Source: Piromyces finnis finn (lineage: Eukaryota > Fungi > Neocallimastigomycota). Taken from it: a stretch of DNA of 64,000 nt. The notes under the pieces are model-generated. The model was not told the DNA's origin. It saw only the letters and a list, made by a program, of their open reading frames with translations, and searched no databases. Position numbers and translations under genes: made by a program. The DNA lies in assembly GCA_002104945.1 (NCBI GenBank), contig MCFH01000006.1, positions 372,001 through 436,000 of the forward strand. The letters are read 5' to 3'. Positions 1-64,000 of the stretch are shown here, piece by piece (the stretch's first letter is position 1; each line of letters begins with the position of its first letter).

Positions 1-45
1 TCTGTTTTAAAATAGCTCATCTGGGATATAAAAATAAGTTATATA

Positions 46-63
46 AATAATAATAATAATAAC

Positions 64-110
<47 letters not shown>
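46..110. repeat. (AAT)n microsatellite
   Basis: Near-perfect AAT run of about 65 nt with one AAC interruption. Confidence 0.9.
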
Positions 111-111
<1 letters not shown>

Positions 112-1685
112 CTATTTTAAAATAATTAAAATTACATTTAACATTTCTTTTCTTTTTTATATTCTACATGTTCATTATTGGTGTAGAATTTAAAATAAAA
201 AAAACATCATTATGACTCTTTTTAGACTTTTTTTTTTAGTTATATTATAGAAAAAGAATGTTCCATCCTCTCTCTTTATTACATACAATTCACTATAAAT
301 TTGTAGTGAATGTAATACAAATTTTAATTATAATAAAAACTAAAGTTTATATGTTTCCAATAATGCTTTGAAATATTATTTACTATACTTTCAGGTATTA
401 TGATTATCATACTTCAAAAAACGTTTTTTTTTCAATTTCTTTTTTTTTTTTTCTAAATAAGTATTTATTATATCTAATAATAATACGAATACGAATACCA
501 ATATTAATATTTTTTTAATATTAACTATTAAAAGTTAAAATGATCAAATGTATTAGGGGACAAATAATACTATTATAATTCTATAAAAGGATAAGTGGAT
601 GTATTTTCTAATTATATTCTGTTTATAGATTATAATAATATAGGTAGAAAAAAAATAAAATTAATAATATATAAAAATATTTTTCATTATTAATCATTTA
701 GTTTATAATACTTTATTTACCATTGTCTGAAAGAAATAAATTCTAATAATATAATTGAAATAATAAAGATATACATCTATTCTTCCTAAAAGTTAAAAAA
801 AACGAATTATAATATCAATAGTAATATATTTGTTACTATTTTTATGTTTCATTTTTTATTTTTATGCTAAATGTAAAAACTATTATTGTAAAAATAAAAC
901 AAATAAATATATTTAATATATTTATAATTAAAAAAATATATTTTTTCATATTAATTATCACCTATTCTACCTATTTGAAAATGACTGAATAATTATCATC
1001 ATTAAAAATAAAGAAAAATACTAAAGGTTAGTATTAATTGTTTGGCTAAAAAATCATACATTACTAATTCCTAAAACATTCTAAAAAAACAATAATGAAA
1101 AATATAACCAATTATATTATAATTTTAATATGTTTAAATGTATTTATAATTTCATTTAATAGCTTTAATATAATTTATATATATAAAAAAAAAGCATCAT
1201 GAAATGTTAAAAAAAAAAGATTTTATGATATTCCAATCTATTTTATAAAAATAATTCTTTTATATTCAAAAAAAAAAAAAGAATTAAAAAATATTTATGA
1301 AAAAGAAATACCTTTTTTTTCTTTTAAAATTAATTTTAAAATTATAAATTTTACTGCTAAAGCATATCATACATTCCATAATTGTTAATTTTTCTTTATT
1401 ATTATTATTTACTCCCGAAACACAATAATGCTTTGTTTTTTTCTAATAATTATATTTTTACACTATGTATAATAATATATTTTATTGATTTATTAAAATT
1501 CAATACATTCCAATAATAAACCTTGATTATTATTAAAATGGATTTAAAAAAAAAAAATGAAATTTTTAATTAATTAAAAAAAAAAAAAGTTGTTGTTTAT
1601 ATTAAAATAGAATTTATTATTTATTACTTATATATATAAAAGACTAAAAAAAAAAAAAAAAGAAAAAAGAAATAATAATAATAAT

Positions 1686-1915
1686 TGTTAAACATTAATA
1701 ATTTAACTTAAATCTAGAAATATGTAGAATAGAATAGAATTATGTATTACTAATATATTTAGTCATAGAATATTCTCATGATAAATAATACGCCACAATC
1801 CTTAGTATAAATAGAGAATAAATTTATGAACTATTTATGTACTTTGTAATTACCTTTTTATTAATAATATTAATAAATAAAGTTTATATTAAAAACAATA
1901 TTATAAATTTTCTCA
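1686..1915 (+). repeat. 5' LTR of copia element
   Basis: TGTTAAACATT...TTTTCTCA, 230 bp, same sequence as 6596-6825. Confidence 0.97.
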
Positions 1916-1929
1916 GATTAAGAGTCTCA
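1916..1929 (+). promoter_or_regulatory. Primer-binding site complementary to the tRNA-Lys(CUU) anticodon stem-loop
   Basis: GATTAAGAGTCTCA directly follows the LTR; reverse complement TGAGACTCTTAATC matches the anticodon arm of eukaryotic tRNA-Lys(CTT) as I recall it (TGAGA-CTCTTAA-TC). Confidence 0.8.
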
Positions 1930-1945
1930 AAACTTTCTTAATACC

Positions 1946-4900
1946 ATGGATTACAATTTATTCAAAGGCCCTTCTCTCAATGGATCCAACTTTAACGCCT
2001 GGTACAACCGTACCAAGAATACTTTGACTGCATTTCAACTTAGTCAATATATTGAATCTGACGTCATTAATAATTTAAAGAAAAATAATACTACTCCGGA
2101 TGTTTTAAACAATGCCAGAATCGAAAATGCCAAAGCCCTCGGTATCATTTATGGAAGTATAGATGACAACATTCATAACTACCTAAGAGGACTTAATACA
2201 GCTTATGAAGTCATGAACAAGTTAACTAAACTGTTTAAACAAGACGATGCTGTAAACCTTGAAGCCTGGTTAAATAAGATTAACAATATGAAGGCTAGAA
2301 ATGAAAAAGAAATTATAAAAACTCTGAGCAATATGATGGAACTTTTTAGATTAATGGAATCAAATAATTCAAAACTTACCGAAACAGAAAAAATGCGGTA
2401 CATGTATAACTCATTACCCAGCAATATTAGAAATATTATAATCCTATCAAACACTTACAATACTTCATCAGAATTATTCAACTCTATCAAAGAAAGAATT
2501 AAAACTATGAACCATGCCGATGAAATAACACCTCCAAAAATATTTATAAATAGTGAAGATAAAATGGATATCGATTACCTTGATAAATTTTTCCATAAAA
2601 ATAAAAATAATAATTTTAGAAAGGATTTTAAACAAAATAAATACTGCGATATTTGCAAAAAGAATAATCACAATACTGAAAACTGCTACTATAATTCAAA
2701 AAATAATAATAATAGAAAATCAAGCCACAATACAAGAAGGTCAAGCCACAAATCATACCACAATAGTCAATATAATAAATTTAATGGAAAAGTAAACAAT
2801 ATCTCATACGATATTAACAAGCAAAATATTAATAATTACAATGATAATTTTACACTAGATGAACTTAGACCGATACTAGAAAAACACAATATAAATTCCA
2901 TTCAAATAAACAATGGTTTAAATAAGAATATAAATAAATATCATACATGTTGGATATACGATACAGGTGCGTCAGAACATGTTACAAATAATAAAAATAT
3001 CCTCAAGAATTTTCGCTATAAGAAAATTAAAATGAACTGTGCTAACAATACAGTATGCTACTTTGATGGATTCGGTACATACGAAGGATATATAAATAAT
3101 TATCCGATAAAATTAGCCAACGTATACTATTCTAAACAATTAAACAAAAATTTAATTAGCGGAATTAAACTTAGTAACTCTGGATTTAAAAGTACTATAA
3201 GTCAAGAAAATAATAAACCATATATCATAATTAAATCTCAAGATAACAAGAACATTTACAAAACTTTCTCAAACAATGATAATAGCTTTCTTATTCATAC
3301 TAAAAACAAAGAATTCAATTATAAGCAAATATTCAATATCAATACTTCAAATTTTAATGAAACATTATGGCATAATCGACTTGCTCATTACTATAATAAA
3401 GATCTCAAAAAATATTTAATTGATCACAATATTTCCAAAAATTTTTGTAATGAATGCAAAGCCAGCAAATTAAAAAGGAAGCCCCACAATAAAATTACTC
3501 CTAAAGCTTCCGAAATCAATGAAGTTATCCACTCAGATATTATTGGCCCACTTACCGAATCTGTTAATAAAAAGAAATATATTCTTACTTTCATTGACGA
3601 TTTTTCAAGACACTCTTGGATATATCTACTTTCTTCTAAAGCTGAAGCTCCTAAAATAATTACTGAATTTTTAACCCTTATTAATAACCAATCAAATGAT
3701 CACAAAGTTAAATATTTCAAAAGTGATAATGGTAAAGAATACACTAACAAAAAGGTTATTAAATTCTGCAAAAAACATGGAATTATCAAATTATTTTCTC
3801 CTCCTTACAACCCAGAAAATAACGGAATTGCAGAAAGGTTCAACCAAACAATCATTTCTTCAACCAAAACTTTACTATATTGGAGCAAACTTAGTCTTAA
3901 TTTTTGGAATTTTGCTGTACAATATTCTAATTATATTTATAATTTAGTTCCTCACCAAAGCATTTCAAATCATATTCCATACGAAATTTATAATGGTAAA
4001 AAAGCTAATATTAACCATATCAAAGTCTTTGGATGCATTTGCGAATACAAAATTTTTAATCAAAACAAAAATAAGTTATCACCAAATACTGCTAAAGGCA
4101 TATTTTTAGGATTTAATACAAATGCGAATTCATATATAATAATGGACTATAATAAACAAACCATACATCTGGTTAGAGAAGCCTACTTCCACGAAGATAC
4201 TCCTGCTAACTACTCTGCTGACTCCGAATCAACAATTAAAGATCCATACGATTTTAATTCTTATGTCCCAATGGTTAATGACAGTTCTACTAAGTTCGAC
4301 CCTCCAGAGTTCGATTCCGCCAACAGTACCAATTCAGAAATTTTTAATTATAACCCAATCACAAATATTTCACCTAACCCTTCAGATAATTTAAATGAAT
4401 TTTCAGGTACTACATCAAAATTTTCTGGTGAAACATCAAAAATTTTATCCAATTCAAATAATGAAAATTTTAATTTAAATAATCAAAATTTTAATAACAA
4501 AATTTCAAATTCTGAAAATGATTATAATCTTGAAATTTCAAAAAACATTTCAAGAAATTTCTCGTCAAATAATGAGTTTAACACACCAAATGATAATTAT
4601 AATGACACAGACACATCTAATGATATCAACGTTAATTATAATAATCAAATTTCTCCAACTCCAACAAATAATGATCTCGAAACTCATGATGAATTTCTTA
4701 ATACAAATTATTTTCCTTCAAATAATTTTAATAATTCGACTCCTATCATAAAAAATAATAATTTTAATAATTTTTCAAATAATCCAACTAATTTTTACGA
4801 CCAATTTTCCACATTTAATACAGATACAAATCATAAAATTCCTAAAAGAACTACCAGTCCACCTATTAATCCAAATCTCAAAAGACTTAATTCTTATTCT

Positions 4901-6451
4901 TACCCTAAAATTGATTCTATTTCTTCAATACATACATCAATTCCTATAACCTATCAAGATGCATTATCAAATGCTAATAGTGACAAATGGATTAATGCTA
5001 TTAATGATGAACTTAACAATCTTTATAGAAATAAAACTATGACATTCGTTAAAAATCTTCCCAAAGGTAAAAATGTTGTTACCACCAAATGGATTTTCAC
5101 TATTAAAACAGATGAAAATAATAACATTACTAAATATAAAGCACGTATTGTAGCTAGAGGTTACACACAAAAATATGGCATTGATTTTGAATTTACATAC
5201 TCTCCAACTTTAAATTTTGATATTATTAAACTTCTTCTTGCTATTTCAGCCAAATTTAAATGGAACGTTTACCAATTGGACATCAAATCTGCCTACCTCC
5301 ATGCAAATCTAGATACTGAAATTTATACAACTATTCCCGAAGGTGATAAAAACTATGGTAAAGGATTTTGGAAACTGAATAAAGCTCTATACGGACTCAA
5401 ACAAAGCGGAAGACAATGGAATGAATACATTTCTACTTTTCTTATTAATCATGGATTTTCTCAATGCACTTCAGACTATTGTATTTTCTTTAAAACTTTT
5501 GATAACCAAATTTCTTGCATTATTGGACTTTATGTCGATGATATGATTATTTGTGGAACAAATCTTGAACTTATAAGTATAATCTCACAAATTAAATCTA
5601 AATTTAAAATTTCTAACTGTCAACCTATCCATTATTTATTAGGTATTAAAATTGAAAACAATAATTTTTCTTATTCTATTTCACAAAAACATGTTATTGA
5701 AAATATTTTAGACCAATATAATCTTAATAACTGCAGATCTCGAAAAACACCATGTACTGGTGATAATGATTCTGAAAACACTAAACGATTTGATACGACT
5801 ATTTACAAAAGTTTAATTGGTTCTCTTATTTATATTGCTAGATGTACAAGACCAGATATTTCTTTTGCTGTTCACAAAGCTGCTCGAAAATCTGAACAAC
5901 CTACTATTTCCGACTACAACAAAGTTATAAATATTATCAAGTATCTTAAAACTACTATAGACTACAAAATTACTTATGATGGTAATGGAAAAATTATTGC
6001 ATTCACTGATGCTGATTTTGGGGGAGATAAGACGGATGGAAAATCAACATCAGGATATATAATTCTTATGGAAAATAATCCAATATGTTGGTGCTCAAAT
6101 AAACAACAAACTGTTGCTACTTCTACTGCTGAAGCCGAATATATCAGTACTACAGAATGCACTAAGAAAATTTTATACTTTAGAAATATCTTAGAAGAAT
6201 TATTCAAATTCAACGAACCTATAACTATTTATACTGACAACTTAGCAAGTAAAAGAGCAATTGAAAATGGTGAATTAAATTCCAAACTTAAACACATAAA
6301 TATAAAATTTCATTTCAATAGAGACAATATTAAAAATAACAAAATTAAATTAGAATATATCGACACAAACAATATGCTAGCAGACTTTTTAACAAAAAAT
6401 ATTAATGGATCAAAAATGAAAAAGTTCACTGACACTATATTTAAAAAATAA
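1946..6451 (+). CDS. Copia Gag-Pol polyprotein (1501 aa)
   Basis: Zn knuckle CDICKKNNHNTENC; protease WIYDTGAS; HHCC LWHNRLAH...CNEC; integrase DDE (HSDIIGP, SDNGKEY, NGIAERFN); RT YVDD; RNase H FTDADFGG. Confidence 0.97.
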   Translation: MDYNLFKGPSLNGSNFNAWYNRTKNTLTAFQLSQYIESDVINNLKKNNTTPDVLNNARIENAKALGIIYGSIDDNIHNYLRGLNTAYEVMNKLTKLFKQDDAVNLEAWLNKINNMKARNEKEIIKTLSNMMELFRLMESNNSKLTETEKMRYMYNSLPSNIRNIIILSNTYNTSSELFNSIKERIKTMNHADEITPPKIFINSEDKMDIDYLDKFFHKNKNNNFRKDFKQNKYCDICKKNNHNTENCYYNSKNNNNRKSSHNTRRSSHKSYHNSQYNKFNGKVNNISYDINKQNINNYNDNFTLDELRPILEKHNINSIQINNGLNKNINKYHTCWIYDTGASEHVTNNKNILKNFRYKKIKMNCANNTVCYFDGFGTYEGYINNYPIKLANVYYSKQLNKNLISGIKLSNSGFKSTISQENNKPYIIIKSQDNKNIYKTFSNNDNSFLIHTKNKEFNYKQIFNINTSNFNETLWHNRLAHYYNKDLKKYLIDHNISKNFCNECKASKLKRKPHNKITPKASEINEVIHSDIIGPLTESVNKKKYILTFIDDFSRHSWIYLLSSKAEAPKIITEFLTLINNQSNDHKVKYFKSDNGKEYTNKKVIKFCKKHGIIKLFSPPYNPENNGIAERFNQTIISSTKTLLYWSKLSLNFWNFAVQYSNYIYNLVPHQSISNHIPYEIYNGKKANINHIKVFGCICEYKIFNQNKNKLSPNTAKGIFLGFNTNANSYIIMDYNKQTIHLVREAYFHEDTPANYSADSESTIKDPYDFNSYVPMVNDSSTKFDPPEFDSANSTNSEIFNYNPITNISPNPSDNLNEFSGTTSKFSGETSKILSNSNNENFNLNNQNFNNKISNSENDYNLEISKNISRNFSSNNEFNTPNDNYNDTDTSNDINVNYNNQISPTPTNNDLETHDEFLNTNYFPSNNFNNSTPIIKNNNFNNFSNNPTNFYDQFSTFNTDTNHKIPKRTTSPPINPNLKRLNSYSYPKIDSISSIHTSIPITYQDALSNANSDKWINAINDELNNLYRNKTMTFVKNLPKGKNVVTTKWIFTIKTDENNNITKYKARIVARGYTQKYGIDFEFTYSPTLNFDIIKLLLAISAKFKWNVYQLDIKSAYLHANLDTEIYTTIPEGDKNYGKGFWKLNKALYGLKQSGRQWNEYISTFLINHGFSQCTSDYCIFFKTFDNQISCIIGLYVDDMIICGTNLELISIISQIKSKFKISNCQPIHYLLGIKIENNNFSYSISQKHVIENILDQYNLNNCRSRKTPCTGDNDSENTKRFDTTIYKSLIGSLIYIARCTRPDISFAVHKAARKSEQPTISDYNKVINIIKYLKTTIDYKITYDGNGKIIAFTDADFGGDKTDGKSTSGYIILMENNPICWCSNKQQTVATSTAEAEYISTTECTKKILYFRNILEELFKFNEPITIYTDNLASKRAIENGELNSKLKHINIKFHFNRDNIKNNKIKLEYIDTNNMLADFLTKNINGSKMKKFTDTIFKK

Positions 6452-6585
6452 CAAAATTTGCAAAAACTTATAATCAACTTTATTTTATTAATATCTTATA
6501 TTTTATATTTTACATTCTACTACTTAAATTTTTCAATTTCTTAATCTCTTCAAATTTTATTTTTATTTTTCATAAAAACAAATTT

Positions 6586-6595
6586 GAGGGGGGAA
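6586..6595 (+). promoter_or_regulatory. Polypurine tract of copia element
   Basis: GAGGGGGGAA immediately 5' of the 3' LTR. Confidence 0.9.
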
Positions 6596-6824
6596 TGTTA
6601 AACATTAATAATTTAACTTAAATCTAGAAATATGTAGAATAGAATAGAATTATGTATTACTAATATATTTAGTCATAGAATATTCTCATGATAAATAATA
6701 CGCCACAATCCTTAGTATAAATAGAGAATAAATTTATGAACTATTTATGTACTTTGTAATTACCTTTTTATTAATAATATTAATAAATAAAGTTTATATT
6801 AAAAACAATATTATAAATTTTCTC

Positions 6825-6825
<1 letters not shown>
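6596..6825 (+). repeat. 3' LTR of copia element
   Basis: Identical to 1686-1915; followed by TSD ATAAT and an (AAT)n run to about 6876. Confidence 0.97.
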
Positions 6826-6876
<51 letters not shown>

Positions 6877-9343
6877 GATAAAACATTATCTATTTCATTT
6901 TTAAAAATATATATTTTAAAAAAAAAATGAAAAAATGATATTAAAAAAAGTTTTATTATTTTAATTAATTAATACTATCTTAAATAATTAATATATACTT
7001 TTATGGTTAAATTAATGAAATAAAAAAAATTAAATAATAAAGTTAATATTATTATGGCTATATATACAAACTCTATATGATAAAAAAAATGGATTGATGA
7101 CTATTTTTTTTTCCATTCTTCCTAACTTATTTTATAGTAAAAAAAAAAAAAAGTATTTTTGAAGCAGTATCTTTAAATAATCTATATATTCAAAAACAAA
7201 AAAAAAAAAAGAATAATAAAATAATAATAATAAAATAGTATTAATGAAATTTTTAATATAAAAATAATAATTGTAATCCTTTGTAAAGCCTATTTTATTG
7301 CATTGATTTTCTTTTTTGTACTCTATTGTACTCTCTCTAATTGACCTCTTCACATAATATTAAAAATTAATTTTTAAAATAGGAATATTATAAAATAATA
7401 CAGAATATACCAATAAGACAAATACCTTTTTATTACATAAAAAAAAATTAAACATAAAAAGATAAATTAAAATACTATCAAAAAGGTAAAAGAATATGTA
7501 TACATATATATTACCCATCATCATTGCCTATTTTGTTATAATTAATTTTTAAATGTAAGAAAGGCCTATTTATTAAAAAAAATAATAATCGTCCAATATA
7601 TATATATAATTTTATAAATAGGATAGACTCAAAAGATGATAATAGTAATAATAAATATAATTAATATTTTATTATTTCTATAATAGGTAGTATTAAACTA
7701 AATTTATTCCTAATTCGGTCGCAACGATTAACTATAATTAAGCTTTTGTTAATAAGTAAATGTTTTTCCATTTAATAATTATTTTTTTTTTTTTTGGAAT
7801 TTTTTGAATTTTTAATAAATTCCTTTTCAAGTCATAGCCATTCTATTCATTTAATAATTATAAAAAAAAAATATAATAAATAAAAGAGTTTCTTACTGGT
7901 GTTTTTTTTTACACGTAGAATATTAATTTTAATGAATTTCTTAATAATTAAAGTTACATATCATTTAAACCTTTTTTTTTTTTTAACCCAAAATTTTAAT
8001 AAGATTAGGCTTTAAAAAAAGATTCTATAGATTAAGGTAAATTACTCTAAATATGCAAATTATTCATAAAGGATTAGCTTTTTTCTTTGTTAATTTCAAA
8101 AAGTAAATCCTTAAAGTATTGATTAAATTATTGATGAAAATAATCTAATTATGGATTAAAAAAAAGTTGATTTTTAACAGATCAAGATTCGAATAATTTA
8201 AAGAGTTTGATTTTATTTTATTAATTCTCTTTCTAAATATATATATAATGGTTATATTATAAAAATTGATTATATATCTTTTTTTTTTATGAGGTTAATA
8301 TATTATTAGTATTGTTCTTTTTTTTTTTTTTTCTCATAAACTCTATATTGGAATTTTACAAATAATTTTAATTTTTCTAAAAGTTCTAATTCTATGTCGT
8401 ATATTAAATTTTGACTTTTTGTATTATTTTTTGAGATTTTAATTCAAAATAATATTTCATAAAAAAGAATGACATTTTTTCCCATAATTGTTAATCAGAT
8501 TAAACCAACTTTTTTTAATATTACATATATGTATAATGTTTTTCAACTTTACTTAGAATTAGCATATAGTGGATAAAAAAAAAGAAAGGAATAGAAATAC
8601 AAAAGTGTCAATTTTTAAACAAAAAATCTTTTTTTAAAATTTTAAAAAAAAAAAAATCAATAAAAAATTTTATTATATATTTATCATATACCATTAATAA
8701 TGTGTAAATTTTCATTATACAATATACAATAAATAATTAAACATACATTTCAACCCACTTTAAAAATATACCTTTTATTTACTTAAAAAAACCAGTTTTT
8801 TTTTTTTTTTTTTTTTTAAATCAATTGTCTTGAACATTAAGGATTAAAAAAAAAAAATTGAATTCTATTTATTAATAAAATGAAATTCTTAATTGATAAA
8901 CTTTTTCATTTAAAAATCACATCTTTTTTTCTTTGTGCAAAGATCATCCAAAATGAAAAAGAACCATTCTTGAATTTTTTTGTATTTGAAAAATTGAATT
9001 TTAAATAAAGTAATATATTGCAATTGATTCATTTTTATTTTATAATGACAAAAAAAAAATTTTTTTTTTCTACTATAGAAGAAGAAAAATAAAAAAAGGT
9101 TTGAGATTCTTTTCTAATACAATAGAAAAAGCAAACAATAACAAATAAATAATATTATTCCTAAATTTAATTAACTTAAAAAAAAAAGAAAAGTAATAAA
9201 AGAGATTGTTATTATTTTTATTGTTTTTGTTTTTGTTTTACAAATTCTATAACTACCAATGTATTCTTATATTAAATTTTTTATTGGCAAGTTTCGACTA
9301 TACTATTTTTAATTATATAATCTGAAACGTGAATCTAATTAAA

Positions 9344-9378
<35 letters not shown>

Positions 9379-10186
9379 TATTACAATTATTATTTACTGC
9401 TGCACCATTTAACATTCAACCTATTTCAACGTTAATAATAATAATAAAAAAAGAAATGCTGTCAAACAAATAATATTATTCAATAAAATTATGAATAAGG
9501 TCGTACATGATGATACTATTTTATAATTAATAGTAAAATAAAGATAGAGCACAATATCTTTGTTTATAAAATATAATATTATATATTATAATATCATTTG
9601 TAGTATTACCATTACCATACCTACTAGTATTTGTATTAAAGTTAAATAATAAAAATTAATGGTAATAACTTTTTTGTTTTTTTTTCTTTCTGTTTTCCTT
9701 AATCCACTTTCAATTTATCTTTACACAAACCACTTTTTTTTTTTTCTTTTATATTTACTTCTCCACCTTTTACCAATTATATTTGTCGTTCTTTTTTTTT
9801 TTGACCAAATACTGTTCTGTTCTTTTCTATCTTTGTTTTTCTTCTGTTTTTAAAAAAGCACAACTATATAAATTAAGCTTTCTTTTTATGTTTCAAGAAA
9901 TAATAATTTATATTAATATTTAATTAATGGATATTTTATTAATTAATAATAAAAATAACTCATACCATAAAAAAGAGTTGATAGGACAAAATTTTAATAA
10001 TGAAATATAGATCATTTGTTCTATAATTAAATTTTATATAAATTTTATATATGGAAATCAATTCATTTTTATATTAAAAGAAATTACTTTTAATGGTGAC
10101 ATCTTCCCAAATGCTTTACTAAAAAAAATTTTATTGTATCTAACCAAAAAAAAAAAAGAATCTTTTTATAATGTTATTATTACTAT

Positions 10187-10275
10187 GTTATTACTATTTT
10201 GCTATTACTATGTTGATACTACCACAGTGTTATTACTATTTTGCTATTACTATGTTGATATAACCACAATGTTAT
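10187..10275. repeat. 42-bp tandem duplication
   Basis: GTTATTACTATTTTGCTATTACTATGTTGATA(C/T)...ACCACA repeated at 10187 and 10229. Confidence 0.8.
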
Positions 10276-13200
10276 TATTTATATATAATTTTTAATAATT
10301 TTATTATTATAGTTTTTTATTATTTATTATGATTTATTATTATTAATATTATTATTAATTAATTAATTAATTTACCTTTGAATCATTTTATAGAACATTC
10401 TGCTGAACTAGTTGAAATCTTATTCTTAAAGGTTTTTTTTTTAAATAAAAAATCAAGATTGTAAAAAAAATTAGCTCTTCTACTATAAAAAAATTGAGTT
10501 TTAATAAGAAGTTTTCTTTTTTAAAAAGTATAAAAAAATAAAGAATAGTTACCACCATAATTAAAAAAAGTGGGTTTTTTTTCAGTTTAAAAATAAAATG
10601 AAACAAATAAATAGTGAAAAATCTTTAAGAAAAAAAACCTCAAAAAAAAAACGATGACTAATTCTTTTTTTTTTGAAATAGAAGAATATCAATTAAATAA
10701 TATATTGAACAATATAAATTTTATATATATTTTTATAATAAAAATTGATTTTTTTATTCAATTATTAATATATAGATTTATTTAAAATTTTTATAATTAT
10801 TTTTCCCATAACATATAAATTGTTACATTTAAAAATGGTTGAATTTATATAATATACTCAACTATGTTAAAGATTAAATAAAAGTGATATAAATACATAT
10901 ATAAAAATATATGAAAATATATGAACTTTATCATCCAATTTTTAAAGTTTAATATAACCATATATAGATATTGTTAACATTTTATCATAATTAAAAAAAA
11001 GTCTTTTTTATAAATTCTATATTAAATAATATTAATAATGTTTCATAATAATTATTTAACAATTTTATTTTAATATATCTATCATTTATTATAGATTATA
11101 TTATTTATTAAAATATTATTATATTACTATATATATTATTATCTATTTCTGTAATAGTATATATTATATTATCTGTTATATTGTTATACTATTTATTCCT
11201 ATATATTATATTCTATTGTTAAACTTTTCTTGTTATTGTAATACAAAAAGTCTTTATTTTGTATTACAATAACAAGAATTTTTTGTATCCAATAAATGAA
11301 CCAAAAGTAATGTAGTACATGAGAACTAAATCAATTTGGATGAAATAATATATAGAATAAAATATATTAAAAATATAAAGAGAATATTTAATTTATATTA
11401 TTCAACAACTAACTTTGTAATTATGGTAATTATACTTAACTTTTTTTTTTTTTTAAAAAAAAAACAGGTAAAAGTGTTACAAAACATAATTTGAATCATC
11501 CTGAAATTTCTGGATTTAAAAAAAAAAAAAGGAGAAAAGTATAAACAAAAATTTAAAAATTTTTAAAAAATATTTTGGTAAAAAAAAACTATTCCTTAAT
11601 ACTATTAACAGAGGATAAAGGTATGATGCAAACAAACATAATAATCTATTTTCCATAATATAAAATATATCAGTGAACAAAATATAAAATAAATAAAAAA
11701 AAAGAATCCACCTCTCCATAATTAATTTCAATTTTGAATTAACTAAATCTTTTAAATGATCATCATAATACGATTATTGCATAAAGGGTTACCTTTATTA
11801 TAAACAATTTATTATCAATCCTATTAACAATTTAACTTTTTTTTTTTGTCTCTATTAATAAGATTTCTATAGATATCTATTAACCTTTATTATTATTATA
11901 AAAAATGGCTTAGCCTTAATTGTTAGTTGTAGAATTTTTTTAAAAATAAAAATTATATAATTACTTTATAAAAAGATATAAATAATGTCATTTTTTTTAT
12001 CATTAAAATTAGAAATAGTAATTATTCATTGATCAAAGAGCCATTATTCATTCTATCATTTCTATCGATTAAAAAGTCAATTTATTTAGTAGTTTAATAT
12101 ACAAAGAAAAAATAAAGATTTATTATCGATGATTATAAACTAATGATAGTTACTAAAGAAAAAAAAAATAAAAATAAAAAAAAACTAGTAAAATTTTAAA
12201 GTTTTTTTTTTTACTCTACAAATTATATAAACTATAATTTTTTAAAGTTCATAAAGTTTATTTTAAGGTTATTATTGTGTTGTCCAGTGAATAATAAAAA
12301 ATTTCTGTACAGTTATAATAAAAAACAGATAAATTGATATTTCTTCTTCGTATAGCCTTTTGAATAACATCTCTTTTATTTAATCATTAGTAACAGCCAT
12401 GAACAACAACACTTTTAAATTTGGCTCAATATGACAACTAAAACCTAACCAGTATTCTGAAAAATAATTTATGGAGTAAATATTTTATAATATATTATAA
12501 TTTATGACAATAATGACTTTCTATTATTGTATTAATATATTATAATATATTACAATTATATCATTCTATCAATGATGATATTTTATATATATGATAATAT
12601 ATACATAAAATTACATAAAATAGATTCTATATTAATTTTTAAAATTATCTTTTTTTTTTTTTAAAAAAGTATAAAGATTTACTTAGTGATTATTTTTTTA
12701 TTCTAAGAGATAGTATTCAATAAAATTGATACTATATTTAAACAATTCTTTTTTTTTATCACATTAAAATTATTTCGATACACCTCAATTGTATCGAAAT
12801 AAAAGGTAAAGCAAAAAAAAAAGTATTGAATTTTTTTATATCATTACTTGTATAAAAAATTAAATTATTATTTTTTAATTTATTTTTATTAATAAATTTA
12901 ATAATACTAAATATTTATATTATTTTCATTATTAGTTATTAGTTATATATTATTTTAATATAAAAATATATACATATGATAATTTAAATATTAAAGTTTA
13001 AACAATCATTCAACGAATTGTTTTTTTTTTTCTGTAAAATTCATAATTATTTTTTTTTATTATTATTTAATTCAACTGGTTTAGTTACATTAAATGGAGA
13101 ACAGGAAAGGGAATAAAAAGCTAATTATTTAAATCATTTTCAATGTATTCTATATATTATATTTTTGATATATTATACTATTCTATTTAATTATTTCAAT

Positions 13201-16200
13201 AACTTTTTTTTTTCTTTTTAATGATGTTCATCTCATCACTAAAGAGATATAAATTTTTTAAATTTTATAATTCAAATTTTATCTAAAAAAGGAAATAATA
13301 ATGATTTCCTAATATGGTTATTTGTTTAACAATATCCTATTGAATTTAATTATTCAAATATTAAAAAATAAATAAAAAAATGCAGATCATTTTTATAGCA
13401 ATGATTTTAAGAGATTTTATCATTATTTTAATCCTTTATCCAAGATGAATAAATAGTTTCTACAAAATAGCTTAGAGGTCTTTGTCTTGGAAAGTTTAGT
13501 TCTATTATTCATTGAAAATCTTTATAGATTAAATAAAAGATCATTTCATTTAACCCAAAAAAAATAAAAGAATTTTTAGTATTGTCAAAAGATAAAAGAA
13601 AAAAATCTTTTTTTTTTATAATAATTAAAATTTAATTTTTCTTTTGTTTTTTTTCCGATTCATAGATTAAAATAAAATTAAATTGTTTTATTCATTATTT
13701 TTATATAAAATAAAATTTAATTTTGTGTTTTATTGTTTTTATTGATTTTATTTTGTAATAAAAGACAAAAATATAGTTTTTTTTTTTCTTTTTTTAAAGA
13801 ATAAAATCTTATTTTGTATGTAGGTAGAAAAGGAATACTATGTATTTTTATCATTAAATGACTAGATTTTAAATATAATTATTATTAAAACATCACTATA
13901 ACTAAACCGTTTAACAAATTATTAAATTATCTTATAATTATTATAGAGTAAACCTATGTCAATTCATAATATTGTTAAAGTATTTTATTATTTCTTTTTT
14001 TTTTCTTCTCTATTAAATAGAATAGTGGATTAAAAATTTTTAATTTCCAAACTAATAATAAATAAACTTTTTTCTTATAGTTTCTACTCAATGATTTTAA
14101 TAAAAAGAAAATAAAAAAAAAGAATATCCAAATAAATCACATCTTTATTATTGTTGTCAAAATGAGGTTGATTATTTTAATCAACTTTATTTTGTGTACA
14201 GCCATGAAAATCCAACTTTTTCTTTTTCTTAAAAAAAAAATATTAATCAATAACAATCCTAATATTAACTTTTTGTTTTACCATAACCTTCAATAATAAT
14301 TTAATTTATATTCCTTTTTTTTTTTTTTTTCTAAAAAGGAATATGTTTTTTTCTTAAGAGGTAAAAACGAGAAAATAAAAATTACTTCTATTTCAATAGA
14401 ATAGAATCTTTTTTTTTTTTTTTTCTACAAAATCTTTTTAAACAATTATTCATATAAAATAGGTTAACTACTTTTATTAACCCTTTTTAATATTTTTAGA
14501 TTTAATAAATGTATAATATATATTTCTTTTACAAAAATTCATTTTTTTTAATATTATAAAAAACAAATCTATTATTAATAATGAAATGTTTAATTATTAA
14601 TAATTAAAAAGACATTTATTATCAATCCACTGAATGTCTTTTTTTGTTTTAATAATAGAATTATCATTTTATCTTGAATTGGGATCGTAGTTTTGAAATT
14701 TTTTTTTAAAAAAAGTTTGAATTCCGACCTTTTTTTTTTTTATTATTTAATAGAGTTGATTTTTATTATCATTCATGTGATATATCTTTTTTTTTTTTTT
14801 TAAAAAAAAACAACTTTTATTACTAATGTCGTTTGTTGTTTAGAGAGAAACAACAATGAACAATTTTCTATCCTATGGCTTTTTTTTTTTACCTTTTGAA
14901 AAAAAATCATAAATGTAAAAAGTTGACCATTTATATATATATATATTAAATATGTGGCTTATATTTTTTTAATATATTATTTTAAATGTAAGTTAATAGT
15001 AAATAATTATTAGTATTGTGGCATTAAATATTTTAATCAACTTTTTTATTTTCCTGAAAAGATGTCAACATCTTCACTAGAATAGAAATAATAATGTATT
15101 ACAAAAGAAGTGTTTCAAAAATAAATAGTTTATTATACACTATTTAATTATTATTATTGTTATTATTATTATAATTATGTTTAAAAAGAGGTAGAGTTAT
15201 CTTTTCTTAAGCCTATTTTCAAGTTTTAAAGTGTTACTTTTTATTATATAATTAGATTTAGTATGAAAAAAATTTTTTTTCATTCTTTATTCAATGATAA
15301 AAATTATATATAATATAGGATTATCACTTTTTTTTAAAAATAAAAAGAATAATAGTTTTAGGTATTAACCACACACAACCATAAAACTTTAATGAATGAG
15401 AATAGTTAAAAATTAGTCAAAAATAATAATACTAATTAAATACTATTTTTTTTCTAGAATATTTAACAAGATTATCATCACGAAAAGTCATATACCTAAC
15501 TAATTTCATTAGATCGTAAATTTTTATCATTAACATTGTTAATTTTTATTCATTTAGTATCCTTCTTATTATCCTCTTACTATTCTCTTATCATCCTCTT
15601 ATTCTTTCATCATCTTCTTACCATTCTCTTATTCTCTCATCATTTTCTCATCATTTTCTCATCATTTTCATCATGCCATCCTAAAAAAAAACAACCTTAT
15701 AAGATTTTTTTTTTTTCATCATGATAGTAATACAATACTATTATCTTTAAACAACCCAAGAGATTATACTTTTATTTTTAGTCATATTAAAAATAAAGTT
15801 AAATTAATAAATTATTATTAATTGGTATGATACAAATAATAATAAAAAGATATATATTATGTATAGATAGAGTTGAACCTAACTCCATTTGATGAATAAT
15901 CGATTTAGACATTTTCTATTTTAAAATTTAATTTACTTGAAAATATATATATTACACTATAATGTAATAAATGGATAATTCATTACTTTACTATTTATAT
16001 AACAAATTAAATGATAGTATATAAAGTATTTAACATTTATATATTACACTACACTCTAATACATTACATATATTACACTATACTTTATTTTATAATACCA
16101 TATATTATAAAAATATACAATAATATATGAACAGATTCATCCTTTTGAATATAGAATAGAGGTGAAAAATCAATATATTAAAATTATATTTCTATAGTTT

Positions 16201-18853
16201 CAATTGATTCATAATATATAACCAACTTTTTTTATTTTCTATAATTTTATATATTTTCTCTTTAAATTTTATAATTGATAATATATTGAAATAGTATTTA
16301 TCATATATTAATCATTTAGTTGGTATTACTACACTTTTTTAAAATTCAATATCCATATATAGTAATGAAATTGAATAACTATACTCTATCATTTATTAAA
16401 TAAATCAAACTATATGAAACAAATGAATATATAATATATAACATTATATAAAGGATTAATTTTAAAAGTTTAATAATCCATATTACCCTCGTATATTATT
16501 TAATGTATCAATCGTTTTGTTTTAAATCATTTTCTATTTCAATATAATTTTAATATATTTATAATATATATAAGTAATGTAAATAATAAATGAATAGATA
16601 ATTTATTACTAGAAATAAGTTTATTTTATTAATTTCTCTTATTAAAATAAAATTAAATGGAATATTATATAATTATTTATTGTACAATACATATTAATAT
16701 ATTGTTAGTTGTTCCAATAGAAACAACAATACTAGTCGTTTAACTTTGATATATGACTTAAAATGGAAATGATTTAATTCTAAATACATTGCAATCAATA
16801 GACTAAAATATATTATATAATAGAACGAATGAATAATACCTATAATATATTTTAATATAAATATAATAAAATTATTACATATATTATAATATATAAATGA
16901 TATAGACATAGTATTTTATTACATATAAAACATAAAATGATTTTATAATAATTATTATATATATAATATTGAAATAATATTATTATGTATATTATAATAT
17001 AGAATGATTTAATTATAATATAAGCATCGTAGTAATATTAAAAAATATAGAATTTAGTTTATTATAATATAAAAATAATAGAGTTGTATTAAATCCATTT
17101 TATTATTAATAATATATTAATTTATATTATTCTATTTATTTATTTCATATAATGAAAATAGTCAAAATAGTAAAAAATGATTCAGATAAATCGTATTGAA
17201 ACTGAGCCTTTCCAATTCACCATATAAATTATAATCATTTCTATAGGAAAAAAAATAGATATAAAAATAATAACTTTTTTCTTTTATTTTTACTTTTTTT
17301 TTTTTATATTTTTATTTTTTTAAGAAAAAATTCAAAATTCAAACTTGAAAAAAAAAAATTATAGTTAGATCGTTGGTTGAACTATTTCTTTTTCTGTTTT
17401 CTTTATTTATTTCATTTTAAACCATTTTTTTTATTATACATACATTTTAATATTAAATACCATTTTCTTTTCTTTAAAAAAGATTAAAATAAACCAAAAA
17501 ATACCAAAGAAATTGAAAAAAAAATTAAAATTCTGTAGCATAGTATTCATTTAAAAGAAAAAGAAATATTAAACTATAATAATAGTGAAATTATTTTTTA
17601 ATATATCCATTTGTTTATTTTAAATTTTAAATAGTTTTTTTTTTATTTTATCTATTAATGTTAATTTAAAAAACATATTTTATATCCATTATTGAAAAAG
17701 TAAAACCAAGTGGAAAAAAAACGTTTATCAAAAACTATAATTCAAGGAATTAATGTAATTAAAAAAAAATACAATACTATAAGAATTAAATAAAAATATA
17801 TTCTATCATAAGATAATTTTTAACACTTTTATTTTTTTATTTATATTATGCTAATTTTATCCGACTTAATTTCTAATTCTATAGGAAACCGATAGCTAAA
17901 AGGTAATTTTTTAAAATATAAAATAAGAATAGAGAGGAATATATTCACATGAATGAAAAAATAGTTTAAGGTGTGGAAAGGCATAAAAAATTAAAAAAAT
18001 TTGCAAATAAAGTTTTTTTTTTAAAAAATTGTTACAAAAAGTTGTAGTCATCAAAATTTAATTAGATGATAAAATTTTAATTAAAAATTATTAATTTATT
18101 AAATACATTTACGTTACAAATCAAAAAATTTTCTTATAATATATTATAATATATTATAATATATGATATAATATATTGTAATATATTATAAATAAATAGT
18201 TAAAATTTTATTTTTTACTGTAGATTTATTCGTGTAATCCTTTTTTTAAAAAAAGAATATTACACTAATAAACTGCAATAACAAATAATATTATTTTAGA
18301 AATATTATTTTAAAAAACATTTAATAAGCGTAATCATGAATAAATAATCGTTTTTTGGATTGAAGCAATACAATATTTTTATACCTAAACTCTTTAAATG
18401 CGTGTTAGGAAAACTAAATATATATCTCTTTATTATTATTTTAATTAGATATATCTTTGTATAAACGATAAAGAATTTTGAATTGTGGGAAATTTTATAT
18501 CCAAAATAAAAATTATATATATAGATACCTATATTTCGTTTATTGTATATTTTTAATCAAGTAACACTTAAAACAACCAAGTCTTTTGGAAAAAAACGAA
18601 ACTTAAAAATTATTAATTATTATTAATAATTAATTATAAAGAACTTGATTTTTTATCTTTATATGTATAGTATATAGTAAAAATTGGAAAACAAAGTTGA
18701 AAATCAATTCTTTATAAAGGAAATTTATTAATCATTGTATATTGTAAAAAAAAAGTTATACTTTAAGAAAAACCTATTTTATATTTATTTTTTGTACAAA
18801 TAAAGAAAAACCCAATTATCTATTTTTTGTAATCATATATTAAAAGAAGGATA

Positions 18854-20413
18854 ATGTTATCAGCAGCTGATATTACTACTCTTGATAATACAGGTGGAGC
18901 CCTTGCTAATCCAACTTTTCCAAATCCAAATGGTTCAACTATGTGGGCTCCAACATTTTATGATCCATTTCAAGTAAAACATAGACGTCGTACTTCTAAA
19001 AAACAATTTAGTATTTTAGAAAAAGCATTCAATGAAAACCCAAAACCAAATGCAGCAACTCGTAGAGATTTAGCTGAACAATTAAAAATGACCGTTCGTG
19101 GTGTTCAAGTTTGGTTCCAAAATCGTAGAGCTAAAGCCAAGGCTCAAAAATTGAAGATGTCTAAAGCTCAAAAGAATGGTTCAGCTGCTAGCTCTCCATC
19201 TGAAAATTCTAGCAGTAACAATAATGAATCTTCAACAGAATCTTCCTCTGAAACTGTAAATACTAAAAAGGAAAGTAGTGAAAGTCATACCGATAAAACC
19301 GCTTCTTCTCCATCTTCTACTACTAAGGAATTAAAGGATGATGTAAAAAGTACTTTAGATATGGAGAGTAAATTAAAGTTAGACAAGGATTATCCTCTTC
19401 TTAGTAACCCTTACTTCCAAGTTGATGATGATGCTAACCAAGGTGTGATTCCTTTCGCTGATACTCCTGATTACTTCTTTGATAAACAAGATCCATTAAA
19501 TCAAGGTTTTGGCCCATCTCCATTATCTGCCGAATTCTATGGTAGTGCCCCATTAAATATGAATAGAAGATGTAGAGCAAAGTCATTACCAAATGTTTTC
19601 CATTTAGGTATGTATGTTTCTCCACAACAACAACAATTGGCTAATCCATTAAATCAAACCCTTCCATTCCAAGGATTACACCAACATCCACAATTACCAA
19701 CTCAAGCACAATCTTATTCCTTATTTGGTGGTCAAAAAGCTGCTAGTGGTAGTTATTCTCCTCAAAGTCTTCAATTTTTAAGACAAAAATCACCATACTC
19801 ACCAAATACCTTTTTATACACTCAAAAAGCTCAATCCTTACCATCTATGGGTCCATCAAATGATTCCACAGCATCCTCCCCATCTTTAGGCTCAGAAAAG
19901 GGCTCTCAAACTAGACTTTCAGCTGGTCTTGCTAAACATCCAGATCATATCTTTTATGGAGGTATTGATGGTACTGGAATAAACAGAAGTAGAGGATATG
20001 TTAATTATATAGCTTCTCCAGGTCTTGGAGATAATATACCAAGTCCACATTCTTCTACAAGTAATGGCTATTCACCAAGTTACCAAAGTTTTATTCCCGA
20101 TGTTGCAACAATCAATGGAATAAGACCAATTGAAGATTCTCTTGGTTATATGAACAATCCTTATGGCCTTGCACAACAAACCTTAAGTAATCCATATGCT
20201 GGTAATATTCAAAACTTTGTACCAGATTTAAATGCTGGAACTGGTGTATTACAAGGTATACCTTCTTATCCATCAGGATTTAACCCAGGAAGAAGAAGTT
20301 CTTGTCCACCAGAATTCCTTGCTTCAGTAAATAGCTTACAACTTTCACTAGATGACAATTTAACTAAACAAAAAGGTTTGGAAACTATTCAAGAAGATGA
20401 AAGCATAGAGTAA
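18854..20413 (+). CDS. Homeodomain transcription factor (519 aa, intronless)
   Basis: Homeodomain KHRRRTSKKQFSILEKAFNENPKP...VQVWFQNRRAKAK near the N-terminus, followed by an S/P/Q-rich region; coding-like GC content. Confidence 0.93.
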   Translation: MLSAADITTLDNTGGALANPTFPNPNGSTMWAPTFYDPFQVKHRRRTSKKQFSILEKAFNENPKPNAATRRDLAEQLKMTVRGVQVWFQNRRAKAKAQKLKMSKAQKNGSAASSPSENSSSNNNESSTESSSETVNTKKESSESHTDKTASSPSSTTKELKDDVKSTLDMESKLKLDKDYPLLSNPYFQVDDDANQGVIPFADTPDYFFDKQDPLNQGFGPSPLSAEFYGSAPLNMNRRCRAKSLPNVFHLGMYVSPQQQQLANPLNQTLPFQGLHQHPQLPTQAQSYSLFGGQKAASGSYSPQSLQFLRQKSPYSPNTFLYTQKAQSLPSMGPSNDSTASSPSLGSEKGSQTRLSAGLAKHPDHIFYGGIDGTGINRSRGYVNYIASPGLGDNIPSPHSSTSNGYSPSYQSFIPDVATINGIRPIEDSLGYMNNPYGLAQQTLSNPYAGNIQNFVPDLNAGTGVLQGIPSYPSGFNPGRRSSCPPEFLASVNSLQLSLDDNLTKQKGLETIQEDESIE

Positions 20414-21183
20414 AAGTGATAGGAAACATCACCAATAGTTATAAAAAAAACTTTTTTTTTTTTATCGTAGTATATCAAGCTAATTTAAAATACTTATCAT
20501 CATTAATTAAATTATCATCATTCTCAATTTTTTATATATATTTAAAGTTATTTAATGATTGTATATCACTTTTTAAATATTTTATGAATTGCAATACGCG
20601 GGTCATTCATTTCATAAAATAGTATATAATATATTTAATACTTTATAAAAGAAGGAAAAGATATATATTTATGAGTTTTCTTTTTCTTTTTTATGGGAAG
20701 TATCAACAACCATTCTTTATTTATTTTAGGGAATTTAAAAAATAATCTTATTTATTATTTTACAAATGCATGATACTTTTTTTTTAAAAAGAAATATTTA
20801 TACAAACAACAAGTATATCAAAGAAAAAAATGAAAAAAAAAAAAAAGAGAGATTATTATGTATAAACTTTTTTTTTTTTATTCATTTATTATAAATTTAA
20901 TCTATATTTTTTCTATATTGAATATAAATATAAATATTTATATTTAATATATATTTTATTATCTCTTTTTTTTTTTTTTTTTATTTTTTCATTTTTTTCT
21001 TTTTATTTTTAATTTTATCTTTCTTAAAGTTTTGTATATTAAATTTATCTGTATTAAGCAAGCAAACATATTCATATGCACATTTAAAAAAAAGAAGAAA
21101 TTATTATTGAAAACAATTTTATCAACTTTTTTTTTTAATCTATTAAATAAAATATTCAATAAAATTTCCTCGTTTTTTCTTCT

Positions 21184-21214
<31 letters not shown>

Positions 21215-21366
21215 ATTAATATTAAATTTCAGTATTTCAGGAGAGGGGATAGTATAAATCTATGTGTTTAATAATTTTTTTATTTTTATTTTTATTTTAT
21301 TTTTTGTTTTAAAGTTTTTAAATAGTTTTAAATATTTATTATAATAATAAATACACAGACGTGCTT

Positions 21367-22064
21367 CCTCTTGGGAACGTGCCTTCATTTATTTAATAAA
21401 TGTAGTTTCTCAAGGGGGTCTACTCATGCTCATGGTACTGAGAGAGTAGAAAGAATTAAATCCAAGTATTGCGTAATGGATGCTTGGTGCCCTCTTAGGA
21501 ACGTGCCTTCATTTATTTAATAATGGAGTTTATCAAGGGGGTCTACTCATGCTCATGGTACTGAGAGAGTAGAAAGAATTAAATCCAAGCATTGCGCAAT
21601 GGATGCTTGGTTAGTCTTTAAGGGAAAATTATTAGGACTAAGCTCATGGTACTGAGCGATTAAAAAACATTTTATTCATCGAATTAAGTATTTGATGAAT
21701 AAGTTGAATGTTTGATATTCAGGTAAGTTTGTATAGTATTTAATTAGAAGAGTAATACATTTTGTTGCTGTATTTTTTCTTTTATTCATGTATTCATGTA
21801 GTACTACTCTTCTCTTGTCCCTCTTGGGAACGTGCCTTCATTTATTTAATAAATGTAGTTTCTCAAGGGGGTCTACTCATGCTCATGGTACTGAGAGAGT
21901 AGAAAGAATTAAATCCAAGTATTGCGCAATGGATGCTTGGTGCCCTCTTAGGAATGTGCCTTCATTTATTTAATAAATGTAATTTCTCAAGGGGGTCTAC
22001 TCATGCTCATGGTACTGAGAGAGTAGAAAGAATTAAATCCAAGCATTGCGCAATGGATGCTTGG
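21367..22064 (+). repeat. 124-bp 5' UTR monomers of family A: two pairs (21367-21610 and 21820-22064)
   Basis: Unit starts at 21367, 21491, 21820 and 21944; the same pair occurs at 41871-42114 on the minus strand. Confidence 0.93.
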
Positions 22065-22710
22065 TTAGTCTTCAAGGGAAAATTATTAGGACTAAGCTCA
22101 TGGTACTGAGCGATTAAAAAACATTTTATTCATCGAATTTAAGTATTTGATGAATAAGTTGAATGTTTGATACTCAGGTAAGTTTGTATAGTATTTAATT
22201 AGAAGAGTAATACATTTTGTTGCTGTATTTTTTTCTTTTATTCATGTATTCATGTAGTACTACTCTTCTCTTGTAAGAATCCAATGTAGTCAACTTTAGC
22301 ATTTGCATTGTATTTTTATATTCATGTAGCTATTGTTGTATTGTTTCTTGTAAGAGACTGATTCACTCTACATCATGTAAAAATACTATTCACAAGCTTT
22401 CTGGTGTCAACATTCTTGATTCAAATTTTTTACCAATTTAAATATTTAATGAAAAGTAAAGTCAAACAATTTTAGTGTCAAAAAGCGAATCGAATTTACT
22501 AACAACAAACCAAAACTAGAATTTTTAAAGAAAATTTACAACTAGAATTCAAAAAAAAGAAACTTTAAACAAAGCATCGTAACAATTTTTGTACTATCCA
22601 GTACTTTTAAGAAGAGAGAGAGAGACAGATTTTTTTCCATATACGTTATATTTGTAATTTTTATTAGTATTTATTTTATATTCAATATTTTTTAATTAGA
22701 ATTTATTATC

Positions 22711-25700
22711 ATGTCAGTCCTTTATATTAAAGATAAGAATTATATCAGACGTGGTACCCGGTCTTATGGTATCCCCTTAGATGATATTCGCTCCTTCTTT
22801 ATCCGTGGTATTCGATCATGGTCAGTAAATATGCTATGGGAAAAACTCGAGGTTATTCTAGAAGATAAATTTAATTCAGTTATTAGTGTTAAATATTTTC
22901 AGACTTTCAATGATCACTTTTTCTTAGTCAAGGTTCATGGTTCATCAAAAGATTGTATTAAAATCTTACACATGTTAAAGAAGAAACTTTCAGTTACCTC
23001 AATTTCCTTTTCAGCTCGTAGTAGAAGGAATCACAAATACACTTTTTCCACACTCAAACGTAAAATTTTAGTTTCTAATAAACATCAACATTCTATTCAA
23101 CAATCATTTCAACAATCAGTTCAACAATCAGTTCAACAATCAGTTCAACAATCTCATCAACAATCCGATCTTCAACAAGATCTTCAACAGGATCTTCAAC
23201 AAGTTTCCCATCATGAAAATATTCCAGATCTACAGCAAACACAATTTCAATCTCAACATTCAACAATTAATTCTAATAGTTCTATCAACTCTGATAACAG
23301 TTCAATAGTTGATAGTTCTTCAGTTTCACAGCCATCTAGTAATAGTTCTACTTATTCCTCTGATGCATCATCCATTAATAATGATGACCTTGATAATAAT
23401 AATAATAGCAACGATTCTTCCTCATCCAACAAGCCTGATAACTTTTCTTTTTGTCTTAGTTGGAACACCAATGGGTGGAATCACGAAAAGAGAGATAGTA
23501 TTAGCTATTTCACAGCTATTTTCAAACCATTATTCTTATGTTTCCAAGAAACTGGTAATGGTTCTGGATCGAATACAGATTATCCTTGTCGTGTTACTTT
23601 GCGAAACTATAGACACTTTTTCAAGAAAGCTGACGAATCAGTTCCTGGAATGAGAGGTTTATATTTAGGTTTTCACAATTCGTGTCAAGCCTCACTTGAA
23701 AACTTCTCTGGAAAGTATATTATTTCTATTTATACTTTTAGTCTCTGGAATAGATTCAAATGCTCGATTGGTAATGTTTATATGCCTCATAGTCATCACA
23801 ACATCTATGTTGATCATGCAAAGTTAGAAGTTCGCTTGTGGTTACAAACTCATTCATCCCATCCATCGATTCTTGTTGGTGATTTTAATATGTCTAAAGT
23901 AAAATTATCCAACTGGTTATCAACTAATGGATTAGGAGATTGGGAAATTCTTCCGCTTAGAGGGTCTACTATCTCTTGGACTCGAGGTGATCAATCTTCC
24001 GACATTGACCATGCTCTTATCAATTCGAAGATGAAAGATCTTATTCACTCAGGATCATTTATAAATAATTTTTATCCTGTATCAGACCATAAGCCACTTC
24101 TTATTAATGGTAAAATTATTCCTATGGAAGATTTTTCTAATGACTTTAACGTTCCTAAGAAAATTCTGAAATGGAATAGATTAAAATGTATTGAGGAAAA
24201 GGAATCTATTCTTAGTCATAATAAATTCCAAATACTTTCAGCAAAATTCAACGATCCTAATGTTTCTACAGATGAACTTTCCAAAGTGTTTACTTCAACT
24301 GCTTTTTCAATTGCAGACGAGCTCAGTATTACCTCAGCAAATAATGTTATAAAGTCTTCATTTCATATTTCACAACAAATTTTTAATCTCCAAAAAATCA
24401 AAATGAAGTTGTATAAGAGATTTAAAAAAGAAAGAATTTATGATATAGATGAATTTATTAAAAGAATTAAAATCTACCGTAAGCTCATTGATTACATCCA
24501 CAAAAGATGTAATGAATTTAGGAAACAAGAATATCTTCATTGGATTAAAACAGGATGTGAGTATATGAAGAGTCATAATCCTAAGAAGGCCTGGAAATGG
24601 ATCAAGAAAACTGCAAAAATTGGAAAAGATTCTTTCTTTATTGCTCAACCAATTAAAAATAAAAATGGAGAATTAGTTGTTGCTACGGAAGAACAACTAG
24701 ATGTGTGGCATGATCATTTCGAAAATCTTGCATCAGACCCAAGTGGTGTAAGTCTTGATTTGGAGCATTGGTATGAAGAACCAACGAATAAACGTTTTTC
24801 ACTTCCTATGCTTGATGAGTGGGATATCAACCAAGATATTAGTATTGATGAAGTCAAGTCAGCTATCCTCTCTACTCCGAATTATAAAGCATCAGGTCCG
24901 GATGGTATTCCAATTGAATTTTACAAAGCATTAATTCCATCAAGTAATGATTCTAATAATGCTACAGATAATAATTCTTCCGGTAATACTACTTCAGATA
25001 ATGATGCTTATGGTTTAAATTTTATTCTTAAATTATTCAACCGTATTTGGGATGGAGATTTCCCCAACTCATGGAATGAATCCAGTATTGTTTCTATTCC
25101 TAAGAAGGGAGATTTGACAGATTGTGATAACTATCGAGGTATATCACTTATCAATAATGGTATTAAGTTGATTTCCAAAATTGTCACCACTAGAATCTCA
25201 GAATATGGTTTAAAGAATAATTTCATTAGACCTGAACAATTTGGTTTTCGAAAAAAGGAAGAAAGTATTAGTCTTTTCATTTCAATTCAAGAAATATGCC
25301 GTAGACGTCAATTAGATAATAAAGAGACATATTTGGCCTTTTTAGATCTCAGGAAAGCATACGATTCAGTCCCAATCGGTAATATTCTCCATAAATTAGA
25401 TTGTTTAGGAATCCGAGGTAAGAGTCTACAATTTATCAAAAATTTATATTTAACATCTAAGGCTAATGTCAAATTAGATGGACAATTCTCGAAATCTTTT
25501 GATGTGAAGAAAGGAGTCCGTCAAGGTTGCCCTCTTTCTCCTATTCTCTTTAATCTCTTTATTAATGATATATTTAGAGAGTGCGAAGATCTAGGAGTCA
25601 GTTTAGGTGACACTCGATGCTGTGGTGGACTTTTTGCAGATGATATAGTTATTTGTGCTCCAACAAGAGGATGCTTAAAAAAGATGCTTAGAAGAGTTAA

Positions 25701-27279
25701 TGAATGGGCATTGTATAATGAAATGGAATTTGGTATCCAGAAATGTTCAACGATGGTGATTCGTCCTGAATCAATAGAAAATCAGAACAAGAGAGATCCA
25801 ACATTTTACTTAGCAGGACAACCCATTCCAACTACTGATTGTTATACTTATCTTGGTGTTCCATTTGATAAGAATCTGTCCCTTAAACCAGTTATTAAAG
25901 CTCTTAATAACAAGGTTTTGAAAGGGCTTTTCTCAGTCAGTAAATTCTTAAGAAATCCTAATATTCCTATTCCCTTCAAAAAGCTAGTACTTAACTCACA
26001 AGTGATTAGCAGAGTTTCATACTTTGCACCATTACTTGGATCCAACAAAGCTAGGTCTAGGATTGCTCAGAAGCATGTTAACAAAGGAGTACGATGGGTT
26101 GCCGGAGTTCATAAAGCTGTATCGTTTATATCTTTATACTCTATCTCAAAAGATTTGAATATTCCTCCATTGTCAGCCAAATGTGCGTTAGCTCAGGTTA
26201 GATGTTTTAACAAATGGAAAAACTCAAATTGTATTATCTCACACCTTGTCAATTACATTCCTAAATTTAGAAAATACACGTGGTGCAAATCAAGTAGGAC
26301 ACTTGATAAAAAACTAAAGAAACATGGAGATGTTAAAGCAGTTAAAAACTTTTATTGGAAAGATCTCAAAGGGAATTCAATCAAAGCGCAATATTATGAT
26401 GATAATAAGTTTATTGAAACTAAAGATTTTATTAAATTATGTTATGAGTACCCAGAGTTTGCCTATGGCTTCTACTGGCTATTGAAAGCAAGAAGCGGAT
26501 ACAAGTTGGATGCTAGAGTTGCCAAAGCTGCTAAATTTGTTGATCCAGTTTGTCCTAACTACTGTCCATGTTGCAAGTGTGGTGTTCAAAGTATTAAACA
26601 TTGGTTATTAGATTGTCCAACATTTAGAGATATCCGTATTAAACATTATGATTCTATAGTCCAGCTACTAAATTTTTTCAGTCAACGTAATTCCAATAGT
26701 CCTTTCAATAATAATGAAAATGTTAATATCAGTAGAGATAGCAATAACATTAATAGTAATAGTAACAATAGTAGTAATAACAATAGTAATAGTAACAATA
26801 GTAATAATAACAATAGTAGTAATAGAAATAGTAATAATAACAATAGTAGTTATAGAAATAATAATACTAGTAATGATAGCAATAGTGAAGATAATAATTC
26901 TAATTTAGATAGTAATTTAGTTAATGATAGTAATAGTTCTAATAATCCGGTGAATATTAATGTGTATGATTATTCTAGTGTGTGCAGTAAAATATTTAAA
27001 TTCCTTCTTGGGGGAAGAAGTTTTAACAATATTAATTACAATTCAAGGGAATGGAAAGAACTTTGTAAGCGTCAGATTCAATCTGGTACTAATGAAGGAA
27101 CACCATTCTTGACGGTAACCGCGGAACTTCTAACCAAAATCATGCCTTTTGCTATTGGCCAGCAATGGTCAATGTTCAAAAGGTTTGAAGCAACATCCAA
27201 GAGCGTCAATGCTGAAGAAACAGTAAGACAGGCCAGGAGGGCCAGCGCAACCAATGGAGATCATAATTTTGTTCCATGA
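22711..27279 (+). CDS. Single ORF of non-LTR retrotransposon: N-terminal RRM-like region, APE endonuclease, reverse transcriptase, CCHC knuckle (1522 aa)
   Basis: APE motifs SWNTNG, FQET, GDFN, IDHAL, SDHKP; RT motifs KASGPDGIP, QFGFRK, FLDLRKAYDSV, GVRQGCPLSP, FADD, YLGV; C-terminal CPCC...HWLLDC. RRM assignment is inference. Confidence 0.96.
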   Translation: MSVLYIKDKNYIRRGTRSYGIPLDDIRSFFIRGIRSWSVNMLWEKLEVILEDKFNSVISVKYFQTFNDHFFLVKVHGSSKDCIKILHMLKKKLSVTSISFSARSRRNHKYTFSTLKRKILVSNKHQHSIQQSFQQSVQQSVQQSVQQSHQQSDLQQDLQQDLQQVSHHENIPDLQQTQFQSQHSTINSNSSINSDNSSIVDSSSVSQPSSNSSTYSSDASSINNDDLDNNNNSNDSSSSNKPDNFSFCLSWNTNGWNHEKRDSISYFTAIFKPLFLCFQETGNGSGSNTDYPCRVTLRNYRHFFKKADESVPGMRGLYLGFHNSCQASLENFSGKYIISIYTFSLWNRFKCSIGNVYMPHSHHNIYVDHAKLEVRLWLQTHSSHPSILVGDFNMSKVKLSNWLSTNGLGDWEILPLRGSTISWTRGDQSSDIDHALINSKMKDLIHSGSFINNFYPVSDHKPLLINGKIIPMEDFSNDFNVPKKILKWNRLKCIEEKESILSHNKFQILSAKFNDPNVSTDELSKVFTSTAFSIADELSITSANNVIKSSFHISQQIFNLQKIKMKLYKRFKKERIYDIDEFIKRIKIYRKLIDYIHKRCNEFRKQEYLHWIKTGCEYMKSHNPKKAWKWIKKTAKIGKDSFFIAQPIKNKNGELVVATEEQLDVWHDHFENLASDPSGVSLDLEHWYEEPTNKRFSLPMLDEWDINQDISIDEVKSAILSTPNYKASGPDGIPIEFYKALIPSSNDSNNATDNNSSGNTTSDNDAYGLNFILKLFNRIWDGDFPNSWNESSIVSIPKKGDLTDCDNYRGISLINNGIKLISKIVTTRISEYGLKNNFIRPEQFGFRKKEESISLFISIQEICRRRQLDNKETYLAFLDLRKAYDSVPIGNILHKLDCLGIRGKSLQFIKNLYLTSKANVKLDGQFSKSFDVKKGVRQGCPLSPILFNLFINDIFRECEDLGVSLGDTRCCGGLFADDIVICAPTRGCLKKMLRRVNEWALYNEMEFGIQKCSTMVIRPESIENQNKRDPTFYLAGQPIPTTDCYTYLGVPFDKNLSLKPVIKALNNKVLKGLFSVSKFLRNPNIPIPFKKLVLNSQVISRVSYFAPLLGSNKARSRIAQKHVNKGVRWVAGVHKAVSFISLYSISKDLNIPPLSAKCALAQVRCFNKWKNSNCIISHLVNYIPKFRKYTWCKSSRTLDKKLKKHGDVKAVKNFYWKDLKGNSIKAQYYDDNKFIETKDFIKLCYEYPEFAYGFYWLLKARSGYKLDARVAKAAKFVDPVCPNYCPCCKCGVQSIKHWLLDCPTFRDIRIKHYDSIVQLLNFFSQRNSNSPFNNNENVNISRDSNNINSNSNNSSNNNSNSNNSNNNNSSNRNSNNNNSSYRNNNTSNDSNSEDNNSNLDSNLVNDSNSSNNPVNINVYDYSSVCSKIFKFLLGGRSFNNINYNSREWKELCKRQIQSGTNEGTPFLTVTAELLTKIMPFAIGQQWSMFKRFEATSKSVNAEETVRQARRASATNGDHNFVP

Positions 27280-27516
27280 CAAAATTTTGATCTTTGGCTT
27301 GGTGTCCCATTGGAAGTCAAATACAATTATTATACTTTAGTATGATAGTGGCTTTCTTACTTTAATTAAAATTACTAGAATACATTATACCCAATTTTTA
27401 TTCATTTGTGTTTATTTAAACATATTTTTTTTATTTTTATTTTTATTTTTTAATTTTTTATTACATGTATTATAATTTTAATTAAATTAATAATAAAGTT
27501 TAAAATATTTGATGCC

Positions 27517-27555
<39 letters not shown>

Positions 27556-27556
<1 letters not shown>

Positions 27557-28418
27557 CGAATTGCTATTGCCAGTAATAGAGTTACTCCTGACTGCCCTCG
27601 TGTCTGTCCATGTTGCGGATATGACGAACAATCTTTTTACCATTGGATATTAGAATGTTCTGCATTCTCTGAATACAGAGCTTCTTCACTTAGCTTTCTT
27701 GACGATCTTTTTACCCTTTTTTACAATAAATATAAGAATCAATTCATCACATACTTACTCTCCGAAACGGAAGTAAGAAAAACAATTTATAACTATATTT
27801 TTACGTTCCTTCTTGGTGGAACTTTAGCTTATGATGAGCTACAAATCGATAAGGCGGAACAAAGACATTTGAATGAACAGCTTTACAGTTCATCGGGGTC
27901 TCATGTTCCATATGTAGAGGGTCTCGCGGCTTTTCTTATTAAAACAATCCCTATCATTAGTAGCTCTATGAAGCTACTTTTTGATAGGTTTAGTAAGACA
28001 CCAAACGTAATCAAGAGCGCCAACGTCGTACCGATATGGCAAAGGAACATTCCCAATGTTCCGTACACAGGGTTCAATGTTAGTATTTCTTCGAATGAAA
28101 ACATTATGAACTCATGGGAGAGTTTAGTGGACACCACACTATCATACTTGATGTTACTTCTTTTTTTTATTTCATTTAATTTATTAGGTAGGGACCAATC
28201 CTACACAATACAAATTGCAGAGTTCATTGAACTTTTATGCAACTTAAATAATTATTTTATATTATTTTATATTTTATATTTTTATTTATATATATTTTAT
28301 TATTTTTCTTTATTATTTATTATATCAATATGTATTATCACCTAATATTATGTAATATCACAAATTAGATAAGTAAATAAAAAATATGTATTCTCTTCCT
28401 AGTCTAAAAAAAAAAAAA
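27556..28418 (+). mobile_element. 5'-truncated fragment of a second, diverged LINE family (family B)
   Basis: Encodes a CCHC region (CPRVCPCC...HWILEC) and FLLGG/PY...FL motifs homologous to but far from family A; own 3' UTR and poly(A) 28406-28418. Confidence 0.85.
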
Positions 28419-29243
28419 CATTGAGCGATATCCGTATTAAACATTACAATTGCATAGTCCAGCTATTAAATTTTTTCAATCAACGTAATTTCAACAGTCC
28501 TATCAATAATAATGAAAATGTTAATATCAGTAGAGATAGCAATAATATTAATAGTAATAGTAACAATGGTAGTAGTATAAATAATAATATTAGTAATGAT
28601 AGCAATAGTGAAGATAATAATTCTAATTTAGATAGTAATTTAGATAATAATAGTAATAGTTCTAATAATCCGGTGAATACTAATGTGTATGATTATTCTA
28701 GTGTGTGCAGTAAAATATTTAAATTCCTTCTTGGGGGAAGAAGTTTAAACAATATCAATTACAATTCAAGGGAATGAAAAGAACTTTGCAAGTGTCAGAT
28801 TCAATCTGGCACTAACGAAGGAACACCATTCTTGACGGTAACCGCGGAACTTCTAACCAAAATCATGCCTTTTGCTATTGGCCAGCAATGGTCAATGTTC
28901 AAAAGGTTTGAAGCAACATCCAAGAGCGTCAATGCTGAAGAAACAGTAAGACAGGCCGGGAGGGCCAGCGCAACCAATGTAGATCATAATTTTGACCTAT
29001 GACAAAATTTTGATCTTTGGCTCGGTGTCCCATTGGAAGTCAAATACAATTATTATACTTTAGTATCATATTGGCTTTCTTACTTTAATTAATATTACTA
29101 GAATACATTATATCCAATTTTTATTCATTTGGGTTTATTTAAACATATTTTTTTTTTTATTTTTATTTTAATTTTTGTTTTTCATAACACGTATTATAAT
29201 TTTAATAAAGTTTAAAAATATTTGATGCCGTTAAAAAAAAAAA
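28419..29243 (+). mobile_element. 5'-truncated family A copy (3' end only), degenerate
   Basis: Aligns to about 26622-27530 with substitutions and a TGG to TGA stop; ends GATGCCGTT plus poly(A) 29233-29243. Confidence 0.92.
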
Positions 29244-30713
29244 GTGGCTCTACTCATGCTCATGATATTGAGAGTGTAGAAATAAATCAAAATATTGCGC
29301 AATGGATGCTTGATTAATCTTTAAAGGAAAAATATATGGACTCAGCTCATGGTATTGAGCGATTAAAAACATTTATCCATCGAATTTAAGTATTTGATGG
29401 ATAAGTTGAATATTTAGTGTTCAGGTAAGTTTGTATAGTATTTAATAAGAAGAGTAATACATTTTGTTGCTGTATTTATTATCTTATTCATACAATCATG
29501 TAGTACTACTCTTTTCTTGTAAGAATCCAATGTAGTCAACTTTAGCATTTACATTGTATTTTTATATTCATGTAGCTATTGTTGCATTATTTCTTGTAAG
29601 AGATTGATTCACTCTACATCATGTAAAAATACTATTCACAAGCTTTCTGATGTCGACATTCTTGATTCAAATTTTTTTACCAATTTAAATATTTAATGAA
29701 AAGTAAAGTCAAATAATTTTTAGTGTCAAAAAACGAATCGAATTTACTAACAACAAACCAAAACTAGAATTTTTAAAGAAAATTTACAACTAGAATTCAA
29801 AAAAAAGAAACTTTAAACAAAGCATCGTAACAATTTTTGTATTATCCAGTACTTTTAAGAAGAGAGAGAGAGACAGATTTTTTCCATATACTTTATATTT
29901 ATAATTTTTATTAGTATTTATTTTATATTCAATATTTTTAATTAGAATTAATTATCATGTCAGTCCTTTATATTAAAGATAAGAATTATATTAGATGTGG
30001 TACCCGGTCTTATGGTATCCTCTTAGATGATATTCGCTCCTTCTTTATCCGTGGTATTCGATCATGGTCAGTAAATATGCTATGGGAAAAACTCGAGGTT
30101 ATTCTAGAAGATAAATTTAATTCAGTTATTAGTGTTAAATATTTTCAGACTCTCAATGATCACTTTTTCTTAGTCAAGGTTCATGGTTCATCGAAAGATT
30201 GTATTAAAATCTTACACATGTTAAAAGAAGAAACTTTCCGTTGTCTCAATTTCCTTTTCAGCTCGTAGTAGAAGGAATCACAAATACACTTTTTCAACAC
30301 TCAAATGTAAAAATTTTAGTTTCTAATAAACATCAACAATCAATTCAACCGTCAGTTCAACAGTCTCATCAACAATCAGACATTTAACAAAATTTTCAAT
30401 ATGAAAATATTCCAGATTTACAACAAACACAATTTCAACCTCAACATTCAACAATTAATTCTAATAGTTCTATCAACTCTGATAACAGTTCAATGGTTGA
30501 TAGTTTTTCAGTTACACAGCTCTTAATAACAAAGTTTTGAAAGGATTTTTCTCAGTTAGTAAATTCTTAAGGAATCCTAATATTCCTATTCCTTTCAAAA
30601 AAGCTAGTACTTAACTCACTAATGATCAACAGAGTTTCATACTTTGCACCATTACTTGGATCCAACAAAGCTAGGCCTAGGATTGCTCAGAAGCATGTGA
30701 ACAAAGGAATACG
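29244..30713 (+). mobile_element. Older family A copy: partial 5' UTR, frameshifted ORF start, large internal deletion, 3'-truncated
   Basis: 29957 MSVLYIKDKNY... with frameshift; jumps at AGC (30518-30520) from the N-terminal region (about 23330 equivalent) to the post-RT region (about 25900 equivalent); homology stops at 30713. Confidence 0.9.
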
Positions 30714-31999
30714 TACTTTACCGGTAAATAATAGCCTTCATGATCAAGATATGGACTTCTATCGTTCCCATTAATTTTATACCGCCAAATGGTTATACCA
30801 AGTGGATCGTATAAGGTTAAACCATCGTAACTTCCTGATTTTCTTTGGTTACTGGTACTTATGACAAGATAGGATGTTTCCGATACTTTATTTCAACCAT
30901 TCCCATTCCAACCAACAATAAAATGTTGGTGTTCCGATTTGATGTTTTGACCAGAGTACTACATTTCCAACTTTAAAATGATTTAGTAAAGTCAGGTAAA
31001 TCTGGATTATCCATATAATTTACATCTTTGAACTTTTCACCATAGATTCCTACGGGTTTAAACATTTCTTCGCCACTTGTTAATGCTTCAAGATGATTAA
31101 GACTTGATATTCTGAAAAATACGTTACTACATCGAGTATATGTTGTATTTGTATTTAATAGTTCCACATCACCCTTACTAAAAATAAGATTATTATTCTT
31201 CATAGTTAACTTCACTGAATGTTGGGTTACATGATCTCCACCTAGACTGGTAATAATACCTAATATTTGACCAAACTCTAAGAAATAATCATGATTTAAA
31301 ATTGAAGGATAGGATGGTCGTAAACTTTCAGAGAGTCTTGTGAATTCATTCTCTTCAGGAATGAATAGATATTCTTCAGTATTTTCCTTACATTCTAACA
31401 GAAATGATTTGTAATCTTCATTTTTGTAAAGTGGAATCTCAAGCTCCTTTTTTAATATACTTCATATTGTTTTATCATCCACATCAATACATCAATATTA
31501 ACTATACATCTAGAATGGATATTAGTTTTAGTCTTTTCATTATAATCGTAGCATGATGCAATTTGTACGTATCGTGCTACTTTCTTATATAATAATATTT
31601 GACATGGATTATTACCTCTATTATTTATTGTGTCGGTAATTGTGTAGGATATTGAGCTTGATCTTCTTATATCAACTCCAGAAGTTATTGAATTTTCATT
31701 ACCAACAGATGTTGATTCACTCTTTCCAGTAGAGTGTCCAATTTCACTTGCTTTTGATTTATTATTTCCTTTAGTGGTTGATTTTGATTGAATTCATACT
31801 GACTTTGAACCACCATTGACTTTTGTAACACTTTCAGATTCGGAAATAGAATCACTTTCTTCTTTAGAACTTCCCAATTTTCTATGTTATCTTCGGAAAC
31901 AGAACTTGATAAAGCTTCTTCTACCATTTCTGAAATAGTTTTACTAAGATTTTTAGACAATGTGTCTTCTGAATGATTTTATCCATTAAATTGAAGCAT
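30714..31999 (-). pseudogene. Degraded intronless coding sequence of unknown origin
   Basis: ATG at 31999 in frame (one stop) with ORF 31685-31960; further long open stretches incl. 30973-31215 and upstream LKKELEIPLYKNEDY...; several stops and frameshifts; coding-like composition; no motif recognised. Confidence 0.5.
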
Positions 32000-32570
32000 T
32001 TATTTGTACCTCTCAGTACTTTTATTAAGAAGAAAGAGACAAATGAAAATTTTCTTTTCATTATATTTACAATTTTTATTAGTAATTTGTTTTGCGTTTA
32101 TCAATTACTTTCCTATTAGAATTAATTATTATTTCTGCTATTTACGTAAAAAATAAGAATTTTATCATACGAAGTACCCTGCGCTTGTGTTATCTCATTA
32201 GATATCATTAACTCTTTTTTTTTTTTTATTTGTGATATTTGCTCATGATCAGTCAATAAACTATAGAAAAAAAACTCAAGGTCATATTGAAGGATAAATT
32301 TATGTTGGATAGTAATGTTAAGTATTTAAAGAATTTCAATGATTAGTTTTTCTTAGTTAAGGTTTATGTTTCAAAGGAAATATATAAAGAAATTTTCAAT
32401 AGATTCTATTTTTTTTTTTTATTTTTTTTTTTGTAGTAGAAAAAATCATAAATATACCTATTCTTTATTCAAACGTAAATTTTTAGTTTTTATTAAACAT
32501 TAACAACATTTAATTTAATACAACTATCCTATTAACATAAAAAATTAACAAAAATATTAATCAAGATTTT
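31994..32570 (+). mobile_element. Ancient, heavily decayed relic of a family A-like 5' UTR end and ORF start
   Basis: Colinear similarity to 22560-23100 (e.g. CAGTACTTTT..AAGAAGA, ATTAGAATT.ATT, GATAAGAATT..ATCA..CG.GTACCC, GAAGATAAATT, TCAAACGTAAA.TTTTAGTTT). Confidence 0.7.
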
Positions 32571-35500
32571 CAACATTAAATACATCATTCATTAAATATA
32601 TAATAACATAAGTCTTTCAAAAAATTTAATTCAATTATTTATATTGAATAAATTCTTCAAGAGAACCACAAAAACAATAATAAAAAAAAAAAAGGGTTTA
32701 TTAATAATTATTTATTTATAACAAAGTTAATCAATAAAACATTTTATTTATATAAATAATAATAATAATAATTATAAAAAAGGCAATTGCTCATATTTAT
32801 AATATTAAGAAATCTAAAAGCCTCATTATTTATTATTATTTTATTTTTTATCTTTTATAAAAATAAAATCATTAAACTTCTTCAGATTATTTAAGGATAA
32901 ATTCAAAAAAAAAAAAAAAAAAAAAGAAAAAGAAAATTCTTTTAATTAAAATAATTAAAAAATTAATTTATCTAACTTTAATTAATAATTTTTTATTATA
33001 AATTAAAAAATAAGGAATAAAGAAATAAAGAAAAGTTTTTTTTTTTACTCATTAAATATTAAAATATGTATATTTAACTTTAAATAAAAGAATTTATTAG
33101 TATTATAATATCCATAATGATAATAATAATATTCTTTTTAGTATTTAATAATTATGAATATGTAGAAAAGATAAAAAATTATACTCAAATTTTTTTTTAT
33201 TTATTAATGTATATATATATATGGAAAAAATTAGTAATAAAGATGTCATTCATTTTTAAATGTTACAACGAAAATACTTGGAAATTTTTATTAATTAATT
33301 ATTAAATTAAATGTTTTAATTTTTTATTTTATATATTAAAAAATAAAGTGTAAATAATAATAAAAAGAAAAAATGGAAAAAAATTCAGTTTGATCTAATT
33401 ATTTTTTTTTTGTGATTGGATGGCAAAACACAAACTTAAAAAAAAAAAAAAGATGTATAAAAAGAAGTAAAAATTTTTAGTTTTTAAAAATTTGAAAACA
33501 AAAAACAAAAAACAAAAACAAAAACAAAAAACAAAAAATCAAAAACAAAATAAAAATAAAAACAAAATAATAAAAATATCAATAATTAAGAGTTAAAAAC
33601 TAAAAATGAATTTTAAAAAAATTAGTTTTATTCTTCCATTATTTTGTTTAAACCTAAAGGTTTTTGCTGGACCTGTTGTAGGAGAAGTAGATCTTTCATC
33701 TGATAACGAATCCGATAATGAGGTTTTCTCAGTTGGAGAAGATATTGATTTAAGTGGGGATGGTGTTAAAATTGTTGATATATTTTCTGATGATGAAAGC
33801 ACTGTTACTGATATAATTGATTCTACTATAGAAGAGGTAAAAAAAAAAATTAATAATTATAATATTACATGATAAAAATAGTATTAATGATAATAAGATA
33901 ATATTAGTACTGTTAAATTCTAAAAATTCTAATAATTAAAAACAATATCATCATACTATATATATAAAGTGTTCAAGTGAAGAATGTATTCAAACTTCTA
34001 AAAGAATTCTAAATAAAATGGATATTTCGATAAACCCATGTGATGATTTTTATCATTTTGCCTGTGGTGGATGGGAAGTAAGTATTATAAAATTTGAATA
34101 TTATTGAAAACATTATATATTTTTAAACCATGTTTAAATTTTATTAATATAATAATACATCTTTATATATATATAAGAGTAAAGCTATTTCAAATGAAAT
34201 TGATAATAAAAATGAATTTGAAAAGCTTAGTGAGAAGGTCGATGTAAGTAACCAATTATAAAAATATAAATAAATAAAAATAATTTATATAAATGATATA
34301 TAGATAATATATATATTGTACATGTATAAAAAATCTATATATAATTATTAAATCATTTCTAAATTATTATGTAAATTATACTAGAATGAAATTATTGAAA
34401 TCCTTAAAGGTGAATATAAAGTTGATGAAAAGTTGAGTCAAGAGGATCAAGAATATGATGAAAAAAATTACAAAAAAGTAAAAGATATTTTCAATTTTTG
34501 TATGAAAAGCGAATCAAATGAATCATACCCAAATGAACATTTAAAAAATTTTGTTAAAAATCTTAATATTACAGAAAACTTGGAAACATTAAAAGAAAGA
34601 GAATCACTTACAAAAATGATGACTAAACTTCAACTTAATGGTGTTGAGCCATTTATTTATTTTTTTCCAGATAGACAACCATCCATTTCAAAGAATGTAA
34701 TCATGACTCTATATGTTTCAGAAGAAATGACCATACATTCTTATATGCATTACTTAATTAAAAAAGCTCCAAAAATAATACCATTATATAAAGAGTTTAT
34801 TAAAAATATTTATACCAGTATTATTGGAAATAGACCTGATATTGATTTAGTTGTTGATAAAATTTATGAAACTGAGAATAAAATTAGTGAAATATTGTAA
34901 AGTATTAAAAAGAAATTTCAATTTTTTTTATTATAAATTTATTATTGTTTTTTATAAATAATATCATTATGAAAATAAATATTAATCATAAACAAATTTT
35001 TGTTTAATAAGCATTAATAATAATTTTGAAGATTATGAATATCTTACATTAAAACAATTAAATGAAAAATACACCTTTATAAATTGGGATTTATATTTAA
35101 ATAATATTTTTGAATATTATAATTTGAGTACTATCATCAACAGTGATATGTTAATTTACAACCCATTGCCAAAGCTTTATGAAGAAATTAATAATGTAAT
35201 TAGTGAACTTTCTGCTGATAATCTAGCTTATTATTTTGAATGGTATTGATTTTTTTTATATATATTATATTTTATAATAGTGAAAATAAACATATTTTAT
35301 TTTTATTTATTTACTTTTACTATTAGAATGAACTAATATTTTTTAAAAAATATATATAAAAAATTACATTTAATTTTAATAGGAATGCTATTTATATGGA
35401 TATATTAGATGATTATTATTCATCTGATATTTTAGAAGAATCCGATAAATTTATTGAATTATTAAGTACTATAAGTAACTATTATGAATATTATAAATAT

Positions 35501-36426
35501 TATAAAAAATGAAATGATTATTGGTAACTAATGGTTAAATTATTTATTAAATTAAGATGGTGAAGAAAATGAATTACATGTTGATGGTACTTATATCAGT
35601 CAGTTCAATTATAATAAAAGCAATTCCCTAGTAAACACTATTAAGAAAAAATACTCAAAAAGTAATTATTAATAAAAAATTAAAAAAAAAATAAAGTAGA
35701 TTTATTTAAAATACTTATTGAATATAAATATAATTAATTATTATCTTTCTTTTTTTTTTTTTTTTAAAAAAAAATAATTAGCTAAAAGCAAGCCAAATAA
35801 TAGTTATACTGAAGATGAAAATAGTGATAAAGATAATATCTGCTTAAATTATATTTATAAAACTTTGCCATTAACAGTTTCAAAATATTATGTTAGTAAT
35901 TACTTTGATGATAATAATAAAGTTATTGTTAAGCAAATGATTAATAACATTAAAGAAGCTATGATTATTAGAATAAATAAAATGGAATGGCTTGATGAAG
36001 AAACCAAGGAATATGCTATGAAGAAGGTTTCAAAAATGAAGGAAAGCATTGGATATTTTGATGATATTATGAATCCAAAAAAAATCTACCAAGAATATGA
36101 AAATTTAAATATTGATAATAAGCTTGATTTAATAATTAAAAGTAAAGTTTTAAATTATGGTTCTATTTTAAAGCTTTTTGATGACACTATATCAGTTTAT
36201 CCATATGTAAATATATAAAAATATCATATATTAATCATATAAATATATTTATTATAAATACATTCTTTTTTTATTAGTATTATATCCTATTTACAATATA
36301 ATAATTAGGAAAAACAGATTATATTATATCTAATAATTATTATTAATATCATTTTTTTTAATGAACTAAAATATTATATATATAGCATGTAAATGCATTT
36401 TATTATCCCAATACTAATTCTATTAT

Positions 36427-36429
<3 letters not shown>

Positions 36430-36465
<36 letters not shown>

Positions 36466-39400
36466 GGCATCAAATATTTTAAACTTTATTATTAATTTAA
36501 TTAAAATTATAATACATGTAATAAAAAATTAAAAAATAAAAATAAAAATAAAAAAAAATATGTTTAAATAAACACAAATGAATAAAAATTGGGTATAATG
36601 TATTCTAGTAATTTTAATTAAAGTAAGAAAGCCACTATCATACTAAAGTATAATAATTGTATTTGACTTCCAATGGGACACCGAGCCAAAGATCAAAATT
36701 TTGTCATGGAACAAAATTATGATCTCCATTGGTTGCGCTGGCCCTCCTGGCCTGTCTTACTGTTTCTTCAGCATTGACGCTCTTGGATGTTGCTTCAAAC
36801 CTTTTGAACATTGTCCATTGCTGGCCAATAGCAAAAGGCATGATTTTGGTTAGAAGTTCCGCGGTTACCGTCAAGAATGGTGTTCCTTCGTTAGTATCAG
36901 ATTGAATCTGACGCTTACAAAGTTCTTTCCATTCCCTTGAATTGTAATTAATATTGTTAAAACTTCTTCCCCCAAGAAGGAATTTAAATATTTTACTGTA
37001 CACACTAGAATAATCATACACATTAATATTCACCGGATTATTAGAACTATTACTATCATTAACTAAATTACTATCTAAATTAGAATTATTATCTTCACTA
37101 TTGCTATCATTACTAATATTATTATTTCTATTATTGTTATTATTACTATTGTTACTATTACTATTGTTACTATTACTATTGTTATTACTACTATTGTTAC
37201 TATTACTATTAATGTTATTACTATCTCTACTGATATTATCAATTTCATTATTATTGATAGGACTATTGGAATTACGTTGACTGAAAAAATTTAATAGCTG
37301 AACTATGGAATCATAATGTTTAATACGGATATCTCTAAATGTTGGACAATCTAATAACCAATGTTTAATACTTTGAACACCACACTTGCAACATGGACAG
37401 TAGTTAGGACAAACTGGATCAACAAATTTGGCAGCTTTGGCAACTCTAGCATCCAACTTGTATCCGCTTCTTGCTTTCAATAGCCAGTAGAAGCCATAGG
37501 CAAACTCTGGGTATTCATAACATAATTTAATAAAATCTTTAGTTTCAATAAATTTATTATCATCATAATATTGCGCTTTGATTGAATTCCCTTTGAGATC
37601 TTTCCAATAAAAGTTTTTAACTGCTTTAACATCTCCATGTTTCTTTAGTTTTTTATCAAGTGTCCTACTTGATTTGCACCACGTGTATTTTCTAAATTTA
37701 GGAATGTAATTGACAAGGTGTGAGATAATACAATTTGAGTTTTTCCATTTGTTAAAACATCTAACCTGAGCTAACGCACATTTGGCTGACAATGGAGGAA
37801 TATTCAAATCTTTTGAGATAGAGTATAAAGATATAAACGATACAGCTTTATGAACTCCGGCAACCCATCGTATTCCTTTGTTAACATGCTTCTGAGCAAT
37901 TCTAGACCTAGCTTTGTTGGATCCAAGTAATGGTGCAAAGTATGAAACTCTGCTGATTACTTGTGAGTTAAGTACTAGTTTTTTGAAAGGAATAGGAATA
38001 TTAGGATTTCTTAAGAATTTACTGACTGAGAAAAGTCCTTTCAAAACCTTGTTATTAAGAGCTTTAATTACTGGTTTAAGGGACAGATTCTTATCAAATG
38101 GAACACCAAGATAAGTATAGCAATCAGTAGTTGGAATGGGTTGTCCTGCTAAGTAAAATGTTGGATCTCTCTTGTTCTGATTTTCTATTGATTCAGGACG
38201 AATCACCATCGTTGAACATTTCTGGATACCAAATTCCATTTCATTATACAGTGCCCATTCATTAACTCTTCTAAGCATCTTTTTTAAGCATCCTCTTGTT
38301 GGAGCACAAATAACTATATCATCTGCAAAAAGTCCACCACAGCATCGAGTGTCACCTAAACTGACTCCTAGATCTTCGCACTCTCTAAATATATCATTAA
38401 TAAAGAGATTAAAGAGAATAGGAGAAAGAGGGCATCCTTGACGGACTCCTTTCTTCACATCAAAAGATTTCGAGAATTGTCCATCTAATTTGACATTAGC
38501 CTTAGATGTTAAATATAAATTTTTGATAAATTGTAGACTCTTACCTCGGATTCCTAAACAATCTAATTTATGGAGAATATTACCGATTGGGACTGAATCG
38601 TATGCTTTCCTGAGATCTAAAAAGGCCAAATATGTCTCTGTATTATCTAATTGACGTCTACGGCATATTTCTTGGATTGAAATGAAAAGACTAATACTTT
38701 CTTCCTTTTTTCGAAAACCAAATTGTTCAGGTCTAATGAAATTATTCTTTAGACCATATTCTGAGATTCTAGTGGTGACAATTTTGGAAATCAACTTAAT
38801 ACCATTATTGATAAGTGATATACCTCGATAGTTATCACAATCTGTCAAATCTCCCTTCTTAGGAATAGAAACAATACTGGATTCATTCCATGAGTTGGGG
38901 AAATCTCCATCCCAAATACGGTTGAATAATTTAAGAATAAAATTTAAACCATGAGCATCATTATCTGAAGTAGTATTACCAGAAGAATTATTATCTGTAG
39001 CATTATTAGAATCATTACTTGATGGAACTAATGCTTTGTAAAATTCAATTGGAATACCATCCGGACCTGATGCTTTATAATTTGGAGTAGTGAGGATAGC
39101 TGACTTGACTTCATCAATACTAATATCTTGGTTGATATCCCACTCATCAAGCATAGGAAGTGAAAAACGTTTATTCGTTGGTTCTTCATACCAATGCTCC
39201 AAATCAAGACTTACACCATTTGGGTCTGATGCAAGATTTTCGAAATGATCATGCCACACATCTAGTTGTTCTTCTGTAGCAACAACTAATTCTCCATTTT
39301 TATTTTTAATTGGTTGAGCAATAAAGAAAGAATCTTTTCCAATTTTTGCAGTTTTCTTGATCCATTTCCAGGCCTTCTTAGGATTATGACTCTTCATATA

Positions 39401-42114
39401 CTCACATCCTGTTTTAATCCAATGAAGATATTCTTGCTTCCTAAATTCATTACATCTTTTGTGGATGTAATCAATGAGTTTACGGTAGATTTTAATTCTT
39501 TTAATAAATTCATCTATATCATAAATTCTTTCTTTTTTAAATCTCTTATACAACTTCATTTTGATTTTTTGAAGATTAAAAATTTGTTGTGAAATATGAA
39601 ATGAAGACTTTATAACATTATTTGCTGAGGTAATACTGAGCTCGTCTGCAATTGAAAAAGCAGTTGAAGTAAACTCTTTGGAAAGTTCATCTGTAGAAAC
39701 ATTAGGATCGCTGGATTTTGCTGAAAGTATTTGGAATTTATTATGACTGAGAATAGATTCCTTTTCCTCAATACATTTTAATCTATTCCATTTCAGAATT
39801 TTCTTAGGAACATTAAAGTCATTAGAAAAATCTTCCATAGGAATAATTTTACCATTAATAAGAAGTGGCTTATGGTCTGATACAGGATAAAAATTATTTA
39901 TAAATGATCCTGAGTGAATAAGATCTTTCATCTTCGAATTGATAAGAGCATGGTCAATGTCGGAAGATTGATCACCTCGAGTCCAAGAGATAGTAGACCC
40001 TCTAAGCGGAAGAATTTCCCAATCTCCTAATCCATTAGTTGATAACCAGTTGGATAATTTTACTTTAGACATATTAAAATCACCAACAAGAATCGATGGA
40101 TGGGATGAATGAGTTTGTAACCACAAGCGAACTTCTAACTTTGCATGATCAACATAGATGTTGTGATGACTATGAGGCATATAAACATTACCAATCGAGC
40201 ATTTGAATCTATTCCAGAGACTAAAAGTATAAATAGAAATAATATACTTTCCAGAGAAGTTTTCAAGTGAGGCTTGACACGAATTGTGAAAACCTAAATA
40301 TAAACCTCTCATTCCCGGAACTGATTCGTCAGCTTTCTTGAAAAAGTGTCTATAGTTTCGCAAAGTAACACGACAAGGATAATCTGTATTCGATCCAGAA
40401 CCATTACCAGTTTCTTGGAAACATAAAAATAATGGTTTGAAAATAGCTGTGAAATAGCTAATACTATCTCTCTTTTCGTGATTCCACCCATTGGTGTTCC
40501 AACTAAGACAAAAAGAAAAGTTATCAGGCTTGTTGGATGAGGAAGAATCGTTGCTATTATTATTATTATTAAAGTCATCGTTATTAATGGATGATGCATC
40601 AGAGGAATAAGTAGAACTATTACTAGATGGCTGTGAAACTGAAGAACTATCAACTATTGAACTGTTATCAGAGTTGATAGAGCTATTAGAATTAATTGTT
40701 GAATGTTGAGATTGAAATTGTGTTTGCTGTAGATCTGGAATATTTTCATGATTGGAAACTTGTTGAAGATCTTGTTGAAGATCTAGTTGAAGATCGGATT
40801 GTTGATGAGATTGTTGAACTGATTGTTGAAATGATTGTTGAATAGAATGTTGATGTTTATTAGAAACTAAAATTTTACGTTTGAGAGTGGAAAAAGTGTA
40901 TTTGTGATTCCTTCTACTACGAGCTGAAAAGGAAATTGAGGTAACTGAAAGTTTCTTCTTTAACATGTGTAAGATTTTAATACAATCTTTCGATGAACCA
41001 TGAACCTTGACTAAGAAAAAGTGATCATTGAAAGTCTGAAAATATTTAACACTAATAACTGAATTAAATTTATCTTCTAGAATAACCTCGAGTTTTTCCC
41101 ATAGCATATTTACTGACCATGATCGAATACCACGGATAAAGAAGGAGCGAATATCATCTAAGGGGATACCATAAGACCGGGTACCACGTCTGATATAATT
41201 CTTATCTTTAATATAAAGGACTGACATGATAATAAATTCTAATTAAAAAATATTGAATATAAAATAAATACTAATAAAAATTACAAATATAACGTATATG
41301 GAAAAAAATCTGTCTCTCTCTCTCTTCTTAAAAGTACTGGATAGAACAAAAATTGTTACGATGCTTTGTTTAAAGTTTCTTTTTTTGAATTCTAGTTGTA
41401 AATTTTCTTTAAAAATTCTAGTTTTGGTTTGTTGTTAGTAAATTCGATTCGCTTTTTGACACTAAAATTGTTTGACTTTACTTTTCATTAAATATTTAAA
41501 TTGGTAAAAAATTTGAATCAAGAATGTCGACACCAGAAAGCTTGTGAATAGTATTTTTACATGATGTAGAGTGAATCAGTCTCTTACAAGAAACAATACA
41601 ACAATAGCTACATGAATATAAAAATACAATGCAAATGCTAAAGTTGACTACATTGGATTCTTACAAGAGAAGAGTAGTACTACATGAATACATGAATAAA
41701 AGAAAAAATACAGCAACAAAATGTATTACTCTTCTAATTAAATACTATACAAACTTACCTGAATATCAAACATTCAACTTATTCATCAAATACTCAATTC
41801 GATGAATAAAATGTTTTTTAATCGCTCAGTACCATGAGCTTAGTCCTAATAATTTTCCCTTAAAGACTAACCAAGCATCCATTGCGCAATGCTTGGATTT
41901 AATTCTTTCTACTCTCTCAGTACCATGAGCATGAGTAGACCCCCTTGATAAACTCCATTATTAAATAAATGAAGGCACGTTCCTAAGAGGGCACCAAGCA
42001 TCCATTGCGCAATACTTGGATTTAATTCTTTCTACTCTCTCAGTACCATGAGCATGAGTAGACCCCCTTGAGAAACTACATTTATTAAATAAATGAAGGC
42101 ACGTTCCCAAGAGG
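36430..42114 (-). mobile_element. Full-length non-LTR retrotransposon (family A, copy 2) with 15-bp TSD
   Basis: Poly(A) tail as T-run 36429-36462; 5' end CCTCTTGGG at 42114; TSD TAATTCTATTATCAT at 36415-36429 and 42116-42130 with one extra T at 42115. Confidence 0.97.
36704..41227 (-). CDS. Single ORF of family A copy 2 (1507 aa): RRM-like, APE, RT, CCHC
   Basis: Near-identical to 22711-27279, differing mainly in QQSV repeat number and the Asn-rich tract; all catalytic motifs intact. Confidence 0.96.
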   Translation of the reverse strand: MSVLYIKDKNYIRRGTRSYGIPLDDIRSFFIRGIRSWSVNMLWEKLEVILEDKFNSVISVKYFQTFNDHFFLVKVHGSSKDCIKILHMLKKKLSVTSISFSARSRRNHKYTFSTLKRKILVSNKHQHSIQQSFQQSVQQSHQQSDLQLDLQQDLQQVSNHENIPDLQQTQFQSQHSTINSNSSINSDNSSIVDSSSVSQPSSNSSTYSSDASSINNDDFNNNNNSNDSSSSNKPDNFSFCLSWNTNGWNHEKRDSISYFTAIFKPLFLCFQETGNGSGSNTDYPCRVTLRNYRHFFKKADESVPGMRGLYLGFHNSCQASLENFSGKYIISIYTFSLWNRFKCSIGNVYMPHSHHNIYVDHAKLEVRLWLQTHSSHPSILVGDFNMSKVKLSNWLSTNGLGDWEILPLRGSTISWTRGDQSSDIDHALINSKMKDLIHSGSFINNFYPVSDHKPLLINGKIIPMEDFSNDFNVPKKILKWNRLKCIEEKESILSHNKFQILSAKSSDPNVSTDELSKEFTSTAFSIADELSITSANNVIKSSFHISQQIFNLQKIKMKLYKRFKKERIYDIDEFIKRIKIYRKLIDYIHKRCNEFRKQEYLHWIKTGCEYMKSHNPKKAWKWIKKTAKIGKDSFFIAQPIKNKNGELVVATEEQLDVWHDHFENLASDPNGVSLDLEHWYEEPTNKRFSLPMLDEWDINQDISIDEVKSAILTTPNYKASGPDGIPIEFYKALVPSSNDSNNATDNNSSGNTTSDNDAHGLNFILKLFNRIWDGDFPNSWNESSIVSIPKKGDLTDCDNYRGISLINNGIKLISKIVTTRISEYGLKNNFIRPEQFGFRKKEESISLFISIQEICRRRQLDNTETYLAFLDLRKAYDSVPIGNILHKLDCLGIRGKSLQFIKNLYLTSKANVKLDGQFSKSFDVKKGVRQGCPLSPILFNLFINDIFRECEDLGVSLGDTRCCGGLFADDIVICAPTRGCLKKMLRRVNEWALYNEMEFGIQKCSTMVIRPESIENQNKRDPTFYLAGQPIPTTDCYTYLGVPFDKNLSLKPVIKALNNKVLKGLFSVSKFLRNPNIPIPFKKLVLNSQVISRVSYFAPLLGSNKARSRIAQKHVNKGIRWVAGVHKAVSFISLYSISKDLNIPPLSAKCALAQVRCFNKWKNSNCIISHLVNYIPKFRKYTWCKSSRTLDKKLKKHGDVKAVKNFYWKDLKGNSIKAQYYDDNKFIETKDFIKLCYEYPEFAYGFYWLLKARSGYKLDARVAKAAKFVDPVCPNYCPCCKCGVQSIKHWLLDCPTFRDIRIKHYDSIVQLLNFFSQRNSNSPINNNEIDNISRDSNNINSNSNNSSNNNSNSNNSNSNNSNNNNNRNNNISNDSNSEDNNSNLDSNLVNDSNSSNNPVNINVYDYSSVYSKIFKFLLGGRSFNNINYNSREWKELCKRQIQSDTNEGTPFLTVTAELLTKIMPFAIGQQWTMFKRFEATSKSVNAEETVRQARRASATNGDHNFVP

Positions 42115-43054
42115 TTAATTCTATTATCATCCCAGCTGCAATTATCCAAACTCCATTTTTCAATAATAATGGACAAGACTATATTAACTATGGTTTAACT
42201 GGTTCAATAATTGGTCATGAGTTAACTCACGCTTTCGATAATGAAGGTAGATTATATGATATGGATGGTAAATTAAATAATTGGGTAGGTTATTTTAATA
42301 AAAATTATATATTAATAAATATAAATGGTAAATAGTATATTTATTAATATATGATTGAATGATTAATTTTATTACTTTTTTAATCAATAATGACTTTATT
42401 TAATAGTGGACAGATAATGATAGTGAAGAGTTTATTGAATTTTCTCAATGTTTTATTCATGAGTAATATAAATTTTATATTTTTTTTTTAATAAGAATAA
42501 AAAAAAAATAGTGTAATAATATTAATGCTTATCAAAAATGTCTTTTCTTTATATATATATTAATAGATATAATTCAATCATATATGATATTGAAAATAAA
42601 AAATATAATGTTAATGGGGAGGTAAATATAGAATATTAATTATAATAAATAAAGTATTTTTTATATATCAATTAAAATATTAACAAAATTGAAATGTATA
42701 GAGAACTCTTGGAGAAAATCTTGCTGACAATGGCGGTTTAGCTAGAGCTTATGATGCTTGGCAATTATCATTATTAAAAAATCCAGAAAATGCAGCTGAA
42801 CGTAATAAGATGCTTCCAGGTTTCCAAGGTTATACTATTGATCAATTATTCTATATTTCATATGGACAAACATTTTGTTCTATAAATAATAGTATTAATC
42901 TTATTGATGAACATTCCCCAGGAATTGCTCGTATTAATGGTGTTATTTCTAATTCTAAACATTTTGCTGAAACTTTTAATTGTCCATCAAATTCTCCTAT
43001 GAATCCAGAAAATAAATGTATTATTTGGTAAAACAAAATATAGTAAGAAATTAT

Positions 43055-43099
<45 letters not shown>

Positions 43100-43509
43100 T
43101 ATTAATAATAATAGAAAATATATTTAGATGATTTCATGAGTTTATGAATAATAAATTATAATTATTTTTTTTATTATTATAATATAGCTTAGAATTTTTA
43201 GATGATAAATCTAATTAAATCTAATTAATAAATATAATATAAAAGTGGTTCTATTAATAATAGAAAATATTAAAAAATAAAAAAAGATCAAAAGAAAATA
43301 GAAAAAAAAAATAAAAATATATATTTTAAGAAATATTGTAAAAATATTTTTAAAATCTAATTATATATAAAAGATATAATAAAGATTCAAAAAGAAAAAA
43401 TAATTTTTATTAAACACAAATGAATTAAAAAAAAAAAGAGTGTAATAAGGGTTTAGTAATTTTATCTTTTTTTTTTTAGTTTTAAAATATTGGAGGAAAT
43501 ACGACATGA

Positions 43510-43830
43510 ATTATACTAATGTTTTTTATTGCTGTCCAACAATAATTAAGATTCAAAAAATTTAAAGTAGCAACCAAGTGCGTCAATGTTGATGAAATAA
43601 GCCAGAAAAACCAATAGAGATTATAATTTTGTCCCATGATAAAATTTGATCTCTGAGGCTGAGTGCCATTGGAAGTCAATTATTGTACTCAAGTATAATA
43701 GTGGCTAAAAGTAGCCGTTTTACTTTAATTAAAATGACTAGAATACATTGTATTTTATTTTTTTTTAAACTTTAATTTTTTAAATACATGAGCATTTTTT
43801 TTTTAATTATCTTCAATTAAAAAGAGTTTT
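43510..43830 (+). mobile_element. Old, diverged 3' end relic of a family A-like LINE
   Basis: Similar to 27130-27400: CCAAG.GCGTCAATG, CCAAT.GAGA..ATAATTTTGT.CCATGA, CCATTGGAAGTCAA, TACTTTAATTAAAAT.ACTAGAATACATT. Confidence 0.75.
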
Positions 43831-44342
43831 CAAAGTATAATTTTATTGATTTATTTTATTTTATTTCAAATCATATAATTAAAATGATACTCTTACACTC
43901 AGAACACTTTAAATTATTCATAAAAGGATATATATATTAATGGTATATACTATTTTTTTTTTGTCTTATTTTATTTTTATAGGTGATTTTTCATAATCCT
44001 TTATAAAATTTATATATATATATATATTTTTAATTTTCTTTTTTTTTCCTCTTTTTTTTTTTTTTTTTTTTTTATTTTTTGTTAAAAAAAGAAAAAAAGA
44101 AGAAGGATAGTATAAAAAAAAAAAAAAATTAAATAAGAAAAAAAAAAAAAGGATTTTTTTTTTATATTTTTAAATTAATAAATAGGTTAAATAAATAAGT
44201 AAACAACAAGTAATATGAATTATTATTATTTTAAATTAAAAAAGGTTATCTTATTAATAAGACAGACAGTTTTTTCAATAAAATATATTGACGATAATGG
44301 ATTTTTGTTTTGTTTTTCTTTTTTTTTTTTTAAAAAAAAAAA

Positions 44343-46251
44343 TTATGGAGAAAACCATGCTTCAATAGGAATTTCCGGTGATGTAATTTTATCACGATGT
44401 TCGTAAAGTTGACGGTAGGCACTTTTCATAGTAGATTCAGTACAACCACATACTTCAGCAACTTCCTTTGATGTTTTTTGATTCTTTGACATATGAGAAA
44501 CAAAGTAAAGACAGGCAGCAACCAAGGTAATTGGACTTTTACCACCCAAAGTACCTTCTCTATTAGCGTTTTGAGCAACTGTTCTAGCATATTTACAAAT
44601 ACTTTGTTCCATATTAAGTTGATTTCCAAAACGTTCAATGTAAGATTTAATCTTAGCATTACCAGAATCAGCCATCATAAATTCATTAATATCAATTTCT
44701 TCATTACTGTCCTTAGAGTCTTGAGTAATAAGAATTTCTTTTAAAAGTTTATAACAACGACCAATATCTTTTTTAGGTACCTTGGTTAAACTACTAATTT
44801 CATGAAGGGTACGTGGAACTTTATGTTGTTTACAAGCAATATAAAAACATGCGGCAATAATTGGGTCTTGCTTTTTACCTCTTAAAGATTTATTACCTTT
44901 AGCACGTTTATCTTCAGCTTTTTTATATAACTGTTTTGCAGTATCAGAAATAACTTTGGTAAGACCAATTCTATCTGCCATAGATTGAATTTCATTAAAT
45001 ACAGCTTTTATTTGTTTTTCTGATTTTTCATCTTGGACTTTATTCATTGTTCTATTTAATGCTTTTGAAGTACCTGAACCACCATCTCTTCTTGAAATAT
45101 TTGTTGATTCCAATTTTTGTTCCAATAATGGGTTTGATACACCACCTAATTACAATATATTATTTCATTTGGTATATAAATTATATTTATAACAGATTAT
45201 ATTAATTATTATCAATTATTATTCATTAAATTTAGTGGTAGCTTATATTATGAAGAATCATTATAATTATTAATAAAGGTACTTTAATATTTACCAACAC
45301 GAGATGGATCGTCATTTCCTTCATCACTATTAGAGAATGTACGCCATTCACTTCTGGTATCAATAATTCTATTACCAAGAACAAGTCCTAATATAATATT
45401 TAATACAAATCAATATCGACAATTATTATAAATTTTATTTTATTTACTCAAAAAATTAAATTTGAAATTTATAAATATCTTTTTCTCTTTCTTTCTTTCT
45501 TTTTTATTTTTTATTTTTTATTTTTATTTTTATTTTTTTCCATTTTATTATTCTAAAATTTTATTGTGTAATATTTTACATTTTAATATTGCTAGTGTAA
45601 CATTTTGAAATTTGAAATTTAAATTTCTTTTTAATTATGCTTTCTAATTATAAATTGATAGTATTATTGTTAGACCCTTATTAAATGTTAAAAATTGTAT
45701 TAATCATTGTTATAATAAATATAAACCATTTCATCATACTTATAAAATTTTAATTTCTTAAGAATTTATTGCTACAAAGCATATTAAAATAATATCATTT
45801 TGATAATTATATTATATTATATTTATATATATATTTTGAATTTTTTGAATTTTTTTTTTTTTCATTATATTATGCACAATTTTTCATTTTCCTTTAGTAT
45901 GTTTGAAAATAATTTTAAATTTCGTAATGATTTTCACGATTATTATTAATTTATTATAATATAATATTAATTGATTATTAACCCTTAACAATATATTATA
46001 TGTTTATAAATTTTATAAAAAAATATTTTATATTAAAAAAAAAAAGAAAAAAAAGAAGGAATTTGAAAAATTAAATAAAGTGGAGATAATAAAGATAATT
46101 AAAAATAATAAATTTAAAAATATTAAAATCAATATATACCACAATTTCCACAAATCATATCACCAGCAGCAAAGTTTTCTACGATATTTGGAATTGGATC
46201 TTTACAATCCTTACAGTATAATCTTAAATTTAAATCAACACCTTTACTCAT
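44343..46251 (-). CDS. SUA7: Transcription initiation factor IIB (3 exons: 46251-46140, 45387-45295, 45145-44343)
   Basis: Zn ribbon CKDC...[14 protein letters not shown]; B-reader [12 protein letters not shown]...DPSRVG; cyclin repeats with [18 protein letters not shown]; GT-AG introns join in frame. Confidence 0.95.
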
Positions 46252-47964
46252 ATTATTTTATTTTATTTTTTTCAAAAAAAAAAAAAAAAAAAAAACTTTT
46301 TATAACCTTCAAAATTTAATATAAAAAATAAACTTTTTCTTTTTAAAATAATTACTTTTTAATTATATCTAAATCGTCGTTATATTATATTTATTATTTT
46401 TACAAATGTTATTGTATTTTATCTGAAATATATGTTAATATTTTCTGAAATCAATAATAATACTATTAATAATAAATATTCAATTACTTTATCGTTATTA
46501 ATATATATTTACAAATTTTAATTTATTAATAAAAAAAACCAAAATTTCAATAAATTATTTTAATATTAAATTAAAAAATTTAAAAAAATTTTAAAAGCGC
46601 AGAATTTTAAAACTTAATATTTTAAATAAATTTAAAATATTAAGTTGATTGGATATTTTAAATCCAATCGTATAAGTAAATTACCAAGAAAATACGTTTT
46701 TCTAAACATTTCGAACAGTTATTTGCATTGTTGTTAGATATGTATCATTTAATTTTCTATTGATAAAATGCAGGTTATAGAATAATTAAAAAGATAATAA
46801 TAAAACTACAAGAGTTTATTTACTTATTTTTTTATTTATATAGCATGTCATGATTGTAAATATATAAAAGAGGTCTGTTTACTAAATACAATTATTAATT
46901 ATTTCGTTTATTCCCATTTATTATTCCATGAAATCAGCATATTAATTAATTATTTAACAAAGTTTATCCGCCAAATCTTCTTTAAAATTAAAGTTTAAAA
47001 ATGTTTAATAACTTTTTATTAAAATATTACAAACTAATTTCATAATATTTATTTATAAAAAAAAAAATTGCTATAATATTTAAATGTTTATTAGGTAATA
47101 TATATATCGATGAATATAATTTTAAATTACATATATCAATGTCTTTACTTCAATTATTATCATTATAATTGTGACTTTTTTTTTTTTTTTCAATAGTATC
47201 CATAATTTATTAGTATAAAAATAATCCTTTCAATAATACACCTTTAATAATACACCTTTAATGGAAGAATTATAATTTAAATAAATATTTAAAAACAATA
47301 TAATAACAGAACAATATATATTTTGGTTTAATTAAGGCTTTATTTTGATTTTTATAATTTGTATGATTAAGTGTGTGAGAAAAAAAAAATAGGTTTATAT
47401 TTGTACATAAATATCAACTATTCTTTTGTATATATTATTATGTAATATATTATTTCATTATGAATCTTAAATGAAAGAGTAAAATGTTTTTTTTTTTTGT
47501 TAAATCTATCATGAAAATGAAAATTATTTTTGTTTTTTTAAACATAAAAAAAAAAATAAATAAATAAAAAAAATTAAAATAATAATATTAAATAATGAAA
47601 ATTAGAATCTCATAGTTTTAATAAATTAAACAATTACAGGTAGACATTTATATTTGAAAAATATCTATCTTTTTTACTATAGTTTTTTTTTTTTTTTTTT
47701 TTTTTTTTTGGGTTATTCTTTTATAATGCTTAATTTATATATTTCTGAATTTTTAATTACTAATTTGTTTTATTCAATAAAGAAAATTAATTTGATTGAT
47801 ATATTAAAATGTGATGATGATGATGATATTTTTGTTTAATTAATATGCGTATATTTATTTTAATGATTGTATTTTCAATTTAATATGCGAATATTTAATT
47901 TAGTGTGTTATTTCTAATGTTTTAAATGTGATTAATTGTAGGTGTTGATTACTTATATATTAAA

Positions 47965-49449
47965 TTAACGTATTGGGTTTGGTGAAGAAGATTTCCTTAT
48001 TCTACCCATTCTTTCTAAACTACCATCCTTTAATTTATAAGCTGGTTCATATTTTTCTTCATCGCTATCTGTTTCAATTTTTAATGCAGGGTTTTTTATA
48101 GTATTATTTGTTCCTCCCAATGAAGTATATCTTTTTATAAATAAAAATAAATTTTATTAGAATTAAAATACCTTTATATGGTAAAATTTTAAGTATATAA
48201 ATTTTTAATAATATAACTTGCATACCCTTGTTCATATAAACTACAATATGGAACGTTTAATCTTAATAAGAATGTCCATACATCGTTATAATCCCAATTT
48301 AAAATGGGTAATATTCTCATGAAATCTGGCCAACCTTTATCAGTTGGAGTAAATGGTTGTAAATGTTCTAATTATATAAAAATTATTAATTATTGAATAA
48401 TATATTTTTTTAAAAATTGTTTTGTAATTAATATAATAATCTACCTGAATATGGATCAGTACTACGAACACCAACAGATATAGCTTTCATATCTGTTCTT
48501 TGATCTAAGAAAGCCTTTAATGCATCTTTCATTGGTTCAGCAATTGATATTAAATCTAAATCATATCTATTATTTTTATTTTAAATAAAAAAATATAATA
48601 ATTTTTGATTATTATATATTTTTAAATTTTTATAGTTTTAGAAATTAGCTAAATAAAAGTTAATTACAAATCTTTTGCTTGTCGAATATATTCGTCAATT
48701 TCTGGGAAAGGATAGGCATTCATAATGTATACAGTTGGAATTCTAGGTAAATCTTCTTCAGGTGAAATTAATTCTGGGTGTCTTACTGCATATCTATATA
48801 AACCAATGGATAATAAATGAAGAAGTACAGTACAATCTTTGCCCCCATTAAAACTAAAGCCAAACACTCTTTAATAGTTTATTTAAATTATTTTATTAAA
48901 TGTTATTTATTAATATTTTTTAGGTTTTTAAACTTATCAATATTTTAAATTTGATTAATATATACCCATATCTTTCATATGCTTCATCTATAACATCAAC
49001 AGTTTCTCTTAGTTTTTCTGAAAATGTTGTATTCTCATTCATTAATTCTTCTACATCTTTATTAATAGTAGAATAAAATATTCTCCTTGTAAATAAATGT
49101 TGGTTATTTACCAATTTCTCTTTTGCTATTTCATTATTCTAATTATTAAACAAATTATTTAACAAGATACAATTATAAAATGTTATTAAAAATTTCCAAG
49201 ATTTCCCATTTATATTATTCTTCAAAAAAATACATCTTTATAACTATTTATATATACCAAATCATTAGCACAATCAAAAACTTCGGCTTTTGAACAGTGA
49301 GTGTTATGTAATTCAGAATGTGGATTACATACATTGGGTATATATAAATTATGTGTTATATTATTGTTACTAGCATTGAAAATTGGTTCAGTGTAGTTAC
49401 TTAATGGTACTGAAGATATTACCATATTTGTTTCTGTATGGATTGACAT
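47965..49449 (-). CDS. FAD1: FAD synthetase (PAPS reductase family), multi-exon
   Basis: [14 protein letters not shown]; GVRSTDP; [27 protein letters not shown]; [14 protein letters not shown]; stop at 47965-47967. Start codon at 49449 is less certain. Confidence 0.9.
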
Positions 49450-51039
49450 ATGTTAATAGTTCAATTATTTAAAATATAATGTTATTTTAATTTTATATTT
49501 ACTTTTTATTATTATGAAGGTATATAAAAGTAAAATATAATAATATTTCTAATGTCCTTATTTTTCTTAATATATTTTTAATTTAAGAATTTATTATTAT
49601 ATATTTAAGAAAAATTTATAAAATAATATCTTTATCGAAACAAAGTGAAAATATTATCTATATATATATAAAAATTTAGGTATCCATATTATAGAATAAA
49701 AATAAAATAAAAAAACAACATTTATATATTTTTAATAAATTTTAAATATTAAAATGTTTATATATTTTCCTTTTTTTAAACAAGAATTTTATTATATTTT
49801 ATTTTTTTATTTTTTTTATATTTTTTATTTTTTTATATTATTTTTACCTTTTTCTCTAAAAAATGATGTAGGCTCAAATAATATACTTCAAATATAAAAT
49901 CTATTATTAAAAGATTATATATAATAACTTTGGAACTTAATAAAATATTTATGTATATGTATATTCTATTTTTTTTTTTTTTTTTTTTTTTACTACTTCT
50001 TTTTATTTATTAAAATTTTTGTATATTTTTTCTTTTATTTTTTATTTTATTAATTTTCTATAATATCATGAATGATTTTTATTTAACTTTTTTTTTTTTC
50101 TCACAAGATATTAATTCTATGTAATATTGATTATATAATTTAATAATCGTATTATTTAAATATTTATTTATTTATTCTGAACTTAAAAGTGGTTCTAAAA
50201 AATATATATATTTATATATATATATATATTATTATTATTATTATTATTAGCCTTTATGTTTTATATTTTAAATATTATTATTAATTTTTATTTCAAAAAG
50301 AAAGCAAAAAAAAAAAAAAAAAAAGATAAAATAATATATTTATATTATTACAAAATCAGTAATCCTTATATTATCATCAATAATGTGTGAATAATATAAA
50401 TATAATATGAATTTATTTGTAATATACAAATATATGTAAAAAAAACATAATTCTATTAATAATATGACTGAGTTTTATAAATATATATTAATATATTTTT
50501 ATATGTTGAAATATATTATTGAATAAATTTTAATATATTTTCAATAAATTTTATTAATATATATATATTTAGTTTAGATAAATTAACTTAATTTAATCAA
50601 TATAATACAATAATAATATATATAATACTATAGTACAAAAGGACAACCTATTAAATTTATTCATCATCTTATGACCTAGATATCACATATTCATTCCTTT
50701 TTTTAATTTATCTTCAAAAGGAATGAAAACCAATATTTTTAAAGTAAAATACATAAAAAATGAAAACATCAAGATCATTTATAATAATAGGACAGCGGAC
50801 AACTACTTATGAAATAGCTTAATAACTACGCATAAACAAATTTAATACACAAATTTTTACAGGATTAATAAAATTTTTAACAAATACTGCTTTTTTATAC
50901 AAAATAATTAACATAATTAACATTATGAAAAAAATTAACAATGCTTTACAATCTGCATTACAATTCTTAACAATTTACTCCATTATTATTTAAAAATAAT
51001 AAAAAAATTACTTTTTATAAAATTATACTAAATAAAAAT

Positions 51040-51126
51040 GATATTTCAGAAGTAATATGATTCCGGTACAGCGTTTTTCTTCACAAAATAATTCGGAAGA
51101 GGGAGCTGATTTTTCATCACTATATC
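51040..51126 (-). ncRNA. Box C/D snoRNA, SNORD100-like (copy A)
   Basis: Minus strand: box C GTGATGA (51120-51114), guide TCAGCTCCCTCTT, D' CCGA, C' GTGAAGA, box D CTGA (51049-51046), terminal stem GATAT/ATATC. Confidence 0.85.
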
Positions 51127-51212
51127 ATAATTTATTTAGTTTTTTTTTTTTTAAAAAAGTTTACAAAGTAGTATATTTTACTATTCTAATAACTCTTTTT
51201 TAATATTTTTAA

Positions 51213-51306
51213 AGATATTTTTCAGAAGTAATATGATTCCGGAACAGCGTTTTTCCTCACAAAATAATTCGGAAGAGGGAGCTGATTTATCATCATTAAA
51301 ATATCT
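51213..51306 (-). ncRNA. Box C/D snoRNA, SNORD100-like (copy B)
   Basis: Minus strand: box C ATGATGA (51296-51290), same guide, D' CCGA, C' TGAGGA, box D CTGA (51225-51222), 8-bp terminal stem AGATATTT/AAATATCT. Confidence 0.87.
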
Positions 51307-53056
51307 TTTACTATTATTATTTTTATTTTTATTAAAAATGATTTTAAATTATTTTATATTCATAATTTTAATCATCTTTTTTTTTTTTTACTTTTCTCTT
51401 TTTTTTACTCTACTATATCTATTTTTTTTTTTTTTTGAAGAGAGAAAACTTTTAAAATGTTTTTTTTATTATTTAAATATCTATCTTTTTTGAAAACCAA
51501 TCATAATTGAAGAATTTTTTTGAAATAGCAAATTATATTAATACATATTATTACATTGAACGTTGTAATATATAATAATGTATTTTATCAAAATAATATT
51601 ATATATTTAAAGCTTTATAATTATAATTATTTATCCCTTATATGTACATAATGAAAATCTTCTGGCTAAAAAATATAGCTAAATTTGTCAAAATCTGGGA
51701 TATATATTAATTCATAATGAAAGAAATAGAAAATAGCACTTTAAATAGCATTAGTAATAAATCTTATATAGAATTTTAGTAAATTCATTACAAAAAGTAA
51801 AATAAAAAAACCATTTGAAACAAATTTAATTTTTTGTATGTATGTATGTATGTATTGAAAATATTAAATTCTAAATATTGTATTACAAATAAATTAATAT
51901 TTAAAGTTAATTATATGGATGATACTTAATTTATTTAAAAAACATTTTTTTTTAGTGTGTAGATAAAGTAAATATAAAGATTTTCTGTTATATTAGCATA
52001 TATATACTATTATGATTTAATAGTAATGATGTAATTATAATAAAATAATACTATTTTCCTTTATTTTAATAAAATAATGCCAATAAAAATAAATTACATT
52101 GTATTTTTTTGAAACTAAAATTTAATCGAAGTTTTATAAAAAACTTTATATCTTTTAGTTATTTCATTATTAATTATTATTATATTAATTATTAATTATT
52201 ATTTGATTATAAAATTTATTATGGTTTATGGTTTATTTATATATAATATTAAATAATAAATTGAACTTAATATTAAATATTTAAATAATATATAATATTT
52301 AATATATTGAATTAAAAATAATATTTCTTGTAAAACATAGAAAGTAAAAACAAAAATTAATTATTATTCTTTCTTATTAATTATTTTATATTAAAAAAAA
52401 AAATAAAAGGATTTTAAAAGTAAAAATTAAAGATTCACCTTTTTTTTTCAAAGGTAAAAAAAAAAAAATATTTATTTTGCAAAAGTAAATGTTGTTCATA
52501 ATATTTCATCATTGTTAATATGTTGGAAACTGGGTATTTATTATCAAATAATGATTATAAAATCAAATGTTTTAAAGTATTAAAAAAGTAAACACATTTA
52601 TCTGAAAGTACAATAATAACAAAGGAAAAAAATTATTATTTTTCAATATTAAAATTAAACAATTAAACAATATAATTATTGAATTTCAAAATATTTATTA
52701 TAAGTAATATAATTCAAATTATATTAATTGAATAGATTAATTAAATTAATAAATGTCTTTAAAGTATTCAGTATTTACAATAAATATTATAAATTACAAT
52801 AAATTATTTATCATTATTAATAATATAATTGTTATTTTGTTTTGATTTTAAAGATTAAACTATTGATAAATGTAATTTTGCTCTTATACATATAAATGAA
52901 TTATTACTACTTTATCAATATTAATGTATATATATTATTTATAATTTATTAATTACGAATAAAATTGAAATATTTAAATAATATTTAAAATATTATATAA
53001 AAAAGCCTTATTCCATCATATATAAATATTTTGAATTGCCTTATTAAGAGATAAAA

Positions 53057-55331
53057 ATGAATATTGAAAATGAAAAGGAGATAATCCAAATTGGAATTAT
53101 TGGTTTTGGTAAGAAATATTACATAACATTTTTAAAATTAAATAAATAAAATACTAATAGTAATCCATTATTTTATTTTATTTTTTTATAAACAATAATA
53201 TTTATTATGTATATTATAACAATATATTTTAATTAAACTTAACTTGAAAATAATCATAAATATATTATGTAAATAATTATATAAATAATGAAAAATGATG
53301 TTTTAAATTTATACAAAATTAAAAAAATAAAAAATAAAAAAATAGGTGATATGGGAAGACTTTATGCAAATAAATTTAATGAAGCAGGATGGAAAAAGTA
53401 ATAATCATATCATAGTCGTATCATGTCAATATTTATCATTATCATTAATGATTTTTCAAACTTTTTACTCATTATATTATTTCAACAAAATATATAAATA
53501 GTATTAATGTTTGTGATCTTCCAGAAAAGTATGAATCTTTAAGAGAACAATTTAAAGGTACAATATCTAAAAGAGTTATAATTTTTAAACCTAAAAAAAA
53601 AAAAAAAAAAAAAAAAAGAAAAAAAAAACAAAGACCAGAGATATAAATAATTTAATAATTATGAAATGAAATAAAATTTATATTTATAGATACAGGAATA
53701 AATGTATTAAGAGACGGTCACCAAGTATCTAGAATTAGTGATATAATATTTTATTCTGTCGAAGCTAAAAATATTGATGCAGTCGTTAAAGAATATGGAC
53801 CATGTAAATAAATATATTTTTAAATAGATATATTCATTTAACATTTATTATTTAATATAACTAATTAAAAAATAATAATAAATATGTTTCTTTTAATAAT
53901 CCAAATAATAATAATAATAATAATAATACAAAATTAATCCAGCAACAAAATTCAATGCTGTCGTTGGTGGACAGGTATATTTTTAAGCAAAAAAAATTAA
54001 TTTTTATATACAAATCAGAAATAATAATTGTTTTCTTTTTTTTTAAAAAAATAATAATAATAATTATATTCAAAAGACATCTATTAAAGAATTCGAAATT
54101 CTTGCATTCGAAAAATATTTACCAAAAGATGTTGATATTTTATGTTGTCATTCTATGCATGGACCAACGTAAATAAAATCAATTATTGAGTTATTAATAA
54201 ATCCATAGCAATAAATTTTGTATTAATCAATATATATTTATTTATTGTTGATATAACATTAAATTGATAAAAAATCACTTTTTATATTTTCAATAAAATA
54301 AGTGTAATGACAAAGGGCCAACCATTAGTAAATATCATCAATAATTTTAGACAAATTCAATTCATTATATTTCATTAAATTTAATGGTTTACATTATTAT
54401 GATAACTTTAAATTTTAAAGGTTATTATTAGACAAAGATGTAGTGATGAACATTTTGCTCTTGTAAATAGATTATTAGATTGTCTTCAATCTCAAAAAGT
54501 TATGTTATCATACTTAGAACATGATCAAATTACTGCTGATACCCAAGCCGTTACTCACTTAGCATTTATTAGGTATTTATTTTTTTATTACAAGTGTCAA
54601 ATATATATATATATATTAAATATGGAATTAAAAGTATTAATAAGAAACTTATTTAATTTTATTGTTTTTATTCAATTTAATGATAATTATTAATATAATT
54701 TATAATATAATTTATAATATAATTTGATTATTATTACTTAAAATATCCATAAAAAATTAAAAATATATACATGAAATAACAACAATAAATCAAAAAAAAA
54801 TAAATAAAAATAAACGTAGTATGGGAACAGCATGGAAGAGACAAGGAAAATTCCCTGTAAATATATATTATATATACAATAAATATTTTTATATTGGAAT
54901 AAAACAATAACTGGATATTTAATAAATAAATAAAAAAAATTGAGTTTTTATTAATCAAATTGATAAAAATCATCCTTATTATATATATAATTTATTTTAG
55001 TGGGAATCACCAAACTATGCTGGTGGTATTGAGAATGTTAAAGTCTTAATGACACTTCGTATTTATAATAATAAATGGCATGTTTATGCAGGTATTTTAA
55101 AATGAAATTATAGATATATATATACATATTTTAATTTCTAAATATATTTAATTTAATATGTTTATTATTGAAACCTAGGTTTAGCAATGATGAATCCAAG
55201 TGCCATGAGACAAGTCCATCAATTTTCAAAATCTGTTAACGAATTGTTTAAATTAATGATTCAAGAAAAGAGAGAAGAATTTATTAAAAGAATAAAAACT
55301 GTAATTATCAAATATTATCAATATCATTATC

Positions 55332-55373
<42 letters not shown>

Positions 55374-55615
55374 TATATATATATATATATCAGGCTGGTG
55401 AACAAGTATTTAGTGAACGTAATCATCAACATCGTCATATATTATTAGAAGATGATTTATTAGATAAATTCTCATTATCAATTATTCCAAAAGAACAAAG
55501 AAAACCAAACTCTCATTTATCCTTATTAGCCATGGTTGATTGTTGGCACACTTTAAATATTAATCCATACGATCATATGATATGTGAAACTCCTATATTT
55601 AGGTAATATTATTTA

Positions 55616-55655
<40 letters not shown>

Positions 55656-56026
55656 TTTTTACATAAGAGAAAATTTTTTTTCTCTTTTAATAAAAAAAAG
55701 AACATAATTATATTAATTCTATTATTTATTTACTTATTATTAATAATAGATTATTATTAGGTATTGCAGAATATCTATTTCGTAATGAAGACTTTTTGGA
55801 TGAAGCTATTGAAGCTGCTTTAACTGATATAAATATTCGTGCAGATGATCTTGAATATTGTTTATCTGCTACTATATGGGAAAATATTATTCATAATAAA
55901 GATATTGAACATTACAAGCAACAATTTGAGGAAGTATCAAACTTCTTTAAACATAGATTAGATGAAGCTAGTAGAGCTAGTTCTTCATTAATTTCAAAAA
56001 TTTCTGCAAACATTAGAAAAATATAA
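53057..56026 (+). CDS. TYR1: Prephenate dehydrogenase (NADP+), multi-exon
   Basis: IGIIGFGDMGRLYANKF; GHQVSRISDIIFYSVEA; HSMHGP; EHDQITADTQAVTHLAFISMGTAW; GGIENVKV...RIYNNKWHVYAGLAMMNP, matching yeast Tyr1 motifs as I recall them. Confidence 0.95.
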
Positions 56027-56409
56027 TTAACGTAGTTTCCCATATATAAATAGTAGATAAAAAAAAAGGATAAAGAAAAAGAAAGAAAAAATAAAAAAAA
56101 AAAAAAATCAAAGCCTTTGTTTTATTTTTATTTATATAAACTTTTTTTTTTATTTATTATTCTTTAGAAAAAAAAAAAAAAAAAACCCTAATTATATCAT
56201 ATTATTAAATATTGATTATTAAATAATAATGATAAAATTTAAAAAAAAAAAAAATAATAAATTTAAGCATTTAATAAAAATTATAAAAACTATATTCATA
56301 CATTAAAAAATTTTCTCTTTAAAAAAGATTTTTTTTACTTTTAATTTTTAAATTAAATTTAAATTTAATAATTTTTTTCGGAGACCAACAACAAAAGCAG
56401 GTCACTTTA

Positions 56410-56555
56410 TGAAGAGAATAAAGCATCCCGCTACTCGGCCAGCCTATACCCTTCAAAAATTAAAATATAGTTTATGATAGACAAAAGAATATCTACCATA
56501 ATGTCATTGGCGTCACCCAATGAAGTTATTATCCTTACTCATTAATTTGAGGCAA
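56410..56555 (-). ncRNA. U12 minor spliceosomal snRNA
   Basis: Minus strand TGCCTCAAATTAATGAGTAAGGATAATAAC-TTCATTGG-GTGACG-CCAATGA versus human U12 UGCCUUAAACUUAUGAGUAAGGAAAAUAAC-GAUUCGGG-GUGACG-CCCGAAUC; 10-bp second hairpin (56472-56501); Sm site AATTTTTG (56461-56454); 3' hairpin with GCGGGATGC. 3' end uncertain (56410 to about 56379). Confidence 0.88.
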
Positions 56556-57025
56556 ACAGTTTAATTATTACTGCTGGACTTCACTTTATTTTATATAAAA
56601 CTTTAACTAAATAAACTATTTTAATTGTATTGAATTAAATTTTGTTGATTTTGATTGGTTAATATTATTTTTCATTATTCATATTTTAAAAATTAATTAA
56701 TTATTTATTTTCCCATAAAAAAAAACACTAATAAACTAAATTTTATTATGAATATATTTATTTTTTCAAGAAAAATATTATTTTTTAAATTTTCATTTTT
56801 ATTTCAATTAATTTATCATCATAAATATTAAATATATATAATTTTAAATATGAATTAAAAATTATTCTTTATATATTTTTACTTTAATTTTAAATAAAAG
56901 AAAAATTAAATAGATTAGTTTATTTAAAAATTTACTTTTTTTTTTTTATTTTATTTTTATATTTTTTTTTGAATTTTTTTGAATTTTTTTTATTAATACT
57001 TTATTTTTATTTCTTATTTTAAGAT

Positions 57026-59484
57026 TTATTCATCCATACGGGTACATCCACTAAGTTCAAGTAATTCCTTTGGACAATCGACCTTAACATAGGTAATTTC
57101 TGGATTATCAGCTCCTCTGAACCAGTCGAATTTAAAAAGACAACCTTCTTGCATACTTTTTGGAAGTTTGTAACAACCTTCACGAGAAGTAACACCACCA
57201 TTACGATCTCCCCAATCTTCTTCTGGAATTTCTGGATATCTTGGAGAACAACCATTGAATAAACCAAAACCACCACCTGGAATTTGAATATCAAAGTGAC
57301 CTTCACCTAAATCACCACCAGTATTGGAAATTTGAACAATCATTTGTTTTCCCTTGATTGGGAAGGATGTGAATGTTAAGGCATAACAAGTACAACACCA
57401 ATCGGCTTCAGTTAAACCTGGAATGTTAGCAGCAGCAAAACCATAAGCAGTAACTTCATCAACAGCCCATGGAGTTTGTTCTTCACAAGTGTAAGTTGGA
57501 CCACCTTCACAACCTGAGATCTATTTTACATAAAATAAATATTGTTATCAATTAATAAAATATTTTATTTATTCCCTGTAATTTTTAATATTTTATACTT
57601 TTTTATCATTATTAATATTTATCTAAATTGTAATATACATACTAAGTTGTTATCTAAAAGTGGGCTATTGTCAGCATTACATAACTTAATGTTGGTCTTG
57701 TATTCAAATTTACCTGGCCAGGCACAAGACTAATTTTTTAAATATATTTATTAATTATTTATATATAAAATATATATTTTTTTGTTTGTTTATTTGTTTT
57801 CATAAATATTTTAATAATAAATAATTGCTTACTGGTTTACAACAATCCCAGTATCTTGTAGTTGAACCCTTAGCTTCCCCAATTGGCCAGTGGTGTTCAG
57901 CATCTTCCCAACTAGCATTAAGGAATTCTATTATTATTTTTTAACATGATATAAATCATAATTTTTTTTTAAAAAAAATATTAATAAAATCAATTAATTA
58001 TATAAAAATTAATAAAATATTTATTAAAATCTAAATGTACCATTGCATTCGTATGGTTTAATTTCACATGGACTTTTATTTTCCCAACCCCATAATGAAC
58101 CATCAGTTTGGGTATCAGTAACAAGACAACCTTGACACCATTGCTATTTTTTTTATTATTATTTTTTAAACAATATTACAAACATTGAAAAAAAAAATTG
58201 ATTTTTGTTAAATATATATTATACTTACACCAAAGTGTGGACCGATTTCACAATCAGTAGCTGGACGTAATTCAGCGTTTGGATCTGGTTCACATTGAGC
58301 GTAACTAATACAATATCATTATAGTTATTCTATGAACTAATGGTTAATACAATAATAATACTAATTATCAATTATATTTACCCGTCTTTTTCAACACAAC
58401 TCATACCAGCACCACAGCAAATGCCTGGACCACAGGCTTCATATTGACATCTACATTTTTGTGTTGGAGTTGGAGCCTTTGTAGTGGTAGTAGTAGTCTT
58501 TTTTGAAGTAGTAGTGGTGGTTTTCTTAGTGGTAGTAGCAGAACAAGATTCTTTAATACCACACCAATCATCTTCATAACCCCATTTTCCATCGTTATCG
58601 GTATAAACAACATCACAACCTTCACAACATGGATAACCCTATAATTTTATTTTATTTTATTTTTAATCAAACATTAAATTGAAATTTAGAAATTTCATTA
58701 TATTTGTTAAATTTTAAATTTTATTTTAATTTTATATTAATTAAAAATTAGTAAAAAAAAAAAAAAAAAAACTCTACATACTAAAGCACCAGCCCAACAG
58801 CTAGCAGTACTTTGAGAACAGGATGATAAAATACCACACCATTCACCATTTTCAATACCCCATTCACCATATTCATCAGTAGTTATAATATCACATCCTT
58901 CACAGCAATCGTAGCCCTGTTTTTAATTATTTTTTTTAATTTAATTATTAATTAAAACTAAATTTAATGATTTTCATTTATCTGAATTTAATTTTTTTAA
59001 CAAAATATAATTAACATACTAAAGAAGAAGCCCAGCATGTGTTAGATTCAAAACATGAATCTGGAATAATACACCAATCATTGTTTTCAATACCTTTTAT
59101 ATTTTGTAATATGATTTAATATTATACATTTTAAACATTATTTAATTTGTTAATTTGATGGTACTTTTTTTTTTTTTTTAATAAATCATTTATTAATAAT
59201 TTTTTAATTCTTATAAATTTACCCCATTTGGAATCATCTTCGTATTCAACACTACATGTATTTTTACAAGTAGAATACTTTATTGTTATTGTTATTTTTA
59301 TATAACATATAAAATTAAAAAGAAAAAAATAATTTTTTAATTTTTTTTTTTCTCGAGTTTCCTTTTTTTTTTTTTTTTAATTTAAATTCTTTATTCAAAA
59401 TATAATTTTAAATCTTACTTGAGCTTCACTCTTTACAATAAAATGTAAAAGAAGAAGTAATGTGCTATTCAATAGCATCTTCAT
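57026..59484 (-). CDS. Cellulosomal GH45 endoglucanase: signal peptide, 3 fungal dockerins (CBM10-type), T/K linker, CBM1-like module, a further dockerin-like module, GH45 domain
   Basis: [19 protein letters not shown]; YGFAAA; [10 protein letters not shown]; [26 protein letters not shown]; dockerin repeats GYxCC...WGxEN..WC; many GT-AG introns. Confidence 0.94.
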
Positions 59485-61550
59485 TTTTATTTATTTTATT
59501 AATATAAATTAAAAAGAAATTGAATTTATATTATCTTCTTTTTTATTTTATTTTTTTTTTTTTTTTACAATTCAAATTATCAAAATTTGATTTTTATGAA
59601 TCAATTTTTTTTAAAGGAAAATAAAAAAAAAATAAATAAATAAGATTAATTCCTATAAAAGAAATAAATAAAATTAATTTACCTAATTATATTATAAAAA
59701 AAATAATAGACTTTGTTATATTAAAATGAAAGTTTAATTAATATAATATATTTAATTTTATAATTATATTATTAATTAAAGTTTGATAATCCTTTTTCAT
59801 ATAAAATAATATTATAAAGAATTATATTTTACAATATATTATTTTAAATATATGTATAATTATTCATATTTTTAAAGGATTACACAATACAGAACTTCAC
59901 CACTGTCATTATGAATAAGAGTTTTTATTAGAAATTTTAGTATTTTTAAATATTTTTAATAATAATAAAAAGAATAAACACTTTTTTTTTAATATATAAA
60001 TATTGTTATATTTAATAAATATTTTTAATATATATTTATATTATTTTATATTTATTTATATTATTATAAATATGAAATTTAAAATATATTAAAAAATCAT
60101 AATAGAGTATTTTATAGCATTATGTAATATAGAGAAAAACAATTACAAAATAAACTATTAAATTACCTATTATTATGAATTATTTTAATGATTAATCACT
60201 ATGAACTAACTAGTTTATTATTAACTATTTATTAATATATTTAGGAATAATTATAGGTTAATGTACTTGGTTAATATAAATAAATTAATATTTAGGTATT
60301 ACTCATAAATTACATCTTTATAAAATGTATTCATGGGAAAAATAGTCATTATTATTTAATTTATTATTATTACTACTTTTATTTTGTGTATCCTTTTTTA
60401 TATTTAAATTTAAACTTTATTAAATAATATTTTTAAAAAAATGAGAGATAAAAATAATAATTTAAATTTTTTTTAAAAAAATATTTTTATTTAATTAATA
60501 TAATATAATGATTGTAAAAAGATGATCATCATTTATTTTGGAAGCGAATAATTTTTGAATTTTATATTTGACCTTTTACATAAAATTTATGCTTTTTATT
60601 CATAAAAATTGTTATATCACTAGATTAAAAAACACATTGTTTATTTTTTATTATTTTGTTTATTTTTTATTAGTATGTAAGGTATAAACTTTTAAATTTA
60701 TTTATTTTTAAAAAAAATATCTTATTAAGATTTTCCCAACTTATTGGTTGTATATTAATTAATTTAAATAAAAAAAAAAAAAAAAAGAATAAACTTCAAA
60801 TTATGAATAAATAAATATTAGAATAGATGAATATTACTTTTTCCTTTTAAAATATCTTTATATTTTTTTTTTTTTTTGATTTTATAATTATTTAATTATT
60901 AATGATATTTCAAAATTTTATAATTATATTCTTTTTAAATTAACTATAGTAAAATATATATTTAATATACTTTGATCATCATAAAAAAGTAATATATTAC
61001 ATTATACTAGTATTTTTGTATATAAATCATAAATCATATTTTATAAAAAGTTAAAAGTCTCAATATATAACATTATATATGATGAGACTTTTTAGGTGTA
61101 AATTAAAATATTTAGTTAAAATAATAATTTTTTTATAAAAAAAACCTTCTTTTTAGGTAAATTTTATCAAATGATTATATAATAAAAAATAAAAAACGGT
61201 TATTACATTTTTACATATTTATAATTGTTTTTAATCTTGAACAATAATCTTTATAAAAATTAAATAAGACCTATAATTAACAAAATTCTTATTTAATTTT
61301 TATGTAGGAAGATAATTATAACTTTTGAATGTTTAATTATATAAAATGATTTTTTTTTTTTGTTAATATCATTATTATACCATTTAAATGGAGAATTGAT
61401 AATTAAAACATGTTTTTTTATTATTTACACTTATAATATGATATTATAAATTAATAAAAAAAGTAATATAGTAATTTAAAAAAGTTAATATTCAATATAA
61501 TGTCAATAATAAATTAACATTATTATAAATAATAAATATTTCATTAATTA

Positions 61551-61589
<39 letters not shown>

Positions 61590-62645
61590 CACGCTAAATC
61601 ATATAATATTATTAATATTCATTTTTTTTTTTTTTTATATTTTTAAATTTTATTTTAAATGGTTATAAATGTTTTTTATCTTTGTATCATTCAATTAAAA
61701 CTCTACCAATACATTTAAAAAAAAATTAATAAAAATGACATTTTTGATATTACTATATATAGAATAATATAATAAAGCTTATTATTTATAAAACGGTAAA
61801 ACGGCAGGTAGTGAATTTTTAAAATTTATATTTTGATTTATCTATCACCACAATATCCACAATCCCATTTTAAATTATATAATTTATTAAAATTTATCTG
61901 CTTCAAAAAAGTAATATAAAAACGTACTATATAATATATTATTAAATTTCTATCATTATATTTTGATAATTTATCCCTATAACATTATTATGTGGGAATT
62001 GACATTAATATTATTACTATAATTTAATTTAATAATAGATATTAAAAAATAAAAAAAAAAAGGGAATAAATAGGAGTAAATTATTATTAAATGTAAAAAA
62101 AAAAAAAAATTATATATATATATATTATTTAATTAATAAATAAAATCACTTTATATTTTTTCTATATCTTATATATTTTATTTTTTAAATTATATGATCT
62201 TATATAAATTATTAAATATTTACAATAGAGTACTGTACTTTATTATAATGTTCCTTTTATTAATCATACTTATTGCTATTTTGTTTTATATTATTATATA
62301 ACCATATAAATAAAAATTATATCAATATAAGGATTAACTTATTTTGACTAAATAATTGAAAAAAAATGTTTGGAATTCTAATAAATGACTTATAAATTAT
62401 AAAATAAAAAGAAATTAAATTGTTTTAATATATTAAACATTGATTTTAAAATTGAATTATACAGTATCGATATACTATTAATAAAACTATTTATATTATT
62501 ATTCTTACTTGAATTCTTATGATGAATAAAAGAAAGAATAAAATATTAATTATTGGTATTAATTTATTAGTTTCCTAAAAGTGATGCTGTTTAAAAAAAA
62601 TTAAAAAGATAGAAATAATTATTATTTATAATTTAATGATTATGC

Positions 62646-64000
62646 TTAATTTCTATTTTTGCTAATTATTATACTATCAACGAGTGATTTTCTATTACCA
62701 CGACTATCATAACTACTGACACTACTGTTATGACGATGATGATGGTGATGTTTATGGTGTTGTCTATTTTGTAGTGGATTATCTATTGGATATTTTGGTA
62801 ATTTAGGTAATTTTGGGATACTTGGTTTTTCAATTGTTAATGAAATTGGTTCATTATTTTCTTCATCTAAAACAACACTAATATCTTCATAATTATCACT
62901 TCCATCTATTAATCTTTGGTAATTATCACTTCCATCTGATAAACTTAATTGATTATTTTGTCTGGTTAAAGTTAATTTACGCTTAGCTTCTAATTCCCAT
63001 GGTTGAGGTAATGAATAATTTCTTTCACTTTCTTCTACCTTAATTGCATCATAATATATTTGTTCACCTCTGTAATTGTTAAGACCATCATGAGAATCAA
63101 CATCACTATTGTTTCCACTTATATTATGATATTTATTATTCTTTTTTGATTCATATACAAAGTGACCTATCACTGTAAAGCATAATAATGCACCAATAGC
63201 TGGAAAACCTACTGTCTTGAAATAATTTTTATTACCTTCTACATTATCGGTTTTAACTTTTTCAATATCTTCTACAAGTATAGTATTAACAGACCATAAA
63301 CATAAACCACTCATTGTTGCTGTATTATTATTAGTGTATGCCCAAACTCTAATAAAGTATTTTTCGTTCTTTTTAAATTTTATGTATGGATTCCAATTAA
63401 CTTCATTTATATCACTTGGAATATTGTCGTCGATTATAATAGTTTCTGTGGTTGGATAGGCAATATAATCATCTCTTCTAGTCAAATTAGCGTGTAATTC
63501 AATTTTAATTGAAGAGCTTGGTTCAAATTCATCAACGGTTTTCCATTTAATATTAACAATAGAGTCTTCATTAAAAACATTTGGTGTACTAATAGTAATA
63601 TTAAAACCATGGTGATCTTTATTTATAAAGATAAATTTATTAGTGAAATTTCTTTAAATATTCAAATTATATATATTTAAAAATACTCACCAAATTCACT
63701 CCACTTAACCACTAATTATTTAAATTTTTATGAAAGAAATGATAAAAATAAAAAAGGTCATTATTTTTTGCTATCTTTTTTATTATTATTTTAATTTTTA
63801 TATTTACTTACAAGTTAAATCTTCTTTTAAAATTTGATGCTTATCAATTAATTCAGCTTTTGCTTTTTCAACTCTTACAGTCTTATCTTGAGATATATTC
63901 TCTACACGTGTTCTATTGTCGTTATTTTTAACACCATTATTTTGTCTTGTATTGGAAACATGACTGTATACAATTTGCTTAGTTGTACTCTGATCGTTTT
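62646..64000 (-). CDS. 3' portion of a predicted single-pass membrane protein (5' end outside window)
   Basis: Long terminal exon (about 63618-62646) with hydrophobic segment VGFPAIGALLCFTVIGHFVY and polar tail; upstream in-frame exons near 63689-63715 and 63812-64000. No family recognised. Confidence 0.7.

Follow-up and report, generated by a model that had tools for sequence, protein, structure and literature searches.

Does the anaerobic gut fungus Piromyces finnis encode a U12 small nuclear RNA, and does that RNA belong to a minor spliceosome still in use? U12 recognizes the branch site of the rare minor introns, and the Dikarya fungi have lost the minor spliceosome. The question arose from a short island in a 64-kb stretch of P. 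finnis DNA (hereafter, the window), in which a U12 gene had been proposed on inspection.

Identity and structure of the U12 gene

When the window was compared with all 4227 Rfam families, U12 (RF00007) was the sole match above the gathering score. The covariance-model search, which the original prediction had named as a check, gave 66.6 bits (gathering cut-off 53; E 9.4e-11) for the minus strand at 56380-56555, covered model positions 1-151 of 151 without truncation, and assigned the site to U12 in the Rfam clan competition. Scanning the whole 56.5-Mb assembly with RF00007 returned this locus as the only U12 match. Each motif that had been named was found in the proposed order, at or beside the position given for it on the minus strand (Table 1), and the island is indeed richer in G+C (0.35 at 56400-56549) than either flank (0.07-0.12). 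The proposed end at 56410, which gave an RNA of about 146 nt, cuts through stem-loop III; both the model and the fold reach 56380, and the gene is therefore about 176 nt long.

Table 1. Positions of the U12 gene, its elements and flanking signals in the window, and of partner genes and introns elsewhere in the P. finnis genome
Feature	Position	Strand	Basis or remark
U12 snRNA coding region, about 176 nt	56380..56555	-	RF00007; ends predicted from the model
U12 5' end UGCCUCAAA	56546..56554	-	Read directly in the sequence
Branch-site recognition sequence GAGUAAGGA	56532..56540	-	Read directly; exact match to the position first proposed
Stem-loop IIa, perfect 7-bp stem, conserved loop GUGACG	56504..56523	-	Model, fold and direct reading
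Stem-loop IIb, A+U-rich	56471..56502	-	10 bp in the original prediction, 12 bp in the minimum free energy (MFE) fold
Predicted Sm protein binding site AAUUUUUGA	56453..56461	-	Model and direct reading; between stem-loop II and the 3' stem-loop
Long 3' stem-loop III	56382..56445	-	Model and fold
CCAATCA box, putative upstream promoter element, -103 to -97	56652..56658	-	Common to snRNA genes
TATA box TATATAAAA, -42 to -34	56589..56597	-	Position shared among snRNA genes
Putative 3' box TTAATTTAAAAATT, 24-37 nt past the U12 3' end	56343..56356	-	Common to snRNA genes
U4atac candidate	C90:253883-254021 (L003:1501-1639)	+	Rfam match and U6atac pairing
U11 candidate	C152 (L002: about 1375-1615)	+	Rfam match and upstream 5' end
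AT-AC introns	L010, L011, L017, L024, L027, L028, L034, L036, L039, each from oriented position 1501		

The predicted RNA folds more stably than expected from its composition. The MFE structure has an energy of -50.2 kcal/mol, compared with -36.6 +/- 3.9 kcal/mol for shuffled sequences (z -3.5), and none of 200 shuffles was as stable. Stem-loops IIa and IIb and the inner part of III were also present in the centroid fold. With regard to the surroundings, the island had been placed between convergent TYR1 and GH45 genes. The GH45 assignment held (Pfam PF02015, E 3e-32); that gene lies on the minus strand, as U12 does, and U12 lies about 470 nt downstream of it. The TYR1 label of the converging plus-strand neighbor was not confirmed by Pfam searches of single exons, which leaves the U12 finding unaffected.

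The elements of the P. finnis RNA follow one another as they do in the U12 RNAs of RF00007, such as human RNU12: UGCC at the 5' end, then the branch-site box AUGAGUAAGGA, the IIa loop GGUGACGCC, stem-loop IIb, the Sm site AAUUUUUG and, last, the long 3' stem-loop. The P. finnis sequence GAGUAAGGA sits within AAUGAGUAAGGA near the 5' end and corresponds to the branch-site box. The differences are small. The P. finnis U12 is about 25 nt longer because stem-loop IIb forms a 12-bp A+U-rich stem, which appears as a 20-nt insertion relative to RF00007 and makes this stem-loop about 20 nt longer than the consensus. It has GGAUAAUAAC, with a U, where the RF00007 consensus has GGAAAAUAAC, and its 5' end reads UGCCUC instead of the UGCCUU of most U12s. 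The cmscan alignment flagged this C as a non-standard pair in stem-loop I, one pair of which is lost because C replaces U. The U11/U12 65K protein binds to stem-loop III of human U12, and by analogy the P. finnis stem-loop III may serve as the 65K binding site.

U2 is the functional counterpart of U12 in the major spliceosome. Like U12, it pairs with the branch site and then with a U6-type RNA, it belongs to the same Rfam clan, and the U2 and U12 genes of this genome have a common promoter and 3' box pattern (see below). The two differ in recognition sequence and in the class of intron served, and also in copy number, in that U2 is represented by at least five good copies and U12 by one. The true U2 genes score 149-153 bits. 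Three identical U2 genes form a tandem array with a 923-bp period (C146:599794-601833, minus strand), other copies are found on C13 and C151, and one divergent copy scores 54 bits.

A second U12 sequence was available for comparison. Metagenome contigs were searched in one exact-pattern scan, using a pattern unable to match human U12, and a single contig of a related gut fungus (L042) was recovered, the U12 of which scores 60.6 bits. It too lies about 470 nt downstream of a same-strand dockerin-GH45 gene, and its flanks are otherwise diverged from those of P. finnis. Dockerin-GH45 neighbors are in keeping with an anaerobic gut fungus. The 5' end, the branch-site box, the Sm site and the apical hairpin are unchanged between the two RNAs, as is the stem of stem-loop IIa, the loop of which differs by one base. 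In stem-loop III, one A-U pair is swapped to U-A and two G-U pairs are changed to A-U, so that pairing is kept, and where P. finnis has stem-loop IIb, L042 has an unrelated hairpin capped by a UUCG loop. Differences of this kind are expected when a structured RNA is under selection; the two sequences give modest support for this, and the covariation support is anecdotal because there is a single outside homologue. The part of the contig directly past the U12 3' end (L042:1-460) has lost the 3' box, has a G+C content of 0.43-0.57 and carries a Pro/Ala-rich open frame; it represents either a different neighbor gene or a chimeric assembly.

Signals flanking the snRNA genes

We aligned the flanks of two U1 genes, four distinct U2 promoters, U4, three U5 genes and U12, together with the U12 of L042. 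Nine of these carry CCAATCA at -99 to -103, namely U12 of both species, U4, two of the four U2 promoters, two U5 genes and both U1 genes. Variants were seen at the gene U5_c (-110) and, as CCAATAA, in two U2 copies. The background frequency of CCAATCA in the window is 7.8e-5 per position. A TATA(A/T)A(A/T) motif was present at -37 to -45 in 12 of 15 upstream regions (U12 of both species, U4, U4atac, three of four U2, all three U5 and both U1), and the three that lacked it there belong to U11, U6atac and the divergent U2 copy. On the 3' side, TTAATTTAAAAATT was located 15-35 nt past the U1, U2, U4 and U5 genes, either as such or with one to three changes. In the window, this 14-mer occurs once on either strand, at the site past U12.

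A longer upstream sequence, the 14-mer TTAMCCAATCAAAA, was considered as a shared signal and rejected. It occurs 12 times genome-wide, compared with 10 occurrences of controls, which is no enrichment, and only 2 of the 12 sites precede RNAs that Rfam recognizes. What the snRNA genes share is the shorter CCAATCA at a fixed distance rather than the 14-mer. A weaker element resembling TCATTCAT is located about 15 nt after the CCAATCA box of the snRNA genes.

We lean towards the view that CCAATCA near -100, TATA near -40 and the 3' box TTAATTTAAAAATT make up a three-part expression signal that is common to U12, U1, U2, U4 and U5. From their position and conservation, we infer that the first would act as an upstream promoter element, the second as a TATA box and the third as a box for 3'-end formation. 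No description of such a signal in Neocallimastigomycota was found in the literature that we searched. If the signal is real, snRNA gene promoters and terminators would be defined for the first time in this phylum, and the signal would be a possible handle with which to drive small RNAs in anaerobic fungi, which are hard to engineer. The shared pattern may also aid the annotation of small RNAs in these organisms.

Partner RNAs, proteins and introns

The original prediction extended from U12 to the genome as a whole, which was expected to hold U11, U4atac, U6atac and U12-type introns. U6atac was detected well above its cut-off (52.1 bits; cut-off 33) and carries GCCGA, the "CC variant" of the 5' splice-site box. 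U4atac and U11 were recovered as candidates just below theirs. Hence, the genome appears to contain all four minor-specific snRNAs, two of them as below-cut-off candidates.

The U4atac candidate scores 49.2 bits (E 5e-6; cut-off 53). Its first 24 nt pair with positions 26-49 of U6atac at -28.7 kcal/mol, an energy that was attained by none of 500 shuffles (-10.8 +/- 2.9 kcal/mol), and the two RNAs form a stem II of 11+5 bp, which we take to differ from its human counterpart by a compensating change, among others. A separate major U4 (89.9 bits) paired with U6atac at only -9.2 kcal/mol. In its K-turn stem-loop and its Sm site, the candidate scarcely differs from the major U4. The candidate is thus supported by its pairing with U6atac and by the existence of a separate major U4. 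A supported U4atac candidate is of practical value; no other snRNA is harder for surveys to detect, and published surveys have had difficulty with U4atac in this group.

The U11 candidate scores 38.2 bits (E 5e-4; cut-off 39). The canonical U11 5' end, AAAAAGGGCUU, was found about 110 nt upstream of the start of the Rfam model match, which suggests that A+U-rich inserts have lengthened this U11. A candidate C/D box snoRNA resembling SNORD14 (L002:2162-2325, minus strand; 52 bits, cut-off 64, E 6e-9) is located at a distance of about 550 nt.

A search for proteins specific to the minor spliceosome, which had also been suggested as a check, identified genes for two. In the U11-48K gene, a zf-U11-48K CHHC zinc finger scores 26.9 bits, and an exon further downstream matches human U11/U12-48K (8r7n_F, E 2.3e-9). 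The 25K gene encodes the ubiquitin-like domain PF18036 (36.4 bits) and matches 25K chains in the PDB at E 0.003-0.007. A Pfam search for PDCD7 (59K; PF16021) gave no match in this genome, nor in any control genome.

Simple counts of intron patterns gave no enrichment. The pattern RTATCCTT...TTCCTTAAY with a gap of 20-50 nt occurred 4 times genome-wide compared with 1 control occurrence, from which we concluded no enrichment, and a looser U12-type pattern occurred 31 times compared with 40 for reversed-pattern controls. Introns were, instead, picked from the pattern matches by their G+C contrast, the phase compatibility of their exons and Pfam continuity, the exons being searched by profile one by one rather than as joined spliced models. 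Eight to ten AT-AC candidates were obtained. Their donor is ATATCCTT, their interior (9-18% G+C) is poorer in G+C than the sequence on either side, TCCTTAAC is followed by AC 10-13 nt on, and the longest open frames that flank them are phase-compatible. In one case (L039), ATG9 profile positions 415-451 and 453-478 flank the intron with one split codon between them; in another (L034), the flanking exons match RhoGAP profile positions 47-74 and 79-119. AT-AC introns were also located in a gene for a CLC channel (L036) and in POLR3C (L027). U12-type introns are characterized by a ATATCCTT or GTATCCTT donor and by a TCCTTAAC branch site that lies 10-15 nt ahead of the 3' end, and these results bear out the expectation that real genes of this genome contain them. 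The TCCTTAAC motif is complementary to GAGUAAGGA of the U12 from the same genome.

The search pattern allowed G or A as the first base, and the convincing introns were all AT-AC; about 11 GTATCCTT matches were seen, none of which was intron-like. This small sample hints that the AT-AC subtype predominates in P. finnis. Within the window itself, two of seven RTATCCTY matches were examined, both intergenic ATATCCTT/GTATCCTT sites in A+T-rich spacer that lacks a branch motif, and no convincing U12-type intron was identified.

We also searched for pairing between U12 and U6atac. A simple pairing search identified a 4-bp UGCC/GGCA duplex between the U12 5' end and the U6atac of the same genome, which corresponds to helix Ib; no clear duplex was evident by this approach for helix Ia. 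One possibility is that helix I takes a shifted register when the UGCCUC 5' end of U12 pairs with the CC-variant U6atac.

Function of the U12 gene and its place among earlier surveys

By analogy with characterized U12 snRNAs, we expect the following course of events. U12 would be transcribed by RNA polymerase II from its own snRNA-type promoter, with CCAATCA at about -100 and TATA at about -40, and capped, and the downstream 3' box would help to end the transcript. An Sm ring would assemble on AAUUUUUGA, and U12 would join U11 in the U11/U12 di-snRNP. The sequence GAGUAAGGA would then pair with the intron branch site UCCUUAAC such that the branch adenosine bulges out. Upon release of U6atac by U4atac, the U12 5' end would pair with U6atac to give the catalytic core.

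Two other explanations of the locus have to be weighed against this one, both of which we regard as very unlikely. One is that the U12 locus is a pseudogene or an evolutionary relic that is out of use. There is a precedent, in that isolated U12 and U4atac matches in the rust Phakopsora were suggested to be relics (Davila Lopez et al. 2008; PMC2396436), and two features of the P. finnis RNA could be read in the same way, namely the non-standard stem-loop I pair that results from the C in UGCCUC and the helix Ia that is not evident by simple pairing. However, all of the partner snRNAs, the specific proteins and cognate introns in essential-looking genes are present in the same genome. The locus is also the sole U12 match in the assembly, and the related species represented by L042 keeps the functional motifs and compensates the stem changes. 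Its putative promoter and 3' box show no damage and correspond to those of active-type snRNA genes, which argues strongly against a dead gene. We consider it highly improbable, therefore, that the locus is a relic.

The other explanation, to which we attach still less weight and which seems barely credible, is that 56380-56555 resembles U12 by chance, as part of a G+C-richer island, or is a divergent U2 copy. It is true that many weak matches arise in A+T-rich genomes and that U2 and U12 share an Rfam clan. Against this, the match extends over the full model at an E value that is far from weak, U12 prevailed in the clan competition, true U2 genes elsewhere in the genome have the high scores given above, and the branch-site box GAGUAAGGA is of the U12 type, not the U2 type. 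We are close to certain that 56380-56555, on the minus strand, is a single-copy, functional U12 snRNA gene of P. finnis, the family and elements of which are evident from the model, the fold and direct reading. Its transcription, exact ends, protein binding and activity in P. finnis are what we infer by analogy. The gene is unannotated as far as is visible, and a curated version with coordinates and anatomy has practical value.

The original prediction had left open whether a minor spliceosome was already documented for the lineage, and it was. Larue and Roy (NAR 2023; PMC10639083) examined more than 3000 genomes using Infernal with RF00007, RF00548, RF00618 and RF00619, and the accessible part of their text names P. 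finnis, together with Neocallimastix californiae, among the Neocallimastigomycetes with minor introns and minor snRNAs. Judged from that part, the species and the method are the same as here, and the P. finnis genes are named there with neither coordinates nor structures nor flanking signals. The minor spliceosome of P. finnis is, therefore, already known, and the U12 finding is correct and ordinary; nothing changes for specialists because the observation was published in 2023 for the same species. The U12 finding confirms that the ancient second spliceosome has been retained in a gut fungus that is an obligate anaerobe. Two small additions to the known picture may be the pattern that flanks the snRNA genes and the support that pairing gives to U4atac. 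For N. californiae, Olthof et al. 2024 (PMC11347168) reported 129 minor introns along with U11, U12 and U6atac, and found U4atac only at a lowered threshold, whereas in P. finnis the pairing with U6atac lends support to the U4atac candidate. An earlier survey (Davila Lopez et al. 2008; PMC2396436) found that U11, U12, U4atac and U6atac are kept, in single or low copy, in Zygomycota and Chytridiomycota, but it lacked Neocallimastigomycota. The CC variant, GCCGA, of the P. finnis U6atac is reported in that survey for other lineages, though not for the fungi that it lists as AAGGA (PMC2396436).
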